Below are positions 1 through 64,000 of a DNA stretch of 64,000 nt, one piece after another (within the stretch, counting starts at the first letter, position 1; every line of letters begins with the position of its first letter). The stretch is from Octopus vulgaris. Its lineage: Eukaryota. The stretch spans positions 60,946,001 through 61,010,000 of the forward strand of contig OX597827.1 in NCBI GenBank assembly GCA_951406725.2. The letters run 5' to 3'. Under the pieces are notes generated by a model. The model was not told the origin of the DNA. It saw only the letters and a program-made list of their open reading frames with translations, and did no database searches. The position numbers and the translations under genes were made by a program.

Positions 1-13
1 AGTCATGGCTAGA

Positions 14-109
14 CTATCTTTGATCATGTGTTAATACATGAAGATACTGAATTATCTTCATATCAGATACAGTGTCTAAATGACTGCAGAAACCCTTTTG
101 GATTGACAA
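14..109 (-). CDS. Probable terminal coding exon of an unidentified gene (LSIQKGFCSHLDTVSDMKIIQYLHVLTHDQR*)
   Basis: U-rich 97-nt intron (110-206) ending aaacag; 96 nt in phase 0 to TAG at 14-16; in frame with the upstream exon. Confidence 0.5.
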   Translation of the reverse strand: MSIQKGFCSHLDTVSDMKIIQYLHVLTHDQR

Positions 110-206
110 CTGTTTCATTAACAAAACCCATACAAGATTATAAAACAAAAAAAAGGTGGGGGGGGGGGGTAACCAACAACAAATAAAAGGGGTAAATGTA
201 CCAAAC

Positions 207-329
207 TTTAATATCGGTTGATATACAACTCTCCAGTTCCTGTATAAGGACCACTGCAGGCACACACTCCTGTAGTTCTGCTGTCACTTCTTTCAGAAAG
301 TCTCTGGTTTCTTTAGTAAGTGTCTCAGG
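207..329 (-). CDS. Probable penultimate coding exon (PETLTKETRDFLKEVTAELQECVPAVVLIQELESCISTDIK)
   Basis: Strong acceptor ttttttatcttccag|CCT; only one open frame; 123 nt phase 0-0; donor AAA|gtttgg is weak (alternative TTTG|gtacat at 202). Confidence 0.55.
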
Positions 330-379
330 CTGGAAGATAAAAAATGTTGTAAGGGTAACAATATACAGAGGCAATACTG

Positions 380-610
380 AAAACATGTAATCACAGTATA
401 AACATAACACCACCAACAATAAACAACACAACTGACAGTAGACAACACAACAGGTTTTAAACAATACAATGAGCAATGAACAGCACAATGGACTGTTAAC
501 AACATAATGAACAGTGAACAATACAACAGGCAGTAAAAATTGCAATGAACAGTAAACAATGCAATGAACAATAAACCCATCCCAATCACATTGCAAACAA
601 TGAAATGAAC
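380..610. repeat. Degenerate AAC-rich low-complexity repeat
   Basis: Repeated aacaatacaa/atgaacag motifs. Confidence 0.6.
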
Positions 611-679
611 CCACATTTATGCCTGGTACTTTCCTATCAGTCTCTTTTGCTGAACCACAAAGTTGTTGTTGTTTGTTCC

Positions 680-972
680 TTCTTGAGCCACACCTGGCTC
701 ATAGGGCCGGTTTCCCGGTTTCCTTGGCATATAGGTTTTCCCACCTGGACGGAACGCCGGTCCATTGCAGGTGAGCTGCAAGATGCAGGAGGAAAGAGTG
801 AGAGAAAGTTGTGGTGAAAGAGTCAGCAGAAGTTTGCCATTACCTTCTGCCGGAGCCGTGTGGAGCTTAGGTGTTTCACTCATAAACATGCACATCGCCT
901 GGTCTGAGATTCGAACCTGCAATCCCTCGACCGCAAGTCCGCTGCTCAAACCACTAGGCCATGTGCCTCCAC
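680..972 (-). mobile_element. tRNA-derived SINE, V-domain-like family (family D)
   Basis: Diverged reverse complement of 3997-4237 and colinear with 33165-33447. Confidence 0.75.
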
Positions 973-1052
973 GAACCACAAAGTTACAGGGACACAAACA
1001 CACCGATATCGGTTGTCAAGCAGTGACAGGAACAAACACAGACACATACAAA

Positions 1053-1090
<38 letters not shown>

Positions 1091-1641
1091 TGTATGTGAG
1101 AGAGAAGCTTCTTTCAGTTTCTGCCTACTAAATCCACTCACACGGCTTTGGTTGGCTTGAGTCTATAGTAGAAGACAGTTACCCAAGATACCACCATGTG
1201 GTTGGGAAGCAAACTTCTTATTTCTTTATTTCCCATAAGGGGCTAAACAGAGGGGACAAACAAGGACGGACAAAGGGATTAAGTAGTTCGGCAAAAGAGA
1301 AAACACCATGCAGACTGCAACAGTCAATAAAACAGAAACATAGTTTAAAAATTTATTCTTTCAGTGAGTCCCAGTACCAAATAATCCATGGCCCAGGGTT
1401 GGGACCTGTCAGAGCATTATATATTGCAATATAGAGCAATGCTCCGCAACCACTTTTTCACTTGCAGTACACTTATATTCTTTTCAAAATTCGGTGGCAC
1501 ACTTGAACTAAAAGCATAAAACTAAAAGCATAGGGCAAAAAAAAAATTATACTCAGGTTACACTGCGGCACACTGGTTGTGGAGAACTGGCATAGAGGCA
1601 GTAGTATACTATGATAAAGCATTTTAATAGTACTGTACAAA

Positions 1642-1993
1642 TCTCTATATATATAAATGGCAAAATGTCTGCGTGTGTGTCCTTTATACAAATCCACAAT
1701 TTTTCAGTTATAGGGCTTGCACTTTCTATGGTCATTCAAATCTGTCCAAGGGTGGTCATGCACATCTTTACATTTCCCCAGTCACCCCGTAAAGCCATTA
1801 AAAAAATCAATAGAAGTGACTTTTTTGTGAATTTTCTATCCAAAACTCAATCAAAATGCCCGAAACTTGATATGCCAATTGAACGCCAGCTAGCTGTATG
1901 TGATTGGTCGGAGATTTGGACGGTACTCGCGTGTATGTGCACACGCACGCAGCTGTATATGCATGCACTAGCGTTGCCGGGTCATAGTGCTAG
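1642..1993 (+). mobile_element. Non-autonomous Helitron (family H1)
   Basis: 5' A|TC, 3' gccgggtcatagtgCTAG|T, no TSD; homologous to 17278-17962. Confidence 0.75.
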
Positions 1994-2233
1994 TAGCATA
2001 TAATAGTATAGTGTAATGTACAAATGTACTATTTATATAATACAACACACATTAGCAAGAAGATCACATACTTAAATAACCTCTTGAACCAGAATTAATA
2101 AGATAAAATCAATATAAGCTGATAGACAACTGAATATGAATACATAAATATATTAATATACATACTACTTACATATATATCTATCTTAATATACATACAT
2201 ATATGCATACACACACACACACACATATATATG

Positions 2234-2251
2234 TGATTTTATAACGCACTA

Positions 2252-2301
<50 letters not shown>

Positions 2302-2586
2302 AGAAAACCAAAAAATACTAAGTCTATTTGTTTGTGTGTGTGTATACATACATATGTATTTGTGATTATCAAGTAATTACTAATCCAACTAAGAGGACAG
2401 ATAATTCCTTTGAGAGTTTACATAATCTGTTTTATATAAGACAAACATTCACCATTTGTGTGTGTGAATACCAATCAGCTAAATTATTCCATTCTTAGAA
2501 TCAACAAGGGAGCCTCTAAGCAATTGTCAGGCTCACTAGAAATACCACCACCTAAATTTCCCTTCCTTGATTTTATAACGCACTAT
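2234..2586 (-). mobile_element. Degenerate Penelope-pLTR/retrozyme-like element
   Basis: 19-bp direct repeat tgattttataacgcactat (2234-2252, 2568-2586); minus-strand agc-CTGACAA...CTTAGA/TCTAAG stem...GAA...gct resembles a decayed HHR. Confidence 0.35.
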
Positions 2587-2610
2587 CTCAAAAATAAATA
2601 AATTAATAAA

Positions 2611-3267
2611 TCTCTCTATATATAAAGCTGAAGTTGTCTGTGTGTAGCAGGTTTGGTAGCCTTCAACTAACACTATCTCCCCCGAGACCCTGCGGCGCAA
2701 GTTGACCAAAAGTGAGAGTATGATAGAAGAAGGCTTGCTCTTCCTTCCGTAGAAGAAAAAATTCAAATCGGACCATGTTAACACCAACAATTATTTACAT
2801 CAAAAAGGTGCTTTTTTTCTATGAAAATCCCTATTTTTTACGATTTTTTTACTGCTGTGTCGCCATTTTTCGGTGTATTTCAACCAGAAAAGTGTTGCTC
2901 GGGTTTGTTTCGACCCTTTAGAATTGGAATTTTTGAAAAGTAAAAATTTTGCCTTATGTAGCTTGTTATTCTCTTTAAGTGAACATTTTTCTGGTTGAAA
3001 TACACCGAAAAATGGCGACACAGCAGTCAAAAACTCATAAAAAATAGGGATTTTCATAGGAAAAAAGCACCTTTTTGATGTAAATAATTTTTGGTGTTAA
3101 CATGGTCCGATTTGAATTTTTTCTTCTACGGAAGGAAGAGCAAGCCTTCTTGTATCATACTCTCACTTTTGGTCAACTTGTGCCGCAGGGTCTCGGAGGA
3201 GATAGTATTAGTTGAAGGCTACCAAACCTACCATACACAGATAACTTCAGCTTTATATATATAGAGA
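2611..3267. mobile_element. Two copies of Helitron family H2, tail-to-tail, forming a ~650-bp inverted repeat
   Basis: 2611-2892 (+, 5' part) and ~2893-3267 (-, nearly full) both match 38515-39078; TC 5' ends point outward. Confidence 0.8.
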
Positions 3268-3996
3268 TGTATGTGTATACGTATGTGTGTGTAAAATAAA
3301 ACAACATTAACAAACAAAAAAACAAAAGTAAAAGCCCACGGTTATGTCACTCACATGCTTGTTCATGATGACTGATAGTGTTGTTGCTATTGTTGTTCAA
3401 TGTTAGTTGGTTAGTTTTTGAGGTGAAGAGGAGGAAGAAGAAGAGTTGTAGAGAGTTAAAGTGATGAAGATAGACCGCAAAAAGGTTAGGGCAAAAGTTC
3501 AGGCCAGCAGCGGGCGGCAATGAGCAGGTTGCTGTTGTTATTGTCAGAAACAATAACATCAACAATGGTAGCTGCAACAGTAATGAAAATTAGCAAACAA
3601 ACAAATAAATAAATAAATAACAGATTAATTAGGTAAATAAACAAATTAATACGCAGTCAGTGCGAAGGAAAAAGTTGAGAAGGGTGGGGCGCGGAGAAGA
3701 GTTTAGAAATTACACAAGCAAAAGTGCTGAACAGGCAAAAGATCAGTGAGCGAATGCAGGTGTGTAGACGTGGCTTTGTGCTTGATAAGCTTGCTTTGCA
3801 GCTGTGTGGCTTGGGGTTCAGTGACATTAGGTGGCACCTTGGGCGAGTGCATTCTATGACAGACCCAGGGTGACCAATGGTTTGTGAGTAAAATTGGTAG
3901 GTGAAAACTATGTGGGATCCTGTCATATAATCAGGAATCTTGCAAAATGAATTGATAATTGTGTGTGTATATGTATATATATATATATATATATAT

Positions 3997-4237
3997 GGAG
4001 GCGCAATGGCCCAGTGGTTAGGGCAGCGGACTCGCGGTTGGAGGATCGCAGTTTCGATTCCCAGACCGGGCGTTGTGTGTGTTTATTGAGTGAAAACACC
4101 TAAAGCTCCACGAAGCTCCGGCACTCTTCTTCCTGTTTCTTGAGTAACGCTGCGATGGACTGGCGTCCCGCCCAGCTGGGGAGAACACATATGCCATAGA
4201 AACCAGAAACCGGGAAACTGGTCCCATGAGCCTGGCT
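3997..4237 (+). mobile_element. tRNA-derived SINE with V-SINE-like core (family D)
   Basis: A box tggcccagtgg, B box gtttcgattcc, core tgcgatggactggcgtcccg. Confidence 0.8.
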
Positions 4238-4911
4238 TTTCAGCCTCCACCTCGTATATATTCATACAATGGACTTCAATTTGTTTTTCTGTCTACCAAA
4301 TTAACTCACAAGGCTTTGGTTGGAGTGGAGCTATAATAGAAGACCCCTTGCCTAAGGTTCTGTTCAGATGGAGTGAAGCCGAGATGACATGGTTGGGAAT
4401 CAAACTTCTTAACCACAAAGCCATGCTTGCACCTATTAACACACACACATACAAATAAATATAATCATCATTTAACATCTGTATTCTATACTGGCAGAGG
4501 CTGGATGGTTTGACAAGATCAGACTAGAGGACAGCATTAGGCTCTAATGTCTGCTTTGGCATGGCTTATCTCTATATTTATAGCCCTCTTCTGTCTCTCT
4601 CTCTCTCTCTCATGTGTATGTGTGTGTGTGTGTGTGTGTGTATAGATATTATTGTACATATATATATATATATATATGTATGTATATATATCTGTGTGTG
4701 CATATATAGATATATATATACATATATATATGTATGTGTACATATATATATATATATCTGTGTGTGCATATATATATATACATACATACACGCATATATA
4801 TATACATACATGCATATATATGTATATATTATATTAATATATATCTGTGTGTGTGTATATATATATGTATGTATATATATGTGTGTGTGTGTGTGTGCAT
4901 GCATATATGTA

Positions 4912-4953
<42 letters not shown>

Positions 4954-5508
4954 ATTAAGCTGTTAAGCTAGTGAAACTGATCAAGTACCAAACTTCTGCT
5001 AGATGATATCAATACAAAAACAGAGACCGAATAGATACAGTGAAGGATAGGATTACAATTTTAGAATATATTGTTTCAGAGATGGATGTCATCAAGGTTG
5101 GCACAAAAAAGTAAAGAATTGTTGTTGTTGTTGTTTAACTCTGGGTCAGCCCTGATGAAGCAAACCTATGATTAAAGGTATTCCAGCCATGACCATCCCA
5201 TCTTTTAGAGTGGAGTGCCAAAAGAGATTTTTAGGTTTTATTTAAAAGCCATTCCTTTTCGGATGTATGCTTGCAGAGAGATATTACATTTGTTTGCAGG
5301 GAGTTATTACATTTCCTGGTAACCCTCTTTTAGAGCTTACAACTCTTGGTAACTTGGAGAGAAAAGTAAGGTATACCAAAGGATCTATGCCCATTATTAT
5401 AAAAATCAGTTATTTCATTAAAGTTACAAACAAAACGTGATTGTAACCAGGGTTTATCAGGATAAAGAAAGTCACCCTAAGCCTTGAAAAACAGAACCTC
5501 AACTTTAT

Positions 5509-5988
5509 CAGTTCTGTATTTAAGAGATGAGGAATTATGTACATTATTTACGTTCGACGGTTATTTGTCCTCATCTTGTTTGTTGTTAACACAACGTTTT
5601 GGCTGATATACCCTCCAGCCTTCATCAGATGTCTTGGGGAAATTCCAAACCTGGGTTCTCATTCCTAAGGTACTTTTCGATATTATTATTATTATTGTTG
5701 TTCAGATCACTGCTTGCTTGGAATTGAACTTGGAATCTTGGGGTTAGTAGCCCATGCTCTTAATCCCAAGATTCCGAGTTCAATTCCAAGCAGTTACCTG
5801 AACAACAACAACAACAATAATAATAATAGTAATAATAACAATAACAACCTCGAAAAATACCTTAGGAATGAGAACCCAGGTTCGAAATTTCCCCAAGACA
5901 CCTAAAGAAGGCTGGAGGGTATATCAGCCGATTTGTTGTGTTAACAACACATAAGATGAGGACAAATATCCGTCGAATGTAAATAATG
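5509..5988. mobile_element. tRNA-headed, hammerhead-bearing Penelope-type element inserted as an inverted pair
   Basis: 5509-5763 (-) and 5764-5988 (+) are reverse complements; TSD ctcaactttat at 5498-5508 and 5989-5999; B-box-like gagttcaattcc. Confidence 0.75.
5587..5633 (-). ncRNA. Minimal type I hammerhead ribozyme motif (GAAA mutated to AAAA in this copy)
   Basis: gacat-CTGATGA-a-GGCTG gagggtatat CAGCC-AAAAC-GTT-gtgtt; palindromic stem III AACGTT. Confidence 0.55.
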
Positions 5989-6849
5989 CTCAACTTTATA
6001 ATCATAGTACTTACATCTACTTTCTATGCTGGCATGGGTAAGAAGAGTCATTACAGTTTGAACTAGCTCTCATTCAGAGTTTATTGTCCTAAATGGGTTG
6101 GGAGAGAATTTATCACCAAAACATTATTAACCTTTTGCCTAACCTGTGTATCATATGTGACACACAGGACATATTTTGTTGGTGTCATGCATCAGATATG
6201 ACACACTTTCCCAATTTCTTTTCAACCACTGCAGTAATTTGAGACTTATGAAAAGGAAGGCTTTATATTACTCAGAACGTATGAAACAAGGACTAATTTA
6301 AAAGTCTTCAAATAAAGAAGTTTAGGATAAACTTACTAAGATGCTTTGGACAAATGGTTAAATATGGCAGGGTATCTACAATGAGGTGTCCTTTCTATCA
6401 CTAATCACTTTACAGAGCTTACTAAGAACATTTTATTTTGGGAGCAGTAATAGAGAAGTTATGTCCTCCACAAGACAAGACTAAGGGACTTCATGAACCG
6501 GCACTGTCTTCACTTATTTGCCAAATGTTCAATTTCTCCCTCTTGGGGTTCGTAGTCTTGTCAGCTGCACAGTAACCTCATTAGCGTTGGTGACATGGAA
6601 AATGCACTTAGTACACAATGTAAAGTGGCAAGTACTACGAAAGGCATCTAACCACAGAAACCATGCTGAAGTAGATACTGGCCCACAATGCAGTCCTTGG
6701 ACCCATGGACGTTAAATGATGATGATGATGAGCATTTAGGATCATGTTATGCAATGTCCCCCTGCCCACTTTTTTAAGAAGGAGGATGTAATTTGAGGGT
6801 GTTTGGTTGCAGTTTCTAGAAGGCTGACTGCATGAAGGCTCTCTCTCAC

Positions 6850-7130
6850 TGACATGTTAGTTGTAATGTATGGAGGTAATGATAGAGTGGGAGTGTTTAA
6901 AACAGCCAATGGTTGTGCAGGGCCAGAGGTGCAAAGGCAAAGTTCTAATTTGGAAGTAAGAAACAGGTCATGCAAATTGGGTATGGATGAATGGTTGCTG
7001 GAAATGAAAAGTTCTGTATAGGGAGAATGGCAAAGAATTTTGCTTTTGCACCGTTTGAGCCAACATGAGAGAATAACGAAGGTTACAGATCAAAGAAGAG
7101 TGTTACAATAGGTAGATAAGCAGTTATTAA
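6850..7130 (-). mobile_element. Decayed LINE (Jockey/CR1-group) AP-endonuclease fragment
   Basis: Translates across frameshifts to SHVGSNGAKAKFFAIL...NLHDLFLTS, resembling the endonuclease-end motif FAIL..L.Q.V.FPT...LDLFLTS. Confidence 0.45.
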
Positions 7131-7372
7131 ATTCTAGAGAAGAGCTACAGCTAAAACTAGTTATTAAACAAACACTAGAAAAATGGCTGGGAGGAATAGG
7201 TGAATGAATATTAAGTGAACACTTCAGAATAACTGAACAGCTAGTGAATACTTTAGGAACATGCAGTGAAAATTTAGTGAACAGAACCTCAGCTAAAACC
7301 AGTTATTAAACAAATACTGGAGAAGTAGAGGTGAGGAATAGGTGAACATTTAGTGACAATTTCAGAATAATT

Positions 7373-7996
7373 GAACAATATATGGTCGGTGAACACTTCT
7401 GAATAACTGAACAATACATGGTCGGTGAACACTTCTGAATAACTGAACAATACATGGTCGGTGAACACTTCTGAATAACTGAACAATACATGGTCGGTGA
7501 ACACTTCTGAATAACTGAACAATACATGGTCGGTGAACACTTCTGAATAACTGAACAATACATGGTCGGTGAACACTTCTGAATAACTGAACAATACATG
7601 GTCGGTGAACACTTCTGAATAACTGAACAATACATGGTCGGTGAACACTTCTGAATAACTGAACAATACATGGTCGGTGAACACTTCTGAATAACTGAAC
7701 AATACATGGTCAGTGAACACTTCTGAATAACTGAACAATACATGGTCAGTGAACACTTCTGAATAACTGAACAATACATGGTCAGTGAACACTTCTGAAT
7801 AACTGAACAATACATGGTCAGTGAACACTTCTGAATAACTGAACAATACATGGTCAGTGAACACTTCTGAATAACTGAACAATACATGGTCAGTGAACAC
7901 TTCTGAATAACTGAACAATACATGGTCAGTGAACACTTCTGAATAACTGAACAATACATGGTCAGTGAACACTTCTGAATAATTGAACAATACATG
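7373..7996. repeat. 36-bp minisatellite, 17 full units plus a partial unit
   Basis: Unit gaacaatacatggtc(g/a)gtgaacacttctgaataact; no spacers. Confidence 0.97.
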
Positions 7997-8547
7997 ATTA
8001 AAGAACACTTTATAAACATTTAGTGAACAACTTTCATAGACAGCAATACAAATTACTAGAACACATTTCACACATATGCAATAATCATTTAAATTTAGCG
8101 ATCATTCTAACAAAAATTTGAAATGGTATACATTGTTAAAGCGTTTTGAACAACTAGTAAACACCTGTAGTTGACAGTTAATAAACATTTTAGAATAAAG
8201 CCAGCGGGGAAGCATCATTCAAATGTTACAACAATGAAAGGAATCTGTTCGGAGACCAGAAGAAAGTTGTAAATTCATTAACTGATGATTAATACACACA
8301 CAGCTTATACTTGTACTACTACAACTAGAACAATAAAAACATAGGCACGGGCATGGTTGTGTGATCCAGAAGCTCACTTTGCAACCATGTGGTTTTGGGT
8401 TCAGTCCCACTGCATAGAACCTTGGGTAAGTTTCTTCTACATGGCCTCAAGCTGACCAAAGCCTTGCGAGTCAATTTAGTGGATGGAAACTGTGGATGCA
8501 CATCATGTGTGTGTGTGTATGCATATATAAATAAATATATAGATATA

Positions 8548-8770
8548 CAGTAGGGGCCATAATATAAGGGTCAGTAAGAACAAGTGTATTGAAATAGTTA
8601 TTATAGAAGATTAACAACACATTGAGACTTGATATTTTACACATATTTAGATATATCTAATATCTACCTTTCGTAAAAATTTCAAGTGAATGGAATAAAT
8701 ATTTTGTAAGTTATGAGGAAATAAACAAATAATCTTCTAAACTGCAATGGCCAAAAGTTAAGGGTCACTT
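8548..8770 (+). mobile_element. Tc1-like left end with IR/DR organisation
   Basis: TA|CAGTAGGGGCC start; direct repeats ggccataatataagggtca (8555-8573) and ggccaaaagttaagggtca (8749-8767). Confidence 0.5.
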
Positions 8771-8789
8771 AGAAAAAAATGAACTACTA

Positions 8790-9197
8790 GGAGTGGCTGT
8801 GTGGTAAGTAGCTTGCTTACCAACCACATGGTTCCGGGTTCAGTCCCACTGCATGGCATCTTGGGCAAGTGTCTTCTGCTATGGCCCCGGGCCGACCAAT
8901 GCCTTGTGAGTGGATTTGGTAGACGGAAACTGAAAGAAGCCTGTTGTATATATGTGTATATATATATATATGTATGCGTGTGTGTGTTTGTGTGTCTGTG
9001 TTTGTCCCCCTAGCATTGCTTGACAACCGATGCTGGTGTGTTTACGTCCCAGTCACTTAGCGGTTCGGCAAAAGAGACTGATAGAATAAGTACTGGGCTT
9101 CCAAAGTATAAGTCCTGGGGTTGATTTGCTCGACTAAAGGCGGTGCTCCAGCATGGCCGCAGTCAAATGACTGAAACAAGTAAAAGAGTAAAGAGTA
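8790..9197 (+). mobile_element. Dominant tRNA-derived SINE with internal microsatellite (family A)
   Basis: A/B boxes tggctgtgtgg / ggttcagtccc, 3' tail gaaacaagtaaaagagta; many near-identical copies in the window. Confidence 0.9.
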
Positions 9198-9234
9198 CTA
9201 ACCAAGCTATTTGTTGTTTAAAAGACATAACTGT

Positions 9235-9428
9235 GCAGGTGGCATGTAAAAAGCACCCACTACACTCTCGGAGTGGTTGGCGTTAGGAAGGGCATCCAGC
9301 TGTAGAAACTCTGCCAAATCAAGATTGAAGCCTGGTGCAGCCATCTGGTTCGCCAGCCCTCAGTCAAAATCATCCAACTCATGCTAGCATGGAAAGCAGG
9401 TGTTAAACAATGATGATGATGATGATGA
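9235..9428 (+). mobile_element. SINE/LINE-tail repeat ending in (gat)n (family C)
   Basis: gttaggaagggcatccagctgtagaaac...catgctagcatggaaag; other copies at 11680-11920 (-), 17340-17665 (+), 18060-18245 (-). Confidence 0.8.
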
Positions 9429-9688
9429 ATGGGCTAATCTTATTTTACAGGTTATCCAACATCCTTATTAATGCCAGTGGCATGAAAGAAAACCATATAA
9501 GTCAAAGACATTTATGCAATGTTTGTTGAATCCTTTTTTTAAGACAGTAGGGTGTGATTTGAAGCATATTTTGCTTCTATTTCTAATCTGTTGATCAAGC
9601 ACATAAGGGCAGCCAGTTGTCGGCGGCAGGTGACTTATTCCAAGTTATTCTGAACTGTGTTCTTCACCTGTACTACTGTAGAAAATAC

Positions 9689-9852
9689 TCTTTTACTTGT
9701 TTCAGTCATGTGACTGTGACCATGCTGGAGCACTGCCTTTAGTCGAGCAAATCAACCCCAGGACTTATTCTTTGTAAGCCTAGTACTTATTCTATCGGTC
9801 TCTTTTGCCGAACCACTAAGTTACGGGCACGTAAACACAGACACACACACAC

Positions 9853-9893
<41 letters not shown>

Positions 9894-9907
9894 CATACAT
9901 ACATATA

Positions 9908-9941
<34 letters not shown>

Positions 9942-9985
9942 CATATACATACATATATATATATACATATACATACATACATATA

Positions 9986-10016
<31 letters not shown>

Positions 10017-10160
10017 CTACGACGGGCTTATTTTCAGTTTCCGTCTACTAAATCCACTCACAAGGCTTTGGTCGGCCCAAGGCTATAGTAGAAGACACTT
10101 GCCCAATGTGCCACGCAGTAGGACTTAAACCCGGAACCATGTGGGTGGTAAGCAAGCTAC
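9689..10160 (-). mobile_element. SINE family A
   Basis: Reverse complement of 8790-9197. Confidence 0.9.
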
Positions 10161-10679
10161 TTACCACACAGCCACTCCTTGGCGATGTACTTTATATGAA
10201 TGACCTTGGATAGCATGATTGTGGTTAATAATACTCAATTTGAAACATCACTAAGTTACCGGCTGGTTTAGCAGGTGTGGGATATTTATTGATGGTAGTG
10301 GAAGGTGGGGAGAGAATGGAATGAGAAAATGATGTTTAAGGAGAAATGAGGAGTCAGGAGAGGGGGTGAGACATGTATTTGGAGCAAAGAGTTTAGTTTA
10401 GAACGTGTTGCTGTTTAACCCCCAGGACAGACCCGTGGAAAAAAAAGACATTTCAGCTGTGTCTATCTCACCTACGCAGTTCAATGTATCTTTTTAGAGA
10501 TGGTTGGGTCCAAGCTGAGATAAATTTAGTTTCTATTCATAGCAGGTTGAGCAACTGCGTAGACACCCCATCATTGGTTCATGTTTAAAAAAGAATGTCT
10601 GAGAAGTGAGACACAATGGGAGGGATGAAGGGGAGGAAAGGGCAGCTGAGGAGGAAATATATGGGTGTTGTTTTGGAAG

Positions 10680-11005
10680 TTGGTGGTGGTATGGTGATGA
10701 AGATGATGATGATGACGATGGTAGTAATACCGATGGTGGTGGTGGCATTAGTCATGATCATGACAATGGTGAGGATGGTGGTAGTGGTGTGTTACTGTGC
10801 TGAGCATGCTAATAATGGTAGTGGCAGTAGTGATGGTGATGGTGGTGGTAGTGGTGAAGATGGTGGTAGAGGTGATGAAGGTGGTGGCAGTGGTGGTGAT
10901 AGTGATGATGGTGGTGGCAGTGGTGGTGATATGTATTGAAAGTGGGTGGTGGTGGTTGGTAGTCAGTATGTATTGAAAGTGGGTGGTGGTGGTGGTGTGG
11001 TGATG
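10680..11005. repeat. (GGT/GAT)n low-complexity tract
   Basis: Seen directly; source of the Gly/Asp/Thr-rich pseudo-ORFs. Confidence 0.85.
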
Positions 11006-11296
11006 AAGCCTGAACAACTCTCTACCTGGCAGGTGGCTTTACATTTTTTGGATGCAGTCCAGAATGTGTGTGTGCGTGCGCGTGTGTGTGTGAGTGTGTG
11101 TGTGTGTAATATCCTGGATATATGAACAGCACTCTTAATGTATAGTTATTGTTTAACAAGTGTATGTGTGTGTGTGTGTACATGTAACTGCGTTTATTTA
11201 CAAACACACACACATTATATATATATGATATATATAAAATACATACACACACACAGTGTATGTTTGTATATATGTGTGGGTATATGTCTGTGTGTG

Positions 11297-11342
<46 letters not shown>

Positions 11343-11394
11343 CACACACACACACATATATATACACACACACACACATACACACACACACACA

Positions 11395-11427
<33 letters not shown>

Positions 11428-12181
11428 TCATCTATCTCTAGTCAGACACACATGCACGTATTTATATTTATACACACACAATACAGATATAAAATAAAGC
11501 ATGGACAACTACAACCTTCATTTTGTCCTTCACTGAAGACAACAGGGCAAAGTCAGCCCCCATTGGTGGATACCACTGGTAAACTAACTAGAAAAATAGT
11601 AGCCTGGCAATGATGCATGCATGTGTCAATATGCGCTATATGCAAACGTGTGTATACACATATATAAACAATTGCGTATCATCATCATCGTTTAACGTCC
11701 GCTTTCCATGCTAGCATGGGTTGGACGATTTGACTGAGGACAGATGAACCAGATGGCTGCACCTGGCTCCAATCTGATCTGGCGGAGTTTCTACAGCTGG
11801 ATGCCCTTCCTAACGCCAACCACTCCGAGAGTGTAGTGGGTGCTTTTACATGCCACCGGCATGAGGGCCAGTCTGGCAGTACTGGCAACAGCCAGTCTGG
11901 CAGTACTGGCAACGGCCAGTCTTTTACTTGTTTCAATCATTAGACTGTGGCCATGCTGGGACTTCACCTTCAAGAATTTTGGTTGAATGAATCAATCCCA
12001 GTATTTCTTTCTTTTTATTTTTTTTTTAAGCCTGATACTTATTACCTATTTCTTTATTGCCCACAAGGGGCTAAACACAAAGGGGACGAACAAGGACAAA
12101 CAGATTAAGTTGATTACATCGACCCCCAGTGCGTAACTGGTACTTAATTTATCGACCCCCAAAAGGATGAAAGGCAAAGCC

Positions 12182-12290
12182 CACAGATAATTTTTTCACT
12201 ATAGACCCTAATGGTCATAAAGGCACTATATCAGTGGATAGATTAAAAAAGGCCTTCATAGAGAAAACTGTCCCTGTTCCCACTGCAGAC
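12182..12290 (+). mobile_element. Gypsy LTR-retrotransposon integrase C-terminal remnant
   Basis: TDNFFTIDPNGHKGTISVDRLKKAFIE matches the Gypsy F.L..NG....VSIDRLKPA motif. Confidence 0.6.
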
Positions 12291-13730
12291 GACACACACA
12301 CACAGCATTACAAACACGGCCCGCTCACCCACCTTCACATTCCATGACTACCATTGGGATCGATCAGGTACCGGGCAAGATTCTGGGTTATTTTCCTGTT
12401 TTTTTTACATAATTTTTGAGAATGGTCAAGTTCATTTTTTAGTATTCTTGTTTGTGAGAGCAGTTGAATTTATTTCAAATATTATTTTAAAAATCACCTC
12501 CAGCTAATTGTTGAGAGGACATTAGTGTTGCCTTGGTGGAGGTTTGCACTCTCTGAGTGTGCTTGTTCTATCTATGTTTTACTTGTTTCAGTGGCCATGC
12601 TGGGGCACCGATCACTTTTGCTGAACTACTAAAATACAGGGCCATAAACACCAACATCAGTTGTCAAAAGGTGGTGAGGAACAAACACAGACAAATGTGT
12701 GCACACACACACACACACACACACAATGGGCTTCTCTCAGTTTCTGTGTACCAAATCTACTTATAAAGTTTTGGTTGGCTCAAGGGGCCACACACATTGG
12801 AACGGAATCCAGAACAATGCAGTTAGGAAGCAAACCACACTCCAGCATGGCCACAGTCAAATGACTGAAACAAATAAAAGAATATATACATATATATGAA
12901 ATGTTTGTGTGTGCAAATTCTATTATTGGTTTCAGCCAGAGACCATGACCATAATGGAGCACTACCGTAAGAAATGTGTTCCCATCTTGAGCAAAACCAG
13001 GATGCCTGGGTGAAAGCCAGGAAATGTCTGTGTCCATATACATATCTGTGTGTGTGTGTGTGTGTGTGTACATGCATACACATACACAAAAAATGTGGTA
13101 TATGTATATTTATATACATTAAAGAAGTCACCTTCGAAAAACATTTAGAAAGGTTTCGGTGTAGACTCATGTTTCAGCAATTTGCTGGTTTAGCTTTAGC
13201 TCCCCCTACACCTCTCTCAGATCCATCATTTATCTGTTTCTTCCTCTCTCATATCCATCTCACACACACTCTTTTATCTCTGTTTCTTGCTATCTCACGC
13301 ATACTCATTTTTTTTCTAAATACTCTCTTTACACACCACAAACAGGTGCAATTAATGAGACTAGTTATCAGTGATTGTATATCGCTTAAGATATGTTTCC
13401 AACCTTCTCTTTCATTCATTGTACAGCTTTATCATGACGAAGTGGATGGGCTAGAAACATCCATACTGTTTGTTGCGTGATCAGAAACTTTACTTCAGAA
13501 CTAAGTGGTTTCAGGTTCAATTCTACCATGTAGCATCTTAAGCAAGTATCTTCTATAACTTCAGCGCAACCAATGCTTCAGTGTTAAGGATAAGATGACC
13601 ACTAGTTTTTTAATACATGAATATAATGTTCAAACTGTTGTGTCCCTGGAAATCACTCTCTCTTCCATGTGTGCATTCTTGCTTAGGTTTATTTGTCTAA
13701 TGGACAGTTTTCTTTTTGCCACTTATAAAA

Positions 13731-13980
13731 ATAATAGTAATGAAATTATTGTATACAGTGCTCAGGTGCACCACGACTTGTCAAAAGTGCGTACAAAGCA
13801 TATGCAGTAATGTACAAATGTCTGGGAAGTGAACAGTGTACGAGTCAGATACATGCTTGCGTGTGTAGGGAGGGCAGAAAATCAGGTGTAGTGTTGGTGA
13901 ATCTCATGAAGCATGGAAGTTTTGAAGGATGCAGTGCTCCGACAACTAACAACTGATGCTGGCAGTTTGTTCCATACTTG
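13731..13980 (-). mobile_element. CR1-group LINE 3' end
   Basis: VWNKLPASVVSCRSTASFKTSM (WN.LP..VV....SFK motif), then 3' UTR and (att)n tail; the same 3' tip recurs at 62790-62860. Confidence 0.75.
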
Positions 13981-14837
13981 TAACTCTTATCCAAGTAAAA
14001 CAAGTTACAAATTCTTTTCTTCGCTGGAATCTAGCCAAAAAAATTAACATAACTTAACTTATTAGTCTAGTACACAAGGCCCAGATTACAATTGTAGTTA
14101 CAACACTTTGTGAATGAAACTGGAAACGTGTAGAAGCCTGCCATGTGTGTTGTGCTTTCATGTATTAATGTGAGTGTATAAATGTTGATTGTGTGTGCAT
14201 CTCAATTAACAGTCTGAGCAAATTTGATGAGGCAATCTTCATTCTCAAAAAAAAAACAAAAAAACAAAAAAAAAACTTAGCGGTTTGGCAAAAAGAGACC
14301 GATAGAAGAAGTACTGGGCTTACAAAAGAATAAGTCCCAGGGTTGATTTGCTCGACTAAAGGCGGTGCTCCAGCATGGCCACAGTCAAATGACTGAAACA
14401 AGTAAAAGAGTAAAAAGAGTAAAGTCCTTTAGTTCAACAGCTTCATCACATTGACAATGTAAGGACTTCTTCTCTGTCTTGGCACTCCATCAGTAAAAGA
14501 CTTGCCCAAGGTGTCACACACACTGGGACTGAACATGGAGCCATGTGGTTTGAGAGCAAGCTTCTTACCATACAGCCACACTTGCACCTATATCATCATC
14601 ATCATTGCTGGAATGGGTTGGACGATTTGACAGAAGCTGGCCAGGTAAGAGCCTGCACCAGACTTCTGTGCCTATATATATATTTATTTACACACACACA
14701 CGATGGGCTTGTTTCAGGTCTTTTGCCTACCAAATCTAGTCACAAGGTTTTGGTCAGCCTGAAGTTATTGTAGAAAACACTTGCCCAAAGTGCCATACAG
14801 TGAGTGGATTTGGTAGATGGAAACTGGAAGAAGCCTC

Positions 14838-14905
<68 letters not shown>

Positions 14906-15994
14906 CCGTGTCCCATCATCACTTGACAACTGATGTTGGCATGTTTATGTCCCAGTCACTTAGCAGTTCAGCAAAAGAAACCAATAGAGAAAGTACTAGG
15001 CTTCAAAAATAAGTCCTAGGGTCAATTTGCTTAACTAAAATCCTTTGGCAGTGGTCCAGCATGGCCGCAGTCAAATTACTGAAACAAGTAAAAGAATAAA
15101 GAATATATAAACACACACACAAAATATACAGATATGTATATCTGTGTGTGTGCGTGTGTGTGTTTGTTCCCCACCACCACTGGACAATAGGCGTTGGTTT
15201 GTTTACATCCTTGCACTTTTGCAGTTCAGTAATAAAAAGATACTGGTAGGATAAGTATCAAGCTAAAAAAAAAAGTACTGAGAATGATCCATTTGACTAA
15301 ACTCTTGGTAGCAATGCCCCAACATGGCCACAGTCCAATGACTGAAACATATAGAAAATAAGAGATACATGTAGAATTTTTTGGACTAAAATGTACACCC
15401 AAAAAAGGTTATGTCAACTTACACACCAAGACGGCTTTAGAGGAACCCAAAAGATGATGAGGTTTGAATGTTTACACTATATACTGTTGACTTTGTGCGC
15501 CAAAAAATACAGTATTAATTCCTGCTGTAGCCTCTTTTACTAAAGGTAGACTTAGGAATTGGTTTTTGGAGTGTGGTGGAATCTTTTGTACATCAGGATA
15601 CTCAGGAAAAATTTTGGCAAGCAAAAGAACTGAAGAGGAAGAAACTAGAGATAGATAAATAGATAGGCTAATGTGTGTATGTATGTATGTACGTACGTGT
15701 GCATTGTGTAAGTATATGTGTGTGTGCATGTGTGTTGTGTATTTATGTGTATATATATGTGTTTGTGTGTTGTGTACATATGTGTTGTGCATTTATATGT
15801 ATGTCTGTTATGTGTATATATGTGTGTTGTGTACATATGTATTGTGTATTTATATGTATGTTATGTGCATATATATGTGTGTGTGTTGTGTACATATATG
15901 TGTGTATGTGTGTGTGTGTTGTGTACATATATGTGTGTATGTGTGTGTGTGTTGTGTACATATATATGTGTGTTGTGTATATGTATGTTATGTA

Positions 15995-16037
<43 letters not shown>

Positions 16038-16396
16038 GTGTGTGTGTGTGTGTGTGCTGTGTACACGTGCGTGTGTGTATACAGAGAGAGAGAGAGAGAG
16101 AGAAGAAAGGAGGAAAGTGAGAGAGATGATACTGGAACTGAAAGTAACCATAGAAGATTCAAAGAATCTACAATGTCAGACCAAAGTCAAAGAAGTTAGA
16201 ATGTGGGTGGGATGGGTTTGGGGCGATACAAGGAGAAAAGAGAAAACAAACAACTTGACAGAGGAGGAAACGCTGCAAAATATCTATGCTATAAAACAGA
16301 TTGAAATGTCTAGAAGTAGACATATGCACTTTAGTATGCGTGTGTGGGTGTTTTGTGTGATCTGTCTGTGTCTACATACATACGTACGTACATACA

Positions 16397-16804
16397 GGCG
16401 CAGGAGTGGCTGTGTGGTAAGTAGCTTGCTTACCAACCACATGGTTCCGTGTTCGGTCCCACTGCGTGACACCTTGGGCAAGTGTCGTCTACTATAGCTT
16501 CAGGCCGACCATAGCCTTGTGAATGGATTTGGTGGACGGAAACTGAAAGAAGCCCGTCACATATATGTATGTATATATATATGTGTGTGTGAATATGTTT
16601 GTGTGTCTGTGTTTGTCCCCCCTACCCCCAACATCACTTGACAACCGATGCTGTTGTGTTTATGTTCCCGTAACTTAGCGGTTCGACAAAAGAGACCAAT
16701 AGAATAAGTACTAGGTTTACAAAGAATAAGTCCTGGGGACGATTTGCTCGACTAAAGGCTGTGCTCCAGCATGGCCGCAGTCAAATGACAAACAAATAAA
16801 AGAA
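16397..16804 (+). mobile_element. SINE family A
   Basis: Full-length match to 8790-9197. Confidence 0.9.
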
Positions 16805-17277
16805 TACATGTGGATGTGTATGTGTGAGTGTGCATATGTACATGCATGCATGCGTGTGCATGTATATATGTATGTATGTGTGTGTGTGTGTGTGAGTGTG
16901 TGTGTGTGTATGTGCTAAAGGCAAGCTGGGAGAATTATTACAGTGCCAGGCATAATATTTTGTGACATTTTGTCCGTCTTAAGTTTCCGAGTTCAAGTTC
17001 TGCAGAGGTTGACTTTGCCTTTTATGCTTTTGTGGGTTGATAAAACAAGTACCAGACGAGCACCAGGTTCGATGTTATCAACTAACTCCCACCTCAAAAC
17101 TACTGGCCTTTGTTCTTGTGCCAAAATGTGAATTTTTGGTGTAACTGGTTGCACAATCACCCAACAAGCAAAAGAGATGTGGTTGTAACCCAGTGATAGG
17201 GTCTGTTCTCTTTAATTCTTTTTGAGTTTCATGTAATATACATCAAAAACATTTGATCATTTGCATTATAATTGATA

Positions 17278-17962
17278 TCTCTATATATATAAACGGCAAA
17301 ATGTCTGTGTGTCCTTTATACAAATCCACAATTTTTCAGGCCGATGCCAGCGCCGCCTTGACTGGCTTCTGTGCCGGTGGCACGTAAAAAGCACCATCCG
17401 AATCGTGGCCGGTTGCCAGTGCCGCCTTGACTGGCTTCCATGCCGGTGGCACGTAAAATGCACCAATCTGATCGTGGCCGTTGCCAGCCTCGCCTGGGAC
17501 CTGTGCAGGTGGCATGTAAAAAGCACCCACTACATTCACGGAGTGGTTGGCATTAGGAAGGGCATCCAGCTGTAGAAACACTGCCAGATCAGACCGGAGC
17601 CTGGTGCAGCCTTCTGGCTTCCCAGATCCCCGGTCGAACCGTCCAACCCGGACGTTAAATGATGAGGGCTTGCACTTTCTATGGTCATTCAAAACTGTCC
17701 AAGGGTGGTCGTGCACATCTTTACATTTCCCCAGTCACCCTGCAAAGCCATTAAAAAAAAAATCAATAGAAGTGACTTTTTTCTGAATTTTCTATCCAAA
17801 ACCCAATAAAAATGCCTGAAACTTGATACGCCAATTGAATGCCTGCTAGCTGTATGTGATTGGTCGGAGATTTGGACAGTACTCGCGTGTATGTGCGCAT
17901 GCATGCAGCTGTATATGCATGCACTAGCACTATGACCAGGCGATGCCGGGTGATAGTGCTAG
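17278..17962 (+). mobile_element. Helitron family H1 interrupted by a family C repeat (17340-17665)
   Basis: A|TC...CTAG|T termini; colinear with 1642-1993 once the insert is removed. Confidence 0.75.
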
Positions 17963-18279
17963 TTTAGATGTAAAATGAATGATTGGCAAAATGAGCAGAG
18001 AACAGGTAGGGTTGTAAAGGTTCTTTTAGTACAGTCTCTGCAAGTTCACCACCTTAATCATCATCATCATCATCATTCAGTGTCCGTTTTCCATGCTAGC
18101 ATGGGTTGGACGGTTCAACTGGGGTCTGTGAAGCTGGAAGGCTTCATCAGGCCCAGTCAGATCTGGCAGTGTTTCTACGGCTGGATGCCCTTCCTAACGC
18201 CAACCACTCCGCGAGTGTAGTGGGTGCTTTTTACGTGCCACCCGCACGTAATAATGCTTCAAAAATAATAATAATAATG

Positions 18280-18495
18280 GCTTCAAATTTTGGTACAAGA
18301 CCAGCAAATTCAAGGGAGGGATTAAGACAATTACATCAACCCCAGTGAACAACTGGTACATATTTTATTGACCTCGAAAGGATGAAAGGAAAAAGATGAC
18401 CTCAACAGAATTTGAACACAGAACATAATGCTGGAAGAAATACTGCTAAGCACTTTGTCCCGTGGGCTAATGATTCTGCCAGCTCACTGCCTTAA
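18280..18495 (-). mobile_element. MetaSINE-like SINE (family B)
   Basis: Core cctttcatcctttcggggtcgataaaataagtaccag; further copies at 18825-19035, 19515-19727, 20703-20935, 21590-21795, 26050-26263, 33555-33770, 44545-44776, 57290-57730, 62045-62240. Confidence 0.8.
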
Positions 18496-19164
18496 TAATA
18501 ATGATGATGACGATGATAATGGTGATGATGGACACTCTGGTCAAAGAGGATGTATGACCATTCGGCTTTTTGCCAAATGACCTGCACAAATGATTTGTTT
18601 ATAGTGATGAAATGTCAATGCCAAAGATTAGCTCACTTTCTCCATAAAATCAATATTTCGTGTCGAAGTGATTGCATAGCAACACAAAATTAAGTGTTTT
18701 GCTCAAGAACACAATGCACCACCTGGTCTAGGAATTGAAATCACAATCACTAGATCATGAACACAACACCCTAACAACTGAGCCATATGCCCACAATAAT
18801 AATAATAATAACAACAATAATCATTTCTACTACAGACACAAGGCCTGAAATTTTGCATGAGGGGACTTGTCGATCACATTGACTCCAGTGTGTAACTGGT
18901 AATTATTTCATCAACCCCAAGAGGATGAAAGATGAAGTTGACCTCAGTGGAATTTCAACTCAGAACATAAAGTTGGACAAAATGCTTTGCAACATTTTGT
19001 CCGCTTTGCTAACGACCCTACCAGCTTGCTGCCTTAATAATAGTGCAAGACCAAAAATATGGCTCCCTAGTCACAATACCAATTTGAACTTCTAACTTGT
19101 TGTTTTTGAGGTCTCTGGGTGAGACTTGGAGACAACTTGTACAAATATAAAGCAAAAGCCAAAC

Positions 19165-19167
<3 letters not shown>

Positions 19168-19201
<34 letters not shown>

Positions 19202-19470
19202 TCGTTTATTGGCCACAAGGGCTAACAAAAATCAATTAAAACATAAAGGGACAAAACACAGGATGAAAGTTACAAAGGGTTTTGTCCGTTTGAAAAAAGG
19301 TCCGTGTACAAAAGCAGGATAACAACGAAATATAAGTAACAATTAAAACTCCCAATAGGGGGAGGCGCTTCGAAAGGTTACTCGTGGAAAAACCCATAAA
19401 AGCCACGGGAGCCTGGTCAAAAGGGGGTAGAGGGCCCCTTTCTCCTTTTATATTTCCTTTTAATTTTTCA
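19168..19470 (-). mobile_element. Probable LINE (L1/Tx1-like) 3' UTR
   Basis: Minus strand ends AATAAA followed by a (tta)n tail; pyrimidine-rich UTR-like body. Confidence 0.35.
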
Positions 19471-19735
19471 CAGGTGTATCCTCAGAATTGGTCCGTTCAT
19501 ATTGGTAATGATGATTTCAAATTTTTCCACAAGTGCAGCAATTTGTGGGGAGGGGATGAGTTGATTACATTGACCCCAGTGTTCAACTGGTATTTATTTG
19601 ATCGACCTCAAAAGGATGAAAGATAAAGTCGACCTCGGCAGAATTTGAACTCTGAATGTAGCAATGGATAAAATACCCCTAAGTATTTCGTCCAGCATGC
19701 TAACGATTCTGCCAGCTCGCTGCCTTAATAATATA

Positions 19736-19872
19736 AGGTTGTCCCAAAAGTTCGTAGAAAGTCTTGGAAAATAATGGTCTTTATTTTGAGGAATAATTTT
19801 TGTTGTTTTTGTTAGTACTTGGCGAGTAAAAATTCAATTTTCACAAATGTTTACAAACTTTTGGGACAACCT
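19736..19872. mobile_element. Tc1/mariner-type MITE (137 bp)
   Basis: 17-bp perfect TIR aggttgtcccaaaagtt / aacttttgggacaacct; TA context. Confidence 0.75.
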
Positions 19873-22140
19873 AATAACAGCAATAATAGTTCATTTGCTA
19901 CAAGGGCAGTAAGCAATGAGACATGGCCTGGAAAAGTTGCAAAATGTCTTGGGAGTGAAATAAACAAACGAGAAAAAAAAAATCAACAGAATACAATGAT
20001 GATGATGATGACTCGTTCTTTTGTATTTTTTGCTGCCCTAGATACTGCTGTGGTGTCAGGTGCTTTGTTTTCATGCTCTAAATACCACCCAGCTGTTGTA
20101 GTCCAAAACGATATTTGTTTCTTCGCACACAAAGAGAAATATCACAAATGTCTTTATGACCGGATTTGACCTGCACAAAACAATCTAACCTTGGTTAACT
20201 ACTAACAGCAAACAGCCTTATTTTAAGGCTTATTGAACATTGAGAGAGCCATCACGCAACAGTCCTGTGGGCAATTGGATAAACTACAAGTGTTTATGTG
20301 CAAGAATGTTCCAGAACCTTTGTGTAAGGTCATGGACATTGTCCTTCCTCCAAACTTAAAAAAAAAAAAAATTATCCTTTTTTTTTTTCCCTTGCTGATG
20401 GAAGAATTACTTTACTTTTGAAATAAAATTCAGTAGGTACAAGCATGGCTGTGTGTTCGAGGGGTTCACTTTGCAACATGCTTTCAGGTTCAGGCCCACT
20501 TAATGGCATCTTCAATGGGTATTGTCTACTGCAGCCATTGGAAATCAATGCCTTGTGACTGAATGTGGTTGACAGAAACTGTATGGAAGCCAGTCATGCG
20601 TGTGTTTGGGCATGCACATGCTTGTGTCTTCTACAACCCCAGGCCAGCCGAATGCTACTTGAGGGAATGTGGTTCACAGAAACGGTCTGGAAACAGTGTA
20701 GAGGCAGTGAGCTGGCAGAAATGTTAGCACGCCGGGCGAAATGCTTAGTGGTGTTTTGTCTGCCGCTACGTTCTGAGTTCAAATTCTGCTGAGGTCAACT
20801 TTGCCTTTCATCCTTTCGAGGTTGATTAAATAAGTACCAGTTACACACTGGGGTCAATGTAATCGACTTATTCCGTTTGTATGTCCTTGTTTGTCCCCTC
20901 TGTGTGTAGCTCCTTGTGGGCAGTAAAGAAATAAGAAACGGTGTGGATGCTTGTTGTACATGTGTGTGTGTGTGCATGTGCACTGTCTTCTACTACAGCC
21001 CAAATGCCACTTGAATGAATGTGGTTGACGGAAACTGTGCAGAAGCCTGCCATATGTATGTGGTGGTGTGGAGTGTACGTGCTTGTGCGTCTTCTACTAC
21101 AACCCCAGGTCAATCAAATGCCACTTGAGCGAATGCAGTTGGTGGAAACTGTGTGGAAGCATGTCATGTGTGCGCGCATACCTGCTTGCTTTTGAGGGTG
21201 TGCTTGTGTCTATCTTCAACTACAGCACCAGGTTTGTGTGTGTGTGTGTTTACATGTATTTCTCTCTCACTGCTTGTTTGCTGAACAATGCTTTCTTATA
21301 GCTTCCTGAATATTTTGATACAGTTGACAGCCACTTCTCAGAAAGAAAAGGTCAAATGAGGCTCTTGTTCACAGAAATTCTTTTAAAAAAAAATGTATAT
21401 TCTGCCCAGTCAACTAAATGACATTTGTTGTAAGGTTGCAACCTTAATCTTATAAATCTGCAAATCCACTCAACTATTGAAGATTGCACTTTATATTTCA
21501 ATTGTTGATGCTCTTGTTTAACCCCAGGTCAACGATGAGTCAAGAAAACCATGATCAAAAGCGTTCCCTTTATCAATATTGTTGTGTCAGGCTGTGAGCT
21601 GGCAGAGAAGTTCGAATGCCAGGCAAAATGCTTTGCAGCTTTTTATTCATCTTTGCATTCTGAGTTCAAATTCTGCCGAGGTCAACTTTGCCTTTCATTC
21701 TTTCGGGGTTGATAAAATAAGTACCAGTTGGGTATTTGGATTGATGTAATCGACTTACCCACCCACCACCCCTGGCCTTGTGCCAAAATTTGAAATCAAT
21801 ATCTTGTACGTGTGTGTATGTTCTCTCAAACATATTCAGTTTCCGTTGTTGGTTGAGAGTGATTAAAGAGATATGTGGTTGCTATTTGTAAGTAATGAAT
21901 TGACTAAAAGATGTCAGGGAAAAGTCATTGGGAGGAAAGAAATAAGGAAACAAAAACTATTTTAAATCAGTTATTAACTGACAGTACATAATTTATATAT
22001 GATGCATTTACACATGTGCGGGAAAAAAATCTTGTATTCAATTTTTTAAGCAAAGGAAGACCAAAAAAAAATTTCAGTCATTTATTGGCAATACACGACA
22101 TGTACAGATTAAAAATGCTTTACACAGTAGAAATATCATT

Positions 22141-22858
22141 ATTTCTAATTCTCTATAAAGGGGACTACAGCAGTGGTACTGGATATTAATAGTTATTGCC
22201 AAGCTAACATCTATCTGGACTGCTATGTTAGCTTAGCGATAACTATTAATATCCAGTACCTATTTCTTTACTAACCACAAGGGGCTAAATACAGAAAGGA
22301 CAGACAAGGACAGACAAACGGATTAAGTCGATTATATCGACCCCAGTGCGTAACTGGTACTTATTTAATCGACCCCGAAAGGATGAAAGGCAAAGTCGAC
22401 CTCGGTGGAATTTGAACTCAGAACGTAGCAGCAGACGAAATACTGCTAAGCATCTCGCCCGGTGTGCTAACGTTTCTGCCAGCTCGCCGCCTTATTAATA
22501 TCCAATACCACTGCCGTAGTCTCCTTCAGAGAGAATTAGAAATGTTATTTCTATTTTTGAAAACCAGTGGATGTATTCCACTGAATTTAGGTAAATAATC
22601 CTTCGAACAGATGATCAGCAGTGCTCTTTCTGGGGTCGGCTGCTCTACATTGATAAGGGGCAAATACCCCGAAACTAGTCTGTAGATGCCAGACCAGCAA
22701 GGAGAAGCTGCTGACCTTCCCTGTTCGAAGGTTATAATGGACACAGGTTTGTGTGTCACATAGCTAGCTAGAGGCGATGGCCTCTTGGAGCTAATCAACG
22801 GCAGCATTCGTCCTATCTATCTGGACTGCCATGTTAGCTTGGCGATAACTATTGATAT
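22141..22858 (+). mobile_element. ~357-nt hammerhead retrozyme/Penelope-pLTR-like monomer with terminal direct repeat and 5' inverted arm, interrupted by a MetaSINE
   Basis: Direct repeat atctatctggactgc.atgttagctt.gcgataactatt at 22209 and 22815; inverted arm 22141-22210; SINE 22261-22492 with 17-bp TSD tattaatatcca(g/a)tacc. Confidence 0.75.
22644..22686 (+). ncRNA. Minimal type I hammerhead ribozyme, U3-A8 variant, GUC cleavage site at 22678-22680
   Basis: TCTACA-TTGATAA-GGGG caaata CCCC-GAAAC-TA-GTC-TGTAGA: perfect 6-bp stem I, 4-bp stem II, palindromic stem III ACTAGT. Confidence 0.75.
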
Positions 22859-25800
22859 ACTTTACACAGTATTGTGGCATTGCGTGAATATTTAGTATTT
22901 TTAATGTTGACAACTAAGACGTATATTCCAGTCCACACCACCAAGAAACTCTGCCACGCCCGTCAATCAACACACAAATGTATGAAGGTGTTCTTGTAGC
23001 TACACATAACTATTTTTTCCAGTGACATTTTTTTTTCCTGGATTTGACTAATATCATCCACTACCAAAATCGTAAATTCTTGGCTAATTTATTTAATGCT
23101 CCTTGCATTAAACAATGTGAATAAAACTTTATTTACTGATATACACTTTAAAAAGATGCTAAAAAAAAAGAGAAAACTGGGGGTGGGTAGGGTAGGAGCA
23201 GCCGAAGACGGAAAGGCAAGGGCGATAGGTCACATATCCCAGAACAAGAGGGGTGCTCAGCCACACCCCACAGTAATGACTGTGATGGCGTTGCCAAGGA
23301 GAATGGTTAGCGACACTCGCTGCAGTAGTCACTTCACCTTGAGGGGCTCATTTCTCAGACAGGATGCCGTTATCGCTATTGTGTAGAGGAAATCGGTGGT
23401 ACGAGGTCTTAGAACACCTGTTGTCTTGATAGCAACCAGTCAGGTTCCTCTACTTATTTCCCTCTTCTCTGCGTTATGGGTAGCGACACCGGGGTTTGCG
23501 GCAGATGCATTAAATACAGTTCTGTGGTGTTATGAGCCAGGCTGTGTTGTAGGGAAGGATCGGAAGTGAGGGAGTAAGTATGTCCTGTTGGAAGTGGGGC
23601 CTGTGGGTCCCACCTGAAGGGCTGTGGTGGGTATGCGGGATCAGTGAAGCGTGAGGAGCAAGTTTGTGGTGAACAGCACATCAGAGCAAACGTGTTAGAC
23701 TGTACAGCGACGGATAGCCCTTGTGGATATTGAGTGAACCTTGCAGATTGAGACAAAGCATGTGGACATTCAAAATTACCCTTTTTTCCGGACTGACAAG
23801 TAAGGCTACCGCAATTCTCTCTTCGCTTCCACCTTCTTGTTCCTTTACATCACAAGTTTGACACCAGCTTACCAAATATGTTAAGAAATCATTGAGTAGC
23901 AAACCGTAGCATCGCCTTTTAAACCGAAGTACACACATAAACTCATGTTACTTTTATCTGCCATGGATGGCTTTGACGATACATCAATAACCTACATTAC
24001 ATCAGAGACGTATCACGGTGAAAGAAAAAGGTGAAGGGAGTTCATCTGTACTTTTAGCTGTTATATATACACTATATTATTGACAAGAGACATCGAACAA
24101 AAAAGTTAAATCTCTCAAATCACACAATTAGGTCATTAAAACATTAGGAGAAATACAAGTGATATGTCTGAAAAATAAAATCAGATGGGAAAATCACAGA
24201 TGCAGCACTGTTGATCAATAAGGAACATTTGTGATCTGGGCTGACTTGAATCTAAGCAACATATATATATTATTTGTATGACTATTTAGCCACACAAAAG
24301 TTACATTATTTTAAACAAAGCTATCACTAACATGAAATCTTATTCACTGGGTTAACTAGAGTGTGGTAGGTTTGACTACCGACATATCAAATGTAAAACG
24401 AAATTATTTAAGTACCAACAGAGGTAGATTTCTACGTGGTCGTTTGACCTATTATAAATAGCGGCCAAATTTTCCTTAAATCTCTATTATTATTATTATC
24501 ATTATTATTATTATTATTATTATTATGCACCTTACTTTTGGCCCAGACAGAAGGCAGTAACCATAGTCCTTTACAGGGTCCCCTAATACTTACTGGTGGG
24601 AGAGAAGGAAGTATCTTCAAGCTGGGAACCAAGCTCGAATGCTTGCAACAGAGTGGAGTCTGTTAAAGATACCCAAGGCACCAGTTTGTGATGTTAATTC
24701 GGATTAAGTCTATGTCCCATGTAATGCCATGGTGGAATTTGAACTCAGAACACAGGGAGCTGGAACGAATGCCGCAAGGCATCCGGCCCAACGTTTTTAC
24801 ACCTCCATCCAACTTCCACCATGGATTATTACCTTTTTTTATCAGCCCTGAAAGGATGTAAGTCAAAGTTGACCTCAGCCGAGTTTGAACTCAGGAGAGT
24901 TGGGATCTTTGTGGCTTTTGTCACTGTTTACAATCATCTTTTTAAAAAAAAAAAATTTAATATATAAGATGTAATTTTTGACGCTGAATCCAAATTTATT
25001 CTTCATCTGTTCCAGAAAAATTTTGCTAAAATGTCAGGTGTTCAAAGTTTGATAGGTTTCAGAATTTTCAGCCAATCAGAAAACAGCACGTTCGCTGCCT
25101 CTTCCATCATTCGGATCTTTGGTTACTATGGACACAGAGTTCTTCACCACAGTGATGTGTAAAATACTCACTTCTGATTGGCTAAAATACCCAAATTTTG
25201 AAAATTTTAAAGGCTGATAACTTTTTAATTATGGTTTTATAGGGAAAATAAATTTCATCTTCATAATTAGTATACAAAACTTAATCCATATACTAAATTT
25301 GAAAATAATTCGAACAAAATTGTAAAGAGTGACGAAAACCACAAATACCATCCAATGATCAACTGTCTTAAAAGGAAAAAAAAAAGTATTGATTACAACA
25401 CTGATCAATGTAGTGTTAGACATGCGATACCTGACAAGAAGAGAGGGACTAGGTGGGTCAATTGACATAGGTCTACGATTTCGAGAGGGACTGTGCCTCC
25501 TCCTCTTCCTCCTCCCCAGGTCAGATCAAATAGAAAACCTTTTGGCAAAAAATTTCTCCTTTTTTTAAAATCATTCTAGTTCTTCTATTTCATTCTGTTA
25601 CATCAGGACGGAATTAAAGATTTAAGTACATCATGTAACACACATACACACAATAATCGACAGAGGTTACAGACTCAAGGGCCGAGAGTTTCCTGCATTA
25701 GCACTTATCAACTAATACACAAAGTACTTGAGTTTCTTTAACCTCTGTCTATTATTAAATGAAACCTAACTTTCGTTATATTGTTTCATCCAACTACCGC

Positions 25801-27569
25801 ATTAAAAACGCGTTGGCATATTAGACGCACCCCAATTTCAGCAGCACATACTCAGGAGTAAAAACAAGTTTTTAGTACATTGAGGTATGTAATATAGTCC
25901 CAACTTCGCATATAGGACCCAGGGTGAATTTTTAGTAAGCCTGTCAACTTTGGAGAATTCTTAATTCTTGAGATGATCTCAAGCGAAACTGGTCTTAACG
26001 GGCATTTGGTAATTATAATACATTCTCCAGAGCCAGAAAAATTTTAATAACGATTTCAATTTTTAGCACAAGGCCTCCAATTTCGGGGATGTGAATAAGT
26101 CGTTTACTTCAACCCCAAGACTCAACTGGTACTATTTTATCGACGCTGAAAGGATGAAAAGCAGTCGACCTCGGCGGAATTTGATCTAAGAACGTAAAGA
26201 CGGACGAAATATCGCAAAGCATGTCGCCGTGCGTGCAAACAATTTTGCTAGCTCGCCGCCTTACAGATAATCTTAATAACAAGAATTTATATTGTGTGGT
26301 ATTTGTCTATGCTCACATAAATGCGACTGGCCAGCTTAAGTTATTTCTCTTAGCTCGTTTCTTGTTTAAATTATGCAAATTATCTGGGCCATAAACGTTT
26401 TCTACTTTATTTTGTGTATGTTAAAGTCTTTTGACTGCTGGGGGATAATATCAGACAGCTGTCATGCTTATGATGACTAAGCCAGAAACACGTCTCCAAG
26501 ATTATATGTATTCTTATCGGCAGACAATGAACATGTCGATTTCCTTAACGGCATGTCAACTTTAGAGAATTCTTAATTCTTGAAATTACCCCCCCCCCCC
26601 CGCCGACCCAGTTGGAGCTGGTCGTTAATTGTCATTTGGTAATTATGACATCCTCTAGAGGCGGAGATAATTTTGTGGTATTTGATGCACTCTATATTTG
26701 TCTGTTGTTGAAATGCATACAACTGGCCACTCAGTTAATTCTTATATTTTTATACATTCTTTAAAAAAAAAGTGTGTGTCTTAAGACATCAATTCTGGCA
26801 ATTATGACTTGAAGGACGACCTATATTTTGTATATTTATTACGAAGATTTACACGCGTTGGTGTACTTTTAATCATAGTTCTGCTCCGACAAGACCGGCC
26901 CGGAGTTAAACAACAATTTCATTAAATCAATGTAACATAACCGTGCTTATAAAAAAAAACGAGTTCACAATAAACAAGTCAAGTGAAGACGATTCATATT
27001 TTGTCTATTCTGCTTGATAACCTACATAAATATGTTTGTACTCATTGCTTAAATTCGTAAGCAGCAACATGGCTTCCCAACCCTTCCTGTCATGTCAGTT
27101 AAGTAGCGACTTTCAACGCAGCCATTGTCATTTTAATTCAACCGTTTAACTTATTAAGTATGGGGGGGGGGGGCTGCCAGGACAAAAAACAAATTATTCT
27201 AACGAGTAACAAAAGCAGTAAAAAGACGTTTTACATGCCTTAGAATATATTTAAGCTTCATAACGTTCCGAAATCAAATCATAAGAGGTTGAATTCAGAG
27301 CATCGATCCTTTTACGTTCGATAGAGTACCACTTCAAGAAATGGAGTCGATATTATCGACAGAAACCAACCTCAAAATTTGAGTGCCAAACTAAGTGGCT
27401 TCTGTCGTTTTAAAAGCATAAAAGGGGAATTTGTGACAGAGATGCCTTTTCCAAAGATTTTAATTGCAAGTGGAAAGGATTATATATATTATTATATATA
27501 AAAAATTTTTAAAATGCGAGAAAATGAGAGTGGGGAGTCTTTCCACAAAAATATATATATATACTTGTC

Positions 27570-28650
27570 TCGACTTTCACTTTCATTCTTTCGAAATCGA
27601 TAAAATAAAGTACCGGTTTAGCACTGGTGTCGATGCAATCGACTTACACCCATCCCCCGAAATTGCTGGCCTTGTGCCAAAATTATTATTATTATTACAC
27701 CATTCGGGTGATGAGACTTCTATTCCTATTCTTTAGGGCGGCGAGCTGGCAGAATCGTAAGCTCTCCGGACAAAATGCTTAGCGGCATTTCGTCCATCCT
27801 TGCGTTCTGAGTTCAAATCCAGCCGAGGTCGACTTCGCCTTTCACTCTTTCGGGGTCGATAATTTAAATACCAGCGAAACACTAGAGTTGATGTAATTGA
27901 CTACTCGCTCCCCAAAAATTTCAGGCCTTGTGCCTTTAATAGAAAGGATTATTATTAGATTACGGCGGCGAGCTGGCAAAATCGTTAGCACGCCCTGCGA
28001 AATGCTAAGAGGTATTTCGTCTGCTGCTACGTTCTGAGTTCAAATTTCGCCGAGGTCGACTTTGCCTTTCATCCTTTTGGGGGTCGATAAATTAAGTACC
28101 AGTAGCGTACTGGAGTCGATGTAACCGACTAGTCCCCTCCCACCAAATTTCAGGCCTTGTGCCTTTAGTAGAAAGTATTATTATTATTATTCCTTTCTGG
28201 TGATGGGACTTCTATCCCAATTCTTTAAGGCGGCAAGCTGGCAGAATCGTTTAAGCGTTGGACAAAATGCTTAGCGTCATTTCTTCTCGCTCTTTACGTT
28301 TTGGTTTCAAATTCTGCCGAGGTCGACTTTTCCTTTCATCCTTTCGGAATCGATAAAATAAGACCCAGTCGAGTACTGGGGTCGGTATAATCGATTTACC
28401 TCCTCCTCCAAAATTGCTGGCTTTGTGCCAAAATTTGAAACCACTTAAAAGCGGCGAGCTGGCAGAATCGCTAATACGCCAAGCAAAATGCTTAGCGGCA
28501 TTTCTTCGCGATCTTTATGTTCTGAGTTCAAATTCTGACGAGTTCAACTTTTCGGGAACAATAAAATAAGTACCAGTTGAACACTGGATTTGATGTAATC
28601 GACTTAACCCTCTCCCTAAAATAGCTGACCTTGCGCAAAAATATGAAATA
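27570..28650 (+). mobile_element. Head-to-tail cluster of five MetaSINE-like copies
   Basis: Heads at ~27736, 27963, 28229 and 28450, plus a 3' fragment from ~27570. Confidence 0.85.
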
Positions 28651-28691
28651 ATAATGATAATACTCACTCCAATTATTTTATGGATAGTGGG

Positions 28692-29406
28692 CAGCGCTGG
28701 ATTAACCATTAAGCAAAATAAGCACGTGATTAGGACATCAAGGGAAGCGCGGTACCACAGAAATGGTAAATGGTTTACGGCACAAAAGAAATCACTATAA
28801 ACTTGCTAAAATAATATTCGAGACGCCTTTAACGGATGCAAAAAAGTAGGAGGAAGCTTTTCAAATATAAACAAGAGCACTTAGCGCAAACCTCCGCCAA
28901 GGCAACACTAAGGTCATCTCAACGATTAACCAGGCATAATTTTTAAAATGAGAATGTCTGAAATAAACTCGACTGCTCTCACAAACGAGAATACTAAAAA
29001 TGAACCCGACCGCTCTCAAAAATTAAGTAAAAAAAGAAAAAACAGGAAAAATAATCCAGAATCCTTGTCCGGAATCAGATCGATCCCAAAATCTAATCAG
29101 TTCGTGTCAGTTACGACGCCGAACATCCCTGAAACTTTCATCCGAATCCATCAAGCGGTTCTTGAGATATCTTGTCCACAGACAAACAAACAAATGCGAC
29201 TGAAAACAATATCTCCGCCTTCGCTAAAGCGGGGGTAATAAAGTGGAAGTATACAAAAATGAACATTATTTTCCCTCTTACTGTTTTGTTTCGTTTTGAA
29301 AAATAAAAATTTATTTTATGGTTTGCTAATGTTTATATTTTGAATAACAATCTTTTATGGGGGCACCAAAATCTTTAAGGTCGTGATGGGTCTTAATCCG
29401 GCCCTG
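28692..29406. mobile_element. Non-autonomous hAT-like element with a nested element (~28870-29240)
   Basis: TIR cagcgctggattaa / ttaatccggccctg; imperfect 8-bp TSD atagtggg / atagagga; nested element has ctccgcc repeats near both ends and a terminal hairpin. Confidence 0.6.
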
Positions 29407-29996
29407 ATAGAGGAAGGAGTAAGTAAAGATTACAGTTTATACAAATAAACCTCCAGCGGGCTGGGTTAACTATGATCATGGCGTAAAGAAAATTACCTGC
29501 AAAAAAAAAATGGGTATGTTGAGGTGAATAAACTGTTTTAAAATGCAATAAATTCTTTCACTGTTCTCACAAATTAATACTACAACTACCACCACCGTAT
29601 ATATAGAACTAAAACTTATGCATCTTGAAAATTGCACAGAAACTTTATAATCGCTCAGTGCATTGGAAACTATCTTATGACACCCTATATATACTAGCAA
29701 CATCGTTCTTACCCAACCATCATGCAACAGTAATGTATGTACTTTTACTAGCGATGATGACCTACCAAAAATAACTAGCGCGCCAGAACTATCACTGCCG
29801 CGTACACAGAACCTCGGTTTTACTGGAAGTAAAAAAATATAAAATAAAATAAAACATAATAAAATGAAACATAATCAGCACCACTTATATTCTATCATCA
29901 TTTAGTTCTATCATAACGCTGCTAGTGAAGAAATTCGAACGTGTTTGTATATATTAGAGTGGGATTTATATGAGGTTACCGTATTTAATGTCTCAC

Positions 29997-30040
<44 letters not shown>

Positions 30041-30424
30041 GTGTAATTTGTAACAGACGACACCAGGTTTCGAAACTTGCTGCAGTTTGTTACACATTTT
30101 TAAAAGCAATAATAAAACGGTTATTCTCGGTGTTAAATTACACCTTCAATCTTTTACAAGTACATAACTGACATTCGTTGGTGTATGCGTGTCACTGTAT
30201 TCATTTGTACGTTTCAGTCATTTGACTGCGACCATGCTGGAGCACCGTCTTTAGTCGAATAAATCGACCCCAGGACTTATTCTTTGAAAGCTTAATACTT
30301 ATTCTATCAGTCTCTTTTGTCGAACCGCTAAGTTTTCTAAGATGGGCAGATTTTAGTGATACACTGATAACCCGTGTGTCAGGAAACTAATAGATTTGCA
30401 CTAAAGCAGACAGAGGTGGGTGGT

Positions 30425-30750
30425 GTTAAAAACGGTGAAGACCCTCTTCGGTTATGAATGACCATGGGATTGTACGTACAACTCTGGACAGGGTTGTTTC
30501 TGGAAGACCAGTAGTCGCCCATGCATACCAGCCTCCCTTCTCCACGCCACCGATGTTATCCAGGGGAAAGGCAAAGGCTGATATAACTTGGCACCAGTGA
30601 TGTCGCAACTCATTTCTACAGCTGAGTGAACTGAAGCAACATGAAATAAAGTATCTTGCTCAAGAACACAACACAACCTGGTCCGGGAATCGAACTCACT
30701 CCCTCATGATTGTGAGCCCGACGCTCTGACTACTGAACCACGTGCCTTCA
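30425..30750 (-). mobile_element. CORE-like tRNA-derived SINE (family E)
   Basis: ttgagcaagatactttatttca...ctcagctgtagaaatgag; related pieces at 18690-18790, 61895-62010 (+), 62540-62660. Confidence 0.7.
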
Positions 30751-31450
30751 GTTGGGTGGTGCTAACAATAGTAAGTTAGCTTTTGTTTCAGTTGAGAAAT
30801 ATTTTAAAAGAGAGAGCAAACCAAAATCTCATCAATTAATCAAATGTGGTTCTTAAAATGGCTGTTCATGTATGACATCAGTCCGTATTTGAGTCGGACA
30901 CAGGCGCGCACACACTCTCTTACATATATTCGTTAAGACATAGGCGTGTATAGACCTACATATGCACATCTCTATACGACAAGAGAAGAAAAAATTATGT
31001 AAAGAACTTCATTAGCTTACGGGTGTTTCTGCTATAAGATACAATGCACTCATAGTTGAGTACTTGTGTATCAACTTATAGTTTCTTTGGTGCTTCAACT
31101 AAAAAGATGTTTTATATGACACATTCTATCAGTGTCCGAAGTTTGAAAGTATTTAGTTACAAAAAATTTTTCGATCTGCCGTTCAAAGAGTAAAGAACCA
31201 AATAACGTTATCTTGATGGGTTCTTATGAAGTTTTTAGAAATTTATAACACGCTATAGAAACGTTATTCATTGCTATTATATCTACAACCTCGTACATAA
31301 ACACTCGTGTCTTTCCTTACTAGGATTTCCCGACAAAATTGATCGACCCTGGTTGAACAATCGTATGTATCTCGCCAGCTTGAGTGGGACTGCAAAGGCC
31401 ATGGCCGTTGCCTGGGACCACAAATTTCATACATAGACACAGTCCGAAGA

Positions 31451-31866
31451 GGATCTTTTCGGTTTGAACGGCAGTTTTTTAAAATAATTTCCACGTAACT
31501 AAACACTATTAAACTTCGTATACTGGTAGAATGTGTTTATAAAACATCTTTTTCTCTTGGCTTTATTGAGAAAATTCTATGGTTTGTAAGATATTTGTTG
31601 TTTTTTTCTTCTTCAATTTCAGCAATTTCAACCAATCAATGACGTCTATTGAGGTGAAAACATTATGTGCCGTATGAATAGGTCCTTCGTTTAAGAAACA
31701 GATTGAGTTTATTTACATTTCTGAAGAAAAAAAAAAGATACCCTTGCCCCCATCCCTAACCCTAAAACAGATTGAAATGCAATAGATCGATACTAGGGTC
31801 ACAATTATGGGTGACAATTTCATAGGACACAGCTAGAAATAACTGCCGTACAAACCGAAAAGATCC
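31451..31866. mobile_element. Merlin-type MITE
   Basis: TIR ggatcttttcggtttgaacggcagtt / aactgccgtacaaaccgaaaagatcc; perfect 8-bp TSD tccgaaga; truncated sibling at 43921-44207. Confidence 0.85.
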
Positions 31867-33164
31867 TCCGAAGATTACACCCATCTGTTGTGCATGTGTG
31901 TACGTGAGTGCGTGATTGTGTGCAGTTTGTGAATTTGTGAATATATCTGTAAATCTTTCGTATGCGTGTGTGAGTGTTTGCGAGTCTGTTGTTTGTATAC
32001 GCTTTACAAATATTTGTACCCAATTTTGTACCGCTTCAAACGTGATTACAAGGCCTTACGCGAAGGCGCGAGTGTGTGTGTGTGCGGTAAGCCAAGCAGC
32101 GGAACAATGACACATTAAGATAGGAATGTCATCAAAGAGTTAGTAGAGGAGCTATTCCTAAGCACATTCATACATATTCGTGTATATGTGTGTGTGTGGT
32201 TTAATTGTAATAATACACACAGACAGATATAGTGTAGTATGCACAATGTGCAGGTTATTAATGAGTATAATGTTGTTGTTGTTGTTGTAGGCATCGAAAT
32301 CGCAATGAGTTAGTTATTACATGCCACTACATTCCCTACTACTGTAATTGTCCACACATAAATAATGTCATCAAATATGTCAATTGGGTTCAGTGAATCA
32401 GAAAAAAACAAGTCTACGCTAAACAACATTGTTACGTTTTTTATTTATCTATTTATTTTGCATGTGTGTGTGTACGAGTACTACCACGATAGTTATTCAA
32501 TGTGGTGGTGGTTCTACTTGCTAGAAATAATAACCAAATCCTTAAAGTTCACTTTACTGTCCACACCACTGAACATATATATATATACTAAATGAAAAAT
32601 AACTGAATATGATAATATACTACATAAAGCGGGGTGGTCACGCCGGGAATGCCAGTGGGCTGATGAAAGCCCAACATAGTGGAAAAGTTTAAAAAAAAAA
32701 CATTTGGTAGACGGAAACTGAAAGAAGCCTGTCGTATATATGTATATGTATATATGTGTGTGTTAGTGTATCTGTTTGTACCCACAAAATCGCTTAACAA
32801 CCGATGGTGGTGTGTTTGCATCCCCGTAACTTAGCGGTTCGGCAAAAGAGACCGATAGAATAAGTACTGGGCTTACAAAGAATAAGTCCTGGGGTCGATT
32901 TGCTCGACTAAAGGCGGTGCTCCAGCATGGCCGCAGTCAAGTGATTGAAACAAGTAAAAGAGTAATAGAGCATGTACTCAGTTTCGTTTTAATGTTGATT
33001 TTACCGAAAATACCAAATGTTTGTTATTAAGTCGGCAAACTGGTAAGAATCGTTTGCGCGCCGGACAAAATGCTTAACATTCAGAGTTAAAGTTCCGTCG
33101 AGGTCGAATTCGCCTTTCATCGTTTCAGGATCGATAGATATTCTTTTTTTTTTTGCGCCTTTTT

Positions 33165-33447
33165 CAAGCCAAGCCAGGCTCATGGGCCCGGTTTCCCGAT
33201 TTCTATGACGTATGTGTTCCCCACAGCTGGACGGGACGCCAGTCCATCGCAGCGTTACTCAAGAAACAGGAAGAAAGAGTGAGAGAAAGTTGGGGTGAAA
33301 GAGTACAACGGGGGGTCGCCACCACCCCCACTGCGGGAGCCTCATGCAGCTGTGGGCGTTTTCGTTCAATAAACACACACAACACCCGGTCTGGGAATCG
33401 AAACCGCGATCCTCCGATCGCGAGTCCGCTACCCTAACCACTGGGTC
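33165..33447 (-). mobile_element. SINE family D nested in a MetaSINE
   Basis: Reverse complement of 3997-4237; flanked by duplicated atcgatagat and the two halves of a family B copy. Confidence 0.8.
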
Positions 33448-34355
33448 ATCGATAGATTAAGTACCAGTAAAGCACTGATTCGATGTAATCGATTAGTCCC
33501 CGCTTCTCCAAAATTCCAAGCCTTGGGCCTATTGTGGAAAGAATTATGATAACTAAGGCCACGAGCTGACAAAATCGTTCGCGCGCTGGAGAACATGTTT
33601 ACCGGTATTTCTTCTGGCTCTACTTTCTGAACTCAAATCTCGCCAAGGTCAAATTTATCCTTCATCCTTTCGCGGGTCGATGAAAATATAGTACCAGTCC
33701 AATATAGTCCATGGTACCGACTATTTCCCTCCCCTTAAAATTGTTGGACTCGTGCCTCAATTAGAAACAATTATAACAATACTCTTCTTTCTTTTTGCTC
33801 GCTAATTTCCCATCAATTAACTGAACTGTTGGGTTGGGTTACATTTTTGTAAAATAGCGAGTTTTACCCGTCATTAAATGAGAAAAACCCTCCTCTTGTG
33901 GTGTTTTGCACACACACATTCAGCCTTTTTGTGATGGCAATGGGATGATAGCAATAGTATGAGCTATGCGGCGGAGGTGATGGTGGTAGCCGAGGCGGTC
34001 AATGATGACGGTGAGAGTAAGTGATGTGAAAGACAGTGATGATAGTGGTGGAGGGGAGGCGGCGATGTCAACGGTATTGGTGGTTGTGGCGTCAGAAGTC
34101 TGAATGGTGTACGGCAGATGCGATGGAGATGGTACTGTTCTTTATCTTGCAGCTTTGCAATAAGTTCCAAGTCGACAAATTATATCATTGTTTTAATGAA
34201 AATTGTTCATTGCTTGAAAAATATTGCTCAAGTTTAATAAAATTTGATAAGTACTCAATGCATGAAGTGTCACTGTTTGGCCTAAGGCCTAATGAAGAGC
34301 CCTCCACAAGAGCTAGCTTAAAAGTCGCGTTATCGAGCGGCTTTTTAAGCTATTG

Positions 34356-34800
34356 ATCAATATACCCACTGTCTGCAACACGACACACGTGAAGTCAGTA
34401 GTCCAGCTCTTGCCAAACACGCTGTAGCATATATTGTGTAACATTTTCCGGCGCCTCAGTGATTTCCTACTTGAGGTCCTCTAGGTTTGTACCAAGAGCA
34501 GGGATATAGATCAGTCCTTTCACATAGCCCCATAGAAAAAAAAATCACGGTGTCAAGTCAGGTGAACGTAGTGGCCATTTCAACAGCACATCGTCATTAT
34601 CACTGACATAACTGGTCCATCTACCTTGTAGATTCTCATTAAGATAAGTCCGCACATTCAGCTTCCAGTGAAGTGGAGCCCCACTCTGTTGAAAAATGAA
34701 GTGTTCATGCTCATTTTCATTGAGGTCATCAAATAACCATTTCTGAAGCATTTGCAGTTACAGATCGCCGGTCACGTTTAGCTCAAAGATAAACAGTCTA
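34356..34800 (-). pseudogene. Tc1/mariner (rosa/maT-like) transposase C-terminal remnant
   Basis: FIFQQSGAPLHW...WPLRSPDLTP*FFFLWGYVKGLIY with in-frame stops. Confidence 0.85.
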
Positions 34801-35081
34801 GAAAGACGATTGTTTGTTAAAATTTGAGATAATTTGATCGAAAACTGGCAATTATTAGACTACAAAATGTCAAATTTTTTAAGACATCCTCTGTGTGTGT
34901 GTGTGTGTGTATGTAAGATATATTGGGCGCAGGTGTGGCTGTAGAAAAAAGTTTGCATCCCAACTACATGGTTCTGGGTTCAATCCCACTGTGTGGCACC
35001 TTGGACAAGTGACTTCTACTATAACCTCGGACTGACCAAAGCCTTGAGTGGATTTGGTAGACGGAAACTGAAAGAAGCTCG

Positions 35082-35162
<81 letters not shown>

Positions 35163-38100
35163 CACACACACGAACAGGAACTTCAAATTCCCGCGGTGGC
35201 CAGACTAATGCTAGTTTACTGGTATCTTTATCAGACTAGAACCTTGCAAAGTACAGCATTAATAAACTTATATAATTCATACTAATGTACAGGAATCTGT
35301 GCTTCATTTAAATCATTTATGTGAATTTAATATTTGTTTAATTTAAAGTATATTGACCAAGATGACCACCACTCCTGATTCGGAAAAAAATCAGTAATCC
35401 GGAAAGTCTTTGGAACTAAAGGCTCCGGAAAATTGATGTTGTGTCTCTACAAATGGTAACAATCTTACAGGTCTATGGGAGCCTTCAAGTAAATAAATGA
35501 TCCTCTTTATAGAAAGATGTAAAATAGCACAAATGGTTTTCCATACATAAACTTCACTGGATTGCAATTTCCGTCGTTATTTTCTGCACCAAAAACTGCA
35601 AAAAGGCCAATTTATTTTTATTGCCAACTGGCATAGTAAAATTGGAGAAGAAATCATCAAAATAACTTCTTGATATAAAATAATTAGGTCATTTTCAGAA
35701 AAGAAAGGTCTTAAATATAGGAGACATCGCTCTGCCAAGTGAACTACAAATATTAGATTATAAACCTACGACTTTTAATAGATATTTTAAGTTTGAAGAG
35801 GGAAGAATAAAAGAAATATATAAATAAAATAGCTTGAATTTTCGCAACGACGTAATAGTATGATCAAGGTATTGTAAACCATTCAGCAACTCGTTAATAA
35901 TGCCTTATTTGTTCGCTATTCTATTATTGTCACATTCTCTCTCTCTCTCCTCTCTTTCAATCTCCGCCTATAACCATACCTGTATATTTTTCTAATGCCT
36001 CCTCTCTCTCCAAAGAGCTATGCAGCGAGCTAGCCACGTACTCCTGGTATTTGAACAAAATGAGCTTAAAGAAATGACTCGATGTGGCCAGTGGCATGTT
36101 TATGAATAACAGACAAATATCGGCATGTTAAATACCTCACAGCAAAAATTTCTAAAATTATTTCCGCCTCGAGATAATGTGTCTTAATTACCAAATTGCA
36201 ATTAAGAATTTTCGTTGTGATGTATCTAACATACCGGTACTTATCTATGTTATTCAAATATATAGAGCACTGGCCACTTCGAATTATTTTTGTTTTGCTT
36301 CATTTTTGTTTAAATAATGCAAATTACTTAAGCCATTATTGCTTTCTCTTGTTTTGTATGAGTCTAAGTCCTTTGCCTACTGGAGATAAAATCGGGCAAC
36401 AGTCGTGCCAATGAAGGCTATTGAAGGAGAATACATGTCCACGACTGTTCTGTTATCTCCAAACAATAACCCTGTCCCTTTCCCCAAACGGCAAGTCACT
36501 TTTGGAGAACTCTTGAATCTGGGGATTATCTCCCCTCCTCAAATGAAGCCAGTCATAATTACCATTATGGTAATTATGATACATCCTCGTGAGGCGAAGA
36601 TAATTTTAATAAATCAGTAATTTTTGTTAAAGGCATTTAACATACCGATATTTGTCTAAGTACTTCATTGGCTTTGCTGTCCGTACGAGTCAACAATTTT
36701 GAATCCTGTTCTTCTTGTCATTGAATTGTGCTAACAGTTATGGAAGACGGTCTTTAAGAACAGAGGGGTTACATTAAGATCCGTCACGCAGAAATGGGAG
36801 CGAATTTTTTCCCTACGAGAGTTCCGGACCCCAGTAATGAACTCATTTGCCTACAGCCAATCAGAGCTCACCTTGAAAATCCACATATTTTAGTCGTTGG
36901 ACGGCAGCCATACTGAGGCACCAGCTTCAAGGATTTAGTCGAACAAATAAATTTCAGTATCTATTTTTGAAGTCTGTTACATTTTCGATCGGCCCCTTTG
37001 GCCGAACTTGTCAAACGAGCCAAGCACATACCGACACACACACACACTAAGGGTTTCCAGTTTCCGTCTACAAAATTCAATCTTAACGTGTTGGATGATA
37101 AAAAAAACAAAAACACTAACCTCCTTTTTCGTAATTGCTGGCCTTGTGCCAAGATTAGAAACCTATTATTTAATATGTTTCCTATTTAAAAGGTTGGGAG
37201 GCACTGACACGTAACGACAGGAGGTAAAAAACAAAATCTTTCATTATTGGAGAGTTAATAAAAAACACTTGGAAACGAACAAAAGAGGGTTTTTCCCTCT
37301 TCACAATCTACAGCTAACTCTCTTCGTGTAAAGAGAAAATAAAATAATTATTATAAATAAATATGCAAGTCATCACAGTAAGATAGTTACGAGAGAATTT
37401 GTGCGTGCGTATGTGTCAAAAAGAAAAAAAACAGCTGAAAAATAAATAGGACGAGAGAGAGAGAATGGTGATGGGCAAGTGTGTATGTGTGAAAACAAGA
37501 GAAAGTGAGTGAATGAATGAAATAAGAGAAGTAGGAGAGAAGGAATGCCATAGAAAAGCGATAACTTCAGTTGAGTGTTGATCAGCAAATTAATGGTATA
37601 AATTTGATTTTGGGAAAATAGAATACTTTATGCCTCTGACATAGCACGCTATCTTCAATATAAAGGATTAGCACTAACACAAGACTTTTGCCTTGATATC
37701 ACGAGATGATTGTAAATGAATAATGAATGTCATACACATTCATTTCTAGCCTTCTACGGAAAACATGCTTTGCCATGGGGAGAAATACAACCTTGATTAG
37801 TTAGGAACAGGTGAGGGTTGGCGTCATGAAGAGTGTAGAAAAATCTTCTCAACAGATTTCGTCTCATCCATTCAAGCATGGAAAATTTAGGCGTTAAACG
37901 ATGATGATGGGAATACACGAATGTCAAAGAGAAGTCCTTTACAATACATGGACTGATGCCGTGTTGCTGTTGTTGTTGTTAAGCAACAAGACGGGTAAGG
38001 GTGATTAGGTAATGGTCTAGGGCTTAGGGGCGGGAGACCCCAGATCTTGGGAAAAAAAACAAAAACTTTGGTCGTCTTGTAGTCGAGGGCTCTTCGTTGA

Positions 38101-38210
38101 CGCCCGACACCACTGGGAGGTGGCCCTCGAAGTCGCTGGAAATGGAGATCTCCAGGTCCAAATTCTTGAACGGCCGACTGACGCCGTGCGACAAGAAGCT
38201 TCTGATCTAA

Positions 38211-38244
38211 GGCAAACATGTTTGAGTTACCTTCGTCAGATGAC
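38211..38244 (-). ncRNA. Decayed hammerhead-like motif within a structured GC-rich repeat (~38060-38400)
   Basis: gtcat-CTGACGA-aggtaactc-AAAC-AT-GTT-tgcc; palindromic ACATGT; downstream hairpins ctggagat/atttccag and tcgagggc/gccctcga. Confidence 0.35.
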
Positions 38245-38514
38245 TTCAAAGCCAAGAAACACTATCTTACCAACATTGTTTATATTGTCCAAACGTTTTG
38301 ATCTTATTGGAGCTTATCTCCCTTGCTTGTCGTTACTAAACAAACCTCATAGGAGTCTTTTTGCCAACTAATTGCATGGATAATCTTCGATGATCGAGGC
38401 TTTTCAACTCGTTACACAGTACCGAACCAGCTATCCGGAAAGATTAGGGCCAGAAGTGTCCCGGATTTCTGGATTTGCCAGTTTTCTAGAGACAGTCTAA
38501 ATGTATACTAAAAA

Positions 38515-39078
38515 TCTATATATATAAAGCTGAAGTTGTCTGTGTGTGTGTGTGTGTGGCAGGTTTGGTAGCCTTCAACTAACACTATCTCCTCCAAGAC
38601 CCTGCGGCGCAAGTTGACCAAAATTGAGAGTATGATACAAGGAGGCTTGCTCTTCATTCCGTAGAAAAAAAAATTCAAATCGGATCATGCTAACACCAAA
38701 ACTTATTTACATCAAGAAGGTGCTTTTTTTCTATGAAAATCTCAATTTTTTAAGATTTTTTTACTGCTGTGTCGCCATTTTCTGTACATTAGAATGAATT
38801 ATATAAGTTTATTAATGCTGTACTTTGCTAAGTTCTAGTCTGATAAAGATACCAGTAAACTAGCATTAGTCTGGCCACCGCGGGAATTTGAAGTTCCTGC
38901 TCGTGTGTGTATATATATATAATATATATATATGACGAGCTTCTTTCAGGGTATTTCAACCAGAAAAATGTTCAATTAAAGAGAATAACAAGCTACATAA
39001 TGCAAAATTTTTACTTTTCAAAAATTCTAATTCTAAAGGGTCGAAACAAACCCGAGCAACTCCGGGTGATACTGCTAG
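38515..39078 (+). mobile_element. Helitron family H2 carrying a 168-bp internal insertion
   Basis: A|TC...ccgggtgatactgCTAG|T; colinear with the 2611-3267 copies except 38782-38949. Confidence 0.8.
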
Positions 39079-39355
39079 TATGAAATAAACAATGAAAAGT
39101 ACAGAGCTAAATCGTATTTAACAGGTTAATACACTTTTAAAGCAGGGTATGTTAAATCCTTATAAAGAACAAAACTGGATACAATAGTTTGCACGGTATA
39201 AACACAGTATTCCCAGATGTCTGGAAGCCGGATAAGCGGTACGGTATGTACTACATTTCTGTTTCTACCTTATTAATTAGAATAAAATCAGTGGATCAGA
39301 TTAAATAATTAACTTGAAACACTAAGATAATGAGAGATAAAAAAAAAGTTAGAAT

Positions 39356-39765
39356 GCGCAGGAGTGGCTGTGTGGTAAGTAGCTTGCTAACCAACCACAT
39401 GGTTCTGGGTTCAATCCCACTGCGTGGCATCTTGGGCAAGTGTCTTCTGCTATAGCCCCGGGCCGACCAATGCCTTGTGAGTGGATTTGGTAGACGGAAA
39501 CTGAAAGAAGCCTGTCGTATATATGTATATATATGTATATGTATGTGTGTGTGTTTGTGTGTCTGTGTTTGTTCCCCTAGCATTGCTTGACAACCGATGC
39601 TGGTGTGTTTACGTCCCCGTCACTTAGCGGTTCGGCAAAAAGAGACCGATAGAATAAGTACTGGGTTTACAAAAAGAATAAGTCCCGGGGTCGAGTTGCT
39701 CGGCTAAAGGCGGTGCTCCAGCATGGCCGCAGTCAAATGACTGAAACAAGTAAATGAGTAAAAGA
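39356..39765 (+). mobile_element. SINE family A
   Basis: Full-length match. Confidence 0.9.
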
Positions 39766-41598
39766 GAGAGAATGCGTGCATACGCTTGTATGAGTGCGCG
39801 CGAATGGGCGCAAGCACATCTGAATGGGCGCGTGGGTACGTATGTGTCTTCGTATGTGTACGGCAGTGTGTGCGTGTGTGTGGTGCTTGTTTTTACACAC
39901 ACACACACTACGCGCGCGCGTGCCATTAAATACCAACCATTACATTCAATTTTGTATGGTTATTTAGGTATGCAAGAAGCGCGAACGTAAGCAGACAGTC
40001 AGACGGAGAGGTTGTAAAAAAAGAACGAAACGAAGCTGTTGTTAGTGTTTGCCAAAGTCTTGCAAGATTTATGAATTATTGTCTATGAGAACAATTACCA
40101 AATTGCTACAATCTTAGAGATAAAAGATTATATGTGTGAGTACGTGAGTGTGTTATACACACATGAGGTGAGTGAATAACATAACCACGTATACACACAC
40201 ACATAAAAAAAAATGTACACGTTGCCCTCTCACGTAAATAATATCTGCAATACATTCGTTCCTCACCTACCTACTGAAGTTGTAATTTGAGAGCCAAGTT
40301 TTATCGGTAGCAAACAATCTACCTGAGAAATTAAGTAAAGAGAGATATATTCAATTAGTATCAGCCAAGAATGAAAATCCACCTCTCATATCTAGACACA
40401 AATACCAATACGTAGGATGTTGGACAAAAAAAAATCTACCATTGATTCTGTATTAGTTTAAGACCTGATTTATGTGAGAGAAAGAACGAGACAGACAGAC
40501 AGATAGATAAATAAATATACAGACAGACAGATAGATAGAAAGATAGATAGCGGGGGAAGAGATTGTGGATGTTAACATAAACGAAACGATTATTTCCCTC
40601 CACATAAATCTTTTATCATTATCTTGTTTCAGCCATTGAAACGCAGTCATGGTGGAGCACCACCTTGAGGGGTTAGAACGAACAAATCGACCATTACTTT
40701 TTCTCAAAGTCTGGTACTTAGTCTGTCGATCATCTTTGTCGAAACGTTAAGTGTACCTACACACGCGCTCGCTCGCATCTATCTACACATGGATGTGTAC
40801 GAAGAAGGTCTATGGTTAGAACAGTTCGTAATATTCCAGGTGATTTGGGATAAACACTGTTTTAAATTAATTTCGATTAATTATTTATCCTAATTACGTC
40901 ATAGAATTAATTATGTTTATTCCTGATGAAACAGCTATTGAAAGTAATTATGAACTGCCAGAGAAATTTATGCTTTTTCTTTCGCATTTTATTCCAAAAT
41001 TAAAAACATTTTATTTACAGACAGATATTACTTCATTGGTGTGGTACGGTCGTAGAATGTTTAGTCGAACAAACCGCCCCTAGTACTAACTTTCAAAGTC
41101 CGGTACTAATTCTATCGATCTCTTTTGCCGAACTGCTAGCTTACGGGTACGTAAACAAGCAAACGCCTGTTTTCAAGCAGTGCAGAATGAGGTGAACAAC
41201 ACAAAAACACATACACAGGATATATATTAGGCCAAAAGTTGGTCGTCTGTGTGGATTTGTCAGGAGCTACAACATTGCTAGATGACCAAGACAATCAGTG
41301 GAACAAAAATGTGCATTCTAAAAATGTTTAGAGGGGGGCATGAGCAATTTTGAAACGAAGATTTCTTTGGGAACCATCAAGGACGATTTATATAGTTCAT
41401 CTCCCAAACCCTCCTTCATCGGCAAACTTTCGGGTCGAAAATGTCCAAGATAATGTCCAAGACTGACTGGCTTGATTGCGCTACTAATAAGCCATGTTAA
41501 TTCAAAATAAATTTTAGCTATACAGATATAGTATGCAATAATACAAAATAACAAAAAAACTAATTTCCACCAACTAATGAAAACAGAAAGTATTTCTT

Positions 41599-41773
41599 CT
41601 ATTCTGTAGCCTTATAAAGAAGAGCAGGTATTGCGTCAGAGACGAATTCAGCGGCCAACATGTCTGTGGAAGTAGGAGGATTGGCGCCTGTGACCTTTGC
41701 AGGCCTTTGTGATATCAGTGCGGTTGATGTGCAGCTTGTACAATTATAGGTTGACGTTAGTGGGTGGGAGGAC
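41599..41773 (-). other. Candidate terminal exon
   Basis: Acceptor tgtgttttgatcag|G; non-repetitive, GC-elevated; open frame SSHPLTSTYNC...LLYKATE*; phase-compatible with the 43672 donor. Confidence 0.25.
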
Positions 41774-42029
41774 CTGATCAAAACACATATATATGCATAC
41801 AAATATGCGCATACATTTATTTATACATACAATAACTAGCACACTTATCGCGAATATAGGAGGTGTGGGTTCGAATCCCATGCGTACGAAAAGCCTACTT
41901 TTTCTCCGTCAAGGGCTTATATGACCCAATATTAGACTATTTTCGTTCATCAATACACGGTGATCGCTTATAAGCATTAAGCTTATAAGAATACTATTAT
42001 TTACAGAATTGTCACTCGTATCCGCATCT

Positions 42030-42430
42030 CATATTATCACATATACACATATATAATAAGTAACTAAGATTCAGTTAAATTAAATACTTAAGTTGAAGCA
42101 CCAAGTCAGTCCGGTATTATCCGCACAGCTCGAAGTAAGGTGAATAAAATCAAAATAAGTAACAGAATATCAAGTAGTAATGTAGTTTTGTTCTTAGATA
42201 TCCTTGCTACAACAGTGACACCATGAAATTCTTCCATCCTCTTACTCTGTTAAAATATTTGAGAAAAATTATATTAATACATCCTGTCTGTTAAAAACCC
42301 ATATTTGTGCAGCTGAAGATAGCGCTGTATTTAAATTGATGTAATGATTGCATTGTTCAATTAAATGGAGCCGCTTGAAACGGTCGTACTGCATTACTAC
42401 TTGACATTCTGTTACTTATTTTGATTTTGA
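42030..42430. mobile_element. Penelope-type pLTR with partial inverted copy and HHR-like motif
   Basis: ~40-bp inverted repeat (~42148-42188 vs ~42388-42428); + strand CTGAAGA (42313-42319), long stem AGCG..TTTAAATTGA/TCAATTAAA..CGCT, then GAAACGGTC (42377-42385). Confidence 0.55.
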
Positions 42431-42739
42431 TTATATATATATATAGTTTATCTTTATGTGTAAAAACAAATCTGCTGCTACTAAGCTTAGAGCTCCACGT
42501 AGATTATCATCATCCAGTTTGCTTTAAGTACAATGGAATAAGCAACTACTATATTTAGTAGTATTACTAGTTACGATATACAGAGCAGATGTACGAAACA
42601 TTACGATAAACACAAGTTTATATAATGATTCTACGTAGGTTTCATCGTTTTGGTTGTTTGAAATTCCGTATTGGATGTTCCAAATGAAATTGTATGCTTA
42701 ACCTCAACGGATCATCAAGGAAATCTTTACTACCCAGCT

Positions 42740-42890
42740 CTTAATAAACACACGTCCGCAGAAAAAGTCTCCGCCATTCGCTACGCTGTCCGAATTGCCT
42801 TCCCCCCATCACACATGCTTTCTATGAGGACTTTACACGATCTTTAAATCGCAGTTTTGGATTCTGTGGGCCGCTTTCCACAGACAAATA
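42740..42890 (-). mobile_element. RTE LINE ORF C-terminal remnant
   Basis: GKRP../NPKLRFKDRVKSS*KAC...QRSEWRRL. Confidence 0.65.
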
Positions 42891-43671
42891 CGTATACGCA
42901 CAAATAAATACATTACACACAAACACAGAGTCTGATATCTTTTATACAACAAAGGTTATTCATGTTTGTTATACAATCTATGAAGATTTTACGTTATCTC
43001 TTTCTAATCTATTACCAAACACAATATTTGTTAATGAAATGAGATGTATTGAATAAACGTAAAAAAAAAAAAAAGTTATCTCCACAATTGTTTTATTCTT
43101 GTATTACATGTTCAGGATACATGAATGGAACTACAGAAACAACATGGAATAAATCATTTACTCCACGATCTTTTGAAATATAACAGAACGCATGGGTTCC
43201 AAACATTGATTATATCTCATAAACAATAAACCACAAAACACTATCTATCTAAACACTATCTATCTATCATACATCTTTTACTTGTTTTAGTCATCAGACT
43301 GCGGACATGCTGGAGCACCGCATTGAACAACCTTTAATCGAATGAATTGATTCCGGTACTTTTATTCAAGCCTATTATTCTATCGGTTTCTTTGGCTGAA
43401 TTGCTAAGTTACGGCGGACGTAAACACACTGGTTGTCAGGCGGTGGTCAGGGACAAAGACACAAACGTAAATATATACATGCGCGTACATTTATAGATGT
43501 ATACAGGTGTGTATGTGTGTGTGTAGGAGAGAGTGAAACAGAGAGTTTGTGTGTAAATGTATCTTATGCATATAATATCCATGACTACGTTATCCAATAT
43601 GTTCTTCATTTAAAATATCACGATGTAATTTGGCTGTTATTTCTTCACCGCAGTTGCTCCATCGATGATAC

Positions 43672-43786
43672 CTGATTGCAGGTGTTGGTGAATCTTCGAC
43701 ATTCAAACTGGATGCCCATTTCGGAGAATGTGATTTAAGAAGCTGGTGTGTATAATAAGCACCAAACCAGTTATGTGAGTAGTACT
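43672..43786 (-). other. Candidate internal exon
   Basis: Donor ATCAG|gtatca; open frame YYSHNWFGAYY...DSPTPAIR; acceptor weak. Confidence 0.2.
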
Positions 43787-45819
43787 CTAGTTTAGTACAC
43801 TTGGCATGAAGTTTCGGCAATATTTACAAATGTGTATATAGTTACAAAGAACGATACCATCAAAACTTGAGCGGTCTCCAGCTTTTCAATTTTTAACTGT
43901 CACTCATAAATAGAAACTTGGGATCTTTTCTTTTTGAACGGCATATGTCACCACAATTTCTAGTTAACTAAACACTTTTAAACTTCGTATACTGGTAGAA
44001 TGTGTTTATAAAACATCATTTTTTCTTGGCTTTATTGAGAAAATTCTATAGTTTGTAATATATTTCCACTTTAATTTCGAGCATTTCGGCAATTTTAACC
44101 AATCGCTGACCTCCATTTAGGTAAACAACATTCCGTGCTGTATGAATATGTCCCTCCTTTAAGAAACAGATTGGGTTTATTTACATTTACGAAGAAAAAA
44201 AGATACCGTTTCGTACGTGTGTATAGTTGGTTTGTTTGTACGCAGCGCCTGCTCACTCATAGAACAATAGTTTAGAAGCAGGCTATACCAAAAATAAGCT
44301 CAATAGGTAGTTTACTCAGCAAGCAACAGTAATTTTTCCTGCGTCCATTTTTCTGGACGCTATGCATTAATGGGTTAAAGTCAAACAATTCGACCACCAG
44401 TACTTATTCTTTTTTAAGCCTGCTCCTCATTCTATTCGTCTCTATTGACGAATCGCTAATTTACGGGGATGCAAATAAACCAACACCGGTTGTCAAGCGG
44501 TGGAGGGGGTACACACACACGATGGGATACCGCACTGTTTCATATTTCTTTATTGCCCACAAGAGGTTAAATATAGAGGGGACAAACAAGGACAGACAAA
44601 GGGGTTAAGTCGATTACATCGACCCCAGTGCGTAACTGGTACTTAATTTATCGACCCCGAAAGGATGAAAGGCAAAGTAGACCTCGGCGGAATTTGAACT
44701 CAGAACGTAACAGCAGACGAAACACTGATAAGCATTTTGCCCGGCGTGCTAACGTTTCTGCCAGCTCGCCGCCTTATTTCACTGTTTCAGTCTACCAAGG
44801 TATTGGTCACTCCGGAGATATAGTAAAAGACACTTGTCCAAAGTGCCGCACAGCGGGATTGAAACCGAAACCAAAAAGTTGCAAAGCGAGCTTCTTAAAC
44901 ACACCCCCATTATATATAACCAACGTAACTTACAAACACTGCGGTTTCTAGCTACATCCGAGCTGACTTTATCTTCCTTTCTTTCAGATTCAGTGAATTT
45001 AATCTAATTTATTCTCCTCCGTATACATGTGTGCTCTTAACACCAATGCTGCTACGGCATCTAGAAAAATTTTCTAGGTGGCAGAGCAGGTGTGGTGGCC
45101 ATTTGGCAGTTCTTTATGGCGAAGCCGCAGTCCTGCATCAAGTGAAGACCAAGTTTAGGCACCTAACGTCCGAAATGTTATCAGGCATTCATATCTCTAT
45201 CAGTTGGACAGTTTAGCTACTGTATCTTCAACTTCAAAAGTATTCAAAATGCCTCCAGAAAATTCACCATATACCTATAAAAGTATGCTAAAATGGTTCA
45301 TTTTCGACCAGATATCGACATTGGGAGAATTTCTTCTAGATTTACAAAGCATTGTCTTTAACATGAAACTTTCTCAAGTTCCGTTTGGAGAAAAATTACA
45401 AGAATGGAGGAGTTAACATGCAGTTTACCATCGTAAAAAAAAAAAGTGAGAGTAAATTGTCCTAAAAAATGAATGTAAATTGAAATATTGGATAAATCGG
45501 AAATGACGATAGTGACACGTCAAAATTTCATGTATGCCTAGCAATGAACGTTACTGAAAAGGCAATTCGGTGGCTTGCATGTCAACACATGATAGCCAAC
45601 ACAGATACGTATGTGGGAATTGCAATAATTCCGCACGGTTAATGAACTGTAGAGAGAAAAAAAAATCAACAGGAAACGGTGGAGTTGTTTCTGTGAATTC
45701 ACTTGATCTATATGAATTATACATTTTTTGTTTTGTTTTTTGTTTTTTTTTGAGAAGAGAAATCTGACTACCAATAATAATTCAACTAATGTGCATGTGT
45801 GTAAGAGACTATCCGTAGA

Positions 45820-46566
45820 ACGAAATTAGATTTTTGAACGAAAAGTGAGTAAATAATACAGCGACTGATTGGTGCAATTTCCCGAGAGATGTATGTGAGC
45901 AACACGGCATTCTTTCGAAAGAATGCCAGCAGCACTTGGAAGCTCAGCTCATCCACAGCAATTCAGTGGATTGGATGGTGCAGGAAACCCTACAACTGGA
46001 AATAGACAAATCCAAATATATGCATCGGAAATATCACTGAAGAGAGTGACATGAAGGGCATTTGGTGTTCTATGGATTGGTTATGTCACGTAATATTGTT
46101 TATATTAACTTTGGGTTATCAGTCATCACTTTCGGTTTCTGTCACAATTACATTTCACTTTCGGTTTCTGTTACAAGGTTATGTCACGTAATATTGTTTA
46201 CATTATCTTTGGGTTATCAATCATCACTTTCGGTTTCTGTCACAATTACATTTCAGTTTCAGTTTCTGTCACAATTACATTTCAGTTTCAGTTTCTGTCA
46301 GAATTACATTTCACTTTCGGTTTCTGTCACAATTACATTTCACTTTCGTTAGAACAATTTACTTTCGTTTCTCGAGGACAGTAAACTGCATGTAGATCGT
46401 AGGCGGTATTGCTTCCCAGTAAATTTGTTAGGTGAGTAAACCCAAGTGGGCGGGCCTAATGTCAGCATACAACCGCAGGCCAGAGAATAACAGCTAGAAG
46501 AGAGGGGGAAAATACTTGATTGATGCTAGGTGACCGCCCCCTAATGGTGGAGGAGCTTTCCGTTCC
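45820..46566 (+). mobile_element. Merlin (IS1016-like) transposase remnant, 30-bp tandem repeats and probable right end
   Basis: NTATDWCNFPRDVC...HPQQFSGLDGAGNP..EIDKSKYMHRKYH*RE*HEGHLVF matches Merlin DW.NF.RDVC / VEIDESK..HRKY.RG....HWVFG; repeats ttcggtttctgtcacaattacatttcact at 46130-46350. Confidence 0.75.
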
Positions 46567-46839
46567 CATATTTTATTATCGTTTATTCGTTACTTTTTTC
46601 TTGTTTCCATGTAAAATCTCCACCCACTGTCCCTCAGGCCTTGGGATCCTTATGGGCAAATAATAAAATAAATTAATGCTATTATAATTAGTATTAGTTA
46701 CTGAGTTTGAAAGAAAGCTATTACATATACGAAACCATATTAATCATGTAATTATGAGGCGAACTGGTAGAATCGTTAATGCACCCGACAAAATGGAAGA
46801 CATTTGGAAGAAATGCACAGCGACTTTTCTTCCAAATTT

Positions 46840-47002
46840 AGGAATGGCTGTGTGGTAAGTAGCTTGCTTACCAACCACATGGTTCCGGGTTCAGTCCCAC
46901 TGCGTGGCACCATGGGCAAGTGTCTTCTACTATAGCCTCGGGCCGACCAAAGCCTTGTGAGTGGATTTGGTAGACGGAAACTGAAAGACCGTCTCTCTCT
47001 CA

Positions 47003-47065
<63 letters not shown>

Positions 47066-47950
47066 GTTTGTGTGTCTGTGTTTGTGTCCCCAACATCGCT
47101 TGACAACCGATACTTTGGGTCGACCAAAGCCTTGTGAGTGGATTTGGTAGACTTAAACTGAAAGACCGTCTCTCTCTCACTCACACACACATATATATAT
47201 ATATATGTGTTTGTGTGTCTGTGTTTGTGTCCCCAACATCGCTTGACAACCGATACTTTGGGTCGACCAAAGCCTTGTGAGTGGATTTGGTAGACGGAAA
47301 CTGAAAGACCGTCTCTCTCTCACTCACACACACATATATATATATATATGTTTGTGTGTCTGTGTTTGTGTCCCCAACATCGCTTGACAACCGATACTTT
47401 GGGTCGACCAAAGCCTTGTGAGTGGATTTGGTAGACTTAAACTGAAAGACCGTCTCTCTCTCACTCACACACACATATATATATGTTTGTGTGTCTGTGT
47501 TTGTGTCCCCAACATCGCTTGACAACCGATACTTTGGGTCGACCAAAGCCTTGTGAGTGGATTTGGTAGACGGAAACTGAAAGACCGTCTCTCTCTCACT
47601 CACACACACATATATATATATATGTTTGTGTGTCTGTGTTTGTGTCCCCAACATCGCTTGACAACCGATACTTTGGGTCGACCAAAGCCTTGTGAGTGGA
47701 TTTAGTAGACGGAAACTGAAAGAAGCCCGTCGTATATATTTATATATGTGTGTGTGTGTGTTTGTGTGTCTGTGTTTGTCTCTCCAACATCGCTTGACAA
47801 CCGATGCTGGTATGTTTACGTCCCCGTAACTTAGCGGTTCGGCAAGAGAGACCGATAGAATAAGTACTAAGCTTACAAAGAATAAGTCCTGGGGTCGATT
47901 TGCTCGACTAAGGCGGTGCTCCAGTATAGCCGCAGTCAAATTACTTAAAA
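46840..47950 (+). mobile_element. SINE family A with an internal ~140-bp segment tandemly amplified
   Basis: Unit starts at 46944, 47121, 47264, 47405, 47540 and 47679. Confidence 0.92.
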
Positions 47951-49244
47951 CAAAAAATAATAATAAAAGAAAATGCCGCCTAAGATAACATTGCCTTTCA
48001 TCCTTTCGGAGTTTGATAAAATAAAGTACCAGTTGGGCACGGCGGTCATTCTGATGCACTATGCCCCCACTCCTCGAAACCGCTGGCCATATGCCAAGTT
48101 TGCTTCGCATGCACATGGTTCCAGGTTCAGTCTAACTGTGACAGCTCGGAAAAGTGTCTTCTATAGCCTCGTGCTGACCAAAGCTGATGAGAGGATTTGG
48201 CAAACGGAAACTGAAAGCCCGCCGTGTGTATGTGTGTGTTGGCGCGTCTTCGTGTCTATGTTTGTTCCACACCGTTGCCTGACAACCGTTGTTGTGTTTA
48301 TGTTCCCCATAAGCTAGCGGTTCGGCAAAAGAAACCGATAGGATAAGTACCTGGCTTAAAAAAAAAAGTACTCCTTCGATTAAAGACTCCTCAAAGCGGT
48401 GCCCCAGCAAGGCCGCAGTCTGACAATTGAAACATAAGATAAAAGGTATCATTGACTTTATGTCTAAAAAATTAGAAATACATTCAAAATTTGCTCTTAT
48501 TTCTATGACAAAGAAGAGTCGTACAGCTTAAGAAGACAAATAGTCAAGGTTAATAAAACCTTCGAGAGAAATGTCCTGACAATATTTACACACTGTTAAC
48601 TTGTTGGTTTGTGCTTCACATATTATATTTGAACGTGCCTCTGACTATAGTAACAGATAATCAGCCGATGTTCTTAAATGCGACTATCTATTATTATATT
48701 TCATACATACAATTACAAAATGGACGTCACATTCGTTACACACCGATAATAGTATTTCTATATCTAGCTTAGCTTAAACGCAGTTCAACTTGATAAAAGG
48801 TAAGTGGTTGGTTAGTTGACTTGCTATAAACTCTACACATCGTCTTAAAAATTGGAAAGGACACATATATATTATAGGTTAATATCTAGATCCGCACCCG
48901 GTGGGAAAAATGGAAACGAATATGTGTAACAGGTGTAAGGCATCGTATATTAAAGGATATTAACCTATATATATATATATATATATAAATATAGGTGTGT
49001 GTGTGTGTATGTATATTGTTTCATTTGTTTCAGTCATTTGACTGCGGCCATGCTGGAGCACCGCCTTAAAGGGCTTTAGCCGAACAAATCGACCCCAGGA
49101 CTTATTCTTTGTAAGCCTAACACTTATTCTATCGATCGCTTTTCCGAACCGCTAAGTTACTGAGGCATAAACAGACCAGCATCGGTTGTCAAACGATGGC
49201 GGGGGGAGGCACGTGTGTGTATATACACACACGCACACACACAC

Positions 49245-50270
49245 TGGCCATGCTGGAGCACCACCTTTAGTCGAGCAAATCGACCCCAGGACTTATTCTT
49301 TGTAAGCCTAGTACTTACTCTATCAGTCTCTTTTGCCGAACCGCTAAGTTACGGGGACGCAAACATACCACCATCGGTTGTCAAGCGATGTTGTGGGGAC
49401 ACAAACACACAAACATATACACACATACATACATACATACATACATATATACGACGGGTTTCTTTCAGTTTCCGTCTACCAAATCCACTCACAATGTTCT
49501 GGTCAGCCCGAGGCTATAGTAGAAGACACTTGCCCAAGGTGCTACGCAGTGGGACAGAACCCGGAACAATGTGGTTGGGAAGCAAGCTTCGAACCACACA
49601 GCCACGCCTGCGCAATGTCCACTTTTCCATGCTCGCATGGGTTGGATGGAATCTGATGAGGCGAATTTTCTACGGTCGGACGCCTTTCCTGTCGCCAATC
49701 CTCACAAGTTTCCAGTTAAGGTAATATTTCGTATAAAAATACTGGGAACGAAGAACACTCCTTGCATAACAGTAACACTCGTTTACATTTGTCTTGTGAT
49801 ACTAAGTCAAGGAGACAGTAACACACACCGCTTACGTCTACGAAATCCACTCACAAGGTTATAAAAGAAGACACTTGCCGAAGGTACCACGACGTGGGAT
49901 GGGTGTATATGTATGTATGCTCTTTTACTTGTTTTAGTCATTTGACTGCGGCCATGCTGGAGCACCGCCTCTAGTCGAGCAAATCGACCCCAGGACTGAT
50001 TCTTTGTAAGCCTAGTACTTATTCTATCGGTGTCTTTTGCCGAACCGATAAGTTGCGGGGACGTAAACACACCAGCATCGGTTGTCAAGCGATGTTGGGG
50101 GGGGGGGGACAAACACAGATACACAAACACACATATATATATACGACGGGCTTCTTTCAGTTTCCGTCTACCAAATCCACTCACAAGGCTTTGGTCGGCC
50201 CGATGCTATAGTAGCAGACACTTGCCCAGTGCCACGCAGTGGGACTGAACTCGGAACCATGTGGTTGGTA
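49245..50270 (-). mobile_element. Two SINE family A copies (49245-49612, 49921-50270) plus fragments
   Basis: Reverse-complement matches to family A. Confidence 0.88.
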
Positions 50271-50413
50271 CGCAACACACAGTAATACCTCACTTTAAGA
50301 GGACCCACCTTACAAGACCCCGAGTTTGCGAGTTTTATTATAAACTTTTCAAGCAAAAGATCGAAATTTTGAACGAAGTGCAAAAGTTTCTACTGCCATA
50401 ACAAATAGACGGA

Positions 50414-50486
50414 GGTAAAGGATACGCACACCACCCGTTTTCGGCGTAACCCTAACCCTAAACACCGGGTGTGCGTATTCTTTACC
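50414..50486. mobile_element. 73-bp MITE with GGTAA...TTACC TIRs and internal (CCCTAA)2
   Basis: ggtaaaggatacgcacacc / ggtgtgcgtattctttacc; no clear TSD. Confidence 0.6.
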
Positions 50487-50559
50487 ATCACCAACAAATG
50501 CTTCTGCGTTTTACCGAGAAATTTATAGAGCGCGAAAAAAGGCTTCTAAGTGAACAAGA

Positions 50560-50949
50560 GGTTAGCCATGATAAGATGGCTTCTATACTTTACATTATCG
50601 AGCGATTACTGTTTCAATCTCATTCTGAGATTTAATTATGCTTACTGTTCGTTTTTCGACATCAGTGGCAGATGCCATTAGAAAAACATATCTATTTGCA
50701 AAGGAGCCTTCTCTTTCATCGCTACCTGGTGGTTACCGCCCGTTGACGAGGGACAAAAATCCCGAAACTAGTTCGATTGTATCACTCAGGCTTGCGAGGA
50801 AGGGATGGCCTCCCTTTGCAAATACTCCAAGGACACAGATATTGTGTCTAAAGCCAGCTAGAGACGAAGATCTCTTGGGGCTATAAAGCTACAGTAACAC
50901 CCCCTCCCCAATGTGGTTAGCCATGATAAGATGGCTTCTATACTTTACA
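50560..50949 (+). mobile_element. 355-nt hammerhead retrozyme/pLTR-like monomer with 35-bp terminal direct repeat
   Basis: ggttagccatgataagatggcttctatactttaca at 50560-50594 and 50915-50949; 3' part aligns with 22739-22795. Confidence 0.75.
50741..50775 (+). ncRNA. Minimal type I hammerhead motif (U3/G8, weak proximal stem I)
   Basis: cg-TTGACGA-GGGA caaaaa TCCC-GAAAC-TA-GTT-cg. Confidence 0.6.
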
Positions 50950-51149
50950 ATTCTAGGCTTGTTTTTTAAAAAAGAAATGCACAGGTGATGGTGCGCGCGA
51001 GATTAATGCGAGTGAAAGGGATTCCAAAAACTATTATAAAAATATTTTTTATTATAAATGATCTTGACATTCTTTTTACTTTACATAAATTATTCTTGAT
51101 TCTACAATTGTTTTATTGGAATTTATTTACGAGGATTATAAATGTAATA

Positions 51150-51344
51150 CTCTTTTACTTGTTTCAGTCATTTGACTGCGGCCATGTTGGAGCACCATCT
51201 TTTACTCGAACAATTCGACCCCGGGACTTATTCTTTGTAAGCCTAGTACTTATTCTATCGGTCTCTTTTGCCGAACGGCTAGGTGACGGAGACATAAACA
51301 CACCAGCATCGGTTGTCAAGCGATGTTGGCGGGGACAAACACAG

Positions 51345-51386
<42 letters not shown>

Positions 51387-51855
51387 TAATAAATAAAATA
51401 AAACATATGCATATATATAAACATATATGTACGTACCTACCTCTACATGTACACGCATATATGAGTACAGGACACCAAAAGGACGTCGAACACAATGAGA
51501 AACGAAAACATAGACATAAACCAAAGGAACTGGACATTTTTTTTTTTAAACAACGAAAAAATAGAGTACAGGACAATTAACACAAAGAAAAAAAACCCTT
51601 CTTCAGTCGCTATGGTTTCATCTACTCTACGTTTCGAAGGATAAAAGCGAGACGTATCTTCGACAAGAAACTTTCCTTCCTGCGAAAAGCAAATCAATTA
51701 AAATACTGAGATCTTTTCGCAGAGGGGTAAAAAATGGTAACAAAAACAGGACAGTAACGACAGTACAAATTATAAACAGTAAAAGACAGGACAAGGAAAA
51801 ACAAGATAAGAAGGGCTGTTAACGCCGAACGAAAAAAGTATTGCGAACGCGGATT

Positions 51856-51907
<52 letters not shown>

Positions 51908-52066
51908 GACGGGCTTCTTTCAGTTTCCGTCTACCAAATCCACTCACAAGGCTTTGGTCGGCCCGAGGTTATAGAAGACACTTGCCCAAAGTGCCACGCA
52001 GAGGGACTGAACCCGGAACCATGTGGTTGGTAAGCAAGCTACTTACCACACAGCCACTCCTGCGCC
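51150..52066 (-). mobile_element. SINE family A split at its (TA)n tract by a ~470-bp insertion (~51390-51860) with HHR-like remnants
   Basis: SINE halves at 51150-51385 and 51860-52066; insert minus strand has TTGTCGA...GAAACGTA and CTGAAGA. Confidence 0.7.
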
Positions 52067-52764
52067 TGAAGTTATGGGTAAAATATGTTCCTGGGAACGA
52101 ATTCCGATTTATAACATTGCTACTATGGGAAATTATAGCTCTGCTTTACGAGTGGTCTCCGGGAACAAATTAACTCGTACATCGCGGCATTGCACACACG
52201 CACACGCAAAGGGAATGGCAATTTGTATATATAGTCTTTGATGTACTATGTCTGGCGAGAAAAAAAAAAAAACAGAAATCAAGGTCACAACGTTTCTGAT
52301 CACAGGCCTCTGTTCAGTCAAGGTTGACCTGGGACTAAAAAACATGTACTACGTAATTATAAACTAAATCATGCATATATAATGAAAAATCGATGCTTAC
52401 AAGGAATAACATTTTACTGTAGGAACTCAGGTGGAATAAGTAAGTAAGTAAAGACTTTAACAGTTTATCTACTTCAGTTTAATGATGTTGAAATATGTAA
52501 CCAGGATTGTTGCTTGAATTCTAGAGGAAAGAACGTTGTTTTGACAGTCAGACTGACTGGCTGACTATCGACAATGGACTTGTAAATAAGAAAGTCGTAG
52601 AAATGTACTTATAAACTAACTATTGATTAACATAAACATCTGTTTATTATATACAAGGGGAAGATCTTTGAAGAAAGTCTATCAAAACAAAATATTTGTT
52701 CGGTAATTTCCGTAATTGTTTTTTTTAAATATTTATTTCTGTTTATATGTATTTCTCTGTTATT

Positions 52765-53146
52765 CTCTTTTACTTGTTTCAGTCATTTGACTGCGGCCAT
52801 GCTGGAGCACCGCCTTTAGTCGAGCAAATCGACCCCCAGGACTTATTCTTTGGAAGCCTAGTACTGATTCTATCGGGCTCTTTTGCCGAACCGCTAAGTT
52901 ACGGGGACGTAAACACACCAGCATCGGTTGTCAAGCGATGTTGGGGGAGACAAACACAGATACACAAACACACATATATATACGACGGGCTTCTTTCAGT
53001 TTCCGTCTACCAAATCCACTCACAAGGCTTTGGTCGGACCGATGCTATAGTAGCAGACACTTGCCCAAAGTGCCACGCAGTGGGACTGAACCCGGAACCA
53101 TGTGGTTGGTAAGCAAGCTACTTACCACACGGCCACTCCTGCGCCT
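52765..53146 (-). mobile_element. SINE family A
   Basis: Full-length reverse-complement match. Confidence 0.9.
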
Positions 53147-53920
53147 ATGTGTATGTAGTAAACATGTATGCATGTATGACACATACATAAAAAAAATATA
53201 TATATATATATACACTTAGACACAAAAATATGCATGCATACATACATACATACAGAAACACATACAAACACAAAAAGTTCATAAACTTAGGGATACACCC
53301 GCGACAAAAAAAAATAAATAAATTTTTACGGAAATTGCTAAACAAATATACTTTCAGTTTTGATGGATTTTCTTCAAAAGATCGCCATACAAGGCTCTTC
53401 TATGTGCACCAGACCATTATGAAAAAAAATACAATTCACCACGCCTACCAAAAGGAATGAATTTTTTAAAGTTTTTTTTCCTTCGTTTATCGAAGTTTTT
53501 GATATTTTTCATTTAACAACCTCTACTTTTTTTTAGTTTAAGCTGACTACCTCTATGTATCAAAAGCAGGAAAGACCTCCACCCCATTTTCTCCGAAATT
53601 TGTTTATTTTTGTAATTTTTTTTTTTTTTTTTTTGCCAAAAATACCCGTTTTCGGATACGGAGGTTCCGGAGAATTGCCAAAAATCGGCATTGTGAAATT
53701 CTACAAAGAAGACACTTGCCCTGGGTGCCACGCAGTGGGACTGAACCCGGAACCATATGGTTCATAAGCAAGCTACTTACCACACAGCCACTCCTACGCC
53801 TATTATTTTAATTATTTTAAACATTTTTAAAAAAAATTATCTGATCATACAGATATAGACTTGCCCAAATGCGTCAATAAATTAACATTGATATTTTTTC
53901 ACCGTTGTTAATCATCTGAA

Positions 53921-55011
53921 ATGGAACTGTCAAAGAGCGATATTCGAGCAATTTTGCTATACAACATCAAAAAAAGATGTAAAGCAGCTGAAACTGCTCG
54001 CGATATCAACGAAATGTTTGGTAAGATAATGACCAGTGAGTGGTCAGCTCGAAAATGGTTTTAACGATTTCGCAATGGAGACCTGAGCCTTGAAGATCAT
54101 GAGCGTAGTGGACGGCTGTCATCGATAACGGTCAATTAAAGACCGTCATTGAGAAAGATCCACGTGAAACCACTCGAGAACTGGCAATAGAACTTCACGT
54201 TAGCCAGAAAACTGCCTACAACCATTTGCATGCGATAGGAAAATCAAAAAACCTCGACAAATGGGTACAACACGATTTGAATGAAAATCAGAAAATGCGC
54301 AGATATGAAGTTTGCTCGTCGCTTCTTCCCCGTAACCAAACCGATTCATTTCTCGACTGTATTGTAACTTGCGATGAAAAGTGGATTCTGTACAATAACA
54401 AAACACGTTCTTCGCAGTGATTGAACCAAAATGAAGCACCGAAAACCTTCCCTAAACCTGAGCTCTTCAAAAAGGTTATGGTGACTGTTTGGTGGTATAT
54501 TGCTGAACTCATCCACTATAACTTCTTAAAACCCGGAAAAACCATTACTGCAGAAACATATTGCCATGAAATTGCTAAAATGAACGAAAAATTGCTACTC
54601 CTCCATCCCAGATTGGTCAACAGAAGAGGGCCAATCATTCTTCATGACGCCCCAAAAGTTAAGGGAACTTGGTTACGAAGTTCTTCCCCACCCAGCTTAT
54701 TCCCCAGACATTTCTCCTACCGACTACAACTTTTTCAAGCACCTTGATGAGAAGGAGTTCAAAAATCAAGGAGTTCACCTTGTGAGAGAAGGAGTTCAAA
54801 AATCAAACCGATGCTGAAAGTGCGCTCAAAGCATTCATCAGCTCCATGACTCCAGACTTTTATGTTACCGGAATAAATAAGTTTGTAACTCACTGGCAAA
54901 AATGTGTTGATTGTAATGGTACTTACTTTGATGAATAAAATTTCTGCATTGTTGAAATATATTGTGATGAATTTCATATTTCAAAACGTTGCTTACTTTT
55001 TACTCAGCCTG
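53921..55011 (+). pseudogene. Decayed mariner (DD34D) transposase with right end
   Basis: KWVQHDL, IVTCDEKWILYNN, KKVMVTVWW, GPIILHD, HPAYSPDISPTDY, WQKCVDCNGTYFDE*; frameshifts and stops; left TIR not found. Confidence 0.92.
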
Positions 55012-55559
55012 ACATATTTAAACCTAACACTGTTCAATTTATGCCCTGACCCCATTTTTTTTTTAAGACGTAGGGTATGTTTTAACGAAATTTGTCTTAC
55101 TACTTCTTGAGGGTGAGCGCTCCGTAGCTGTTACCTGGTTGGTTCACTTCACCAGCCGACACGGGTCAAGCAAGGTGTAGCTATTGCGAGTTCTATTATA
55201 ATTCTATTGACATTAATCATGGGCTGTTTGATTTATTTTTTCAGCGTACAGTTTTCATCCCACTACCAAGTACGACATCACCCTTTCCTTTCTCATTCAT
55301 AAACGCAAGAGTATTATTATAGTAGATTATCTTGGTAACCATGTGAGCTATGAAAAAAAAAATACAAAGCCCAGCATCACCATCGGATCATTCTACCCAT
55401 CTGTGTAATTTTTCGCGCAATTTCACCCAGTCATTTGACCGTGAATCCCAAGACAAAAAAGAATCGCCCATGTCAAATTATATGTACAGAAGATATTGCA
55501 TGCATGCATGCATGCATGCACACACACACATACACATATATATAATTTATATTGCATAT

Positions 55560-55578
55560 ATATGATTTATATTGCACG

Positions 55579-55627
<49 letters not shown>

Positions 55628-55912
55628 TATATTGAACATATATATATTTGTATTGCACATATATAATTTATATTGGATATATATGTAATTTATATTGGAT
55701 ATATATGTAATTTATATTGCATATATATATGTAATTTATATTGCATATATATATGTAATTTATATTGCATATATATATGTAATTTATATTGCATATATAT
55801 ATGTAATTTATATTGCATATATATATGTAATTTATATTGCATATATATATAATTTATATTGCATATATATATAATTTATATTGCATATATATATATATAA
55901 TTTATATTGCAT
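55560..55912. repeat. AT-rich ~22-26-bp minisatellite
   Basis: (tatatgtaatttatattgcata)n with variable TA count. Confidence 0.9.
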
Positions 55913-56702
55913 ACACACACACATACAAGTGAGTGGACAAACAAAAGAAAGTAGCTCAAAATATTTGGTTGGAATTACATGACCTAACCACGTCAGGCAT
56001 GTTCTCTAGATCAAAATAAATTAGCATTGGGCCCCTGGTGGACTCACAAATCTAGTGTCCCGCATAGTGTCCATGCATACTACCCAGCATGCCCATGCTT
56101 TAGGACAGAACTTTTGCCAGATTTCTGTGAAAGTAGTTGTGATTATGTAGATTATGGGTTCGCAGTCTATTACTGAGAACACATACTATTTGTGTAAAGT
56201 GTTTAGCTCCACGTGGACTCCCTGCCTGTAAGCAAAGACGGTAGAATACAAGACAAACCAATTATATATAAGAGGGGATCTGGAGAAATCTGGCCGATAT
56301 TTCTAATAGGTCGTATGTATTAAAATAAAGCTGCTATGTCGTTAAGAAGCTCGATTTGTAACCATATGGTTTCGGGATCAATCCCATTGCGCTGCACTTA
56401 GGACAAGTGTATTTTACGGTAGCACAGGACCGGCAATGCCCTGAGTGAATTTGGTAGGCGGAAACTGTATGGAAGCCCACCATGTGTATATATGTGCGCG
56501 TGCACTACTCCTTGACAACCAGTATTGGCAGATCGGCAAAAAAAAAAGAAAAAAAGCCGATACATTAAAGTAACAGACTTCAAAATACTAAGTACAGGGG
56601 TTGATTTTTTTTCCGACTAAAACCCTTCAAGGCGGTGTCCAAGCATGGTTGCAGTCCAATGACTGAAACCGGAGGTGAATAAGAGAGATAAAACAAACAT
56701 AC

Positions 56703-56784
56703 TGGAGATTTTCTTCCTTGACGTTCGTGTTTGTTCCTCCTCGGCTGTGAAATAAACTCCAGAATGAAACGAAACTTGGATCAA
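56703..56784 (-). other. Candidate 82-nt internal exon (5' UTR, lncRNA or coding)
   Basis: Acceptor gtttttttttcag|TTG, donor CCA|gtatgt; unique sequence between repeats. Confidence 0.45.
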
Positions 56785-58920
56785 CTGAAAAAAAAACATT
56801 GATCTCTTGATAGTTGTTGCCGTCTCAAGTCAGTCCTGAAAGCGACGAGCTATGATCAAGGATATTTTCAGCCGTAACAATCCCACCTTTTTCTTGTGCT
56901 GGGCAATCAGGACCACATTAAACAACGTGTCCTTTTCTAAAGCAGTGGGGGAAATGGGGTACGTGTGAGGGGGGGGGCTTAAAACGATTTGACTGCTATT
57001 TCCAGCAGACAGAGCAACAACGTAGAGGCTTCCGGCGATGTTTCGAAACATCGCCAGGCAAACTTTTGATTAGATATTCTAGACGGGACCATAGGGTTAA
57101 TATTTTTTTAATTATGATCCAGATGTTCACATGTTTTGTATACTATGTATATAGTCTCCCTTTCTGGCAATAATCTTTTTATGTAAATCCTACCACCACT
57201 ACCACAAATTGTGAGCTGTCCTTGTAATATCCCCACTTTTTCTGATGCCTCTGTGGCCTAAAAAAAGAAATCATTGTTATTATGACAAGGACTGGCAAAA
57301 TCCTTGGAACGTCAGCAAAAGTGCCTTACGGTACTTCTTCAGGATCTTAACGTTCTGAGTTCAAATCCCGATAAGGGTCAACTTTGCTTTTCCTCTTCGT
57401 TAGTCGATAAAATAAAGTACCAGTCTAGTACTGGGGTAGATATAATCCACTCACCCCTTCCTTTAAAACTGCTGGCCTTGGGCCAAAATTGTTATTATTA
57501 TCACCACCATCATCATAGGTGGCAAAGCAGACAGTCGCTAGCACGCCAAACGAAATAGCAGCATTCCATCGGTCTTTACGTTCTGCGTTCAAATTCCTCC
57601 GAGGACAACTTCGCTTTTTTTATCCTTTCGGGCTAGAGAAAATAAGTAACACATGAACACCGGGGCCGATTTAATCAACTTATCTCCCCCCCCCCCCCAT
57701 CAAAATTGCTGGCTTTATGCCAATTTGTGAAACTATCGTCATCAGACAGTCTCTCTTGACTACAATAAGCAACATGTCCGTTTGTGAAACAGAGCGTGTA
57801 ATAGGAGGACGATTTGGCTGTCATTTCTAGCAAATGCAGTGACCCCGTAGAGGTTCCCTTGTTGAAGCGCCCAAGCGTACAAGGGAACCGAAATGGCGGT
57901 GACGCCTTAAGTTTTGCCTGTAAAATATCTTGAAGTATAGAGTTTGTTGACTGGAAAATATTTTCTATATAAATAATATGCAATCGAATGGGTTGGGAAA
58001 AAAAAAACCTTGGATGAAAATTATTGTTATTTTTTCTTCAACAAATGTACTTTTAGGGACTAAAAAAAAACCCATTTTCTTTCTCCACCTTATAAATATA
58101 AAAGAACTGCTTTTGTATCTTCTAGATTTTATTGACAAACTTTATCGGATTAGCTGAAAATATAGTATTACAGGAGAAAGAAAAAGATGCGTAATTCTTT
58201 ATATGATTGCGTAAAATATTTCCTTGTACTTTATTGATTTTTTTTTATTATTATTGTGTAATGTTTTGTTTTCCAACTAAAACTTGTCTATCCAGAACCA
58301 TGTTAACAGCAGTATAACTACCACCACCAACCCCAAACAAAGCAATGCATTGGGATCTATAATATTTATTTATTGATATCAAACCACAAACATAGATTAG
58401 CATAGATAGAACATAACATAGATAAGCACTAGTCCCAGCGATGCTTCAGAAAAGCTATTGTTACCCCCATGGGGAACGAAAAGGGCAAGGAATTGAATGG
58501 CTGTTTCCTTTATTTTTTTTAATATTTGTGTTTCATACAACAGCAATTACGACTGTGAAAGAAAGGAATGGTGCCCCTAAACTTTCATTTCTTTTTTAAA
58601 ATTTTTTTTATCCTTTTTACATCCTTCCCTCCCAACTTCGTTCTCTTTTCCTTTTCCACGAGGTAATGGAAAAGCCATTCCGAAACTCAGCCCTGGGCCC
58701 TTAATAAACTCGAGGCCCCCCCAGAACAACTTGTCCAAAAGTGTGCCCGTGCTTTAAACACGGTACTGAAAGGCATAGTGAAAGCGTGATTAAATTTAAG
58801 GTGGACTCGGTTTTTAGGAATTCGACATTTACTATAACAATTATACGCAACAAAACATGACCACATATACATAACCACACAACATAAGTCACAATATATT
58901 ATTAAATAAACTTTACTTAC

Positions 58921-59580
58921 CTTCAAAGATGATATACGAGGTTCCTCTGCCCTGTCTACCTATCTCTACCTGTCTATATATATCTATATATATATAGTAT
59001 CTCTCTTTAAAACTTATGCTTGTGAAGCATGTTTTATTTACCGTGTCTACCTAGATGTTGTGGATATATGTGGGTAGATATATAAATATATATACTCCAA
59101 AATTTGAGATATATATATAAAAAATCTATGTTTGTGTGCGTAGGTATAACAGTAGATGTTTATGAAGGACCGTGAGTGCAGTTCCGTTTGTTTATATTAA
59201 ATAAATATGTTTCGTGTATATGATGTTAGCAACATATAACAGTATGCGCGTGTGTGGGGGGCCTATGTGTATGCAGAGAGTGAAGTATATGTATGTATGT
59301 ATCTATCTATATATATAGAGAGAGATATATATAACAAGAATATAAACAATTTGTAGAAATTCTGATGTATGTAAATTTAGTACAAACATATACTAAAAAA
59401 CCGCTCCTTAATCCGGTCAACGAAGATGACAGTCAAGTTGGTATATATATATATATATTTATATAAGTTGTTGAAAGCAATGCAGAAAGTACTTTTTTTC
59501 TCTCTTAGATATTTCGGCAAATTGAGTATCGGTTTGTTCGAAAAAAGAAACAACACATGTATATAATAAATGTGTGTGAG

Positions 59581-59611
<31 letters not shown>

Positions 59612-59800
59612 CTATATTAAACACACATTCCGTTGGTTTGTTTAATCGTAAGTTTTGCTGCAGGGAACGAAAGAGCTGTGTGCTTGGCTGAGTGGCTTGA
59701 GACTGATTGAGGTGCTGCTTAATCTATGAAATACAGAGAGGTGGTGTGTACGAGTGTTTTTAGCTTCTGTGTCTGTGATAAAAAGCGTGCTTGGTGGAGA
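58921..59800 (-). other. Candidate first (non-coding) exon; 5' limit uncertain
   Basis: Consensus donor GAAG|gtaagt at 58921/58920; SINE-free region downstream of a CpG-rich tract. Confidence 0.35.
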
Positions 59801-59829
59801 CGGCGAAAAAAAAAACACGGATATTAACT

Positions 59830-60430
59830 GTTTATGTGGTGGAGGTGGCGGCGGCAGGGATATTTACTGTTCGTGTAGCGGTAGTGGTGGCAGCGGCGGC
59901 AGGCAGGGATATTAACTCTATTAAGGTGAGGGCGGCGGCAGCGGAGGCGGGGGCAGCGGCGATGGTTGATTCTCACTGCGATAGTCACGGTGGAGTGGCG
60001 GTTGTGATGGTGGTGGTGGTGCTAGTGAGACGGTAATACGGTAGAGGCGACGGCAATAGCGATGATGATGATGAAGAACGTAACAAAATGATGGTGATCG
60101 TGACGGAGACGACGGCGATAATGATGCCGGTAGCACAGATGATGATGGTGGTGGTGGTGGTGGTGGTGGCGGTGTTGTTGCCGGCGTCTACAATGGTGGT
60201 GATGATAGTGATGGCGACGGTGATGAGAGAGCTCACCACCATCTGACGCAACAGAATATGTTGTGACGTCACAGCTGTAGAGGTTTAAAAGACAGAGTTG
60301 AGCTTGACGATGATGATAATGACAGTGATGGTGTTGATGGTTATAGTTATAATAAAGCTGGTGACGGAACTGTTAGCATTAGTGTTGGCGGTGGTAGTGG
60401 TGACAATGGTGCTGCTGACGATGATGATGT
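59830..60430. promoter_or_regulatory. CpG-rich (GGC/GGT/GAT)n region with CRE and ATF/CEBP-like sites; probable promoter
   Basis: TGTGACGTCACA palindrome at 60262-60273; TGACGCAA at 60244-60251. Confidence 0.45.
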
Positions 60431-60869
60431 ATTCTCGTCAGCTGTACCTATTCTGTGCATGCTTCATCCTCTGTCCAGTTGCGCTTTCCTCTTTCCTTAG
60501 ACTGACCATTTTACCTAAACTGACATACAAGCAAGCCTTCAAGATGGAACTTGAAGCACAAGGCCCAACCATCTCCAGCTCCTCTTCATTACTTTCTCTA
60601 GAGGAATAACTGAATGGAATAACTGAATCGATGGAACATCAGAAAAAAAATTGCCTTGTAATATTTGTTCCAGCTCCTTACACTGAGTTCTGATGACACT
60701 GAGATCAATTTTACTTTTCATTCCTCCAGAGTGGGGGAAGAGATCGATAAAATAAAGTCCCAGTCAAGTACTGGGGTTGATATAACTGACCAACCATCTT
60801 CCCCTAAAATTGCTGGTCTTCTTCTTGTCTTGTAACGGCATTCACCCATGAGGAGTTAAGCCAGCTTCC

Positions 60870-61300
60870 TATTGAGTTCACTGCATCATGGGTTAAGGCA
60901 GTTCATGCACATCATCTGGTAACTGATTCTGCAACATGTTGAAGCCATTTTCGGTTCCATTGACAAATGCCAAAGACTCAAGGGCCATAAACGAGCTCCA
61001 TATCTGCCCAACCTTTGACCTCATCATGGTGGGAAAGTTAAACGAGTGAGTGTCAAAGCCATGCTGCCAGGAACTTTGAGTCGCCGGTAGGGCCACCCAA
61101 GGCGGACAGGTCTGACACCGGTGATGCTAGGGCTGCAACCTCACTAACTGAAGGGTAATGGTGAATTCCAGGTGGCATCTGTTCTGGAAACCAGCAGCTT
61201 CCTGGTGGTGTTGGATCACATCTTCAGACATCCTGCAGTGAGAAGGTGTACCACAGAAGCCTGGTGTCATGTATGATGGCCTACAAATACAGACAGGAAC
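60870..61300 (-). mobile_element. RTE LINE C-terminal remnant
   Basis: Frameshifted pieces resemble GP.VFG.RQWNRKWLQHVAE...HDAVNSIG; (aag)n-like tail near 60820. Confidence 0.5.
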
Positions 61301-63379
61301 TGTGTTTGAGGGCCCCAATTATCCCATGAAATGCTTATGAACTTGCAACAAAACATAAGATTGTTGACCTTGTTCCTGAATCAAAAACATTTCTTCCTCC
61401 TATATACAGTACTTTTATTAAGTTTCAAACCATTTCATTTCTCACAAGCTGATGGAGTAAGTCAAAGCAATGGGTCGCACACAAGACATGATCCCATTGA
61501 AGTGAGATGTAAAGGGTTTGTAGGTCAGTCCCTCTGCTGAGCCTACAAATATGCAGGGCATCATAGGAACCAGTGGGCCAAGTTGGCTCTGAAGGCAGCA
61601 AGGCTTGCCTCAGGGTAGCTATGAATCAGATGTGAGCCCAGGAAAGGGTAATACTAACTTGATACAGGCAGGGTTTTGATCCACCCTAGTCAGGTCACCT
61701 GGACAGGTATGTCTAAGAGCCAAAATACCCAGTGATTCCAGGAAATAACACTGATGATGTGTCCAGGTACATCACAGGATGAATACTGTATGGAAAAACA
61801 AAGACATATAACTATAATTTGAATGCTATATCTTGACTCTCTTCCATATCTGAAAAAACTTTTTACAGGTGATATATACAGTTTATTGTGAAGGTGTATA
61901 GCTTGGTTAGAGCGCCGGGCTGACAATCATGAGGTAGTTTCTCAGACTGGGCTCTCTGTTGTATTCTTGAGTAAGACACTTTGTTTCACGTTGCTCCAGT
62001 TCATTCAACTATAGATAATTTATGTTCCTGACACCAGCTTAATAATCCTTTCTACTAAAGGCATAAGGCCAGAAATTTTGTGGGAGGGGACTAGTCGATT
62101 ACATTGACCCCAGTGTTTCACTGGTACTTAATTTATCAATTCCGAAAGGATAAAAGGCAAAGTTGACCCCAGTGGAATTTGAACTCAGAATGTAAAGATG
62201 GACAAAATATCACTTGCATTTTGCTTGGTATGTTAACGATCCTGCCAGCTTGCTGCCTTATATCAGCTTAATAATGACAGTTTTTTTTTTTAAACTAAAT
62301 TCTTCCTTACTTTCAAAATTAATTGAAACAATGGCCGAGTATTTGGTCAGAAATATGGCACTGTTGGATATGACGACAAGGATTTCAGTTGATTTGATCA
62401 ACAGCTTGCTCGTGAAATTAATGTGCAAGTGGCCGAGTACTCCACAGACATGAATACTCTTAATGTAGTTCTCAGGGCGATCCAGTATGACAAGGAATGT
62501 GACAATACTGCCCCTTTGAAATACAGGTACTACTCATTTTTGCCAGGTGAGTGGACTGGAGCAACATGAAATAAAGGGTCTTACTCAAAGACACGATATA
62601 CCACAGGGAATCGAACTCACAACCTCATGATCGTAAGCCAAATACCCTAACCACTAAGCAATACACTATCACTAGAAATATGGTAACAAAAATGTTAAAG
62701 TAATAATTCTTTTCCATAACAGAAATTCAAAGAATTTTTTTTTTATAAAGTTAATGCAGGTTAACTTACACTTTGCTTTTTATTTTTCATAAATAATAAT
62801 GAAATTATTGTATACAGTGCTCAGGTGCACCACAACTTGTATACAGTGCTCAGGTGCACCATAAAATAATAGATTTAGAAGAAAAAATTATTTTGGATAT
62901 GTGGCCCTTGTTAAATAGCAAATGCACCACACTGCTATAATTCTGTAGATATTTCTCCATCAATGAAGTTTTTAATTCACAGAGACACAGTGCTTTGCAA
63001 TATCAAATATCTTACTTCTTTGATCCTTTTGCTACAGACAACTCCAAGCCTCTTGCTTTTCAGCTTCTCTGTTTTACACAGATCCAACATCTAGCTCCTC
63101 TTTCTTCTACCTCCCTAATTAAAGTTCATTGCTCTCCAGCTTCTTCTCTTTTCAAGCCTTTAACCCTTTCAACTCATAAGTCTACTATCCTTCCTTTAGC
63201 CTATTGCTTCCTTGAGCATAGGCTATTGGTGACTTTCCACCATACTTCTCAAGTTTTCAGCTACCTTTCAAATTTTGCTACACTGCAGCAGGTTTCCCTG
63301 AGAGAAGGCCTTCATCTGCCAGGTCTTGTTGGTTTTGAATTGTCATTGGTGTTTCTTTAACTTTTACTTTTTACTAGAT

Positions 63380-64000
63380 CAATGCTCAAGCAAAAAGGAC
63401 TGATTGATTCAATAGCAGAGCCCTGAGAACCATCAAGAACACTAGATGGTACCATCACATTTCCAACCGAGAACATATCAGCCCAAGCATCCCACCACAC
63501 AGTTATATGCCATATGCTCTGGTACTGACATATCCTCTGCCTTATGTGCTGGTACGGACATGTTTTCCACTGTATGCACTGGTACGGACATGTCCTCCAT
63601 TGTATGCACTGGTACGGACATGTCCTCCACCGTATGCACTGGTAAGGACATGTCCTCCACCGTATGCACTGGTAAGGACATGTCCTCCACCGTATGCACT
63701 AGTAAGGACATGTCCTCCCCCGTATGCACTGGTACGGACATGTCCTCCACCGTATGCACTGGTAAGGACATGTCTTTCACCGTATGCACTGGTAAGGACG
63801 TCTTTCACCGTATGCACTAGTAAGGACATGTCCTCCCCCGTATGCACTGGTAAGGACATGTCCTCCACCGTATGCACTGGTAAAGACATGTCCTCCACCA
63901 TTTGAACTGATACAGACATTCTTCCGCCTCCTGCTAAATCATCCAGTCAGAACCTATTATCTACTCAAGCTTACCCTACTGATGCAGATTGCCCAGTGTT
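63380..64000 (+). mobile_element. RTE LINE RT C-terminal remnant containing a 30-bp minisatellite
   Basis: KRTD*FNSRALRTIKNTRWYHHISNRE before the array; unit encodes RMHWYGHVLH; RLLLNHPVR after it. Confidence 0.7.
63515..63900. repeat. 30-bp minisatellite, about 13 units
   Basis: cgtatgcactggta(c/a)ggacatgtcctccac. Confidence 0.95.

Follow-up and report, generated by a model that had tools for sequence, protein, structure and literature searches.

How do two genomic elements whose closing stems differ in sequence come to share one RNA shape, and by what route do such elements spread? The question is raised by a window of 64,000 nt from Octopus vulgaris (C14:60946001-61010000 in the searched assembly), in which an original prediction described one rod-forming, hammerhead-bearing element near 22 kb and another near 50 kb. 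The genome (2.8 Gb, 227 contigs) was searched for copies of the family. The reading favoured here, at a probability of about 0.7, is that both are copies of a ~357-nt retroelement that likely has its own U1/U2-type promoter, carries a predicted hammerhead, is likely pasted by Penelope machinery, and receives LINEs at its predicted transcription start.

Two units of one geometry

The two window elements are called A (the 50-kb copy, of subfamily A) and B (the 22-kb copy, of subfamily B), and their features are collected in Table 1. The shared rod geometry that had been claimed was recovered: both rods span 132 nt, with core position 3 (50743 in A, 22650 in B) lying 50 nt in, and both contain the described 4-bp stem II with its 6-nt loop, GAAACTAGT and the pair of hairpins further downstream. 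The periods of 355 and 357 nt were likewise obtained; A lacks 2 nt of the 357-nt family unit, and for B 606 nt minus the 249-nt inserted repeat gives 357. The inverted segment at the start of the B insertion was missing from the original prediction. No open reading frame of at least 120 aa lies over either element.

Table 1. Features of the A and B elements, in window positions.
Feature	Position	Strand	Remarks
Subfamily A copy	50560..50949	+	one 355-nt unit followed by the initial 34 nt of a second; 3' end short and untailed
T run, A	50652..50656	+	sole run of four or more T in the A unit, directly 5' of the PSE-like motif
PSE-like motif, A	50658..50673	+	ATCAGT at 50661, 57 nt 5' of 50718; best U1/U2-matrix site of the A unit
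A rod	50693..50824	+	132 nt, hammerhead at tip; closing stem 50693-50704/50813-50824
Empty LINE target, A	50718..50731	+	14 bp, duplicated where occupied; first base is the predicted transcription start
Type I hammerhead-like motif, A	50737..50779	+	stem I 50737-50742/50774-50779
Hammerhead core, A	50743..50749	+	U3.G8; stem II 50750-50753/50760-50763
Palindromic helix III, A	50767..50772	+	predicted cleavage after 50773 (GUU)
Two hairpins 3' of A rod	50831..50883	+	50831-50849 and 50856-50883
Inverted 5' segment of B insertion	22128..22210	-	bears the long (tailed) end
Truncated upstream B unit	22209..22259	+	continues into the next unit
Dispersed repeat, family D15	22260..22492	+	unrelated; inserted in the B element with a ~16-bp duplication
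Subfamily B unit	22493..22860	+	short 3' end, two hairpins
T5 run, B	22554..22558	+	
PSE-like motif, B	22560..22575	+	
B rod	22600..22731	+	132 nt; closing stem 22600-22610/22721-22731
Hammerhead core, B	22650..22656	+	U3-A8; predicted cleavage after 22680 (GUC)

Another repeat (window 50410-50530 and 51007-51100), with a hairpin around CCCTAA-like units, seems to surround the A copy, and sequencing-run contigs join across the insertion between these flanks. Tandem arrays were also seen in the window at 7361-7996 (36 nt), 47050-47805 (141-143 nt), 55612-55913 (24 nt) and 63513-63919 (30 nt), and the 141-nt array is built of a SINE-like fragment.

A diverse family with selected RNA structure

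A and B represent two subfamilies of one diverse non-coding family, which comprises many hundreds of small ribozyme-bearing elements. Strict sequence patterns matched at least 461 and at least 683 genomic sites, and the controls matched none. Identity among the top copies was 96-98% in subfamily A, 87-91% in B and 90-97% in C, as read from 40 scored of 1959 (A), 2673 (B) and 3496 (C) candidates, which are not copy numbers. Most copies are 1-1.5 units long; locus L013 holds two full 357-nt units head to tail, with partial units, and on contigs C2 and C3 cores stand 357-358 nt apart as tandem units. More distant subfamilies were seen at L223, L217 (family G), L032:2630-2836 (family F), L042 and L127:4018-4216, and family G has a unit of ~380-390 nt and a CCGAUGA core.

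The original prediction had read the covariation of the stems as selection on RNA structure, and this was borne out. Both window units fold stably (z-scores of -4.65 for A and -6.46 for B), with 0 of 100 shuffles equally stable. Between them 16 of the 36 modelled pairs differ, comprising 12 two-sided swaps with pairing kept, 2 one-sided changes with pairing kept and 2 pairs that are unpaired in A. Among 28 natural copies in five groups, two-sided change was found in 20 of the 36 pairs, and 92% of the cells were paired versus 29-51% with the partners slid, a count biased toward its model because the structure came from folds of individual copies. The closing stem, which RNAalifold did not recover from the mixed alignment, was likewise drawn from those folds. 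Hairpin 1 was left out of the count, B being misaligned there by one column; the second hairpin covaries between subfamilies. Counted on a tree, independent compensatory events numbered 8 and were spread over 7 branches, where the null mean was 0.6 (0 of 2000 shuffles); because the root divided the A/B branch in this test, the A/B swaps stand outside the 8 events. A covariance model found exactly two matches in the window, A and B, both members of its training set, and also recovered the distant G family, from outside the training set, at 69 bits. These data support selection on the RNA structure of the family.

Hammerhead core variants

An initial core expression was too tight, and the core variants were read from the alignment instead. 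Among 148 distinct cores, positions 3 and 8 were C-G in 49, U-A in 48, U.G in 48 and C.A in 3, and helix III was palindromic in 133, with six spellings. Subfamily A has U3.G8 with GUU, B has U3-A8 with GUC, and C has C3-G8 with GUC; neither window core is canonical, a point on which the original prediction was silent. Both U3.G8 and GUU occur in 28 of 28 A copies and are thus a family trait rather than decay. Subfamily C mostly has a C.A mismatch closing stem II, and given this mismatch and the U3.G8 and GUU of A, the most amplified subfamilies may cleave poorly. The C3-G8, U3-A8 and U3.G8 subfamilies offer a natural series for asking whether spread needs cleavage.

Self-cleavage of the units by the hammerhead is predicted from the modelled motif. 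An Rfam scan of the window gave no match at the gathering score; the 50-kb core reached 26.9 bits against Hammerhead_HH9 (E 0.0054; cut-off 52), whose list had no entry for the 22-kb core. Both U3-A8 and a palindromic helix III that requires a dimer are described for Penelope hammerheads in the available text of PMC4209133, and for Xenopus the available text of a preprint reports cleavage of one of nine dimers (bioRxiv 10.64898/2026.07.22.740005). The unit is covered by sequencing-run contigs (three runs guessed to be RNA and one of unknown type), with no circle-diagnostic joint among them.

Insertion ends and the probable Penelope partner

Insertion ends were compared at 28 distinct A loci, L003 and L021 having been dropped as duplicates. 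The 3' ends fall at unit position 32-40 in 18 of 28 and at 79-88 in 10 of 28, within a set of matches chosen for full length in which ends before ~32 cannot show. These two classes agree with the claim of Penelope-type ends rather than random circular permutation. The 5' ends, in turn, are spread over the unit, and the similar start of both terminal repeats, which the original prediction had treated as a feature, did not hold up. An optional tail of ~45 nt (about 45-60 nt) is found at the 3' end, an inverted segment is present at 13 of the 28 loci, and wherever both ends could be read (10 of 10) one end was long and tailed and the other short. Repeats of TA or TAA flank 10 of 28 A loci, versus 3.8% of window bins. 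The fixed 3' end, the optional tail at one end, the inverted 5' copy and the microsatellite targets match the Penelope insertion signatures given in the available text of PMC8557442 and PMC3846280.

A viroid-like circular RNA that replicates from RNA to RNA and integrates in random permutation would suit the stable fold, the many divergent subfamilies with compensatory change and the copies of more than a unit. Such an agent is nonetheless highly improbable, given that the 3' ends lie in two narrow classes, that one exact core pattern gave 0 matches in metagenome contigs, and that the upstream extensions start where a template in linear form, or stalling at the rod, would place them. Of 26 such extensions, 24 have their first base at unit position 207 or beyond, with one exception at 138, close to the predicted cleavage site or past it. 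In L013-type A copies 11 of the 26 start at unit 235-268, in the neighbourhood of the rod's 3' arm, which looks like stalling of reverse transcription there. From the proposed viroid-like structured ribozyme retroelement family, the ribozyme retroelement family survives, and the viroid-like part gives way to a fit with published non-LTR retrozymes.

A GIY-YIG search, with 150 of 6136 candidates scored, yielded three Penelope families. The first, P1, has an intact 781-aa ORF with reverse transcriptase and GIY-YIG, and its CxxxxCxxC linker makes it Neptune/Nematis type by the criterion in the available text of PMC8557442. It has a minimal U3-A8 hammerhead-like motif, and its ends show a ~38-nt tail in 5 of 18 readable cases and TA repeats in 18 of 18. 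P1 (L123, L124, L125) is a young family in which many of the 781-aa ORFs are intact and the 3' UTR contains short tandem repeats. The units have the same end features as these Neptune-like Penelope elements. No similarity between the unit ends (A, B, C) and the P1 or P2 ends was found in 6 comparisons (best 9/200 shuffles); the 3' ends of P1 and P2 are AT-rich, unlike the unit, and that of P3 was read in one copy.

A Penelope protein match was present in the flank of 5 of 211 rod-bearing loci. The linked autonomous Penelope ORF that had been envisaged was joined to the unit in pLTR arrangement at 0 of the 211, within the flanks examined. The five loci, considered as possible joined elements, look like neighbours (two were inspected further and three judged by strand and distance), and L215 is two insertions in one TA run. 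The units might still be truncated terminal repeats, a pLTR plus tail, of an autonomous Penelope that escaped detection: every end feature of the unit is a Penelope feature, and with the scored fraction of GIY-YIG candidates families may be missed. This is quite unlikely, however, for the tail consists of the beginning of the following unit, the natural head-to-tail units of L013 show a repeat that closes on itself with no internal region in between, the 211 loci lack a joined Penelope ORF in the flanks examined, and the P1 and P2 3' ends are unlike the unit. The phrase 'pLTR plus tail' was right for the end structure, but at these loci the unit was not seen bounding a Penelope ORF.

The Penelope end signature, without a joined ORF or similarity to P1 and P2, places the units among non-LTR retrozymes in the sense of PMC7229834 and the 2026 preprint. 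In that class the non-coding units range from 150 to 450 nt, bear a type I hammerhead motif and include tandem copies with at least two ribozymes; the present units are non-coding, measure 355-357 nt, have the motif, and occur in tandem at L013 and in the C2 and C3 core pairs. Judged by sequence, the units are non-LTR retrozymes, a known kind, and the family likely rides on Penelope retrotransposons.

LINEs inserted in the rod and in U2 genes

Two cores 5.65 kb apart were found to enclose a LINE with a zinc knuckle (ORF1), APE, RT and zf-RVT domains (Pfam). It belongs to the L1 group, its best solved relative being LINE-1 ORF2p (E 4e-53 versus 2e-23 for R2), and the closest named relative of a LINE protein of this genome is from Argonauta hians, at 62%. 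LINE1 and LINE2, which are ~82% identical, appear from their sequences to be Tx1-like families of the L1 group. LINE1 was sampled by a search with its 3' end alone, the flank being omitted, together with a pattern count and fetched loci; the pattern gave 41 exact ends and the control 0. Of 45 distinct LINE1 3' ends, 42 enter the rod at one base, and 3 have the same target and then a stacked LINE. Among 41 loci read for the duplication, from which 7 were set aside as truncated or out of range and L220 was dropped, 32 of 34 full-length LINE loci have at least 12 nt duplicated, spelled like the host subfamily; the length of the duplication is 14 bp. At 35 loci the LINE ends are 97.3% alike (minimum 94) and the hosts 79.2% (minimum 50), and with alike LINE ends, diverse hosts and no correlation between them (rho -0.06), the insertions are best explained as independent. 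The bare target motif occurs 4359 times in the genome and 683 times, as a lower bound, in the strict rod context, which suggests that more than the bare motif is read.

There is hardly any likelihood that the LINE is an autonomous partner with the units as its terminal repeats, or that one LINE-unit chimera was amplified. Units do flank the LINE on both sides, and at L141 and L149 a LINE end and a unit moved together. The LINE, however, splits the unit with a host-specific 14-bp duplication, which largely refutes both versions, and the site is shared by 5'-truncated LINEs (L143, L216, L223, L228); LINE and host similarity are, as noted, uncorrelated. As a separate observation, at L141, L149/L202 and L264 the LINE 3' end and the retrozyme that apparently moved together show a Penelope-type inverted segment, so that a retrozyme can apparently carry LINE cargo.

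Thirty LINE2 loci were read, of which 19 lie in the rod, 4 directly 5' of a full-length U2 and 4 stacked on another LINE; one has a U2 14-mer between stacked copies, and 2 are elsewhere. In U2 genes LINE2 inserts at +1. With 42 of 45 and 19 of 30 flanks in the rod, LINE1 and LINE2 both exceed the >20% of flanks by which target-specific LINEs are recognised in the available text of PMC4494074. Subfamily A hosts both LINEs (L192; L235, L241, L242, L249), and subfamily B hosts 0 of the 45 LINE1 insertions and none of LINE2 in the sample of 30 loci. LINE ends were not found near 25 U1 and 25 U6 loci, a sample too small to inform. The LINE is inserted almost only at the predicted start of the promoter, in retrozymes and in U2 genes.

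Three full-length U2-resident LINE2 copies, on two contigs, have the 14-bp U2 duplication followed by a 14-nt subfamily-A target. This leader begins exactly at the predicted start base, as expected if the donor lay in an A unit transcribed from there, and the three copies may descend from one event. The 14-nt leader would then be the fossil trace of a LINE that passed from a retrozyme into a U2 gene. At L232, L257, L258 and L265 a site of this kind holds a stacked LINE with yet another 5' end, different from those of LINE1 and LINE2. At L189, L215, L221 and L225 the two copies of the duplication are not identical, the upstream one departing from its downstream counterpart toward the C spelling in three of these loci; such upstream copies may be a donor-derived leader or the product of drift.

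A candidate U1/U2-type promoter

In 25 of 25 U1 and 7 of 7 U2 flanks a motif resembling ATCAGT is found 56-60 nt upstream of +1; it is absent upstream of the U6 array. The motif was noticed by eye before a matrix was built from 8 U1/U2 promoter types, the flanks being largely array paralogues. In 35 of 36 mutually related LINE hosts the best matrix site lies 57-61 nt before the LINE site, the exception following another LINE; the spacing is kept within 4 nt in these 35, including the distant G family. The window copies score 11.3 bits (A) and 17.4 bits (B), where the background at 10 bits or more is 1e-4, and one A copy scores 3.7 bits only. At the place of the motif, 11 contiguous bases of B are identical to those of a U2 promoter. 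A U1/U2 motif at the same spacing, with the start taken from the LINE site, characterises a snRNA-type (PSE) promoter, and the unit likely carries one of U1/U2 type. A Pol III promoter would fit the single T5 run, but the U6 flanks differ and most copies include the promoter region. The snRNA gene arrays lie at L277-L281 (U6), L294-L318 (U1) and L259-L263 (U2); many other U6 matches have no common upstream sequence and look like retrocopies.

The promoter match could instead reflect chance or an RNA hairpin, with the LINE merely reading DNA that resembles the 5' end of U2. The motif was chosen post hoc and also falls within a predicted hairpin, the LINE target and the U2 5' end share 9 of 12 bases, and subfamily B combines the best promoter match with no LINE1 insertion (0/45). 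This explanation is considered unlikely, as the spacing is kept even in family G, B matches the U2 promoter over 11 contiguous bases, and the LINE2 leader begins at the predicted +1. A newt hammerhead satellite, moreover, is reported with a snRNA-type promoter (as cited in the available text of PMC2220036).

Proposed pathway of spread

In the preferred reading, that of a Penelope-pasted retrozyme with its own promoter, SNAPc-type factors would bind the motif at -57 to -61, and transcription would begin 25 nt 5' of the core and read through tandem units. Read-through is suggested because the AACAGA-like sequence found behind U1/U2 genes was not seen, by eye, at the tail end. Taken by themselves, the 113 nt beginning at the predicted start fold like shuffles (z 0.01), so the rod needs read-through or a circle. 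The palindromic helix III could let two tandem ribozymes cleave as a dimer, and the rod would keep the two ends of the released unit together, making ligation to a circle possible; a linear multimer would also suffice. The pasting of copies, whose footprint is observed, would be the work of a Penelope enzyme. With the promoter placed 5' of the start, a copy must exceed ~1.5 units to transmit it, which would make a dead end of the 50-kb copy with its 1.1 units. The LINE endonuclease probably recognises an RTCG-N4-YYGG-like sequence within a longer context; the LINE would gain a strong promoter and a harmless multicopy site.

Since both targets are, on this reading, the +1 of a snRNA-type promoter, the LINE may choose a promoter and not only a safe site, which offers a directly testable reason for the target choice of Tx1 elements. 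The Keno target, by comparison, lies inside U2, at about nt 38, and not at U2 +1. Yeast Ty3 and Dictyostelium TRE5-A insert at a fixed distance from small-RNA gene promoters, tethered by Pol III factors; for the present LINEs sequence recognition is the simpler reading. A three-tier chain, in which a Penelope-spread retrozyme has captured a U1/U2 promoter and bound SNAPc steers the LINE to its start, much as Pol III factors steer Ty3, is tentative and probably too strong. If true, the LINE would always be transcribed from its landing pad and could hop between retrozymes and U2 genes.

Comparison with known systems

Retrozymes, Tx1 elements that target transposons or U2, and a snRNA promoter in a hammerhead repeat are each already known, as far as the available texts go. 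Animal non-LTR retrozymes were described by Cervera & de la Pena 2020 (PMC7229834) and by Li, Clavereau & Pollet 2026 (bioRxiv 10.64898/2026.07.22.740005). The octopus units resemble the retrozymes in these texts: they are non-coding, have a length of 350-390 nt as in mussel, bear a type I hammerhead, are present both in tandem and as solo copies, and co-occur with Penelope elements. Unlike published animal retrozymes, the cores here are mostly non-canonical, the partial tandems are dispersed, the Penelope end signature is full, and no pLTR parent was found. The available text of both sources names no cephalopod among retrozymes, and that of the 2026 preprint makes no mention of a promoter, snRNA or Tx1. 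In a literature search mostly outside subscription papers and excluding Repbase, Dfam and supplements, no report of octopus retrozymes was found, nor, within the same scope, of Tx1 targeting a hammerhead element or a snRNA start site. Animal retrozymes would gain, in an invertebrate, a concrete, testable promoter and start site, and the end structure points to Penelope machinery as what places them.

With Penelope hammerheads, as far as described in the available text of PMC4209133, PMC8557442 and PMC3846280, the units share partial tandems, the inverted 5' copy, the tail at one end and microsatellite targets. They further share with Penelope elements a palindromic helix III, the U3-A8 variant (Schistosoma Cercyon) and the trans-mobilisation of cargo by terminal sequences. 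They differ in having no ORF and a tail of ~45-60 nt versus 30-40, and, from the minimal Penelope hammerhead, in a GC-rich rod with a long stem I. The newt satellite 2 (Coats, Zhang & Epstein 1994, cited in the available text of PMC2220036) is a hammerhead repeat with an internal snRNA-type promoter. It is an amphibian tandem satellite whose promoter is experimental, whereas that of the octopus unit is inferred, and the text makes no mention of LINE targeting.

Target-specific Tx1-clade LINEs include Tx1L in Tx1D, Tx1-Mar in Mariner-N4 and Keno in U2 (available text of PMC4494074 and PMC4640811). Like them, the octopus LINEs are APE-type members of the L1 group that use one site of a multicopy element or U2 and stack on one another. 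Unlike those described there, they have as target a hammerhead retroelement at its predicted snRNA-type start, and one lineage uses both this start and U2 +1.
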